A stretch of DNA of 64,000 bases from Utricularia gibba (Eukaryota > Plantae > Magnoliophyta), in assembly GCA_002189035.1 (NCBI GenBank), contig NEEC01000008.1:806001-870000 (forward strand). The letters run 5' to 3'. Both the position numbers and the translations under genes were made by a program. Positions 1-64,000 of the stretch are shown here, one piece after another. How positions within the stretch are numbered: position 1 is the first letter of the stretch; every line of letters starts with the position of its first letter. Under the pieces are notes generated by a model that was not told the DNA's origin, did no database searches, and saw only the letters and a program-made list of their open reading frames with translations.

Positions 1-361
1 GACCGAGTGAAGTAGGGCGCTGTGGTGTTGCAGGCGTTGAAGTTTTTGTGGGTAACACGCACCAAGTTGTGGAAGTTCTGGTTGTACTGAAACACTGTTC
101 ACAAACCATAACCAGATGATCGTACATTACCAGTAGAAAGAAAGAACAGAAACTACATCTTCAATGAACTGCGTTTGTGCATAACTTACGGAGAGTGTCC
201 CCAACGGTAAAATTCCTAGAAGCAGCCCACTTGCTGTAAAAGTCAACAGTAATGTTGATGGTAGTCCACCCAGATTCTCCTCCCACCATGAAAACCTCTC
301 CTTGACAAATTCCGGCCGCCATAGCAACCGCCAACAGTGGAACCAGAATAATGGTCGCCAT
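1..361 (-). CDS. Phytocyanin (plastocyanin-like blue-copper / early-nodulin-like protein), 3' part runs off the window
   Basis: Signal peptide then VFMVGGESGWT..FYSKWAASRNFTVGDTL; GT-AG intron 189..95; exon 2 reads LFQYNQNFHNLVRVTHKNFNACNTTAP, matching the phytocyanin pattern (VGD.L.F.Y....HNV.......Y..C). Confidence 0.9.
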
Positions 362-679
362 GGTGACACAGCTCCTACAACCTCTTCAATGGCAGATATT
401 CATTTATACATACGAAGAAGAAGCAGGAGCAGAGAAAGAGGGAAGTTGTTCGTATTTGGAAACTGGAAATACTCTGAAAGGAAACACGCCAAACAGCCTT
501 GACTGAGAAGGCTTTCTTTGATTCTCTTGCCTTATTCCAAGTGCAATGCCATTGCCTCAGTCAACTCCCATTCAAATCATATCATACCAAATTATGAACC
601 ATGGAGGTGCGTGATTCTTCTGCAAAATAAGCCGAAACAACGAAGCATCACTCATCACTGATCACTGACTGATGTCCCC

Positions 680-1142
680 AAACTTCAAAGAAGCCATATC
701 TCATTTAAAACCGCAATCTTTCTTCATCTTACCAAATAATGCAACGGCGTCAGTTGGTCTACCGGCCCGAACCAAGCGATCAACAAAAGCTTCAAAACAT
801 TTCACCCCAACTACCCCACGGCCATCAACTAGAACCTCATGGATAGCCTTAAAATCCTTCCTTCTCCCAAAATAACGTACCCAATAAGAGTAAACCTCAT
901 CCGTGGCTTCAAACCCCGGCCTTGATTTCGCCCATCGGGGGAAATCAACCGCCGCACGAAAAAATCGAGCGGAAAGTCTCCCGTTGCTTAAGAGACTCGA
1001 CTTCTCATTTTCTCATGTGACCATTAGTCCCACCTTGCTGCTGGCCACGCTGCACGTAAAGTTCGAGCGGTTCAACCATCTGGGAGCTGTGGAGATGCTG
1101 GGAAGGCATTGACGCAACAAAGAAATCAGGTGGGTTGCGCAT
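680..1142. pseudogene. Rearranged duplicate fragments of the PNM1-like PPR gene (source 34528-35232)
   Basis: 680-959 aligns without gaps to 34528-34807 (14 mismatches counted by eye); 968-1051 is the reverse complement of 34829-34912 (4 mismatches); 1055-1142 aligns to 35134-35232 including the PPR start codon. Confidence 0.95.
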
Positions 1143-1148
1143 TCTCAA

Positions 1149-1400
1149 TGTTGGGTCCGGCCCATTATATCACTTTAGGCAATTAGGAGTTTCCTATATA
1201 AACCAGGCGGCTCATCCGAGTTAGAGTACCGAACCGGAATTGTGGTGGGATCGTTGCTCCTCCTATGCCTTCAGCCATGGTATTTATCCCTTGAATTTGT
1301 TTTGTTGATGATAGGCTTTTGCAGTTGTGGATAGATGCATGTTTGGGTTCTTGGTTGATTTTTTTTTATTGCTTGGTTATTGATTGTGAAAAAATATTTC
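1149..1400 (+). promoter_or_regulatory. Captured copy of the RPL36a promoter, ATG micro-exon and 5' intron part (source about 35336-35587)
   Basis: GGCCCA site II at 1159, TATATAAA at 1195, gccttcagccATG|gtat at 1277-1281; TATA-to-ATG spacing is 82 nt, identical to the source locus (35382 to 35464). Confidence 0.9.
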
Positions 1401-2851
1401 TAGAGTCTAACATGATGTATATATATATGATTGTCCAGAAATCCAGAACGTGTCATCTAATGGAACTTAGATCATTACCAAGCCAACGAAGTCAATTCAG
1501 ATGGTTGTTGTCTATAGTATGCTGCATTCTACTATTCACTCTATCTAACATCTTCATTCAATATTTTGGTAAGTGATACATCACATGTTCTAAATTCTTC
1601 TCAAACTTGACAACATGCATGCTTATAGCTTCCTTTTCTACAGTGAATTTGGAGATATCAATGGTGCTGGATCTCAAACTGCTTAAATATTCCAAAGAAC
1701 TAGAGAAATGGGTAGATCAAATGCCAGAATCAATACATAATTTGACCAATTCCAGATCAGATGCATATCAACTTGATGGAGATATAAGAGTTGATGGGAA
1801 ATCTTCAACTATTCTCATAGCAAGTTCGCAAGATCATATTACCTCTTGGACTTTGAAGCCTTACACTAGAAAATTTGATCCTTATGTAATGAACTATGTC
1901 AAGATGTGGAAGATCAATGCTCAACCTGCTGCAAATCTCCCTTCGTGTGATCGAAAAATGACATCTCCAGCCGTACTATTCTCTGGAGGGGGATATACTG
2001 GAAACCAATTCCATGACTTTACTGATGTGCTTATTCCCCTCTACTTAACATCACGACACTTCAACATGACTGTCGTTTTTCTTTTGACAGATATGCGGTA
2101 CCCTTGGCTCAGAAAATATGTGGACATACTCCACAAGCTTTCCATGTATGAAATTATCAACATGGACAAGGAGAACCAAGTGATATGTTTTACAAAGATG
2201 ATTGTTGGCCTTAGAGCTCACAAAGAGTTTGGAATAGATGTTCTTCAATATCCTCACTACTCCATGATGGACTTTAGGGAGTTCCTCAGAAGCACCTACT
2301 TGCTACAGAGACGTCTGTTACCTAATGGTTCATGCTCAGCAAAGCCTCGGTTGCTCATCATTTCACGGAAGAGCAGCCGTCTCCTGAAGAACGAGGACAG
2401 AGTAGCAGATTTGGCACAGAATATCGGATTACATGTGACAACAACTGAGATAGATGACAAGAACATGACAACAGTTTCAAGATTTGTGAACTCATTTGAC
2501 ATTATCATGGGGGTTCATGGAGCTGGATTAGCCAACATGGTTTACCTACCGGACAATGCAGTTGTGATTGAAATAGTACCTTTTGGAGTGGACTCGTTGG
2601 CAAGACCTTATTTTAATATTCCTTCAAGAGAAATGAACCTGAGATATATTGAATACAAAGTAAGCTTGGAAGAGAGCTCTTTGCTAGGAAGGTATCCAGC
2701 AGACAGTGAAGTGTACCGACATCCAGGTGAAATCCAACGTAAAGGTTTTCTTGGGTTTAGGTCTATTTATCTGGATAATCAAGATGTAACCCTTGATTTG
2801 AATAGGTTTAGGAGGGTTCTTTTGAGAGCCCTGAGTTACATATGTGGCTAG
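1277..2851 (+). CDS. Glycosyltransferase family 61 (DUF563; xylan arabinosyl/xylosyltransferase-like), type II membrane protein; probable exons 1277-1279, 1439-1568, 1644-2851
   Basis: 414-aa ORF with GGYTGNQFHDFTDVLIPLY and FDIIMGVHGAGLANMVYLP..VIEIVPFG motifs; upstream exon encodes a TM helix (WLLSIVCCILLFTLSNIFIQYF) and joins in phase 1. The start exon is inferred; in-frame ATGs also exist at 1412 and 1460. Confidence 0.9.
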
Positions 2852-3046
2852 CATCTAATGAGTCAAGGATTCAGATGTTCTAGTTTCGAACTACTATTCA
2901 TGGCTTTCATTAAATAAGTGGATGATCCCGGATAATCACAAGCAAAGCAATGAATCACCTACTACTAATGAACAAGCTGTTGAACCACAAGCTCGGATGG
3001 ACAGCTCCAACATGAATACATGGATGGAAGATGTCCGACTTTTAAT

Positions 3047-3856
3047 TCAAGTGTCACGGGGAAGGCGCCTCGTTGCAAGTGTAGAATAATAGTGGGACTC
3101 CAACTCCCTCAGGCTAGCAGAGGCTTCTTCACCTATTCTCGCCAGTGATGAGTTTGTGTCATCAGCTAATCTTCCAAATACCTCTGTTTTTTGATCAATG
3201 TGGTCATTCAGAGATGCAAATCCAGAGTAGACCGCAGTCTGCTTCAGCTCAGATACCAGCTTCAGAAGCGAGTCTGCTGCTTGGACCTGTCATACACACA
3301 CACACAGTACACCCAAACACAAATGTCAGCTTCTCCTGAATTCTTCAGATGCATGAGAATGACGACAGTTTACCAAACGTGCAGCCCGCATCTCCATCAT
3401 GAAAGTTTCTTGGGAATTTCTGACTGGTGGATCATTAACCTAGAAGGAGCATTTTACTATTAGATGCAGCCATACTTGAAAGAATCGAACTTTCATCAGA
3501 GGAAGCATGTTTGTTCACATCAGCCGCATCAGGACTTCCACCCAATAGGGCAACTTAACAAATTGACATATTTCTAATGGCAATACTGTCTCCTGCGAGA
3601 CGAATTCCACAATGCGATTTTCTGAGACAAACTTGGGAGATGATCTAAAGATGAAATCTTCACCAAACACCCATCAGTAGAAGGCAAAGGCACATGAACA
3701 TACCCTTGTCGCATTCACCAGGAACCCGAAATTATCCAAAAGATTTCCAATGTCATTGTCCACCCTCTGCAGAAGCGATTTCTGCTTCTGCGCCGCCGCT
3801 GCGGCTGCGGCGTCTGTCGGTCCACCTCCGCCCAGGCCCGCTGCTGCTTTGTTCAT
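3047..3856 (-). CDS. MED22: Mediator subunit 22; exons 3856-3704, 3439-3374, 3286-3047
   Basis: [29 protein letters not shown] / [22 protein letters not shown] / [38 protein letters not shown]; all introns GT-AG and in frame. Confidence 0.95.
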
Positions 3857-4178
3857 TTCAAAAAGACACCTTTTTGCATCAAATCCCCGTTCGGACTTCG
3901 CGAATTTTAGGGTTTCCGGCCTACGCCGAGATTTGAAGCTGATTTCCCCAAGATGACTGATTAGTGCACAAGACTGGAATAGACCGAGTTACGTGGAACC
4001 TACTCCAAGCACACAAGGGCAAATCCGTCATGTAAAAAGACTTGCCGCACTACACTAAAGCAAAAGAGTCTATTGTCTCATCTCCTCCCACTTTTTTTTT
4101 TTTTTTTTTGTTGGAACCGCTTTTGAGTGTTTGTTGATTTGTCTGTGAGGATTATTCACTCCATTCAAAAAAAAAACA

Positions 4179-5968
4179 ATGCTGCAATGTCCTCAGCGAA
4201 CACTTGCATTTGCAAACCTTTTCTACAGTCTCTCCTCCATCTTCCTCCTCCTCCTATTCTTCTTCCATTTTACCTGCATTTTCCTTGCACCCCTCTTCAC
4301 CCTCCTTGGAGCCAACCCCTTCTGCCACAGGCATGTGCCATCTTTTGTTGCATCCTTTTTCTCGTTGTTTCCTCTCATTGTTTTCGTGTTGCAGGACCCA
4401 GAACGGGAGTGATGTGGATGAAGAAAATGAAGTGGGAGAAGCACAAGTTGAGGGTGATTCCGATGATGATCAGGTTATGCAGCAAGAGAATGGTGGAGAA
4501 GCTAGTCACTATGCGACCCCAAATCGTGAAGAAGAAGAAGAAGGTGTTGTTGCTTCAAGACTAGCATTTCATGAAGCTGATGTCAAAGGTAACTTGGAAA
4601 GTAGAGACCTTTGTCTTATGTATATATTCTCGAGCTTGACAAGTAGTTTCATGCCAGGGTATTCAAACAGGGTATCTGGGAGAGGGGAGATTCTTCCGGA
4701 GTATAACAATGGATTAGGGAAAGAAGTGTCTGAAGGGAAGAAATTGGCCCGGGATCATCATGTCTTTGCAGACTCGTTCACCATTGGATCCACATCAAAG
4801 GATTCTTCAGAATGGAGAAGCTCCACAAACTGCAGAGATTCAGGTACAGACGATCCCTTTTCGTCTTCGTCCAGACGAAGCTGCCCCAACTGGGAATCCT
4901 ACAGTCTCTTTCATAAGTACGACGAGGAGATGCTGTTTCTAGATCGGATCACTGCACAGAAGCTCCAAGAAACAGGTAATTTCCTTCATTCTCTTGTCTC
5001 TACGACCAACCAACACCAGCTGTTCATCAAAGTTCTCTTTGCAGAATCAGTTAAGGCGAATTCGACGTCTGTAAGAACCCCAAGGGTATCTCGGTTTCAA
5101 CATAATGCTTACCATGAACTCGAGTCTGCTTATGTAGCACAAATCTGCTTGACATGGGAAGCTCTGAACTGGAACTACAAGTACTTCAACCGCCTCAGGG
5201 CGTCACGAAAAGACTATGATCCGGGTTGCCCTGCATATACCGCGCAGCAGTTTCAACAGTTTCAAGTTCTGTTGCAGAGATACATTGAAAATGAACCATA
5301 TGAACGTGGCCGCCGGCCCCAAGTTTTCGCCCGAATGCGAGCTTCTCTACCGAAGCTTCTTCAAGTTCCAGAGTATCGAGGTACGATTCTGATCATCAAC
5401 CAAAGCTGACTAAGTTTGTGTTTTCCTGAGTTCAAAGCTTGGGATGTGCTAGATTCAGAAGATGGCAACATTGAAGATCATCCGAGAATCCCATCGATTT
5501 CATTTCTATGGATCATGGAAGAATCAATGAGAACATTCCTGTGTTTCCTGAAGAATGACAAGAAGAGCCACTGCAGGATCATCATGGATTTCTTCAGGGG
5601 AAGCCGAAGAAGAGGCTCCCTCCGTTTCTTACTCGAGAAAGTAAACAAGAAGGTAGATCAAATACTAATTTCCCTGTGAATAAATTCCCCATTCCCTTGA
5701 CTTCTATCCAAAATAAGCACAGAAAAGGAAGAGGGTGAAGGAGCTTCAAGGATCCAACAACTGTCTGGGAAGAAGGAAGCTGAATAAAGAAGTAGAGATG
5801 GAGGTTCTCATGGCATCAATAGATCTCAGAGTCGTCTCCAGAGTGCTGAGAATGCATTACGTGAACCAGGAACAGTTGCTCTGGTGTGAAAACAAGATGA
5901 GTAAAGTCACATTTTCTGATGGGAACCTGCTCAGAGATCCGGCCCTGCTTTTCTTCCCAGCTCACTAA
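4179..5968 (+). CDS. DUF1666 family protein; probable exons 4179-4330, 4395-4588, 4658-4975, 5045-5380, 5453-5652, 5723-5968
   Basis: DPFSSSSRRSCPNWESY..KYDEEM, ELESAYVAQICLTWEALNWNY, FQQFQVLLQRYIENEPYERGRRP..RMR..KLLQVPE and final LLRDP..LFFP motifs; hydrophobic first exon joined through a GC-AG intron. Confidence 0.85.
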
Positions 5969-7292
5969 CCATCACAACAAGAACAAAGCCAATGCTGACA
6001 ACCTAATGGCACGTCACTACCAAGTTGTGCAGTCCAGGACTAGAGCAGAGGCTCAATACTACATGTAATGCATGTGCGCGAGTCAAACAAAGCAGGGCTA
6101 CCCTTTTGTGCAGTCCACCAACCAGCACCATCTTCTGTACACATACACACCGAAAAAAAAAAAGATTTTGCCTCTGAATCACCATTTCCTCACCTTTATC
6201 CTTCACTCAGGATCAATCAAAAAGAACCCCGCATCAAATAACTTGTAGTTACCAAGACTTATCACGCTGTTCAAGAGCTCTATCCACGGTTTGCCGATTC
6301 CCCAACCAAAAGAAAATACGTGTGTATATACTAAGACCATTCTTGTGCAGATGAAAAGAAGCCTGGACTTTAAAAAAGAGGATGGAAAGATAAAGAGGTG
6401 GACATTGGTAGACTTTAGCAAAAGTGAGCTGCAGTCACCATTGCTTTCCATCGTAAGCGTACAACCTTGAAATGTGAGAATCAACAAACTTTTATTTTCT
6501 TATTAAATACTAAACATATATTATAAATCCAAAGACGTTTTTGAAAATAATGAATGGCATTTTGCATTCAAAATTTATTTTAGAGTTATTTGTACATCAT
6601 TTTTCCTAAAAATTTCTCATCATTTTTATGATATTTCTGTAATTATACATAAAACACCAGAATATTAAATATAAATCGTTTTTACATATAATTGATTCAT
6701 TGGATTTTTTTAAAAAAATAAGGACTCGAAAATAATTGAAAAAAAAAAATAAAAAACTGATTTTAATAAAATATATAACATGGTTTTGAATTTAGTCTTC
6801 ACATTATTGTATATATGTAAACTTTGAAGATTGATTCAATTATATAACTTTTAAAAATATTATTTTAAAATAGTATCATTCAATAATTGTTATGATATTG
6901 TCTTTTGTTCAGTGAGATTATGGAATTAACTACATTATCAAAGTTATTTCACCTTTTGTTAAATCAATTATCAATTTTCATATTTTTACACTAATTTAAA
7001 TTTTCAATGTAATCACCTAATTTCAAAAGTAATAAAAACTCAAAGTTTGAACTTTTATTTGGCTGTGATGCTTGAAAATTAAATTTCAATTGATAATAAA
7101 ATTATTTATGAAATGCTTATATCAAACAATTGGAAAATTATGAAGGCTAGAATTTGCAGTTTAAGATTCCCAATATTGACCTTCCTTGTAGATGTTATAA
7201 AGGAACTGGCGTCTTCTTCTTTGTGATTTAACCTCAACTCGATTGAAGTTATCATCCATTTGCATGATCATGATGAAAGGCTGATGATCTTG

Positions 7293-7943
7293 GAGTTATT
7301 AGATAAGTGGTCACCTTCTCACATGTGTGTGATAAAAGTGGCCACTGTATGTAATTTATTACAAAAATGTCCATTCTTTCATTACAAAAAAAATTATTTT
7401 TATTAGAAAAATTGATAATAATGATATTCAGTTTTATATATAACATTCAAATTTAATAAATTTAATTTTTTCAAAAATATCAATTACTAAAAAATGTTTA
7501 AATATCCAAAAATTTTCTATAACTTTTCAACTTATTATTTATAAAATATTTTTGTATAAAATACGATAAATTATTTTAAAAATATTAATTCGAAAAAATT
7601 TGTTATTAAACATATAAATAATTATCAAATTTATTTTTTTTTCAAATAATGAAATATAATTATGTTATATTTGTAATCTAAATTATATTTTTTGTGAAAA
7701 AACAAACATTTGTTTCAATAATACAATAACAAAATATAAAATGCAGATTTTGTGATCCTTATTTATATTGACATATTAGAGAATATATTAATGAAATATT
7801 TATTTTAAAACTATTTATTTATGTTATATATAAAAAAATAGAATGAAAAATCGTATACAAAATATTTGTTATTTTTTTTAAGTTAAAAGATGGCCACTTT
7901 TGTAAGGAAATTCACAGAATGACCACTTTTTTCACACACAATT
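7293..7943. mobile_element. Possible MULE-type MITE (AT-rich interior, imperfect terminal inverted repeats)
   Basis: Repeated AAAAGTGGYCA motif at about 7300-7348 and its reverse complement at about 7889-7940; no clear TSD found. Confidence 0.3.
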
Positions 7944-8825
7944 GGGGGCCATTTGAGTAAAAGACCCTCGATGATGATCCCGCCTACATTCTTGGGCTTT
8001 ACTACTTGCAATGAATACATAAAAAGGGAAGGTAACCACCCCCACCGGTCCCAATGGGTCCGACGTCGTTTCAGCTTGAGGGCTAGATGGATACTGGGTA
8101 CAACTTCCACTGGGTTTAGATTCTAACCCCACTTGGTTAATAATTTTTAAACACGAGAGATGGAATTTTGAGCAATGTTTTGTAAAATTTTTGAAAACTG
8201 TTTTTACTTTTTAAAATTATTTTTAAAAAATAGAAATAAAAAATAAAATTAACCAACTCATTATTTTTAAAAAAATAATTTTTTATTATAATTTAAAAAT
8301 ATTTTTGATAGAATTACTTTTATAATTAAAATTATTCTAAAACAAACTATTTTTAATTCTAAAAAATAGAAATATATTTTAAAAATTTTTCAACATACTA
8401 ATTTGGTAGTAGCATAATAATAATACCTACCTATTGCGAAAATTGTATTAAATATCTCAACTCTTTTACATAATATCAAAAATAGTTCTCAATATTTTAT
8501 TTGAAAAACACGATTAGTTCTCATTGAAAAAATTAATCTCCATCATTTTATTATCTTGCATAAATGGTTCCCAATATTTCAGATTGCTTACATAATTAGA
8601 ACCCTAATTTTTGGACGTTTGGCATTATTAATCCCCAATGCTTTTCTATTTGAAATAATTAGTCCCCATATAATATTCACACCAAAAGTTCCCACTAATT
8701 GAAATTCTCACAAAATTGGTCGCTTCTCGCATTCGCGCCGGTCGCTTGGGCATGCCCATCGCCGTCTAACATTGATCGGTTGCTGCCTTTGCACATCTCA
8801 CCGATTGAGCTCTGTGATTGTGACT

Positions 8826-9130
8826 CGGGTTTCAAAATCGGATCGGTGGAGGACCGATCCGGTTTTGAAACCGGTTTAACCGGTCAATATATATATATAT
8901 ATTAGATTAAATTTCATATTATTATTTTATAAAAACATACAAATATAATATATTCAATTAGTAAAATACAGAATTTGTGACGTGAAATCTGATTCCCAAA
9001 AACCCAAAATACGAAAAAATAATTGATTAACAAATAATCCTAAAAAACTAATAATCGCTTGGCCCGATTAACCGGCCACACAAGAAAAACCGGTTAACCG
9101 GTTTGACTCGCCGGTTAACCGGCCGAGTCA
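8826..9130. mobile_element. hAT-like MITE remnant with subterminal AACCGG/CCGGTT repeats
   Basis: TTTCAAAA(T/C)CGGATCGGT-type end sequence and many AACCGG/CCGGTT units flanking an AT-rich core. Confidence 0.4.
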
Positions 9131-11749
9131 CAATCTCAATTTGAGCTGCCTCATCATGTAGTGGTAGTTGAAGCTTCCACCGATGACGGCGGATGCTACT
9201 AGGCCGATTCACAGTGGGATAGTGGGCTGTTTTGTGTTGGCCGAGTGGGGCGATTCATGACCCAATTGGTGCATTGAAGGGTGGGGGGCCAAGTACAACG
9301 AAAGCTCAACCCAATTAAGTTTCGGCCCAAGCCGAAGCGCTCCGATACATAGTGGGCTATTGGTAGACTGTTCTATTCATAAGGCATTGATATGCATCTA
9401 TCATTACATTTTTTTATGACAATGGTAGATGCCTTTTTGGCAAGCTTCATCACAATGTCCATAATTCTGGAACAAACATTTGTAAAAAACCCTATGGGTT
9501 TGTTTGAAAAGCTTTTAAGACATTTTAACAAGAGTTTTAAATTAAAATTATGTTTGGTAGTGGTTGTAAAATTATATAATTTTGTTTATCTTCACACGTA
9601 TGTACCTAATGTTTGGATGTGAAGCTTAACATAGGAGGGGGGAGGAGAGGGTCTTCATTTATGCTCATAATCTCTCCTTATCCCTATTTAATATTAACTC
9701 TACAAGTGCATAAAAATTGTTGAAATAATAAAATAAGATTATATCTACATAAAATTGTTTTTAGAATTTTATTTTTAAAATAATGATTCAAAAGATTGAA
9801 ACCAAAACACTATAATAAGATTTGCTGGACTTTTTTTATGGCCTCGTATCAAATCTTTATCCGAAAATTCTATGATAAAATATAAATATTCCAAGATAAA
9901 ATAAGATTTGATCTATTCAAATGAATACCCAATTAAAAATTATTGAATTAGATAATATTATATGATCTTTGCTCATGTAAAAATCAAATTGAATCTTATT
10001 TAAATTAGGTCAAAATCATTCTAAAAAATCATAAAACTCACTTTTACTCCAAAAAAATTAATATGATATGAAGGTTAAAATTTATTAAAAAAAATAGGAA
10101 AAATAAAATGAAAGGATGATAAAACATATTTTTGAGTGTTTAGAAGTAGAAAAATATCTAATATTTTGCCACAAAATTCGAATTCTAACATGAATTCCTA
10201 TGTTTTTATGATTAATATTGTAGTCGCGTGTTTTATTTCTAATTGGGACTAAATCATAAATTTAGTCTCAACCTTGTTTCTAATAGTTACTTTGAGCAAT
10301 GCAGCAATTGTCAACTATCCCAAATCCCGATGAGCTGAAAAAGAATAGTACAATCACATAAAATATGAGCAAAAAGTTGAATGAAGTAGAAACAATCCCA
10401 AGGAATGAAAAAGATGATTTTTGGAAATGATGGAAGAGAGAGAAGGGGGATACCTTGAAAAACACCTGGGACTTTTGGAAAAGTATGTCTATTGCAAGAA
10501 CATCTAGAAGAGCGGAGGAAGACGATCCACAACAACACGCTCTCCTTTGAAGATTTTTTTCCGCTCTTGAATAATGCTATTCCTAGCTTATAATGGTTTT
10601 AGCTTTACTGTGTGAATCATTTGACTTCTCTATTTATGTTATGCACTGCTTGCTATTGTTTAATTTTAAGATCAGAATGTTGCTTAGATATGTTAGGAAA
10701 ATGTTTTTCTTTTCCTTATCATGTGTAGCTAAAACATTTAGGGGTGCCTTGGGGCAAAAAAAAGAGAAATGTGCTAATCAACTTTTTTTTTTACTTTGTT
10801 AACCATAAATCTCACCTCTTCCTTAACAAACTAAAATAGATCCAGGAGAGTTAAGAAGTGACACTCATCTTACAACTCTAATTTGAGGTAGATCAAAGAT
10901 TAGGGGAAAACACAAGTTCAGGTAAACCTAAACTTTGTTATTAGATGCATGATTTATGGGTAGAGTGGGGCTAATTTAGTGATAAGCATGCATTTCCCTT
11001 AGAGTCCCAAGGCATCACCTTGTTTCTTTTTTGAAAAGTTCTATTTTTATCTATTAATGTTCTTTTGCATTTTATCGTCGATCTGTCTTAGTCTTAATTG
11101 AGATTAAATCTATTAACTGTGACACATTGTATGCATTGATAATCACATGACAAGTACTTACTCTTCATGTTCGACCCTAATCATTATGTTCATAATTGTA
11201 TTATGCTCGAATGTATATTAGGTTATAAATTTTATTTGATAGGTAAAATTTTTGTTTATCAAAGTAATGCAAAACTAACCTAAAAAAATCATAAAAAAAC
11301 ATAAATATAAGTGACACAAAATTAATTATCACTCTTCTATCCCTCCCATCACCACAACTCATTTTTAGTGATTACTCGTGGCTTCCCTCATCAAAACACC
11401 ACTTTATCATTATCAGCTAGATTCCATTACCTATCTTTAGGTAATTGTTCGTATTCTTTGAGTTTTTATGGCTAATTGTCGTCTCTTTCAGTAGACAAAA
11501 TGATTAGTATTATTAATGGAAATAGTTTAATGTATCCATCATGGAATTGTTTCATCTTCTTTGGATTTCACATGGTATATTCAATTTCTAATCAGAATAT
11601 GTTTTTTGAAATTTCACTATATTTCCACAGCTTAGACTCCGATTTCAACTTATATGATTGACATTTTGCATTTCTTTATGGAGCATTCTTGTTTGCCCTA
11701 GGAATGATTTCTGAATCAATAAGAGCAGCAGCTATGGGCGTTGCACATG

Positions 11750-14700
11750 CCATTAAACATGATGTTTTTATTCATATGATTGCTCTTATCTACGCATGGA
11801 TGAAGTAACAAGGTTACTCGAAAAACAAACTAGCATATTCATATAAGGAAAAAATTCCAAAGCAAGTTAAATACTTGAGGGGTCTTATTAGTGATCTGAA
11901 ATCAGCTTGTTTGGATGAATTAAAGCCTACAAAAGTGTATTTTTTAAGTTGTATAGTCTCCTATAAGAGAAAGCTAATTTGAAACCCACCAAGTATGTTG
12001 AAGTGTTAGAAATGGTTGCAATTTTTCTAGTTATGATAGCTAAATCAGAGGACAAAAACACTTTTTTCAGATATCAACATGGACAATGTGGAAGCATTTT
12101 TATATTGTGTTGATAACATCTTTCCCTATGGGATGAATTGAATATTAAGCCAAAATCGATAACCGATGTTGATCAAACATGATCAACATCAAGATTTAGA
12201 TTCTTTGAGGTTATAAGCTTTTATGTGCATTGAATTTTTTTTTACTTCAACACCATAATTACCTTTTTGTTTTATTTATGTCAAAATTGTCTTGGTGCAC
12301 TTGATGGATCACATTTTCTACCATGAGTGAAGCATTATTGGAAGCTGCAATTTAGGAACCAAAAGGGGCAATTGTCTACGAATGTGCTCGGAGTCTATGA
12401 TGATCAAATGAACTTCATACATATGTGTTTGAATGAGAGGGATCAGCTTTGGATAGTAGGGTACTACAATCAGCCCTTACTAAGAACTCAAAGTTCGACT
12501 AGGTGTGATTTGATTGATCTAGCTATATTCTATGTTTGTGCAATTTACTTTGTAATAAGAAAATATTTTTTTTATACATGTATAGGTTGTTACTATTTAT
12601 GTGACAATAGTTACACAAATTGCGAAGTCTTTTTAGCTTCCTATAGATATATATGTTTCCATTTGAAGGAGTGAGATATTGGTTCCCACCACAAAATACA
12701 AGGGAGTATTTCAATATACGATATTCATCTACAAGAAATATCATTGAACGAATATGGGGATTGATGAAAGTTCGATGGAGAATTCTTTAAGGTACAAGTT
12801 TTTATCCTATTCAAACATCAATCATAGCTTGTGTGTTGCTTCATAACTTTATTCGAAAGGAAATTAGGTCAAATCCATGGGAAAATGAGGTATCATAAGT
12901 GTTTCATAAAATGGATGCGGCCAAGGCAGAATTATGAAGATATTCGTAACACAAGTGGTATAGCTGCATGGAATGCTTGGCGAGATACAATGACTAACAC
13001 TATATAATATTTGGATTCACTCTTGTAGAGGTGGGTAGTATATCTATGAAAATCAAGTAGCAGTCCTCTAGTTGTTTTTTTAGTTAACACAAGTTGTTTT
13101 AGCTCGTAGAATGTAGTGTCCTGTTAAATTTGTAATGTCATGATGAATTTGTAATTGGTTAAGGATTTGACTTCATCTTTGTTTACCTATGTTTCCAATA
13201 TATTGATCAATTATTTTCAATAATAGTGTATTATAAAAATATAATTTTTAATGACATATGTATTAAAAATGGCATTAAAAAGATATACGAAATGTGTTAC
13301 TTGAGAATCCATGATCCCACATGCATGCTTAATGCTACTCAATTAGCATCACAAATAAATATAAGCAATATTTATTGCTAATATTGCTTAGTTTTCATCA
13401 TTTACCTTCATTAGTGTTGTTAATATGATTTCTATTGTGAATGATCAGATTCATCTCCTTCAAGCACAAGTTCAAGGATCATCATATTAGTAGGTGTTTC
13501 CACATATAGTATCATGCCAAACTTAGAGTTAATACCTCAAATCCTTCATTCTTATAAGAAGCATTGCTGCTAAATTGAATTATAATTTCAAATTTTGTCA
13601 CTAAATGTTGTTGCAATTAAAACAACAATTTCTTTATGATTGGTGCTACATATAAGAAATCATTACTCTTGCTATGTAAAATATAAGTTCTGATTTTCAA
13701 GAGTAAACCCAAAATAACAAAAAACAGTAGTGTTAAATCAAACAATACTACATTTCATTTCTTGCAATACTATCAACCATAATCTCCTGCTCTAAAATCG
13801 AACTATCTAAAAAATTGTCAAGGATAGCATCATCTCGAGTAGCTGACATTGTATTGCATTTCATATTCCAGATCCCACCCTCCTTTTTCTTCTCTTGCAG
13901 CTCCTTTTCCAAAGGAATTAGTTTGTCACCAAGGTCACGCATGGCAGCATTTGAATCTCTACATAGTTCCCTCAATTTAATTAGCAAATTCTCAATCTCA
14001 ATACCCGATAACCTTTTTTTCCCTTTAGTTCTTTCTGCCTCATCACTACTCTTTGAACCTATGTTGGCATTATTTCGTTTCCTCCCTCCATTTGCAGATG
14101 GTGTTTCATCATGAGCAGATTATTTATCATTGGCTTCGAATGATGAACTCAAAAAGGGTAGCAACAAGTTTATTGAATCTAATAACTCATCTTCGGTGGC
14201 TGGTGATGTTTCATACTTCATATTTGTTACATCAACTTTTTCTAGAAATGTTCCATTAGCTCTATCTTTTCCAAAAATATCAATCCAATCATCGTAATAA
14301 GGCCAACTCTTATTGCTTAACATGTTGTAAGAATGTTCATCATGTTACCCACATTATTGAGAACTATTACAAATAAATTAAATAAAGGTAGAACAGAAAA
14401 TTAACCAAAAAAATTTCACATATTATTAGCTTCATCTCAACTCACAATTCTAGTGTTGTATCTATAGTCTTGATAGTACAGTCAAAATTAGTTCCAAATT
14501 TGTTTAAAAAGTCAATGAGCATATTATAATCTCTCTTGAAAGTACCTATCTTGAAATGCATATGAGAATGAATTCTTTTTTCAATTCTAGAACATAGCTT
14601 CTTGAATGATTGTTGTAAAGCAGATAGATACTTTGGCTTCCATCCATTCCCAATGCCACTCATTAGCTACCAATTCTTTCAATGCAATTATAAACAATCT

Positions 14701-14800
14701 ATCTTCATGCACATTCTAATTATATCTAGGTCTAAGGCTCTCTCCATCCTTAGTACCTATTGATTTCTTCTTGGGTTTGATGGGTTTGTCTCTAATAGAG
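11750..14800. mobile_element. Decayed PIF/Harbinger transposon: transposase remnants on +, Myb/SANT-like ORF remnants on -
   Basis: + strand NCLGALDGSH, RNQKGQLSTNVLGV and EVFLASYRYI..HLKE fragments; - strand GNGWKPKYLSALQ and NKSWPYYDDWIDIFGKDRANG fragments; many stops; ends not resolved. Confidence 0.8.
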
Positions 14801-15279
14801 TTCGAGAGATTACAGTAAATATAACTAGTAAATTTCAATCAAATCAACAATAAAAAAAAGCAACACAATTTGCTTTTCATATAAATCAATCAAAAAACTT
14901 CAAAAACAATGAAGTCGATGAGATAGGAGTATTGAATCAATATTAGAAAGTAAAAATATAAATGGATCTTACATGGAAGTGTAGCACTAGAGAAGAACTC
15001 TAGAATCTTTGATGAATAAAATTGAAAGAATATGATAAATTATTGTATAAATTCTTTAAATAATAGTGAAGGTATTTTAGAAAATTTTCCATAAAATCAT
15101 CTATTTAACAATAATCTACTAAACACAAAATATTATAAACATTTGTATTTAGATACAATGTTATCAAATGCATATCCAATCTAAACAACAGATGTTCGTT
15201 TAACTAAACAATAATAATTTTAACGAACCACAAACTAAACAATGATACCAAACGGGAAGGATACTGTCATCACACTTTT

Positions 15280-17400
15280 AGAAAAACCAAGTTGCAAACG
15301 CCTTGTTTACCTTGATAAGGATCTCAAGGAGAGGAAGGTTATGTTCATTTATCAGTGTATAATTTATGAATTCAACATGATTGTTTAACACCATACCAAA
15401 TTTTAGTTCATTATCAAAAAAATGCCCTAGACCACAGACTCAGATTCACATCGCATAATATCTCTCATGTCTTAACATAGAACTCCTTCAATGTCTTCAT
15501 CAAACGATCGAAGTCCATCGTTAATTGTGACTTGCATCTTTCCAAATAACATTTGCTTTTGATTATGTGAACTTTATTGCATAGGCTATGTTTTCCATCA
15601 AATGATGAACATAGTGACTCGTCTGCAATTAAACAAAAAAAACCTCAATGATGTATCATACACACTTAATCTCACGTGTTATGATTGATAAAGAAATACT
15701 TGGGTTCATGGGAATGCATGTTGCAATATTGAGACGAAACCTGTTCCATGATCTGACATTATACAAAATGTGTTTTGATTGTTTTCTAAAATCTCAAAGT
15801 CCATTCCAAGTTTTTTGAGATCCAATTACACTTTCTTTCACTCCACAACAATGCATATGCAATGGGGAACACACCATTATTAGTCTTTTCAGAAATCTGG
15901 CTATCGTTTCCCCCTCACACAGTAAGTACATATTTTATCACATGAGGTGGCCAGATTTCTCACACAATGAGGATGCAGTGTCCAAATTTCTAAATAACCC
16001 CATCATTATTAGCATTTGGTGTGGTGACCAGAAGTAATTTCTCTTTCACTGATGTAACACGGGTTCCATTAATACAAATTAACCGATGACAACCCATTAG
16101 AAACACATCTTTTCTTGCTTGCACTACATGAAATAAAATTAGCATTGCTTGAAATATATAGGTATAGTATGTGTTCACCTTCGAATAGATATATATGCAT
16201 CTGAAATGATAGTTTTCATCTACGATCATGTCAACAGTGCTTTCCGGATTAATGTATTTGTATCCTTGTTCGAATCGTTTGTTCTGAGAGAAGTTAGAAA
16301 TAACATTTTGCTCTATAGTTTGACATGTTTGCTCTCTTGCACAATATATTTCATGGGTTGAACTCTTCTTCAATATCACCCTTTAATTCTACAATCTTTT
16401 TATTGAGTAAATTCATCAGTTTTAACTCATATTTAGTAGATAAAAAGAGGGCCTTCACAAGTGTATTTTCTGAGTTCCAAAGGCATCTCAATGAATACGG
16501 CACAATATTCTTGATGATCCAAGCATCATCATTACTTCTTTTGGAGACATTGACATACCAATCACATTACATGGTGTCATTATCCATGCATCTCATCCAA
16601 AGGTGATAATTGTCATCTTTAATGATTTTGAGGTAAAATCCATTATTTAATACATAGTTTGTAATAGCATTCTCTGCTTATAGCTTGCTTACAAATTGAA
16701 AGTTTTCCCTAAAATAATATATATTATTAATACAAAACATGTATAATAAGTTTATGAAAAAAAGAGACCCTCACTAGTCCATGTGTTCTAAGTTGTAGTA
16801 TCTCATTGTAAAAGTTTACTAAAATATGTGAATCAATAGAACAAACAATATTACTCTCATCAATGAATTCATGTTTTATTCCAATACTTCACATGGAAAT
16901 CTTATATTCTTCATCACTGCTGATTGTTAGGAAATCATCCAAGATGTAAGAATCACTGTCGCGTGTATTATAATATTTTAAGAAATCAAGTTTATTCAAA
17001 TAGATCAAAATAGATCATGTTTATGTAATTTCACACTTACAACTAATGTTTCTATTGTCATTCATTTTTCATAAATCGAACAAGTGTTAAAAGTGACTCA
17101 AATGTGCATTGCGCAATGTGATAAAGCATGATTGAGTGTTATTCTTGAGCATAGGCTTTTCGAGTGAGCTACAAATTTTCTAAGCATTTCTTACCAAGTG
17201 TGTTAATTGACCATATCTGTCGAATGTTTGAGTGTTTCAACCAAGTATGTTTTTCGTGCGTTTCTATGCAAGTTTTAGCGAAACATCTCACTTTTTGGGA
17301 ATTTCCAAGCATCTTGATCAAGTGTTACCAAGTGTTTCGTTTGGATCTGAATTTTATACTTAACATGGTGAATGTGAACATTTGAGGTGAATATTGTATA
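15280..17400 (-). mobile_element. Decayed MuDR/MULE transposase region
   Basis: ORF 15990-16379 ends FLMGCHRLICINGT...LLLVTTPNANNDG, resembling the MULE transposase GCRP.I.LDG..L...G.DANN motif; flanking frames are broken. Confidence 0.65.
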
Positions 17401-17599
17401 TATATAAATTCATTGTGGATTGATTTTGCTAGAACAATAAACAATGGATACTCTCTACACGCCTATTGGTGAAATAATGGGGATCATTTATGTTTGATTA
17501 ATCACTGAATACTATTTTTTTGGAGACTAAAGGTATCAAGTTTGAAAGTTATGGAGACTTATGTTCCCTGAAATTCAAGCATAAAGATCAATCTTTTGG

Positions 17600-22918
<5,319 letters not shown>

Positions 22919-23188
22919 CCTTGAGCAGCCACTCAGCATAGGCTCGTTTGTGATTTGTTATAATCGGGGCGCCCATTTTGTTGGTGGATCTAGGTCACCC
23001 GTTCGACCCACATAATAAATTTTCATTTGATTTATTTTATTAATTTTTGTAAGTATTAGATAATAAAATTATCAACAAAATCCATGTTTTGAAACTGGGT
23101 GTTAGAAGTGTGTTTTACAAAATTAATAAATTTATAAACGTTAATTATTTTTAATAACTTATAAAACCTCATTAATAGACTAATGAGC

Positions 23189-23232
23189 TGGGCCGATAGT
23201 AAACCTAAACTCGGACCGGTCCGGCTCGGCCC
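23189..23232. promoter_or_regulatory. Site II (TGGGCY/GGCCCA) elements upstream of NDUFB10
   Basis: TGGGCC near 23189 and GGCCCA near 23227; site II elements are TCP-binding motifs typical of nuclear-encoded mitochondrial and ribosomal genes. Confidence 0.5.
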
Positions 23233-23319
23233 ATTTTGGTATCTTTCAACAAAAACACGAATAGCTTGTTTTCTGTTTCGATTCGATCGGGAACTACAGA
23301 GTCATCTTCGGCCGCAAGA

Positions 23320-23725
23320 ATGGGTCGGAAGAAGAGCTACACCTTGCCGCACGATGGGCCGCCGGACAATTTTGATCCCGAGAATCCGTACAAGGATCCT
23401 GTGGCGATGCTCGAGATGAGAGAGTATTTGGTGCGGGAGAAGTGGATTGGTATCGAGAAAGCTAAGATTCTGAGGGAGAGAGTCAAGATGTGCTACCGCA
23501 TCGAGGGTGTCAACCACCTGCAAAAGTGCCGCGACCTTGTTCACCGTTATCTTGACGCCACTCGCGGCGTTGGATGGGGCAAGGATACTCGCCCCCCTGC
23601 TCTTCATGGTACCCACTGTTTTTTCTCCCGGCTTGATTGATTTCACCTGATTACCCTTTTTCCAGATAAATAAAACAAAATCGGTTCTTGTTTCAGGGCC
23701 CAAGGTAGAGGAATCTGCTGGTTGA
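23320..23725 (+). CDS. NDUFB10: Mitochondrial complex I subunit NDUFB10 (PDSW); exons 23320-23608, 23697-23725
   Basis: MGRKK..DNFDPENPYKDPVAMLEMREYLVREKWIGIEKAKILRERVKMCYRIEGVNHLQKCRDLV..YLDATRGVGWGKD. Confidence 0.95.
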
Positions 23726-25179
23726 CGCCTAATACGAGGTATGTTTCGCTGGGGGGGAGTCTGCTTTGCATCAATTTTCTTGAATTTTCATCCAAGAGAT
23801 TAAAGATAATTGCTTCTTTACATCCTAATTCATATCCAATATCTGCATCAGCTCAAGTGTAAGCTGAGACTCTTGAATTTGGTTTTTGATATTGGCCTTG
23901 TTCTGCAGTTAGCGAACTTCGTCCACTAGAAAAATCCGTTTGGAGAATGCTTGGCCTGTTCAATCAGGCGTTTATTTTGGTTTTAATCATGAATCCCAGA
24001 TGGCTATTGTATAGTCTCATCTGTGTCATGTTTAACTCAACCTGCTGTAACCTGTGCTCAACTGTGTTGCAAATAATATCATTCGCCGTGGAATGGTACT
24101 ATCCGGTTTCACTAATTTACCTTTTTATGGATTTCCTCGGAAAGTGTGGCTTGGTGGTTTGATAATTGGCCCCTGCATACGACACATAGATATGATACAG
24201 CTCGGTGAGGTGAAAAAATGCACATTTTGTCTCATAAGTGTTGATTCTCTTACAGCCTTGCCCCTGAAGCTGTTCTTGTACATTCGTGTAAGAAGCATCA
24301 TCTATGAGCAATAATGCACTGTGGCCTCCTTCCATTCTTCCTTGAAAGGCTGTAGTCGTAACTGATGGCAGCAGTGTTGCTGTTATCGTTACCATGGAAG
24401 GAAGCTTTTTAAAACTGTGTTGAAGCGCACTTCCAACTAATAGCTGTGTCCGTGCTTACATTTTTTATATCCTGTGATCTGATGATATCCATCATAACAT
24501 ATGAAATCCTATGACTAGCAAGCCATCAATTAATAGGTTTGCATTTAGTTGGAATGCATGCTTCAAAATTTTGTCGTTTGGTTTGTGGTTTTACATTTTG
24601 CCTCGTGGTTCCACCGCTGGGGTAACTTGATCTGGAATTTCAATTCCCCAAAGGAGTATTAGAATAAGAATCAAAGCTTGTTGCATAAGGTTTAAGGCGA
24701 AGGTAGGTCACACAGTCAATCCACAGATATCGGGAGTACATTTCTGTGTTCAATGTGTTAAATACCAGTTTTGTTGGGGTGCCTCGTCGGCCAAATCTTT
24801 TATTGTTTTCAAGCACAGAGAATGAATGGACAAAGTTTCTCACGGGACTGCTGTTCGTCCCTCAGACTCTGAAGAGCAGCAACATACTTGGAAAAGGCCT
24901 ACCTGACAGACAACTTGCGCTCAAGCAGCAGTAAACACTTCGTGGCCTTAGGTGAGCTTTCTTTTTTATGCGTGATGTAATTATAATACATATGTCTGCA
25001 TCAATGTTAAAGTTTTAAAATATATAGATATTTTTATCTAGTGAATTGATATAAAAACAATGACATATCTGCATATTAGACTATAAAAAAATATAAAATA
25101 TATAATTATAAAAAATATAAAATTATCTCATGTGCATGAAAATATAAATACATGTGGAGTTGTCAAAATCCATGAGAAT

Positions 25180-28100
25180 AAGGTATTAAGATATATTTGT
25201 AATTTTAATTTCTAAGATAGATGAGATTTTTAAAAAAAATTGTTAAATACATGAGATTTCATTTATATACTTAAAATTATGGAAAAATTAATATATTTAA
25301 TTATTATTTTTTAATAAATAAATAAAAATTTATCAACTATATATTATTTTCATAACGTTTTAAGATAATTGTATAAATATAATATATTTAAACTATTCAA
25401 TATATATCAAAAAATTATTTAATGCAAAATAAATTATCATTGCTATAATTTTTTTTAAATAGCTATATAAAAACGATATATTTAATTTATTTAATATAAA
25501 ACTAATCAAGCTATACATATATTTAAAAAGATTACATAAAAACCATCAATTTAAATTTAAAATAATTATAAAAATAATGTATTCATTTTACATGATTTGT
25601 AATCTTATTGCATTTATTTCAAAAAAGTTAATTTTATCATGTATTTTAAATCTCCAATAATTTCGTAATTTTAATTATTTATTTTATACAATTAAATCAC
25701 AAATTATATTGATTTTCATTATGATTTATCTGAAATTAAAAATAATTAATTTTCATTCATTTCGTAATGTGATATGCAATTTTATAGAATACTTATCATG
25801 ACAAACATAACATTCAATATTTAAGTAATTCTATCAAACAAATAAGTCAAATATCATATAACTCAAATGATAATTATTGAAATTAATGTATCAAATGGAA
25901 AAAAAAATGATTTACTGTTTGACTTAGATTTTTTGTATTTTGTTGTTGATATTGATGGTGAGTTATATGAGTTTAACAGTGATATTGATGTACAATGTCA
26001 TGTAATAAGGGTGTGTTTGGTTAGAGATATTGTTAGGTATGGGGTTTGATGATTATTAGTTATTTGAGAGTAATTGGTATGGAATGAAATATGATAATGA
26101 TATATTTACTAATGCATGCCTATATTAATTTGTGGTGTAGATGAGGATTATGGAAAAAGAGTTTGGGTTGAGGAAGAAAAAAACGCCTTGATCCTTGCTT
26201 TTAAATAGAGAATTGCAGATAAGTGGAAGTACGATAATTCATTTAAAGCTGAATATATTAATGTATTAGATGATATCTTGAAGAAAATGTTACCATGAGC
26301 TAACATTAAGGGTAACCCCCATATTTCTTCTAAGTATAAGGTTTGGAAAATAAACTTTGGAAAGATACATGACTTTGTTTCAAGATCTGGAAATAGTCTT
26401 GATTTAATCACACATAAGATTGATGCAACTAAGGAGCATTGAGATGAGTTGTTAAAGGTACAATTTAATTGATTTTCGATTTAACATTATGTATATTAAC
26501 TCATACAATTTTATTGTTTTTTTTTTCTTTTGTATAGCATGATAGGAAGACCTATATTGCTTTGAAAGATAAAGTTTTTCTTTACTATAACGATTAGCTT
26601 GAGATCTTCGTTAAAGATCATGCAAATGGAAATGGTACAATAGGAGCAACTGATGAAGGATTAGAGGATATTGCTGCCTCTTCGTATAAGATCAAAATGT
26701 GTGTTTAATTTCCTATAAGTTGCTATTTGACACCATTGGCTGTAGAATACTTGCAACTAAGCATTCAACCATTCTTCATACATTGCAACAGTAAGATTAT
26801 CACATAAAGCATTCCGAGCAGGGGTAGATTCAACCGTATCAATGTAATCTTGACCTTCTTCATTCACCTCTTGATAATCTTCCGGGACTTCGGCTTCTAT
26901 TGGATCGTGCTCCATTTCTCGACATATGAAATTATGGAGTAAGGCACATGCAATGATCACTCTCGTTTGCGTCTAGATAGCATAGAAGGATGGACTCCGT
27001 AGAATACCCCATCGCTTTTTCATTATTCCCCATACTCTCTCAATTACGTTTCTTGTCTTCTCATGTCGCATATTGTAATAGTCATTTTCATTTTATGATA
27101 CTTTCGTTCCAGACCCCCATTCCTTTAGATGGTAGTGACACCACAATACGGGGTTAGAAACCCCTCACAATTGGTATATCCACAATCACCTAAATAGTAA
27201 TAACCTACAAAAATAATCAACTTAGATAGTCATTCAAATTATCACATTTTTTCAAAAATTGCAACTTGTTTTATGTAAAATGACTGATGTTCATCATATA
27301 ATCTGAAATTTAATCAAGTTAACAAAAAAAAGAATAACTTGATCACATAAACATTCATAACTTAATAGAAAAACAAAGACAATCAACAAGTAAATAGAAT
27401 CTATAAGGTCAAATACACTATTCATGAAAAGCTACAACATAAAAAATGATACATACTCAAAATACTCATAAAAATAATCACATTACTTGTGCGAACATGA
27501 AAATCTGGATTCTAAGTAAGTGCATGACGTAGAACACGTCTATCCGCAACCAAACCTTCCTAACCGACAAGTATATATATAAAGTTCATTTTCTCGTTGC
27601 AAACCCCTAGAACATTGGTTAATATTCCACCTTTATAACTTCTATAAAGCTTCTTTTCAGACTCTTTAACCATAACATCTACAAACGTTCCATCTAAAGC
27701 CCCCCAAACAATTTTAAAATATTTGAAAGGAATTTCACCAATTATGGGTTCTGGTTTAACTAACAAAATATCATGTAATTTCAAAATACACTGAAGTACG
27801 GAGTTAACATATTTGCTAATGGTCTCAATAGACCTTTTAAAATCAAACTTAAGAACTCTCATTTTTTTGTGATGATTTAGGAAACCAAGGAAAATGGCTA
27901 CTTTTTCAGACACTGTAATATATTTCAATGATTTCAATCCACCACAAAGAGATAATAAAACACATAGATGCTTGAAAATATCTTCACTAATCCTAAGATT
28001 TTCAAGAGAAGCACCTCGACAATCACTAAATAAGTCTCTTAAATATGCAAATTGTCTAGGAATTCTTTCTTTCATAGAGTAGGTGATACAAGTTCTAGAA

Positions 28101-28990
28101 TTTTAACGCAGCTTCCTAACCCAAAACCAGAAAAATGCATACTCCATTTGTAACAAATTATTTGAATGAAACTTCAACATGAGCATTAAATTCAGTGAAA
28201 ACATTTGGATTCATGGATAGTATAATTAATCAAACCCTACGACAAAAAAAGACTTCCAATTATTGAATTTAGGCACTAACTTGAAAACATGAAAACAATA
28301 TCGATTTAACATATGCTAATTTCATTGAACATAGAATTCTAACATAAAAAATTGTGCGAATCCAGGGATATTGGGCTAATTTAACCAAATTTAAAAAAAA
28401 TAAACAACAAACCTGAGAGGAAATAAGGTAGAAAGATCGCACGCAACTTTTCCCCAAAAACCCAGCAAGAATCGATGCTTCAATTGGCCAACTTGGAAAT
28501 CTAGGTTTTTTTGGGATGCTTCAATTGGCCAACGAGAATCGATCCTTCAAGTATGAGAAGAAGGTATGCTTTATTTCAGTTTTTTTAATTAAATAGAAAT
28601 TATAAAAATAAGGGTAAAATTGTAAATACAATATAAGGTATTAGAAAGTTCAAAGTTTCAAGACTCCACATCCAAATCCTATACCTAAGAGATATTAAAG
28701 TATTTTTTAAAAAAACCTATGGAATAAGCATAATTGATACCAAACACAGGATTTGCAATCCAATACTTTCAAAATAACCCCAATACCCCATGCCAAACAC
28801 ACTCTAATAGGAATCATGATGCCATGTGCATATTGGTTCTTATGAAAGGATGAATGTTTATAAGAATGATTGGAAGACGAACTTTGAATTGAGATTGAAA
28901 GAATGTCGTCTCGTCTATCATCCTTGGAAGTGTCTATGGATTTTTGTTTTTATCGTGATCTGTGTTTACTAATTTATTGGTTTGATAATT
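25180..28990 (-). mobile_element. MULE copy A: 3' end of the 39.3-43.3 kb MULE family in reverse orientation, split by a Harbinger
   Basis: 25.5-26.0 kb and 28.81-28.97 kb align by eye to the reverse complement of about 42360-43000; outer boundary approximate. Confidence 0.8.
26009..28804. mobile_element. PIF/Harbinger element with both ends (about 2.8 kb); transposase on -, Myb/SANT-like ORF on +, both disrupted
   Basis: TIRs GGGTGTGTTTGG (26009) / CCAAACACACTC (28793-28804), TAA TSD at 26006-26008 and 28805-28807; transposase WGALDGTFV..GILTNVLGVC, YYYLGDCGY..RNVIERVWG..KKRWGIL; Myb-like RVWVEEE..SFKAEY..HISSKYKVWK. Confidence 0.93.
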
Positions 28991-29220
28991 AATAGAACAA
29001 CTATATCTAACGGTGCTATCACAACCTAATTTTTTTCTTTTTTCGCATATGAAATCTAAAATACAAGTGTTGTGGAAATCTAAAATGATGTATTATCTTA
29101 ATCACACTCATCGTGTAAAGGGTTAACAACTCTTGCAAAATTGTTAACCAAATACATAGTGCTATAATAAATTCTTGTCCTATGCAATGAACGCAGAATT
29201 AGTGATAAGCCAGTAAATTA

Positions 29221-29868
29221 TACCAACAGATGATTCTGAGTTGCTATTTATATTTGTAGAGAAAAACTTGTATCATCGCTAAGTAGAGGATTAAGAAACC
29301 TTACCAAATAGCATATCAGTACAAGAAGCCGCAATACAGTGGTTACGCCTACAAAAATATGAACTTAATCATCATCAAATTATCACAAACAGAAAGTAGA
29401 AAATGGAGAAGTAGGAAAGATTGATGCTGGAGGTTTGATGAAACTTATGATGCCATCCTATTAATAGGTGGGCTTTTTGTACTCAATTTTGGACCCGATC
29501 CATGATATCATTTTGGGCTACTGGGGTTTACTATATATTGGACGAGAATTGTGGTGGGATCAGTTCTCCTCTAGTGCTTTCAACCATGATATATGCCCAT
29601 TTACTCTATTTTCGTTAATGATATGTTTTTGGAGTTGTGGGTAAATTTATATTTGGGTTTCAAATTAATTTTGTTTATTGCTTGATTATCGATTTCAAAA
29701 AAATATTCCTAAAATCCACTATGATGCATAGATATATAATTGTCTAGAAATAAAAAATATATCATGAAATGAGACTTGTATCACCATCAAACCAACAAAA
29801 GCAATTCAAATGGGTGTTGTCTATAGTTGTTGTATTCTACTATTTACCTTATCTAATATTTTCATAAA
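29221..29868 (+). pseudogene. Decayed second copy of the PNM1-fragment / RPL36a-promoter / GT61-exon chimera
   Basis: 29222-29270 matches 34990-35039; about 29385-29710 matches 35232-35587; 29720-29868 matches the GT61 exon region 1412-1560; donor mutated (ATG ATAT at 29586) and stop in exon. Confidence 0.85.
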
Positions 29869-29879
29869 AACTATCATTT

Positions 29880-31900
29880 TTTATGAATTGAATTACGTAA
29901 TATATGATTCAAGCCTTATAAAAATAATAAAATTGAAATATACTACGATGTATGCTAAATTGATTTAATAGATGGTAAATGTATTAGAATTAAATTTAAA
30001 TCAATTTGAATTTAATTTGATCGTTAAATACTATGATTCTAATATCGGATGTGTCAATTACATTGATAAATAAGAAGATTTAAAGTGTCTACTCTATCTA
30101 TATATTCACTTTAAAAAACAAAATAGGCTAAAAAAAGTTACTCTAAAAAATATTATAATAGTTTTGTTTTTATATGTTAAATAATAATATAGATGCAATC
30201 TATTAAAATAAAAAACATAGAAGTGCATGGTTCGTGCTCATAAATTAGAATTTAAAACTTTGGGAATCACCGATTAAAAAACTATCCAAATTCCTTGAAA
30301 AACTTAAATCTAATAATCTTGGTACTATTATAGAATAAGAGTACAATAAAAATGCATGTGAACGAAATTTGTTCAATTATGTCTTATAGATAATTTGAGT
30401 TCATCATTAAAGTTTTTCAATATTATCATTGAGTTCTCTGTATTGGTGGCGCTCATTTATACAATAGTTATACTTACAAATTGCTAATATATGTGAGTGT
30501 TGATGAAAGTAAGTATATTTTCTCAATCGGATATGCCTTTGTCTATGGAGAATCATAAGAATATTAGAAATTCTTCTTGCGACAAGTTGACCAACATGTT
30601 GTCTATGGAAGAAATGGTGTTTGTAAGATACTTGATCATGGCCCGGATTTGATTGTTGTATATGAAAGATATGAACGGTTCAGCTATACTTATGAAATAC
30701 ATTATTGGTGCAATTTGTATGTTTGAAAGAATTGTATGTTATTTATTAATAAAAAGTTGAAAGAAGTTGGGTATTCGATCAAAAGGGCATTATATGCAAT
30801 AAATGAAAACAATTTCAATGCAAATATGGTATAAATACTAAAAAAGATTTTATTGATACACGTGATTACTTATTGAAAATTCTAAAATAAAAATTGATAT
30901 TATTTTACAATATAAGACAAATGCATTAAATCTAACGAATTTATCATATTTAATTAAATTATCACATTTTTTATTTGAAACATACACTTAATCATGATAA
31001 CAAATCAGATCAAATTTATTAACAATGTTTTAAGAGTAGCTCAATGTAATTTTCAATTGCACTTGCAAAGATAACTTGCTAATTAATTTATCTTCAATTG
31101 AATATTTTATTTGACGTATTCCATGATACTTTAAAGTAACATTTGAAAAAGCATGTTAGTACTTTAAATGATATAGGATGGCAACATACAAATGATATAC
31201 AAATAAAATATTTTTGAATGATAAGGTTTATGAAAAGTATAAACAAGTATCGAAATTTATACCAAAACTTATATGCACAAAATACGACTCAACAAATCAA
31301 ACTTATACATTGTAACTTCGAATACAATATTTAATAAACATAAAAACGGTTGAAGTCAAAAATAGAAAATGTAAATGCGGGGTTTGATAGATTGATAGAT
31401 ATCCATGTGTTCATGCTCAAATGATAAGTGATTTAAATATCACACTAATTTAATAATATTGTTCAATTTTTTATCTAAAATAAATAATTTGAAGATTTGT
31501 CATCAATTTCATGTGAATCCATTATATACAATGAGTGTTTATTATAACATTATATATTTGATCGAAATACATCTATTAGAATGAAAAAAAAGATGGCATT
31601 CTTCCAATCTCAATTCAAACTTAATCTTCCAACTATTTTTATGGATACTCATCCTTCACGAGAGTCAATATGTCTTGGATATTATGACTTCTGCTTTTCA
31701 ATGATATTCTATATCAATATTGCGATCAAATCCACCTAACTTACCAACAACATTAGCAATAAAAATATAAAAAATTTAAGTCAATGTGTAAATCATTTTT
31801 TTCATTTGATCCATTAATTTTGGCAATTGTCATTTGAGTTATATGATATTTAGCTTATTTGTTTAATAAAATTACTTAAATTGAGTTAATTTTATATTTT
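29880..31900 (+). mobile_element. MULE copy B: internally deleted, decayed relative of the 39.3-43.3 kb element
   Basis: Blocks match 39800-39960, 40890-40950, 41170-41500, 41700-42200 and 42410-42670 by eye. Confidence 0.8.
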
Positions 31901-32399
31901 ATAATTATATATCTATATTTTTTCATTCAAATATATAGACGTCATTATTTTTGTATTAATTCATGAGATAAAAATATCTATATATTTTGAAACTTTCACA
32001 TTGATATAGATATATACATCACAAGTTGATATAACCCTCCAAATAAAAAGTGTTTGACAAACCAAATCTTGGATTCATAAGTAGTAATACTTCAATAAAA
32101 AAAAGAAGTTGGATCTTAAAGATTGGAAATACTTGTAACCCAAATTATGAAATTGTATTACACTTATAGAATATAAAGAAGTAAATGAGAGTGATAAACT
32201 ATACATTAGACATCACAAGTAAGACTTGATAGGTCTTAAATTCTATAAGAACTCAAAGAAGAAATATTGTTTTCAAAATTTATTACAATTAAAGTTATTC
32301 TTAAATAATAGTAAAACACTTCTTATATAAGTGGATAAGTGACTTATTCAAACAGAAGTAATACTAATAAACTAAAAAGTTGATCTATCAACTTAATTC

Positions 32400-33000
32400 A
32401 ACTTAATTAAGTTGAACTCTATACCACAAGTTTCATGATTTTCCTAATTGACTCATTATTCCTTGGGAAGTTCTTGGTGTTTTTTTTGTTTTGATCTTGT
32501 GAGTGGTTCAATTGAAATGAGTAGAGGATTGATGTCTTTATTTTCCTCATTTTCATTATCTTTATATGGAACATCCATAATCTTATCACAAGTCCATCAT
32601 TTATGTATAAAAAATTAGAATTATGTATTATGCCTTCTTTATTTTAAATTCATACTAACTTCAAACTAAGTTTATATAATAAAAGAATACAGTTGATTCA
32701 ATGATCTTGACAACGTACCTACACAATACTTAGATACATCTAAATCATCTTGAACATGTGCACCTCAAGATCATTTGATGAAAGTTATTTAACACATTGT
32801 TCTCAATAATACTCGAGGCCTTTCAAGTGAACAAGACATGAGATGAAATACAAATTTCTACCTAACAATGTTTATATTAATCAAAGTTCAATATTTAGAA
32901 ATTTATCATATGTGAATGTACCATCAATTATTATAATTCCTATGAGTCAAGTAGGTAAATCCTATGTTAAGTGTTCTACAATCAATTGAATATCCTTTAA
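32400..33000 (-). mobile_element. Highly decayed LTR-retrotransposon (possibly Gypsy/CRM-like) remnant
   Basis: Minus-strand NPLLISIEPLTRSKQKK resembles the Gypsy P.TRS/ARAK tail; weak RT-like fragments nearby. Confidence 0.3.
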
Positions 33001-33614
33001 AATTTGATTTAAGTCTATTAGAGTCTAGACTATCTTGTCAATCTATTACTTTATTTAATAAGATTATTCCACGTTTTTTTTGTTCAAACACATAATCATA
33101 ATGAATATTTTTTGTATCATATTTTTTATTATTGAATATTAATTAATTTATACTCTTAAATGTGTGTTATTAGATACTAATGGAGTATCTAAAGAAATTT
33201 ACATTTTTATGTTGAGTGCAATGTAATAAATAAATAATAAAGATTTTTGAATATTTAGAAAATAATATAAAAATAAAAATCATACCAATATATGGTTTAT
33301 TACAAAGCTTTTGTAGAATGCATAAATAAGAAATATGTTAAAAAGAAACACCACCGAGAAATATACTTATACATATAATGTCGTATATTACAAAGCTTTG
33401 CAATAAAATTAGTTATTTCGCAAATAAAAAATCAAACAATTAATTTGGTTAAACAATGTTCCGTACGTTTCTGTAGGAAGGCTGAGGAAATGCTCACAAT
33501 TTTCCGTATGCATCTGAACCAGTCTGAATCATGAGGAACAAAGGGGGAGAAGAAGTTCACCATGAACACAGTAGCTCAGCTTCTGATCTTCCAATAATCG
33601 AGCTCCTTAGTTCA

Positions 33615-35232
33615 TTAAGCACGGCGCATCGTGCGTTTTGGTTTCTTGACATAGCTTAGCCTGATTTTCTTGAGGCGTCTTCTCTTCCTGGCCATCTTCT
33701 CGGGGAGCGTTTCCCTTTTGCTTTCCCTCTTCGCGCCTGCTGCAGCTTTCTTTTGACAAACTTGGGATCCACCCTGTATTCCTTTGGCTCCACAGGTATT
33801 CCATTGCTCTCAGCTTCCTTGTAGAGTGCATTGGCCTTGTCAAAACGCCCATGAGCGCATAGTTTTGCCATCAACAGGTCATATGTTTTGATGCCAGGTT
33901 GACAACCATCCCTTTTCATCATTTCAAAAACTCTCAAAGCATGGTAGAATCTTTCGATTCCGCACAAAGCACGGATGAATTCGTAGTAAACCTTCTTATC
34001 TAGAGCATCTCCATAACCAGCGGATTTCATCTTATCGATCATCTCATCTCCTTCCCCCACACGGGCTGCCTGATACAAACTCTTGGTAAGGACGATAAAG
34101 GTAGTTTCATTGGGTGGCAGCTCCACTCCCCCATCCTGGAAAACAGTTTCACTGCATCCTCCGTTTTCCTAATCTTGCATAAGTTGGTAATCAGTATGTT
34201 AAATGTGTCCACGTTGCGGGGAACACCCTTTCTTTCCATCTCAATCAACAGATTCTGCGTCTCAGATTCAAGCCGGAAGGGATCCTTCTGCCTGCAAAGC
34301 CTACAAACACAGTCTAGAAGACAATTGTATGCAAATGTACTTATCTCGAAGCCTCCTCTGGACATCTCATTCATCAATCTTCTTGCCTCTTCTAATTTTC
34401 CATCTACACACCACCCACTGATCAAGGCATCACAAATGTAGTCATCAGGAAAGAACTCATTAGCCAAACTCTTGACCATCTTTTCAGCATAGCTGGCGTA
34501 CCCTCGCTCGCAGAGACTGGAAACAACAAACTTCAAAGAACTCATATCTCTTTTAAAACCATAATCTTTCTTCATCTTACCAAATAATGCAACGGTATCA
34601 CTTGGTCTACCGGCCCGAACCAAGCGATCAACAAAAGCTTCAAAACATTTCACCCCAACTACCCCACGGCCATCAACCAGAGCCTCATGGATAGCCTTAA
34701 AATCCTTCCTTCTCCCAAAATAATGTACCCAATAAGAGTAAACCTCATCCGTGGCTTCAAACCCCGGCCTTGATTTCGCCCATTGGAGGAAATCAAGCGC
34801 CGCACGACCCGCATCAGGCGAAATGTTGAGCGTGGCAAGCAGCAAGGTGGGATTAATGGTCACATGAGAAAATGAGAAGTCGAGACTTTTAAGCAACGGG
34901 AGACTTTCCGCTTCCGGCGATTGCAAGAGCTCATTAGAGAGAAGTTTCGCCGAGGCATCTTCATCTTCTCCAACTTCCTTTTGTTTCTCACCAACAGAGG
35001 ATCCCGAGGCGACATCTATATTCGTAGAGAAAAGCCTTGCGCTCGCGGAGAAGAGCTGAAATTGAGGAACAGAGAAGGGATTCTCATACACTGTACATCG
35101 ATAAGGCTCCCGCCCCAGAACAGGATACGGATGCGTAAAAATCAAGCGGTTCAACGATCTTGGAGCTCTGGAGATGCTGCGAAGGCATTGACGCAAGTTT
35201 GGCGCCAAGGAAGAAATCAAGGGCTTGCGCAT
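33615..35232 (-). CDS. PNM1: P-type PPR protein, PNM1-like (mitochondrial/nuclear; mitoribosome-associated); single exon with two apparent 1-nt frameshifts (about 34113 and about 33752)
   Basis: Mitochondrial-type presequence, PPR repeats (YNCLLDCVC, TFNILITNL, TYDLLMAKL) and basic C-terminus KRETLPEKMARKRRRLKKIRLSYVKKPKRTMRRA, as recalled for PNM1. Confidence 0.85.
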
Positions 35233-35463
35233 TTTCACAGAAAAGAGGAACTGGAGTGAAGCAGGAAGCAGTTCTGGAGGTGCGACGAAAACCTATGACG
35301 GCGTCGTATTAGTGGGTGGGCTTTTGGGATTCAGTGTTTGGGCTCGGCCCATTATATCATTTTAGGCCGTTAGAGGTTTAGTATATAAATGTTAGGGCTC
35401 CTCCAAATTAGGGTACTGAACGGGGAATCGTAATCGATTGCTGCTCCTTCGGTGCCTTCAGCC
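35233..35463. promoter_or_regulatory. Bidirectional promoter between PNM1-like and RPL36a (231 bp between start codons)
   Basis: Head-to-head ATGs at 35232 and 35464; site II TGGGCT at 35317 and 35339, GGCCCA at 35346; TATATAAA at 35382. Confidence 0.8.
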
Positions 35464-36445
<982 letters not shown>

Positions 36446-36600
36446 GCCAAGGACTAGGGTCCGGAGTCGCTGCTCGTTTTGTGGACTTCGCCCTTCTGCA
36501 TGATGCTTTATTTGATGAACCTGTCTTAATTGGGCTTGTTTCCTGGTTTCAAACCTCTTACAAGCTTGCTGTTTTCCTAGAAGAATACATTTGGTTGGAA

Positions 36601-38403
36601 CTAATGCTCCTTTAATTTTGAAATCATATAAAAGATCTTGTACAAGAGCTCATCAGTGCCCTCTGCATTTGATGGGAAAGGATTAGTCCAGTCCTGATAC
36701 CGGTGTAGACTGCCAGTGAAGTCTGTGAATAGCCCATCAACACCCATCTTGTGGATCCAGTAATCATATTCAAGGTATGGATCTTGGCTGAAATTGAAAT
36801 GTAAAAATTGGTTCTCATTCCTGTAGGTGTATGGATGCACCTGCATCAAGATGAATGGTAGTTAGTACATGAGGTATTCGAGAAACCATGTTTTTGAGTA
36901 GAACCTCTCTCTGTACCTGGAGATTACGAGCGTGTGCCCTGGATATGAGATCTGTTGGCGCTTCTAAATAGTTGTTTACCGGAGGATCGAGTGTGTCCTT
37001 CCATGGACCAATTCCGACAACATAATTCTTGATGTAGTCGAGATACTTATTCGAAGTGATCTCGTAGAATGTCTGGCCATGGATGCAGTGTAGCACAGTT
37101 AGGGTAATTTAAGATGAGTTTCATGATGTATATGCCCAGGGTTGAGAGGGTGACCTGATTTGTGTCCTGAGTGGGAATGTCAACATCATCGATGAGAAAA
37201 ATCTTGGGCAGATCAGTGAGGGAGGCAGCGTAGATGAGAGAAGTGGGGGCAAAAGATTGAATGAAACAGGGCTGCTTAAGCCATGACTCTGTCAAATAAT
37301 CCCCTTTGTATCCATACTTCACAAGAGTCTTCACGAACACATCCTCCACCCGCTGACCTGCAGGCCATTTTACCTGTTGGTACAATGCAATGGTGATACA
37401 CAATTTTCATTTCTTTTTTGTACTTGTGACCCCGAAGGCAGTCTCATGGAAATAACACTCACATGCTGGTTGATGAACACTGGATTCTTGATCTCTGGAT
37501 AGATGCCCACAACTCGAGAAGCATTGAGAGCAATCTCAATGAACTCTTCAAAGGTGATGATGTGATACCTTCCTGCAGACAGGCTCAGTACATGTAACTT
37601 CGTGCAATGTAACCTTTTGCATTTCATAAACTGGAGGATGCTTGCTGCATACCGTTGTACTGCTGATCACGAAAAGAATACCTCTGGTTCAGCCTCAGTG
37701 TTTTCAGTTCTTCCAGTGTGAAGTCAACTGTACATGGATACATGTTTAAGGCGATGAGGGTCTGAACAAGAATGCATCAGAAGCAAGAGGGCTACCGGTG
37801 AAGAAGCCAGTAACATTCTGTCCCTGCACTACGTAGGTTCTATTCCTGCCAGCAAACTCCTTGTGACTAGCAATGTTCGTCACAGCATCAAGAGTGAGAT
37901 CATGGAAGCATATCAGAAAACCGTCTTTTGATGCTATAATGTCCGTCTCTATGAAATCAGCACCTTCCTTAATAGCTCTCTGCAATTCTACCAAGCCATA
38001 TGTCAAAGAAAAATCTCGCACACCGTGAGCAGAGGATTCTGGAAACTCAAATCAATTCCGTTTCAACAAATCGCATCAACCAAAGCGTGAAATCAGCGGC
38101 GCAAAATCATGGAGTCAGTACGGATTCATATAACCCTACCTTGTAAGCTGGTCCAGATTCTTCTGGAAGCTCCCCATTGGCGCCACGATGAGCGATGTTG
38201 TAGGCGCGAAAGGTCTGAAGTTGTGTCTTCTGGAGATTCTGATTACCATCGCTAGGCAGAGGACTAAAAACCCTCGCCGCGGAGCATATCGGCACAAGAA
38301 GCAGCAATAGGAGGAGTACGCCTATAGAAATATGAACCCGATCATCATCGAATCATCGCAACAGTCGACAAGCCAATTCACCGCGCTCACCATTTGAAGC
38401 CAT
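36601..38403 (-). CDS. GDPD6: Glycerophosphodiester phosphodiesterase, GDPD5/6-type, secreted
   Basis: Signal peptide; YNIAHRGANGELPEE, ADFIETDI..KDG.LICFHD, GIYPEIKNP, FIQSFAPTSL, VHPYTYRNE, GVDGLFTDF; all exons join in frame. Confidence 0.9.
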
Positions 38404-39275
38404 TGGAGAAGTCCGAAAGCAGCAGCAGCGACCGATAATATTCTTGCCGGCATAATCATGGGGATATAAATAAAGAGGGTGTTTATCTCTCCCTCCCATT
38501 TTTTTTTTAAAAAAATACTGTAATATGTTTCATCTGTAACATTATATAAACAAATGTGACTGAACTGACTTTCAAGCCAAAAGTCATGATTTCCTAAATG
38601 AAAAAGAATCTTCCATATCGATCTGCTATCTTACACTTGAGAGTAGGCCGTTGACTTTTCAGGGAGGTTTGAAAGTCAACGAGACTCCCCAGATTTGACT
38701 CCTCACTTTCTAATTGCATTTTAATGCACATTATTTCACAATTTGAACCAGAGGTCGGTCCCCTGCCTCCTCCACATCACCATGAAATGAATATCAACGA
38801 GTTTTGTTACCCTAAAGCATTTTTTTATTAATTTAATGCATATATCTACTAATGATTACAAAATTTGAATAATAATTTTATTATACAATTTATAAATCAT
38901 GAAATAAATTAATTTTTCATTCACATTAATTTAGATTATTTATTTAGTACTGATAACTTATAATTATATTTTTTGAATAATTAATATGCATTTAATTTTC
39001 TTGAAATGTTTATATTTAGGTCCCATATCAACAATTATTGATATTGAAACTGTGATTTGAGAAATTTTTAAAAACTATTTTTATTTTAAAAATAGAATTA
39101 ATTTGTTGTGAAGACTCAACTTTCTCTGAAAATAAAAAAAATAAAACATAAAATTATAAAAATTTCGATGTCCAAAACCAATAGACATTTTTTTTCTTTT
39201 TCTGCCTCTTTCGACATCTTTTTTTCTTTTCTGCCTAAACACGGCATTTACTTAATCCCAGCTCCGTCGCTATGT

Positions 39276-42200
39276 AGATGTACTTAACTATTTTGGTTTC
39301 TAAAATAAATGAGGTTGATAAATAATTACTGAAATAGATGTAGTTTTTTTTCTGATTTGATAAATAAATGATATTACTAAAATATTAAATTTTAAGTATT
39401 TAATTATTTATTTTCAATGAATTTAAATGACAATAAATATTCTTATGAATTGATTATATCTAAATAATGCTTTAATATTTAATTAATTTAATAAAATTAA
39501 AGTTTTTTAACATTTAAAATATATAAATGATAGCTTGGATGTTTTTAAAATAATTTTGTAAGACAAAACAAGTGATTGATTTTAAGATAATAAAGTTGTG
39601 GATAATCATGAGATATACAAATGAATGGTTTAAATTCCATCTTGTAACAAAAATATCTCCAAACTTTCTTTATAAATAAGTTCATGATTTCATGAAAACT
39701 CACACAAAACTTTTCAATTTTCTTAACTTCTTGTTGTTCATTACAGCAATGAAGAAAGTAGTGGTTAAGATTTTCTATGTATAAAATCTTATTCGCGATC
39801 AATTGGATTATGTATCATATGATTGAGATCCAATAAAAATAATAAAATTGAAATACACTACGATGTATGAAAAATTAGTTGAGTATCTTGCAAATGAATT
39901 AGAATTAAATTTAAATTCTCTTGAATTTAATTTATCAACTAAGTTCTATGATTCTAATACCGAAAGTGCCAATTATATGGATATTACAAACATAGAAATG
40001 TTGCGATTTGTTTTGAAGCTACATAACTCAGAATATGGTATTGACTTGTTCGTGAGTACAAGAGCTAAGTGGGGTGACATTTCAACAAATTATCAAGGTA
40101 TATTTTCTATTATCTTATTGAACTTGCGAGTGAACCACGTTATAATATTGCGCATCCATTAAATGATGATCAAGGAGAATTTGATCCGTTTTGGAATCAA
40201 ACAACTCAAGTTGATTATGCGAGTTTTCATTATAGTGAATCTAATATCTCACATCATGAAGTTTCAAACACCTATAACAGTAATGAAGACTCAACATATA
40301 TTCCTAATGAGGAAGAAGATGAATTATAAGAAGTTCAATACATGTGGAATGAGGAATCTGGTGAATCTGATGAATCTTCTATGGAAGATGAAGATATGGA
40401 TTTTTACATCCCAAAACAAACTAATCATTTTTATTTATGCATATGAGTTTCAAGATAGAGTTCAAATAAACACTTATGATGTTGATAACAAAATTTTGGA
40501 AGAAGGTATGCATTTCAAAGATAAACAGGAGCTTATTGATGCAATGACTCTCTATCATGTAAAAGTTGCACATAGAGAAATTAGAGTGGAAAGCAATTCT
40601 CAGAAACAATATTGCATCCGGTGCCGACAAAATAAGGAAGAGAACTCTAATTGCTCGTTCTATCTATGGGTTGGCTTTCAAAAACAAACTGGAACTTGGA
40701 AGATTTCTAAGTTGGTGCAACCTCATACATGTGAGATAAGTTTTAGCATTTCCAAGTCAAATGTTAATTTGACTATAAAGTATATTGCACCAAGGTTAAA
40801 AGAACTTGCTTCAGAAAAGCTTATTTTTTAATTTGTGCGCTTATATGTTAAACACCAATGGGGATGCAATATATCGAAATTAAAGGCATGGAAGTGTATA
40901 GTTCGTGCTCATGAATTAGAATTTGAAACTTGGGAATCCAGTTAGAGAGCTACCAAGGTTTTTTTGAAGATGTTAAGTCTAGTAATCCTAGCACCATTGT
41001 AGAATGGGAGCACAATAAAGATGTATATGGGCGAAATTTATTATAGTATGTCTTTTGGGCATTTGGATTTACTATTCAAGGCTTTGAGTATTGTCGCCCG
41101 ATTCTCTGTATTGATGGCACTCATTTCTATAGTAGTTATAATTACAAGTTGCTAGTATGTGTAGGTATTGATGGAAGTAATTGTGTTTTTCCGATCGCAT
41201 ATGCTTTTGTTTATGGAGAATCAGAAGAAGATTGGGAATTCTTCATCTGACAACTTGATCGACATGTTGTCTGTGGAAGAAATGGTGTTCGTATGATAAG
41301 TGATCGTGGTTCTGGTTTGATCGCCGCATATAAAAGATATGAACGATTTAGCTATACTTATAGGATACATCATTAGTGTAATTTTCATATTCAAAAGAAT
41401 TGCATGTCATTTATTAATATGAAGTCGAAGGAAGTTAGATATTGGATTGAAAGGGCATCATATGCTAGAAATGAAAAAGATTTCAATGCAACGATGACAT
41501 AATTACAAAAAAGAGCTCTTGATGCAATTGATTACTTGCTGAAAATTCCAAAAGAAGAACAGACGTTACTTTACGGTGGTAGATATAGGTAAATGAATTT
41601 AATGAATTTTTTTTAAATTTAATTAAATTACTTAATTTTTTCTATTTAAAACAATCACTTGATCATGACCACAAACCATGCGGAGTTTATGAACAATGTT
41701 TTACAAGCAGCTCGAAGAAGACCTCCAACTACCCTTGTAATATAATTGACATATTATATAATACTTTAAGTTAACATTTGAGAAAGCACGTGAGTATTTC
41801 AAGTGATACAGGGTGGCAGCATATGAACGACATACAAATTGAATATTTTTGGGTGATAAGATGTACGAAAAATATGAGAAAGCATCAAGACTTATATCAA
41901 ATCTTACTTGCAAGATATACGACTCAAGAAATCAAACTTGTATAGTGAAGCTTCGAATGTAGCATTCTGTAGACACAAAAACAGTCGAAGTTCGAGATGG
42001 AAAATGTGAATACGGGATTTGGTATATTGATCAATATCTATGTGTTCATGCCCAAATGGTAAGTGGTTTATACCTCACACTAATTTAATACTATTGTTCA
42101 TTTTTTATATCTAAAGTGAATAATATGCAGGTTTGTCATCAATTCCGTGTGAATCCGCTGCATAGGACAAGTCCTTATTACAGTACTATGTATTTGGTTA

Positions 42201-43272
42201 ACATTTATGCTGGAGTTGTTAACACTTTACGTGATGAGCATAATTGGGGTGACGCACCATTCCAGGTTTTCATGGATCCTTTGCGAAAAAGGAAGAAATC
42301 AGGCCATGACAATACTAATAGACATAGGGGTCCCGTTGATTACCAACAGAGTGGTAAACATGGATCACGACGCAAATAGAAATCAAAGGACACTTCCCAG
42401 GATGATAGACGAGACAACATTCTCCCAACTTCAATGCAAACTTCATCTTCATATCATTCTTATAGACATTCATCATTTCATGAGAGTCACTATACACTAG
42501 GTATCATGACTCCTATTATTGCACGACATTCTACATCAATATCGTGATCAAAGCCATCTGACTTGCCAACAACGTCAACAACTCAATCCAAAAAGTCAAA
42601 GTCAAAGAGTAAACCGTTTTTTTTCTTTTGATTTGTTAATTTCAGTATTTTCATTTGAATTATGTAATATCTTACTCCTTTGTTTGGTGAGATTGGTTAA
42701 ATATTGAATTTTTTATTTTTTATTATAAATAATATGTAATATCATATGTCATGGTATAAAATAAATGAAAATTAATTATGTATAATTTTATATAATTCAT
42801 AATCTAAATCAATATGATTTTTGAACAAAATCAATGAAATAAATGAAAAAATTATCAAAAATGAAAAACACAAATGATAAAATTAACTTTTTGAAACAAA
42901 TGTAATAAGATTACAAATCATAAAAAACAAATAAATAATTTTTTACATTTATTTAAATTTAAACAAATGATTTATATATAAAACTTGATTATTTTTTTAT
43001 TTTCTAAATTAAATATATGATTTATATAATTATTTATAAAAAAACTTATAGTAATATTAATTCATTTATATTAAATAGCATACATTATTTTGAAATATTA
43101 TGAAAATAATATATAATCATTTATTTAATAATTTTTAACAATAATTAGTTACATTGTTTTTATAAAGTTTTTAAACTCATTTATTTTGTAAATCAAAACT
43201 CAATCATCATCTATTTTAGAAACCATTTTTAAACATCATCTATTTTGACAAACAAAAACTGAAAGTACATCT
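39276..43272 (+). mobile_element. MULE/MuDR element copy C with terminal inverted repeats and decayed transposase (about 39850-42380)
   Basis: Ends AGATGTACTT (39276) / AAGTACATCT (43263-43272) with further subterminal symmetry; MuDR domain (EGMHFKDKQEL..WKISKLVQPHTC), MULE domain (CRPILCIDGTH..FPIAYA..GESEEDW..ISDRGSGL), SWIM-like segment; stops and frameshifts. Confidence 0.88.
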
Positions 43273-43568
43273 AAACACGGCATTTACTTAATCCCTCCCT
43301 CTTTCATAGCTACATATCTTTACGGCTAAGGAATGGGAAATCTTTCTCCTGTTCCCGCGCCCCATATCTTTACGGCTAAGGAATGGCATTTACATAATAT
43401 TTCTTGACTTGGGAGCGCCTAATTCATTCATTGCATGTCCTCCAAAGCACAACATATCATGAACGTATACGGGTAGGTTCCTTCAGGCTGCCGAGGGGGC
43501 GAAAAAACAAAAGAATAAAACAGACAGTGGGCAATGTGTTTGTTCCTTTTCTTACCTGGATGCGTTTC

Positions 43569-46194
<2,626 letters not shown>

Positions 46195-46395
46195 GCCCGA
46201 ATTTTCTGAAATTTCAGACACACCCCTCAGTTTCGCTGTATTGTTAAATAAGACACCATACACGCGTGTCGCGCGTGCGCTTGTAAATTATTTAGACATT
46301 TTATTTGTTTCGACGGAAAAATAAATAAAAAAAAAACTAAAGTATTTCTCATACAAGCATACGTTCACTTGCAGACATCATGCCAAAACAGAGTG

Positions 46396-48861
46396 TTAAG
46401 CCTTGCTCCACTGAGTTCCCATGCCGGAACTGGAGTCTGCTTCTTCCATTGCAGTTTCTGCAACCTCATCATCCGCCTCTTGATGATAAAACGAGCCGGC
46501 GGTATCCGTCGAAAGCAGCGCCCATTTCGCCTTCAAGACCGCCGGAGAGCCCTGCCTTGCTCTCTCCACAATCTGCTGTATCAGCAGCCTCTCCATCTCA
46601 TCGTCGCCATTCTCACTATCATTCCAGCTTATACAGTCATCTGTCAAAACAATGTGCTGCTCGGGATGAGCATTTATGCCATCAAGCTTCTCCAAACCAA
46701 CTTGCTGCTTTTCTTGAGCAGACATGGCTTCATGGTTGCCCCTTTCTTCTTTATCAGATTCTGAAAAATGTGTTGGAATATCCTCGTAGTACGGTGCAGG
46801 AGCTTCTCCAGGTAGGTGGATGACTACAGACTGCTCTATGGATTGCAGTCCTTCAGGGCTGGATGATGGGCTTACAGTTTGGTAGTCAGGCGCCTTCAAT
46901 GAATCAGGCAGCATGTACTCAGACTCCTGGCCCTTCATCATATTCCCGAGAGCCGTTTCCAGTTGCTTGATTCGGTCTTCAAGTCTTGATTGGATAACTT
47001 CATGCAGCTTCACACTTAGCAATCTGGGGCATACAGGATACTGACTGCAGCCCGGGGTAGGCACGCCGCTTCGGTACCTCTCGGGATAACACGGACTGTC
47101 AGCTCTTCTACTGAAACATTCAGATTTCAGTTCGCCCTGAGCAATATCCGGAAGGGAACCAGGACTCAACTGCAATTCAGTTGCTCCATCAAATACATTT
47201 TAAAAGGAAGGCATGAGTGAAGATGATCATTTAAAAACAGAAGCTTAGATTCCAGTTGCTGAAGATGTTAAACAGTACTTTAACCTTACCTCGCCACTGT
47301 CAGTCAGATTGTTTTCCAGCTGAAACAAATTCACATTCGACTGCAACCTGTCCCATTCAGCCTGAAGCTCTGCTTCAATTTTTTTGAATGATTCCTCTTC
47401 TTCACCCTGATGACATTCCTCTTCACCGAGTATACTTGGAAAATTATCTTGAATACAAACATTGCTGGAATCTAGCAATTGATTGTTCTCTGTAGCCAGT
47501 TCCCTCACTGTTAAAGAATCTTTCATCTCAAGTTCATCATGCAGATCTTGAACAAGGTTCTGTGTGTGCCTCAGGGACTTCCTCAGCTTCTCCATTTCCC
47601 AAAGACTTACAGAAGAAGTGCATATAACACCAAGTGTGAAACCCAGATACAAAAGGACAAGCTCATTTGAAGATCCTGCAGAAAGAGAGACTGGAAAAAA
47701 TGCCATGATGTCAATACACAAGAAAACTACACATACACAAATTGTAGTGAAATCTAAGTCGCGCTATACGCCAATATCAAAATCATAAACTTAAACTTGG
47801 CACATTGATGCTGATATTGATACATGCCAAAATTCATGAGGTTGGCATCCGTTGTCTGAAAAAGACACACAGTTTCATTCATGTCATATAATCTGCATGA
47901 ATTCCAATAAAATGTACCAAAGTGAGTTTTAACCTGAGTCACTGCACCATTACAAATTGACATAGCTTTCTCAAATGCAAAACACTAAGGCTGATGGAAT
48001 ACTAGAAAAGAACCGTACACCACCTTCTGCTTTTTCTAGATCACCAGGAACCAATTCACTTGCATTGCTCCTCGCCAATACTTGATTCCTTTTGTTTCTA
48101 GTTGCAAAAAGTGATTTCTTTAGCGCAACATCAGGAAGTTTCGGGATTCCAAGAGCAATTTTGGTTGGATTCATGAAAATTTTGTCAAGCATATTGTTGC
48201 TTCCAGAACCTGAAGTCTCACAACACCATCCAGAATGTGGACGGCTCAATATTCTGCATCCACTAACAGGTGAAGCATGCACAAATGCACACCATGCTGC
48301 ATGTGCAGAGCAAGCATTCTCGTCGATTCTAGGGTCAGTATTCCACAACTGAGACAAGATTTCTAGAGATGTTTGAGGGTTTACATATTCACGATTGACT
48401 CCTTTGCATCTTAGGCTGCATTTAACTTGTTTAGAACCAAATAAATACCCGATTTCAATGATCGAAGGATGGCATGATGACCCACTAGGCACCATCACTT
48501 CATCAGCATCCTGAAGTATACCCTTGGAGAATACAATGTCATTTTCCAATCCATGTGGAGAGTCAGAATCACAAACCTCATCCAATGTTGCCGTATCTTC
48601 CCCTCCATTTCCACTAACGGAGGCTCTTTCTTCAGCAGAAGAATCATCAGAATGTAGTTCCTTGTATCTCTTCATTCTTTCTTTTTGAAATTGACTGTCC
48701 TTGTCAAATGCCTTCTGTATAAATGCTGGAGACTCAGCTCGACCAGACTTAAGAACGTCATACGAAAAGTTCGGCCAATTACGATTACCAATATTCAAAT
48801 GCCTCAGTTGCTGAGCCACGTATCCTGCACCAGCAGCTGCAGCAAAGATCCAAACATCCAT
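46396..48861 (-). CDS. Uncharacterised coiled-coil protein of the POLAR-like family (three exons)
   Basis: MDVWIFAAAAGAGYVAQ N-terminus, LLYLGFTLG..EMEKL..QNLVQDLHDELEMKDSLTVREL, KIEAELQAE.DRL, LSVKLHEVIQSRLEDRIKQLETAL; family assignment from recalled motifs. Confidence 0.7.
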
Positions 48862-50443
48862 TCCCAATTCTAGTCCCAAAATAACCCCTTTACCCAGCTC
48901 ACAAAACTATTGCCCCTACGAAATTTCATAAAACCAGCAAAAACGGTACGCAAAAATTCCTTCTCCGCCCGCAATATATTCAAATTTATTGTCTTCACCG
49001 CAAGAGACACAAAAAAGCGACACCCCCTCCTACGGCGTGAATTGCAATGAAAGACCAGTACCGAAATGCATCGCCGATGAAATCCTCATCCTTTGACTTC
49101 ACATGCTAATCTCAGAAAAAGCAACCTCACGCAAAACCAAACAGAGAACCCACTTCCGCAAGCAAACGGAGCAAAACCAGCATCCGGAAAGACCTACGAC
49201 CAGTTCCGCCTCTCCGACATTTCGAAATTTCAGACCGTGCCCAACGGAAACACGTAAGCCGCAAGACACCTACAACGAGAAGCTCTCAAAACGAACTAAA
49301 CCGAGGTCGAAGCCCATCGCAACGGAGGCGGGGAAGCTGCGAGTGCGTGGTGAAGGTTCAATTTTTTGAGGTGCGAGCTCAACAACAACTAGATTTTTGT
49401 TTTGCAAAACGCAGATACCACCAGATAGTACAAAATACTAAGGCCCTTCTCTTCTCTTCGGAATTTAATTATATTTAATTTCCCCATTATCAAAATAATA
49501 ACAACAACAATAATAATAATTCTAATAATGCCATTCGGATTCATGGATATATGAATTTGAATTTTAAAATAACCTCAACTATTATTTTAATAATTAAAAA
49601 ATATATATTATTTATTTATTTACATATTCAAAAATATGCCTAACATTAAAATTTAAACTCTAATATATAATTTAATCTACTAAATTATAAGAATAATTTT
49701 TTTATTATTCTATAAAATTATTTTATAATTTTCAAATTAATTATATTTTACATAATATGAAACACACATTAATAAAAACATGGAACATGGCCCAACTATT
49801 TTACATTCTATGAAATCAACATACAAAATGAAAATGAGTTATTGAGATCTCTTATTTTGGGTTCATATTTATTCAGATAACTTCACGCTTGTTTGTTTGT
49901 CATATCCCATGAAAGCTGCATCCCTCTTAAGTGACGCATCTGTGATTAGTTCATCATGAAAGCGAAATACAAGGGAGGGGAGAAGCCTCATGCTCTGCAC
50001 AGACGCAGAAGCCTCAGACCAGCCACCAGGTAGTAAATCCTCTCACTTGCCTTGTGTTTCTGAAAGCTCCACAGCATTAAGAATTGCTGCTGCATCTTCA
50101 GGGATGTAGAGAGGGAAATCATTTCCTTTTCTTTTGTCACTTGCTTTCCCTTTACATGCACGCGTTACTTGCCAACAGATGCAGATAGAAGAATCACAGG
50201 CTTTTTCTCACACCACATCTCCCCTTCTTTTCTTGACAGAGACCCCATGAGCAGCAGCTTCCTCTCACAGATGCCAGCCTTCCTCATGGAACTGGAATGA
50301 ACTCATCTCGCCAACAAAATGGAAAGCTCCTTTCAGCATTCTTATAACACGTACTCTGTGAATGACTTGTCCCTGTCAGGCTTTGGCTTCAGATGTATAC
50401 TAGAAAATAAATAGGCAGATGAGTAGAATGCAGCAAGGACCTG

Positions 50444-50749
50444 TTAGTTATGCAGGGGATTAGGCCCTCCGGGGACTAGTCGCTCCTCGACATCATACCG
50501 AGGGTGGACATCATTGTATCTTCTGCTCTCAGGGGGATGCTGTGGGGGCGGATGGAGGAGTCCCCCTGCTTGAAAAAGAAACCACTGCTTGGTTGGAACA
50601 CCAGGACGTTGGCTGAGATGCCTGTACGGGGGATAGAAAGTTTCTTCTTTGAGTGAACTTCCGGTGATTGATCCTGCCATGAGGATTATCAGAATGGCTG
50701 CAGAAATCCAACAGCCCGTGGTGGCGGAGGGTGATGAGAAGCTGGCCAT
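50444..50749 (-). CDS. CLE peptide precursor, CLE9/10-like
   Basis: Signal peptide (ISAAILIILMAGSITG) and C-terminal HPRYDVEE-RLVPGGPNPLHN-stop; further in-frame ATG at 50833. Confidence 0.9.
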   Translation of the reverse strand: MASFSSPSATTGCWISAAILIILMAGSITGSSLKEETFYPPYRHLSQRPGVPTKQWFLFQAGGLLHPPPQHPPESRRYNDVHPRYDVEERLVPGGPNPLHN

Positions 50750-51224
50750 GATGTTAGAGAAAGCAAGAAGCTCAGGAGCACAGAAATCTGATACATGAAG
50801 AGAAGAGCATGCCAATAAAGATGATGAACGCATTGCCTGCCTCTCTATGGGTATTTAAAACAGAAGCAAGAGATCCATGAACATTGTACTCATCTCCATA
50901 AATGCGCCAGCTGGTAATAAATGAGGACTTGTGCTTTTTGAGCCTATTCTAGTAGATAAACTGACAAGGTTAAATCTACATAATCACAAACCTGATAGAC
51001 AGGTTTAAGTGTTATTGTATCTGAGTCAATATCCGTTTATCAGAATTCAAAGTCATAGTGTACGTGCAGCAAAGACATGACAAGTTTGATTAGTAGCAGA
51101 GGCTCAATATGCCAACAGCTACAGGTACCCACCAAATGGGATGCTATGAGGAGAAAAGTTTGGTAAAACATCTCTGGAGCAAACACATAATCCAGAGTGA
51201 GGCAACTACATGAACCAAGGGTAT

Positions 51225-52460
51225 CTATCTTCCAAGCAAGCGGCGGGTACGCTGATTGGCAGCTTTCACGCGGGTATTTAGTGACTCCACATCATTATGG
51301 ACATCATCCATTGCTTTGTTTTGGCTGTGTTGTTAGAAAGAAATGATGCAGAGAATCAGAAAAAGAATGCTTCCGAGAATCAAGAGGTAAAAAAACGTGA
51401 TTGCATAAGGTTCAAAGAAATACCTCCCAATTTCTGATCCCATATCAATAGCCATTTCCTTCAGCTCCCTAGAATATTACTCAAGTCATTGAGGGCGTCA
51501 TCTTGTTTTGCCTTCTCCACCTGTCGAAGAAAAAAAAGGAAAATGCAGTCATAAATGTTGTTGATTTCAACTGAACTACATACTATACATAATAAAGATC
51601 ATAAACTTACCTCAACTTTCTGCAACGCATTTGTAGGTTCAGGAGGGTGTTTAGATGCATGTGGTCGTGACTCTCTTGATGTGGAAGTAAGTCCCAATCT
51701 CTCTTTCTGTTCCAAATGATTACCCTTTCTATGTACTGGATCATCTGTACAACCGCCAGAGTATAAGCTAGACATGACAATTGCATGGGAAATTTAAGCA
51801 CGGAATGTCAAAGATGCTACAAGGAAGAGTACCTCGAATAATTATGGGGCCTGCTATTGGTGGGAACTTGACCGGCTTCCATTTCTTGGAAAAGATACCC
51901 CCAAGACTTCCAAGCAGCTTCTCACCCTGAAGTATTAAAAACAATTAGCCTTGGATCCTCGATGCAAAATGGAGACCGAAGTAACTGTTTATCCTTACTC
52001 TACTAAGATCATGGTCCATGTCTGCCGCAATCATGTGTGTTTTGTTAAGTTGCTCCCCTTGTTGATGCAAAGTTACCAAAGTTTTAGTAGCATCTTCTCT
52101 TATGTCCTCAGCTATCTTGAGACAAGTCTTCACACTCTTTGTGGTTTCTTCAGCTTTATATGCAGCATAATTTTCCAACTCCTGAACCGTTTGCTTCTCC
52201 AGCCCCCCAGAGTCACGAAAATCATTCTTGTATCTGTTTTTCGCTGCTGAAAATAGGTGGCTCTCTGCTGATGGTGTATCAATGTCATCAAAAGGGCTTG
52301 AACTTGAATCTAGTTGAAACATCGAAGTTCCAGATAATTTCTTTCCGGATTTCTCCGGCTCTTGCTTGCTATCCAACTCATCATCGGAATCGAAAGGGTT
52401 ATTTTTCAAATTAAGCACAGGCTTAGAAAACTTCAAAGGAAACTTCTTCAGCATAGACAT
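51225..52460 (-). CDS. SNAP33: SNAP25-type Qb+c SNARE; one apparent 1-nt frameshift at about 51468
   Basis: NPFDSDDE, YKNDFRDSGGLEKQTVQELENYA.YKAEETT, GEKLLGSLGGIFSKKWKP, VEKAKQDDALNDLSNILG[E]LKEMAIDMGSEI, VKAANQRTRRLLGR; spliced 5' leader extends to about 53000. Confidence 0.92.
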
Positions 52461-53147
52461 TCTCACTCCCAATCAGCGGTCAGCAATAAGATGCTCTATG
52501 CTTCTTGGAGACACACCACCCGTAGAAGGAATCACACAGGTTGTGAATACTACGGCCTGAAGAAAAGGAAGGGAACACACACACACACACAAAATGCATT
52601 AGATTCACGAATTAGGAAATCGGCATGAAAAGGCACGCGAAATTTCAAGTACCACGTAGACTAAACCAACTTTACCCTAACAACAACAGATTCAATCAAG
52701 AAAAGTGGAGGAAGGGGAACGAGTGAAATCGAAAAACATTATGAAGTTGGCCTCGGTGTGTGCCAAAGAACAAGCGGAATCAAAAGCGATAGACAGAAAA
52801 CGTTACCTGGTATCACATAAAAAGCAAGTAAGAAGGAAAGGTTCAAACCTGGATGATGTTCGTCGTCTCCCTCCGCTCCTTTATTACCAAGAACTCAGGC
52901 TTGATTCAGAAACACCCCCTCGTTTTTCCTTCCAGAGAAAACCCACAGCAAACACGAATTCAACGCGGCAAGTTGAAAAACTAAGCAAAAAACCTTGCGT
53001 ACTGCTTGAACCCTTCAACACTTCGGTATACTTTCTCCGCTTCTTCCAGGGCACATTTTCTAGACTCCTACTTGTGTATCAGAGTCAAAGGTGACCGTTA
53101 CATCATCTTCCACGAATCTCCATTAAACTGTTCTGAAACTCCCCTGA

Positions 53148-53186
53148 TGGGCCCGGTCTGGAGCTCATGAATCTTGGGCCTGGGCC
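53148..53186. promoter_or_regulatory. Cluster of three site II TGGGCC elements in the divergent SNAP33/VIP4 intergenic region
   Basis: TGGGCC at 53148, 53175, 53181. Confidence 0.5.
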
Positions 53187-53547
53187 GTACACATTGATTT
53201 TGATGAATATATAATTTTTTTAAAATTTAATTAAAATTCATTTAAATAATCACAATAATTTATAAAACACATCATCATAAATAAAAACTTATTTCGAATT
53301 TATTTAAATACAAATAATTTAACTTATATTAATTTTTCCAGAAGGGCCTAATTGAAAATGATAAGTTTTCATGGGGTGAAAGTGGGATTAAATAAGATTG
53401 GAGCGCCTTCGAATCGATTCAGTTGCGCGCAGAAACCCCAGGTCTGACATTACGCAAAACGGGTGTAAGGCAGCGAGTACATTCGTTAATTGCTCTGCTT
53501 GGCAGCACGGACGATCTCCTCCTTCGGAGTACCTGCGAGACGAGAAA

Positions 53548-56500
53548 ATGGTCGCTGAGGAGAAACGGCATCAAATGATGCAGAATTTGTTCGGCGACCA
53601 GTCGGAGGAGGAGGAGGACGAGCCGGAGGAGGTTGAATCGGAGCACGAATCAAATCGCCAGCCTGATTACGCATCTGTAGGGCTGATACTGTTTCCTCCG
53701 CTTTAGTATAATTATTTTTTTGGTGTTTCGAGTTTAGTTTAAGATGGAGAATGTTTTTGTCAGTTCTCTGGCGATGAAACTGTTTTTCAATGTTTGATGA
53801 AGTTGATAAAAGAATAATCAAACCTTTAATTTTTCTCAGGACTGATAGTTTTCTGAAGATCATTTTACTCTACTGCTAAAAACTTTGTCTTGAATTTGAA
53901 TCGGAACTGAGGAGTTTTGAAAGGAATAACTCTGTTGACATCAGATCTTACCTCGCCTTTCTTATAGGGCTGCTATCATTCAAGTCCGACTATAGTCCTT
54001 GTACTGCTGGTTACTTTTGCTGTAATGTTTGTTTACAGGATGACGGGGATGGCGTTATGGGACCTGAGAGTCAAGATGAAATTGAAGGCCACAGAGAGGA
54101 TGATGTTGATAGAAAGGATGAAAATCCGGATACATTACATGTTGACAGCGAGGGTGAGAGAGATAAAAGTTCTCAGGAAGTTACAATACCTAATCAAAGG
54201 GATGAGAGTGAAGAAAGATATTCAGAGAGTGGTGAAAGGCAGGAATATGGGCACCGGAATATATCAAGTAGAAGGCAAGCGGCAATTGAAAGTGGTTCAG
54301 AAGTGTCTGGAGACAGTCATTATGTTGTTGATGAAGACGATGAAGTAAATCAGGGTCAGAGTACAAGGTATCTTTCCTATCCGTGCATTACTATAATAGC
54401 TCTTATTACCGTTTATTGAATGATGTCCCTAGGGGAATCTTTTCAGGAGTATTTACAGAATTTTTAATTGCTTTTTTTTGCATATGTGCCAGTTAGTTGG
54501 AGCTTTATGGCGATTGTGTTCCTACTTTCAATATGTTAAACTTCATTTGTCTCTATGTTTTGTTGTCTCCGCAGAGTACGTGATGAGAAAGAAGAAGACC
54601 AATTTTTGCGCTCAGCTACAGAAATCCGTGATGTATTTGGAGAATCTGACGATGAAGAACCAGTTGAATATGGCATTCGCAATAAAATGTTGGATGAAGA
54701 AAATGTGAGCTATTATGCATGAGATTAACCATTCAGAAATAGAGATCGCCTTCTTGCTTTCTGTAAAATTAGGATAAAAATGATGTAGTTATTATTTAAC
54801 TGCAGCAATCTCCAACTGGAGAAGAGGAGAATTATGTAACAGAGTTAAGGCCAGAAGATATGGTGCATGATGAAGATATGCCATACGACTCTGAAGAGGA
54901 GCCTCTTGAGACCAAACTGAAGGAAAAGCCGGTTGGTCCCCCACTTGAGTTAGAAATTCCCCTCTGCCCTCCCCCAGCTCCATCTAGTAAGGTATATCTC
55001 TGTTTCCTTTCCTATCAAGTGGTGATTTTTATTCCCTTTGATCCTCGTCTGATGATGCTGTTCTTTGGTCCCTGCAAAAAACTAGATATTTGATCATTTT
55101 ATGCATGTGAATTTTTTCCACTAGAGAATGTTATAATGAAGTTTTATGAAATTTCCTATTAGAAGATCTGATATATCCCACAGGATTTTGAGTCAAATCA
55201 GTCCTTTGGGAATGCTTACAGTTTGTCTGTCATTTGATGCTTTCATGCCGAAGAGGCGATGGATGACAGAGAAATGGATTTGTTTGTAATACAATTGCTG
55301 CTGAATTTATCCATATTCAAAGCTTTTGTCCTTAACTTTCTAATACTTGATCGATATTTTATATGTTTGGTTTGTCACTATTCCTTTGGTGATTTTTTGT
55401 TTCAGATGAATATGATTAAGGTTTCTAATATAATGGGTGTAGACCCCAGACCTTTCGATGCACATGCATATGTCGAAGAGGATTTTTATGTAACTGATGA
55501 ATCTGGATTAAAGAAAAGGATACGCCTGGAGAATAATGTTGTCCGTTGGAGGAAGATAAAAAAATCCAATGGCACAACTGCAGTAAGTCAATTTGTGATA
55601 TGTGTTGAAATGGACAGCTGTATACTGGGTTTTTTGAAATGTTGTTCTGGTTTTCATTTGTGTAGTTTGAGAGCAATGCCCGCTTTGTGGAATGGTCAGA
55701 TGGTAGCCTTCAGCTGCTTATTGGAAATGAAGTGCTCGACATATGCAAACAGGATGCTCAAAATGAGCGAACGCATCTTTTCCTTAGACATGGAAAGGCA
55801 AGAGTTTTTGCACTGAAATTCAGTGGACGTTGAATTCCAGATACATTATATAGAGGTTTTTTGGATGGCGAATCCCTGGTTTAGAATTTTTTTTATTTTC
55901 TTAACCTTTTACAGGGAATTCTCCAATCCCAGGGGCAAATTCTGTCAAAGATGAGATTTATGCCTTCGTCATTAGCTTCTAACTCTCATCGCTTATTGAC
56001 TGCTCTCGTCGATTCACGGCACAAAAAGGTGTATAAAGTGAAGAACTGCATCACTGATATTGATCCTGAGAAGGAGAAGGAGCAGCAGGAGAAGGTTAGT
56101 CTGTCATTGATGCATTTACCTGGCTTACTTTTTCCACAGGGATGGATCAGTAAATGAATTCATGGTTAAGAAATAGACTTTTAACCTTATAGACTACCTG
56201 ACTTCGTAGGCTGTCAGCCAGACAATTAAGGCTAATGAACTTCTTAGCCGCAAGAAGGAGAAGGTCAACCGGAAGTATACACAACCCTTCCGCCGGGAGC
56301 GTCAACTTTCTCCTGGCTTCTTAGAGGATGCCCTTGAAGAGGTCAGCATTCTCCCCAGGCCCTACCGTCCATGCTATTTTTATCACTGTTAACCATGATT
56401 CGTACTCTCATGTTTACTGCAACCAGGAAGATGATCAAGATTATTATGAGCCACGGCGCTCTGCCGTTCGCCGGCGTTTCGAGGATGACCTTGAGCAGGA

Positions 56501-57055
56501 GGCTCGAGCTGAGAAGCGAATAATAAGCGCCAAGAAAGTATGTATCACATGGAATGAGCACCAAGAAATCTGCTACATATTTGCGTGTTGAATGCAATGT
56601 ATCAACCAGCTTGCCTCGGTTTCCTCCCCAGGGTTCAAAAAACATCCCTCGGAAGCCTGCTTTGCCTGTTTCCAAGTCATTTCGACGCCCTGGTGACTTC
56701 TCAGAAAGTGAGAAGGAAGAGTCCGAATACGAAACCGAAGAGGAGGATGAGGAGGGTTCACCAGTCCGTGGGGCCAACGAAGAAGAGCTTGAGGAAGGCG
56801 AGGAAGAGGAATACGTTGATTCCGAAGAGGAGGCTGAGGTTAGAAATCTGAAATCAAACGGTTTTTCGTTCTAGCATCTTGGTGGCTAGTTTAGCTAATC
56901 CCTTACACCGCTTCCAGGAGCCGAAACGCAAATCCAGGAGTTCGGGAAACAAGAGGAAGGGGGGAGCAGCAGAGGGATCGGATGCCGAGTCTCCTAGAAA
57001 ATCCAGCAGCCGGAGACGAATGAAGATGATCTATGACAGCGATGATGATGAATGA
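53548..57055 (+). CDS. VIP4: LEO1 homolog (PAF1 complex), multi-exon
   Basis: MVAEEKRHQMMQNLFGDQSEEE, EKPVGPPLELEIP, NMIKVSNIMGVDPRPFD, ESNARFVEWSDGSLQLLIGNEVLD, MRFMPSSLASNSHRLLTALVDSRHKK. Confidence 0.96.
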
Positions 57056-57196
57056 AACAGAGGTGCGTTGCGTTCATCCTCGCAAAATGTCATTTCTTTC
57101 CTCCACGCTTTTTACTGTGTGTTTATATCCTTCCTACCGGAGTTGATGCTTTTTCTATGTCTTGATCCTCAATGGGAAAAGTGTATCAATGGTCCC

Positions 57197-57224
57197 TATT
57201 ATTATTATTATTATTATTATTATT
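57197..57224. repeat. (TAT)n microsatellite, about 9 units, downstream of VIP4
   Basis: Direct reading of tattattatt... Confidence 0.9.
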
Positions 57225-58088
57225 TAGTTTTCATTATTTCCCGATCAGACATAACATCACTGTTTTCTAGAAATATTATATTTTTTAGTCTCCCCAATTT
57301 GATTTCTTACTGTTTATCGAAATAAATGATATCCATTGTGATCGTTCATTGTTTGTCGATTTTGCATTTTTAGAGGGAACCAACTATGTTTCCGTTTTCA
57401 AACAGTAACGACGAAAAGTGACATCACAAAATGTGGGGATTGATCCACCCCAAATGTTGGAGATTATTGAAATTCAATTTTGATTGTTTAAAAAATATCA
57501 TAAATTTAAAAATGCATTTTATTTTGAAAAGCCTAATTTTTTTTTCAAAAAATAAATTTCGAGATGCACAACAAGGCGATACGTCTAAATAATAGGGACT
57601 ATTGCGACGAATATGCACACCATTTTTTCATTATAAAATTCGATTATCTCAAAGCATTTTTTGGGAGGAAAAAATGAATATTGATTAATATAAATGGAGA
57701 CTCTCTTACAATTTCCGATGTTAAAGCATTTTTGAATTTTCGAAAAATTTTGAATTTCGTTTTTTTTTTTGTCAAAATAAAATATGAATAAAGTTCTTTG
57801 TAGGAGATACAAACAAAATTCGAAGTTTTTTGTTTTTTTAACACTCGGTAAAACCCAAGCAGCTCTTCAACTTCCAGAGCACCTAGCAGCAAGAGCAGTC
57901 TTCACGGTTAAACGAGTTTCAGGGGTTACTTCGTTGCTACCGGCATTAGCATCTTCAATAAAGCTTGCTTCTTCCTCGGGAATCTTCGCTTCTCGCTTTC
58001 ATATTCACCGCCACACTGCGGGATTCTGGGAGACGTGAACTTCTTGTGCTGATGGCTGGAAGACGAGCCGGCGTCAAAATATAGCCAA

Positions 58089-60358
58089 ATGGTACTTTCT
58101 TTCTTTATTTATTTATTTTTTGAACACGAATAGCCGAAAATGGCGTGTTGTTTTCTTGGGTGTATGTGTGTGAGTTTCAGCCAAATCCTTTAAGTGGGTA
58201 CCTGGTAGTTATTCGGGTTGACGTTTTGCTATGGCTTGGAAGGATTTTTGTGTGTTCTTTGTACTGAAGATTCGGAATCTAATTCTTTCGCTGTTTCCAA
58301 GTGACAGGGATATCCCTGATTTTGTTACTATTTGCATTTTAGTGTCTGTGTGTGTAGTTGCTGAAGATCTATTCTGGCAGTCCTTGTCGAAATCTCTCTG
58401 CCTTACCCTGTTAAAATAGGTCCCGACTATTTAGCTCTTCTCGATTGCCCCTGGTGAATCTTTTCTAACTTGCTGCTTGTTGTACAAGAATTGATACTAT
58501 GTTTGCTTGCAGGAGCGAGTTTGCGGCACCTGTGGTGATGTAGGTTACACGGACGCACTCCATACGTGCGATCAGTGTAAAATAAGCACTGAGCATGAGT
58601 AAGCTCACTGAATTCTCCCATTCTTAGGTTGTTCTGCATTTCCTGGTTTTATGATGTACATTTGGTTTGGTGACCTTCATTGGCACAAATTGTTCCTAAT
58701 CATCCTGAAATGTTTTTCCTTTCATTGTCTTTGATGTCTTCCCCGCTATTGCTAGGTATTGCATGAGAGATTGGCCAGAAAGGGTTGCTGATAAATGGAT
58801 ATGTGAAGAATGTGAAGCACGCAATGAAGCAAAAGAGTTGACATCAAATCCAACTGAGGCTGCAGAAAAACTAAAACCAGACAACCCTGTGGCAAAAAAG
58901 AATGATAGTGGAGTGCCGGGGGGAAGCATACAGAAGGACACGAAATTGCAGAAAGCCAAGTTGTCTTGGGAGAATATGGTCGATCGTGGCAAGACAAAGT
59001 ATATACCTGTTAAAGAAGCTCTTAAAATGCCATCTGTGGCTACCAGTTCTTTCTCTAAAGAACTATACCCCAAGATGTCTTCCCGATTCGAGAAGACACA
59101 ATTCAAGCCCACAGCCATTCCCCCCACCCCCTCCGCTGGATGTTGCTAAGAAAGTTTCCGCACAAAGTGAGTATCATCTTCAATGTACATTTTGGATGTG
59201 TAGGAGAATGTAGTGTGATTTTTTTAGATAAGTTTTATGAGCTAAATAGGTTTGAAGTACATCTTCTTTAAGTTCCTATCACCAGTTTTGGATGATGCTA
59301 TGACTCTGCAAATTGTTGATTAATGTTTGTGGTTTCATTTCCAATTGTTGGCCATCTGAAAATTGATTTCTCAATGTTTTGACAGGGATGGAACCTTCAG
59401 CTAGCAGCAGTCATGCTCCAAGGCAAAGATTAGTCCTTACAGATAAAGATGCAAGATCTGAAGTTCCTCAAAAGAAGTTGACCTCAGATTCGTTGTCTCT
59501 TCGAGACGGAGCTAGCACACCACCCGGGTCTTCCCATTTCAATAACGAAGGAAGCAGTTTGATCGCTAATACTAATCCAGGCTGCGCTCCTGCGTTGAAT
59601 GTCTTGTGGAAGTAAGTTTTTGTCATGAACCTTGCTATTAACTGTTTCCTTTACCCTCACAGACTTCTGTGTTTTATCAGAGGAACCTTCTCTGTGGGGG
59701 TGGAGTATGGACAATGGGAACTGGATCACAAACTTCAAGCTCATCCTCCTTGTCAAGTTCTTCGAATCATCTACAATCTCCCCAGAAAGATGCCAGAAAT
59801 GCTACGCTTTCAAGCTGTTCCATCCAAGCAACGCTGGACTGAGCTTTTCAATGACTATACACCGGATGAAAGAGACATAGGACTCTATTTCTTCCCAACA
59901 GAATCAAGGTAAAACTGTGAATTGAAACACTTCCCCTCCAGTTTCACAGATCCAGCAACTTCCTTCCTTCTCCACCTTGCAGTTCAGATGGGTGGTATGT
60001 GTCCTTCGTGGAGTCCATCTCTTCAAACATGTACGCATTGAGGAAACAGGTTGACAACATCGAACTGCTGGTGTTCACATCCAATCTCCTAAACACCAAG
60101 TGTCAGCGTGAGTCCCACCACTGTTTTCTTCTTTTCTCGCAAAACATCCTAAAATATTCAGTACATCCATCCACGATGTGCTTGTCCTCAGGCTGGAAGG
60201 GAAAGTATTACCTCTGGGGAGTCTTCAATCCCCTGAAGCAAGACACCACCCTCCAGCGCCGACCCCAGAACCAGTGGCTGGTGCCCCACCTCACCCACAA
60301 GGCAAACCACTCACAAGATGAGAGGCTTCCATCCCAAACTCTGGGGTTTTGTAGCTAA
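58089..60358 (+). CDS. PHD-finger protein with C-terminal AIPP2-type SPOC-like domain; ATG-only first exon; apparent frameshift at 59120-59125
   Basis: M|ERVCGTCGDVG..LHTCDQCK..EH|YCM..WICEEC; C-terminal WKGTF..LQAHPP..W..LF..PDERDIGLYFFP..LLVFTS.LL..YYLWGVF. Confidence 0.8.
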
Positions 60359-61544
60359 AAAGAACTTGGTTGACGCGCGTGCTCTGTGCAGGAGATCAGC
60401 TTCAGTATAGCTGCTGATGACAGAAGAGAGTTCTTTTAGGTTGCCATGGGAAGGGAATGTAGTTTGCAGTCCGAGTGAGCAGAGCCCATATGGTTTTGAG
60501 AGTATTAAATAAATAAATAAAATACACGATAATTATAATCAAAATAATATAATTAATTTTTATTAATATGATTCATTTATACTACTTGGATATGTTTAAT
60601 CTTTAAAGTTTAAAATATCCAGTAAAATTAATCTTCATTTTTTCTTTTACTACAAGTGTTTTATGTTTGTATTATTTTAATATCAAGTGTAACTAATTTT
60701 TATTATTTAAAAATTAAACCTATTTGATTTCTGTTAATTTGAATATTTGACAAAATGAATCTTTTATTACCGTTGACCATCGGCGACCACCGGACTTGGG
60801 TAATCAACCATCGCCCGCCGCCCCACTTGGGCAGCGCCATGCTCGACGATGCCTTCAAATGGGTGTACACGCGCGGTGGGGGCGACGGTGGACGGGCGGC
60901 GACCGATGGTAGACGACGGGAAGAGGAAATGAATATTTTTAGAGCAACGAATGGAGAAATGAAGCAATAAGATTTTGGTGTGTTTAATCACTTGAATAAG
61001 CACCTGATAATCACTAGCGAGCGAGCGAACTCATCCCAGTGTCGGAGTACTGGATTCGTTAGTCAGCCCACGAGCTGCTGCTCCAGCTGCTTCCATCGTC
61101 GTCTTCCTCGTCTCCTGGACTCCCCTACACTGTCATCTCCATTCCAGACCCCACTTCCCGTAAATAACTCCTCACAATTTCAACGACAGCACTATCAAAA
61201 AGTCAAACTTTGGATTGGAGGTTCCGGCGTTTTCCTGGTTTTACACCCGCGCCTGTTGCTTTTTGAAATTGGGGTGTTTGATTTGTCGATAACGCGGTGT
61301 GATGGATGTTTCTGATAAAGGAAAAGGGGGGAAAAGGGAGCAAGGGGCCGCCGTGCTCCTTGATTTTGATTCAGCATTTCGATAACAAGGGAAGGGTGCG
61401 ACCCATTTCTTTTTTCTGTAGCTTCTTGTCCCGCGACTGCCAGATTCCTGGGGTTTCGTTTCTTGATTCTATCGATGATGAGTCCCGACGCCTAAAGCTT
61501 GGGTTTTTTGTTCTTCCCCTGTGTCTGAATTTCTGTTTTCCCTC

Positions 61545-63953
61545 ATGGGCTGCGTGTCGTCGAAGCAAGCGGTATCCGTGACCCCGGCGGCATTGGACTA
61601 TTCCGGTGGTTGCAATGTCGGGTCTGGGAGGAGCCGGGTGGAGAGCTGCGGCGGAGCCGCCGCTGGTCTAGTGGCGGAGCTGGACCTCAATTTGAGCAAG
61701 GTGAAGAAAAGGGGGTCGTGTGAGTCTGGAAGCGAGCCCAGTGACTCAGGCCGCCTCAGTTCCAACGGCGGCGGAAGTGGGTCTGTGAGCTTTAGACTTG
61801 GGAATATGCACAAGTTTCTTGAGAGGGAGCAGGTCGCCGCCGGCTGGCCGGCGTGGCTCTCCGCCGTCGCCGGTGAAGCCATTCAAGGTTGGGTTCCTCT
61901 CAGAGCCGATTCTTTTGAGAAACTTGAAAAGGTCAGTTTCCCATTTCCCGTTTTGCACATTCCGATTCATGAGTGGACACTTAAGAAAGCATACTTCATT
62001 CCACCAGATCGGACAGGGTACATACAGCACCGTATTTCGAGCTCTCGATTTAGAAACAGAGCAGATGGTTGCACTCAAGAAGGTTCGTTTCGACAACTTC
62101 GAACCAGAAAGCGTTCGTTTCATGGCTCGAGAGATAACCATTCTTCGTCGTCTTGATCACCCAAACATAATCAAACTGCTAGGACTCATTGCATCTCGTT
62201 CTTCATGCAACATCTATCTTGTGTTTGAGTACATGGAACATGATATATCTGGACTGCTATCTTCCCCAGACATCACCTTCACTGAACCTCAGGTACTTGC
62301 CTGTGCTTCTCTTGTTCAAGTAACAAACAATGAAATCCAAGTCTTATTTCCATTGCCTCCGCAGATTAAATGCTACATGAAGCAGCTGTTATCTGGGCTC
62401 GAGCACTGCCATTCCCACGGTGTGATGCACCGTGACATCAAGGGGGCAAACATTTTAGTAGATAACAATGGGGTTCTCAAAGTTGCAGACTTTGGGCTAG
62501 CCAACTACCTCTCAACTCGCCCTCACAGACACCCTCTTACAAGCCGTGTGGTTACTCTGTGGTATCGCCCTCCGGAGCTCTTGTTAGGGTCAACTGACTA
62601 CGGAGTTACGGTTGATCTTTGGAGCACTGGATGTCTGCTTGCTGAGCTCTTGATTGGGAAGCCTATTCTTCAAGGGAGGACTGAAGTTGAGCAACTGCAC
62701 AAGATATTTAAGCTTTGTGGATCCCCGCCTGAGGAGTACTGGAAGAAGACAAGACTTCCTCATGCAACTTTGTTTAAACCAAATCAACCTTACAAGAGTA
62801 CACTCTGGGAAACCTTTAAGGATCACGATGAAGCCGCTGTCAAATTGATACAAACTCTGCTGTCTGTGGAGCCACACAAGAGGGGAACTGCAGCTTCTGC
62901 CCTCTCATCGGAGGTACACCCCTAAAGAAAACTGCTTGCTGCATTGATATATGACCTTTTCTCATGGGTGGTTTTGCATCAGTATTTCAGGAGAGCGCCG
63001 TATGCCTGTGATCCGTCGTCTCTTCCAAGCTATCCGCCCAGCAAGGAAATCAATATAAAACGCTACGAAGAGACTTCCAGGTGATGAATGATCCATTTGG
63101 AATTTCGCCTTGTTTTCCTGTCAAGCTTAACTGGTTTGCCCCCTCCAGGAAAAAGCAAGGTGGAAGAATTCATGCACCTGATGCCAGAAAACCAACTAGA
63201 AAACAGAATGGGATAAGTAAACATGCGCCAGAAGAGGTAATTTGACTTCATACATTCGACATACTGACAGTATTATATGGATACGTGACGTTGAATTGTG
63301 GTTTGCAGACATCACGTCTTCAAAAGACCAAAGCTGATAATGGTCGAACAGTCAGAGACAGAGTGCCATCATTCCAAGGTGATGATGGCATTCTTTCTGG
63401 TCATTTACAGGCTTCAACAGCCGGAAACAACTTCGCCATGGCAACGAGAAGGGATCCTGGATTGTCCTCAAGCTCAAGAAATAGATCCAGTTCCAGAAGT
63501 CTTAACATTGTGTCATCATCATCAATACTACCTCCCCATTTCAACAACTACTTAGATCCGAATCTGACCCATAACGGCAATAGCGATCAAGCCTTCGAAA
63601 GAACCAAGTTGTCCATGGTTGAGCAATGGCGGCTGTTGGAGGACCCCGGCCTCAACACGGCGAGTCACCTTCACAGTAGCAATGATCTTCAGCCAACGGT
63701 GAAGCAGAGGTACAATCACCATGACGACGAAACTGTCGAATTTTCAGGACCCTTGATATCGCACCATCGGGGGATTGATGAACTCTTGGAGAAACACGAA
63801 CGCCACATTCGAAGGACCGTGAGGAGATCATGGTTCCATAAAGGTTAGTTAGACTTTTGCAGCCATTTCACATCTGCGATTTTTAGCCACATTGTTGCTG
63901 ACACTCACCACCCCCTCATCGCTCATTTTGAAGCAGCCAGGACCGGCAGGTGA
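61545..63953 (+). CDS. CDK-like Ser/Thr kinase (plant CDKC-related, At1g54610/IBS1-type) with MGC N-terminal acylation motif
   Basis: MGCVSSKQ, AGWPAWLSAVAGEAIQGWVPLRADSFEKLEKIGQGTYS, HRDIKGAN, DFGLA, LTSRVVTLWYRPPELLLG, C-terminal FSGPL..HERHIRRTVRRSWF; last exon inferred. Confidence 0.92.
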
Positions 63954-64000
63954 ACGTAACCTTTCAGCCTGAAACTCCGATGACAACCGCCATGAACACA

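Follow-up and report, generated by a model that had tools for sequence, protein, structure and literature searches.

The window analysed here, a stretch of 64,000 nucleotides from Utricularia gibba, carries near its left end a gene for a glycosyltransferase of family GT61 and, 34 kb further along the same strand, a gene for the ribosomal protein RPL36a (eL42) that stands head-to-head with the PPR gene PNM1. Judged by homology, the front end of the GT61 gene is a copied piece of the RPL36a neighbourhood. The features involved are, by position in the window:

679 to 1051, minus strand: recent PNM1 (PPR) coding patches, non-functional
1055 to 1147, minus strand: old PNM1 N-terminal coding fragment, 78% identical to 35134-35237 and part of the original captured block
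1148 to 1276, plus strand: RPL36a-derived promoter and 5'UTR, with one site II motif at 1159-1164 and TATATAAA at 1195-1202
1277 to 1279, plus strand: RPL36a-derived ATG in the context GCCATGG, with a GT donor at 1280
1280 to 1410, plus strand: start of RPL36a intron 1 (131 nt), 78% identical; homology to the parent stops at 1410
1411 to 1438, plus strand: GT61-derived DNA with the probable ancestral ATG at 1412, followed by TTGTCCAG with a candidate acceptor AG at 1437-1438
1439 to 1568, plus strand: GT61 exon coding for cytosolic tail plus membrane anchor (WLLSIVCCILLFTLSNIFI)
1569 to 1643, plus strand: GT61 intron, at a position conserved in orthologues
1644 to 2851, plus strand: main exon of GT61, which encodes the PF04577 catalytic domain, stop codon included
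29389 to 29865, plus strand: decayed copy B of the fusion, with the same RPL36a/GT61 junction and transposon-like repeats on either side
33656 to 35238, minus strand: parental PPR gene, full length, with a one-base gap in the stretch 34000-34200; PNM1 or mitoribosomal mL104 (rPPR9) is the name given to its closest relatives
35239 to 35463, no strand assigned: parental promoter region of 225 bp, head-to-head, with three site II motifs and a TATA box
35464 to 36446, plus strand: parental RPL36a (eL42) with four exons, highly expressed, supported by its domain and by RNA

Read as the exon series 1277-1279, 1439-1568 and 1644-2851, the GT61 gene forms an open frame of 447 amino acids. This uninterrupted model agrees with the earlier note, which had placed the acceptor AG at 1437-1438 directly before an in-frame AAA TCC AGA, and its product scores well above the gathering cut-off of PF04577 (Glyco_transf_61; 47.6 bits against 27, E 2.5e-12). 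The protein has 839 homologues, of which the best scores E 6e-160, and in an alignment of the window protein with 11 GT61 proteins it keeps 75 invariant columns, the blocks G.Y.GN.FH.F.D and GVHGAGL.N among them. Hydropathy and alignment together indicate type II topology, with a single anchor (residues 23-41, mean Kyte-Doolittle value 2.37) that lines up with the anchor of the orthologues. The nearest relatives belong to the Lamiales (65% identity for Genlisea, 62% for Handroanthus, 57-59% for Erythranthe), and the protein collection holds no GT61 above 65% identity. From its family membership, the enzyme would be expected to act in the modification of xylan.

The start of the protein bears directly on where the two parental DNAs were joined. 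The closest GT61 proteins of Handroanthus, Erythranthe and Orobanche start MAYDSIFSRSFS. Translated from the ATG at 1412, the window protein reads MMYIYMIVQKSRTCHLMELRSL, which is colinear with the orthologue sequence MAY-DSIF--SRSFSQYHELRKL at M1, Y3, I7 and S11-R12 and then at E-L-R; the insertions and deletions relative to the orthologues are multiples of three, and the frame remains open. The ATG at 1412 is probably the start codon that GT61 had originally, with the breakpoint probably 1-2 nt to its 5' side: homology to the parent runs through 1410 and GT61 DNA begins at 1411. Because the ATG at 1412 matches the orthologue starts, the coding sequence may be wholly GT61's own; the part exchanged may be the promoter and the leader. 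It had also been claimed that the captured ATG, if left unspliced, reads only MVFIP before a stop, and that the ATG at 1412 is in frame with the rest of GT61. Both statements are correct on the sequence.

The GT61 gene appears to lie at its ancestral location and to correspond in position to non-chimeric genes. In Erythranthe guttata, the DNA downstream of GT61 matches window positions 18561-20972 with order and orientation kept, and non-chimeric GT61 orthologues are found in four other Lamiales. The fusion itself was sought in related genomes, as had been proposed earlier, and the flanks of the GT61 genes of Handroanthus, Erythranthe and Genlisea contain no RPL36a-like DNA.

At the parental locus, the ATG of PNM1 lies 225 bp from that of RPL36a and the RNA contigs of PNM1 extend to 35261-35269, from which the region between the two genes is understood as a head-to-head promoter. 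Its three site II motifs, at 35317, 35339 and 35346, stand no more than about 150 bp from the ATG. Beyond the ATG, the RPL36a exons at 35916-36095, 36215-36289 and 36386-36446 yield a clean eL42/L44e protein of 105 amino acids. Exon 2 matches PF00935 (Ribosomal_L44) at 62.2 bits, the cut-off being 25, and introns 2 and 3 are skipped by RNA contigs at GT..AG borders at a depth of about 90-240. Intron 1, 449 nt long, sits directly after the ATG and leaves the spliced frame of 105 amino acids intact; it is of phase 0, as the earlier note had it. The sole RNA contig over the RPL36a ATG is that of a 504-nt paralogue with a different intron. The pairing of PNM1 with RPL36a is considered to be lineage-specific, because Sesamum alatum and Orobanche gracilis have no RPL36a gene at a distance of up to 10 kb from PNM1, and none is found on the Genlisea aurea contig of 10.7 kb, which covers about 5.5 kb of the upstream side.

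Within the window, BLAST aligns positions 1055-1410 as a copy, about 77% identical, of 35134-35606. The core of the alignment (1151-1398 against 35338-35584; 76.7% identity over 249 nt, E 1e-44) bears out the proposal that 1149-1400 is a diverged copy of 35336-35587, and an upstream extension (1055-1147 against 35134-35237; 78% identity, E ~2e-16) carries the homology into PNM1. The copy thus comprises about 35 first codons of PNM1, the shared promoter, and the 5'UTR, ATG, GT donor and initial 131 nt of intron 1 of RPL36a. Only fragments of PNM1 and RPL36a are present in it, and it is for this reason the derived side of the pair. The local RPL36a gene, rather than the expressed paralogue, is identified as the parent, since the GCCTTCA before the ATG is common to the GT61 copy and the local gene, as opposed to GCAGGCG in the paralogue.

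The landmarks named in the earlier note are all present in both copies. The GGCCCA stands at 1159-1164 in the GT61 copy and at 35346-35351 in the parent, and TATATAAA at 1195-1202 and 35382-35389, respectively; the distance from the TATA box to the ATG (1277 and 35464) is 82 nt in both, with no indel between; the string GCCTTCAGCCATGGT is unchanged, and the GT donor is kept. Other parts of the captured region were altered. A 97-nt deletion at the left edge of the promoter part of the copy, at about 1.1 kb in the window, took the 5' end of PNM1 together with two of the three site II motifs (TGGGCY), leaving one. The telo-like TAGGGT of the parental 5'UTR became TAGAGT, and the copy contains neither AAACCCTA nor ACCCTA, the parent having one ACCCTA core. 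A new ATG arose at 1265, in frame with that at 1277, and the donor lost its +5 G (GTATGA to GTATTT). The earlier statement that every regulatory landmark is retained is therefore wrong: the named core motifs are unchanged, but two site II motifs and the telo-like motif are lost. Rfam gives no match in the window, so that no snoRNA accounts for the conserved start of the intron.

The second copy of the fusion, copy B, provides a measure of age. It has lost what the first copy keeps: GGCCCA reads GATCCA, a 28-nt deletion in the TATA region has cost it the TATA box, the donor GT is AT, stop codons follow the acceptor, and the copy ends before the anchor exon is complete. The junction is common to both copies and the join must therefore be older than their split. 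Pairwise K is similar among all three comparisons (0.26-0.43), which argues for an old fusion that was duplicated soon afterwards. For the PPR gene, dS is about 1.3-1.4 in comparisons with Sesamum, Orobanche and Genlisea, and 0.69 between Sesamum and Orobanche. By these distances, K being about 0.3 and the dS to other Lamiales families about 1.35, the event is placed well within the history of the Utricularia gibba lineage itself. Dating through relatives was rejected, given that the nearest GT61 shares 65% identity and that dS has reached saturation (1.3 or more) for all the Lamiales species available. Unique changes number 17 in the GT61 copy (copy A) and 30 in copy B, a difference that is not significant (P 0.08).

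Further PNM1 sequence was added next to the fusion at a later time. Positions 679-959 are 95% identical to 34527-34807, and 968-1051 are 95% identical to 34829-34912 in inverted orientation. These patches contain a stop codon and mostly replacement changes, and are therefore regarded as recent and non-functional. RNA contigs match, without mismatch, the copy-specific order at 906-1099, inverted joint included.

The coding part of GT61 is maintained by purifying selection after the gain of its new 5' end, and constraint on it is not relaxed. The comparison with non-chimeric orthologues that had been recommended gave pN of 0.20-0.24 against pS of 0.70-0.82 for the window gene and three orthologues. 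From pairwise dN, the branch leading to the window gene measures about 0.116, beside 0.115 for Genlisea and 0.155 for Handroanthus; in simulation, the probability of the frame staying open after 10% neutral substitution is 0.002. Purifying selection on the coding sequence implies that the gene is functional. The next upstream gene is a phytocyanin on the minus strand with its ATG at 361, and the DNA from 679 to 1410, for about 600 bp 5' of the gene, is captured throughout. Since the gene is maintained while all of this upstream DNA was captured, the promoter should lie in captured DNA.

Whether the promoter in use is the captured core itself, with its TATA box at 1195 and one site II motif, is a question on which the evidence leans mildly towards yes. 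None of 22 pre-chosen positions in the core elements has changed, while about 25% of the surrounding positions differ; assuming a neutral rate of 10-17% on the copy A lineage, the probability of such conservation is 0.02-0.10, hence only nominally unusual. Selection on the promoter as a whole was considered and rejected: the promoter part is 72% identical to the parent against 78% for the captured intron part, and the longest stretch of identity has an ordinary length (P 0.27).

The captured donor and the GT61 acceptor would define a candidate intron at 1280-1438 (159 nt, 70% A+T) that is spliced in frame, with a branch-point-like CTAAC at 1406-1410, inside the captured intron piece and about 29 nt before the candidate acceptor AG. 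The unspliced leader contains five upstream ATGs. The splice from 1279 to 1439 is possibly the main form, at somewhat less than an even chance in our estimate, in which case the predicted protein begins MKSRTC.. or MPSAMKSRTC..; translation may alternatively start at the ATG at 1412 or at 1460. A further suggestion, which we make tentatively and with doubts prevailing, is that the inherited donor and an acceptor arisen in GT61 codons 8-9 constitute a new phase-0 intron, by which the N-terminus would have changed from MAYDSIF.. to M(PSAM)KSRTC.. and the old ATG would have come to lie inside an intron. Were that true, the recent PNM1 patch at 95% identity beside the fusion would mean that the loci are still exchanging sequence.

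The evidence from RNA comes from four small runs in which sampled words matched at 7-9%; two of the runs were picked for holding GT61 words and are therefore biased in favour of GT61. A search for runs holding 1200-1700 listed none. Across 1122-2305 the depth is zero and there is no contig in any of the four runs. The body of GT61 is represented by a 214-nt contig of depth 2.9 in one run and a 188-nt contig of depth 3.7 in another, neither of which resolves the strand, and the other two runs gave no GT61 contig. In the same runs, RPL36a exons reach depths of 90-300 and PNM1 12-20. The convergent Med22 gene (3053-3790, minus strand) has a depth of 20-44, with a transcript that comes to within 30-45 nt of the GT61 stop, so that the weak GT61 contigs could be antisense read-through. 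With contig depth as a crude measure, GT61 is more than 25-fold below RPL36a in all four runs. The comparison of the two genes called for earlier thus reveals no parallel abundance, which speaks against the view that a cell-wall enzyme had been rewired to a housekeeping or proliferation promoter: GT61 output, at a depth of 0-3.7, is not like that of a ribosomal protein, and the promoter behaves unlike its parent. The low depth points to weak or tissue-restricted expression.

These observations weigh differently on the several ways in which the locus might be read. For a GT61 gene under a working promoter of the ribosomal-protein type, with the captured micro-exon spliced and expression strong and linked to housekeeping or proliferation, one would cite the retained TATA box, site II motif, spacing, ATG context and donor, as well as an in-frame splice across an intron of good composition. 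We nevertheless regard it as improbable, given the gap in depth to RPL36a, which was obtained although two runs had been chosen for GT61 words, and given a copy in which a single site II motif is left, the telo box is absent and most of intron 1 was left behind. The low expression, unlike that of a ribosomal protein, would agree with a captured core promoter that goes unused, transcription starting instead in the A+T-rich, intron-derived stretch at about 1340-1410 and translation at the ATG at 1412 or 1460; the RPL36a piece would then be an upstream activating region at most. Such a start would avoid the five upstream ATGs and would use, at 1412, an ATG that is aligned with the orthologue starts (conserved M.Y...I..SR, then ELR) and followed by an open frame. 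We think this unlikely, if deserving of attention, because no core promoter element is recognisable in 1340-1410 and because the captured TATA box, site II motif and ATG context are unchanged amid about 25% of changed positions.

The near-zero coverage in the four RNA runs could also suggest that GT61 is silent, an intact frame with no working promoter whose weak RNA is read-through or noise, as the nearness of the Med22 transcript end to the GT61 stop would permit. This seems very improbable in view of a frame that has been open since the join, with flanks and sister copy at K of about 0.3 (the probability of no stop being the 0.002 given above), of a copy B that decayed over an equal period, and of a dN branch showing no relaxed constraint. 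An artefact of assembly is a further conceivable source of the duplicated segment, and nothing was found in its favour. Assembly artefacts yield near-identical copies; those found here show differences at 23% of positions, besides several indels, the junction is present twice in diverged form, and the mismatch-free RNA contigs support the arrangement at 906-1099. Misassembly, to which we assign a negligible probability, is ruled out for practical purposes.

The account that we favour, with some reserve, as a whole is that of an old replacement of the 5' end, a captured promoter and a maintained gene. In a lineage-specific swap dating far back, the resident GT61 gene would have exchanged its 5' end for a copy, made at the DNA level, of the head-to-head PNM1-RPL36a promoter region 34 kb off, joined 1-2 nt 5' of the GT61 start codon; the joined unit would then have been duplicated and the second copy would have decayed. 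An event at the DNA level is indicated by the promoter and intron DNA that were copied, and their presence in the copy likewise rules out an origin by retroposition. Repair by template switching, or by copy-and-paste filling of a break, would fit the short templated patches, one of them inverted. The PNM1 and GT61 loci seem to have interacted twice.

Should the captured promoter be in use, the locus would present a plant enzyme gene that outlived the replacement of its entire regulatory region, an exchange dated by K of about 0.3, and it would imply that expression can be rewired, and an intron possibly created, by repair templated on a nearby locus. The decayed sister copy serves as a built-in control. 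The earlier observation holds good, and its interpretation does so in part. As it stands, the locus is one more clearly bounded example of a class already known, and the RNA speaks against expression of the cell-wall enzyme at a housekeeping level.

The XAT/XYXT/MUCI21-type members of the family are xylan-decorating glycosyltransferases and include the mucilage GT61 genes of Plantago (PMC5181589, PMC6297846, PMC12579940). The window protein shares with them the PF04577 domain, the type II anchor and all invariant residues, and its best Lamiales relatives are 55-65% identical; its predicted N-terminal tail, unlike that of the orthologues, departs from the conserved MAYDSIFSRSFS start. Ribosomal-protein promoters are characterized by a telo box plus a minimum of two site II motifs (PMC3022908). 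The parental promoter resembles them in having three site II motifs and a TATA box, and the GT61 copy to the extent of a single site II motif plus an equally spaced TATA box; in contrast to that class, the copy has neither multiple site II motifs nor a telo box, and its gene is expressed below the ribosomal-protein level.

A close parallel to the fusion is found in a survey of rice chromosome 3, where chimeras made up 14 of 28 young genes (PMC3673630). As in those genes, there are two nearby parents, a join at the DNA level and a recipient frame that is intact with signs of selection. The differences are in age, the rice chimeras being younger than 1 My and the GT61 fusion old (K of about 0.3), and in the contribution of the donor, which gives GT61 one to five codons at most and leaves the protein essentially unchanged. 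Compared with the rice set, moreover, the GT61 chimera is known here from DNA and its chimeric transcript is predicted. Partial duplication is a well-documented source of chimeric genes in plants. The GT61 locus is a further case, unusual only in its age, in its surviving dead twin and in its possible new intron.

The parental DNA of the GT61 5' flank comprises two ribosome-related genes around a short shared interval, and it is listed here together with the features that adjoin the GT61 gene and its decayed fusion copy (29389-29865).

33656-36446, PNM1 on the minus and RPL36a on the plus strand: PNM1/mL104 and RPL36a, a divergent, head-to-head pair
679-1051, one of the two inverted: two PNM1-like patches, 95% identical to PNM1 coding DNA
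2851-3790, Med22 on the minus strand: 3' ends of Med22 and GT61, convergent
28805-31560 and 39798-42518: repeats rich in A+T, with 71-79% identity

The start codons of PNM1/mL104, a mitoribosomal PPR gene, and RPL36a, a cytosolic ribosomal-protein gene, are separated by 225 bp of DNA with three site II motifs. In Sesamum alatum and Orobanche gracilis, the DNA up to 10 kb from PNM1 contains no RPL36a, and the 10.7-kb Genlisea aurea contig is likewise without it. An RNA contig of 504 nt, derived from a paralogue of RPL36a, matches 35461-35495 at 35/35 nt, comprising 3 nt upstream of the ATG, the ATG itself and nt 1-29 of intron 1. Since the identity covers only these first 29 nt of an intron that otherwise differs from that of RPL36a in the window, the beginning of intron 1 may be under constraint. 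Full-length PNM1 has one base fewer than three orthologues in a C run at ~34112, which breaks its frame into pieces of 399 and 156 aa; the missing base would reflect a genuine frameshift in the gene or, alternatively, a mistake in the assembly.

The PNM1-like patches adjoin the old block (1055-1410), the 77% identical copy of the pair's DNA upstream of GT61. They contain a stop, their changes are mostly replacements, and mismatch-free RNA contigs at 906-1099 reveal their transcription. They probably arose recently, by templated repair or gene conversion with the locus 34 kb away as the source. The A+T-rich repeats flank the decayed fusion copy, return no Pfam match and are probably transposon remnants.

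At the other end of GT61, the distance between the end of the Med22 transcript and the stop codon of GT61 is ~30-45 nt, and both 3' ends must thus be nearly touching or overlapping. In Genlisea aurea (L006, 1955-1975), the GT61 gene has a different short N-terminus, starting MNRVYRHRQKRWW.., and a telo-box sequence, TTAGGGTTT, ~200 bp 5' of its ATG; the DNA there does not resemble the promoter of RPL36a. Med22 in Genlisea aurea converges on PNM1, not on GT61.

Follow-up and report, generated by a model that had tools for sequence, protein, structure and literature searches.

Pack-MULEs are Mutator-like elements that carry host gene fragments, and are present in rice, maize, Arabidopsis and tomato. 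They combine pieces of several host genes, show a preference for broadly expressed, open-chromatin parents and are bounded by TSDs of 8-11 bp (PMC5861414). MULEs readily acquire host sequence and even extra TIR sequence, by a mechanism that is unknown, and what is acquired can be incorporated into extended TIRs (PMC3310237). A second class of gene-capturing elements, the single-copy Pack-TIRs described in animals by Tan et al. (2021), exhibits a strong cis bias, with most parents <15 kb away and with microhomology at the breakpoints, and has been ascribed to gap filling that is transposition-independent and involves template switching (PMC8277862).

We analyzed a patchwork of ~645-650 bp (hereafter copy 2) that lies amid Mutator-derived sequence in a 64-kb window, that is, the whole stretch of DNA under study, and compared it with these systems. 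As in Pack-MULEs, host fragments that include a promoter and a 5΄ exon are placed between inverted Mutator-derived arms, the parental copies of these pieces are not TE-associated, and the ribosomal-protein gene RPL36a, as a broadly expressed, open-chromatin parent, fits the known acquisition preference (PMC5861414). However, a TSD of the surrounding element (MULE B) was not found at its candidate ends, its arms duplicate the MULE 3΄ end in inverted form, coding sequence included, and are not ordinary TIRs, all of the sources are local, and a fully decayed transposase remnant of ~2 kb (29883-31912) is retained, whereas classical Pack-MULEs are non-autonomous and contain no transposase sequence. 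The likeness to single-copy Pack-TIRs consists of TE sequence on both sides of the filler, joints at TE-internal positions, parents located nearby in cis and possible short microhomologies at the breakpoints; in contrast to that class, the filler here is composite, with four pieces, one of the TE sides duplicates the other in inverted orientation, and the host is a plant rather than an animal. Finally, an ordinary segmental duplicate decaying in a transposon nest would likewise be non-functional, AT-enriched and ~25% diverged from its paralog, but copy 2 comprises the first ~650 bp alone, is scrambled with foreign filler and has both edges within TE sequence. Transposon-associated capture of gene fragments is in itself an ordinary event, of a kind that is known and common in plants.

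Composition of the mosaic

The PNM1, RPL36a and GDPD genes form a cluster at 34-38 kb of the window (Table 1), in which PNM1 and RPL36a are arranged head-to-head with a bidirectional promoter of 231 bp between them. A GT61 gene is found at 1149-2851 (Pfam PF04577, Glyco_transf_61, E 2.7e-12), and the 250 bp upstream of it were copied from the promoter, ATG and intron start of RPL36a, to which they are 77% identical; this fusion, which we call copy 1, is continuous with the intact gene, whose large exon occupies 1607-2851. Exons and ORF pieces were searched one by one rather than as spliced models of GT61 and RPL36a, and translations were not carried past stop codons. The best homologs of PNM1, from Orobanche, Sesamum, Rehmannia and Erythranthe, are 60-73% identical, and one Logan fragment is 80% identical; these homologs place the window in the Lamiales. 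Because homologs at 60-73% protein identity are this distant, a non-coding comparison with the PNM1 loci of these relatives would be meaningless.

Table 1. Coordinates of the features discussed, in window positions
Feature	Position	Strand	Evidence or remark
Copy 1	1149-1568	+	Fusion of GT61 exon 1 with an RPL36a-derived 5΄ part (promoter, ATG, start of intron)
Left MULE arm, outer	24972-26008	-	25359-26008 matches the reverse complement of MULE A 42516-43138 (72%, E 5e-95); A-like terminus near 25189
PIF/Harbinger-type insertion	26009-28804	.	Splits left arm; TIR GGGTGTGTTTGG/CCAAACACACTC; 3-bp TSD TAA at 26006-26008 and 28805-28807
Left MULE arm, inner	28805-29221	-	71% to the reverse complement of MULE A 42120-42518 (E 4e-58); transposase 3΄ exon region, SWIM-like finger onward
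Copy 2: PNM1 CDS fragment	29222-29265	+	80% to 34990-35033 over 44 bp (E 9e-5)
Copy 2: GDPD filler	29271-29388	+	75% to 38244-38361 (E 9e-18); 118 bp, exon 1 and upstream
Copy 2: PNM1/RPL36a bidirectional promoter, whole	29389-29585	+	Three-way alignment; TATA at 29532
Copy 2: RPL36a ATG micro-exon and first ~120 bp of intron 1	29586-29708	+	ATG 29586-29588; three-way alignment
Copy 2: GT61 leader and transmembrane first exon, decayed	29709-29866	+	Acceptor AG 29746-47; ends ~10 bp short of exon 3΄ end
Right MULE part	29867-32022	+	Direct orientation; decayed transposase region; ends in outer inverted repeat; no left TIR
PNM1-type PPR gene	33618-35232	minus	ATG at 35232; Pfam PPR; homologs named PNM1; tblastn
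Parent locus	34990-35585	+	PNM1 5΄ part (minus strand), bidirectional promoter, RPL36a ATG (35464), intron 1 start
RPL36a/L44e gene	ATG at 35464-35466	plus	First exon is the ATG alone; Pfam and tblastn
GDPD gene	near 38 kb	minus	Pfam on the exon neighbouring the filler source; tblastn
GDPD filler source	38244-38361	+	BLASTN match to copy 2
MULE copy A	39275-43273	+	258-bp TIRs, 69% alike; decayed DBD_Tnp_Mut, MULE and SWIM-like regions in the right order

We searched positions 29100-30000 against the 64-kb window by BLASTN, and resolved copy 2 into pieces from four sources, namely 34990-35033, 38244-38361, 35237-35585 and GT61. The PNM1 fragment begins ~200 bp into the coding sequence and keeps the orientation of the parent locus. 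It is followed by the GDPD filler, which takes the place of parent positions 35034-35236 and separates PNM1 from promoter sequence. The stretch that covers the promoter, ATG and intron start (29389-29708) matches 35237-35585 at 67% (E 5e-21), and 29546-29865 match copy 1 at 1237-1557 with 75.5% identity over 322 columns (E 2e-57). The order of the sources is scrambled, and all of them lie in cis on the same contig at a distance of 5-28 kb (5.1 kb for PNM1/RPL36a, 8.4 kb for GDPD and 28 kb for the fusion gene). No GT61 sequence beyond the first exon was detected elsewhere in the window, either by tblastn with the 414-aa exon or by sensitive blastn with 1557-3600.

The original prediction had described this stretch as aligning in order to PNM1, promoter, RPL36a and GT61 sequence. 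All of the named pieces do match, but the series is interrupted by the filler at 29271-29388 and is not colinear. The presence of the whole promoter, including the part deleted in copy 1, was borne out, with ~100 bp of it (35238-35337) kept at 29389-29480. Similarity of the GT61 part to copy 1 had been set beforehand as the comparison on which the prediction should stand or fall; searched alone, 29721-29865 matched 1412-1557 significantly, at 77.4% (E 2.9e-27), the next best match in the 64 kb having an E of 0.027. Since copy 2 retains both the promoter and intron 1 sequence of RPL36a (120 bp), it is a DNA-level copy, and an origin as a retrocopy or processed pseudogene was ruled out.

Three further observations concern the host genes. 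Alignment of the PNM1 gene on the minus strand (33618-35232) with Sesamum PNM1 runs through three frames, with switches near 34112 and 33730, which represent either two frameshifts, making the gene a possible pseudogene, or assembly indels. The GDPD first-exon ORF (from 38307; 38285-38355, minus strand) has no in-frame upstream ATG before a TGA at 38355-38353. Pieces of the PNM1 coding sequence also occur upstream of copy 1 (679-1147), where 679-959 match 34527-34807 and 968-1051 match the reverse complement of 34829-34912; they are 95% identical to the gene, whereas the promoter-derived sequence beside them (1055-1398) is merely 77-78% identical. This difference indicates that the pieces belong to two classes of different age or that the coding ones have undergone gene conversion.

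A common junction and a decayed copy

In a three-way alignment of the parent and the two copies, the RPL36a homology stopped at the same column in both copies (between 1398 and 1399 in copy 1, and between 29708 and 29709 in copy 2, corresponding to 35585 in the parent). In addition, the 16-mer GAATTGTGGTGGGATC is common to both copies (29546-29561 and 1237-1252), while the parent has a different 16-base sequence at this place; its presence in the copies and absence from the RPL36a locus had been noted in the original prediction and were confirmed here. The same breakpoint and the same derived 16-mer support the earlier claim that the fusion formed once, and the identical junction points do not represent independent events. 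We have very high confidence that the RPL36a::GT61 junction has a common origin, having arisen once and left two diverged copies. Because copy 2 retains promoter sequence that copy 1 later lost, both descend from a larger segment, as had been proposed, comprising at least 34990-35585 together with the GT61 leader and transmembrane exon. For the same reason, the ~100-bp promoter deletion in the live copy postdates the fusion, and copy 2 preserves the ancestral state of the captured promoter.

In the columns derived from RPL36a, the two copies agree with each other against the parent at 33 sites, whereas 26 changes are specific to copy 1 and 33 to copy 2. With 33 shared against 26 and 33 private sites, the tree of the three sequences is nearly a star. 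Under a rough clock, the split between the copies would have come fairly soon after the fusion, with a longer shared stem if the parental promoter has been constrained. The JC distance between copies 1 and 2 is ~0.3. Neutral rates commonly used for plants are 0.7-1.3e-8 per site per year, and the two together give a divergence of roughly 10-20 million years. Copy 2 can thus be read as a dated fossil of the RPL36a::GT61 fusion, with a junction that is real and old.

The signs of decay that had been described for copy 2 were all seen on the sequence. The splice donor that follows its ATG has AT instead of GT, at 29589. The TATA-to-ATG distance is 54 nt, compared with 82 nt in copy 1 and the parent, as a result of a 28-bp deletion just after the TATA that is private to this dead copy. 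Stop codons follow both possible starts: the exon after the acceptor reads AAA TAA, with the stop at 29751, and the native GT61 ATG (29764) is followed by AAA TGA, with the stop at 29770. There is also a 1-bp deletion near 29827 in the GT61 exon. The reported excess of C>T and G>A changes was likewise found. Such changes account for 22 of the 33 copy-2-specific changes, whereas the copy-1 branch has 11 among its 26 (Fisher p 0.07), and in the exon part the GC>AT asymmetry is 18 versus 6 (binomial p 0.023). Private changes strike 31% of the ancestral G/C sites in copy 2 but 6% of the A/T sites. Copy 2 has a GC content of 32%, lower than those of copy 1 (38%) and the parent (44%), and that of the transposon DNA around copy 2 is 16-31%. 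Deamination of methylated cytosines is a plausible cause of this bias.

Because the donor is lost, the exon contains stops, the TATA-ATG spacing is altered and the surroundings are AT-rich, decayed transposon sequence, no function would be expected of copy 2. We also considered siRNA cross-talk between the copies and rejected it: GAATTGTGGTGGGATC is the longest exact word common to them, and since 16 nt is too short, silencing of the live GT61 gene by copy 2 is unlikely.

MULE sequence around copy 2

We used MULE A, which lies in the same window, as the reference element. Its 33-aa ORF piece matched PF10551 (MULE) with E 9.5e-4 and 20 bits, under the cutoff of 27.6, and PF03108 (DBD_Tnp_Mut) was matched with E 0.049, below the Pfam threshold; the SWIM-like CSC...IPC motif was read by eye, and most of the MULE ORF pieces had no match in Pfam. 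Taken together, the domain order and the long AT-rich TIRs would fit a decayed MULE, with each Pfam match being sub-threshold. A perfect 25-bp direct repeat brackets MULE A (39235-39259 and 43271-43295), with a 15-bp spacer before the left TIR; this length far exceeds that of a Mutator TSD (8-11 bp).

The region at 24.5-32.6 kb was then aligned onto MULE A. The right MULE part is similar to MULE A over three segments, 29883-30068 (39798-39983 in MULE A, 79%), 30170-31560 (40841-42196, 74%, E 0) and 31597-31912 (42418-42730). At the right edge of copy 2, the joint at ~29867-29875 corresponds to ~39780-39798 of MULE A, ~500 bp inside the element and within or just before the transposase reading frame. 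The left edge of copy 2 joins the reverse complement of MULE A at ~42120, within the 3΄ exon region of the transposase gene. There, the inverted left arm has its inner edge (29221, corresponding to ~42119 of MULE A, in 42040-42125) within a few bases of an intron/exon boundary in the SWIM-like finger. The ends of MULE B therefore point outward, while both edges of copy 2 abut MULE-internal sequence, and copy 2 takes the position of a MULE left end. These positions do not agree with the original prediction that MULE copy B cuts copy 2 at about 29880: an insertion would have left a TIR adjoining copy 2, and internal sequence is found there instead, so a cut by MULE insertion is not supported.

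The arms of MULE B are inverted to each other, with similarity between 24990-25130 and 31882-32015 (83%), 25803-26001 and 31701-31899 (79%), and 28829-28924 and 31578-31672 (76%). They are thus more alike mutually (76-83%) than either is to MULE A (71-74%). Unlike a normal TIR, the left arm repeats 1.15 kb of the MULE 3΄ end in inverted orientation, with coding sequence and extra-terminal DNA included. An A-like terminus was found in the left arm, near 25189 (z 4.6), but was not significant in the right arm (z 0.7), and the inverted similarity extends ~150-200 bp past the A-like terminus on the left, into sequence that recurs inverted at 31882-32022. Because the right arm is without an A-like terminus and the inverted similarity passes the left one, the outer limits of MULE B, and its unity as one element, are provisional. 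No TSD of 8-11 bp was found for four candidate end pairs with +/-12 bp of slack, where low-complexity AT matches alone were seen; decay of 20-25% could have erased it.

The left arm is split by a cleanly bounded insertion of 2.8 kb, whose assignment to the Harbinger type rests on its TIR and TAA TSD. Its ORFs at 27560-28075 and 26757-26960 (minus strand) had no Pfam match. MULE A still has the empty target site, at 42516-42518, and similarity of the left arm to MULE A continues unbroken from one side of the insertion to the other; the Harbinger-type element landed after the left arm had formed.

Origin of the mosaic

We favor, with a probability of roughly 60%, the explanation that copy 2 is a short 5΄-end piece of the ancestral fusion that was copied, together with GDPD filler, into a broken MULE by template-switching repair and then decayed. 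The RPL36a-promoter::GT61 junction formed once, beforehand. A short stretch running from the PNM1 5΄ coding sequence through the promoter, ATG and intron start to the GT61 transmembrane exon would then have been copied into a MULE 28 kb away, and the 118-bp GDPD filler would have entered with it. The most likely route is a break in the MULE repaired by synthesis that switched templates among nearby sequences (gap filling or abortive gap repair), as has been proposed for single-copy Pack-TIRs and Pack-MULEs, and in the same or a linked event the left end of the MULE would have given way to its right end, copied in inverted orientation. The catalytic exons of GT61 would never have been part of the captured piece. 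This piece has since decayed with a GC>AT bias like that of the surrounding AT-rich transposon DNA, and the Harbinger-type element later landed in the left arm.

Several results bear on the nature and direction of this event. Copy 2 is better read as a captured fragment than as a decayed duplicate of the whole gene, because the window contains no further GT61 sequence, the joints are MULE-internal and the GDPD filler is present. The original prediction had one copy surviving and the other decaying; copy 2 is indeed dead, but a second whole gene copy is not supported, since GT61 sequence beyond exon 1 is absent from the window, and its history is better described as transposon-associated fragment capture. 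Transfer from the gene to the MULE is favored because copy 1 adjoins an intact GT61 gene with no TE ends around it, and because copy 1 has parental positions 35134-35237, which are absent from copy 2, and lacks the GDPD filler. On the other hand, capture is weakened by the TSD not found at the candidate ends, by the retention of ~2 kb of transposase-derived sequence, unlike in classical Pack-MULEs, and by the fact that two MULE insertions with inward deletions would give the same map, albeit in more steps. Microhomologies of 1-5 nt occur at the joints of copy 2, such as CA(A)CAG where GDPD sequence meets the promoter (29385-29392), and at 20-30% divergence they are indistinguishable from chance. 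If capture is the correct reading, copy 2 adds a dicot case in which gene fragments from several local sources were captured at a Mutator-like element, and is relevant to the origins of Pack-MULEs.

Alternatively, the whole fusion gene or a large segment could have been duplicated here, after which a MULE inserted at each side of it, the remainder of GT61 and the inward MULE ends being lost by deletion. The common junction and the retained promoter fit any duplication of the ancestral fusion, deletions are plausible in a region that is a transposon nest, and no TSD binds the two arms into one element. However, this course of events needs at least two insertions of the same family in opposite orientation, two inward deletions each taking exactly the mosaic-facing TIR, and a separate insertion of the GDPD filler. 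The lack of a GT61 remnant beyond exon 1 in the window, and arms that are closer to each other (76-83%) than to MULE A (71-74%) and have common sequence past the terminus, also make it unlikely.

It could also be supposed that the mosaic was assembled in a MULE elsewhere and transposed here as a unit, that is, as a mobile Pack-MULE, given that fragments of several host genes sit between inverted MULE arms. We consider this improbable, as none of the four sources is more than 35 kb away in cis, a pattern that marks local single-copy capture and not capture in trans followed by transposition (PMC8277862); moreover, no TSD was found, and the left arm, with its 1.15 kb of inverted 3΄ end including coding and extra-terminal DNA, is not a normal TIR.

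The near-star tree, with its short stem (33 shared against 26 and 33 private sites), implies that the sequence alone does not fix the order of events, and the junction might have been made first inside the MULE mosaic and brought from there, through gene conversion or recombination, to the GT61 locus. Such a reversal is quite improbable, for a GT61 exon would have to be captured, fused and then put back at precisely the homologous position, while copy 1 has PNM1/promoter pieces (35134-35237) that are missing in copy 2 and lacks the filler. No TE ends lie near copy 1; TIRs were looked for around it, to examine a Pack-MULE origin of the live GT61 gene, and none was found. As for chance similarity in AT-rich DNA (32% GC) or an assembly artefact, we give these practically no weight, because the E values (2e-57 and 2.9e-27, the next match being 0.027) speak against the former and, as the original prediction had argued from the existence of two copies, a 25% divergence with a directional mutation bias is unlike mis-assembly and rules out the latter.

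A further observation concerns the right joint of copy 2, where an ORF (29810-29968) runs in frame from the decayed GT61 transmembrane exon into the MULE ORF, and its LKYTTMYAKLI matches MKYTTMYEKLV of MULE A. An in-frame GT61-MULE ORF, with the RPL36a promoter pointing in the same direction as the transposase, is probably a coincidence in AT-rich DNA. It is highly improbable, in our estimation, that the MULE exchanged its left end and 5΄ region for the host RPL36a promoter, leader intron and first exon, and that these once drove a transposase that is now dead; if this were true, MULE B would be a transposon that hijacked a constitutive host promoter.
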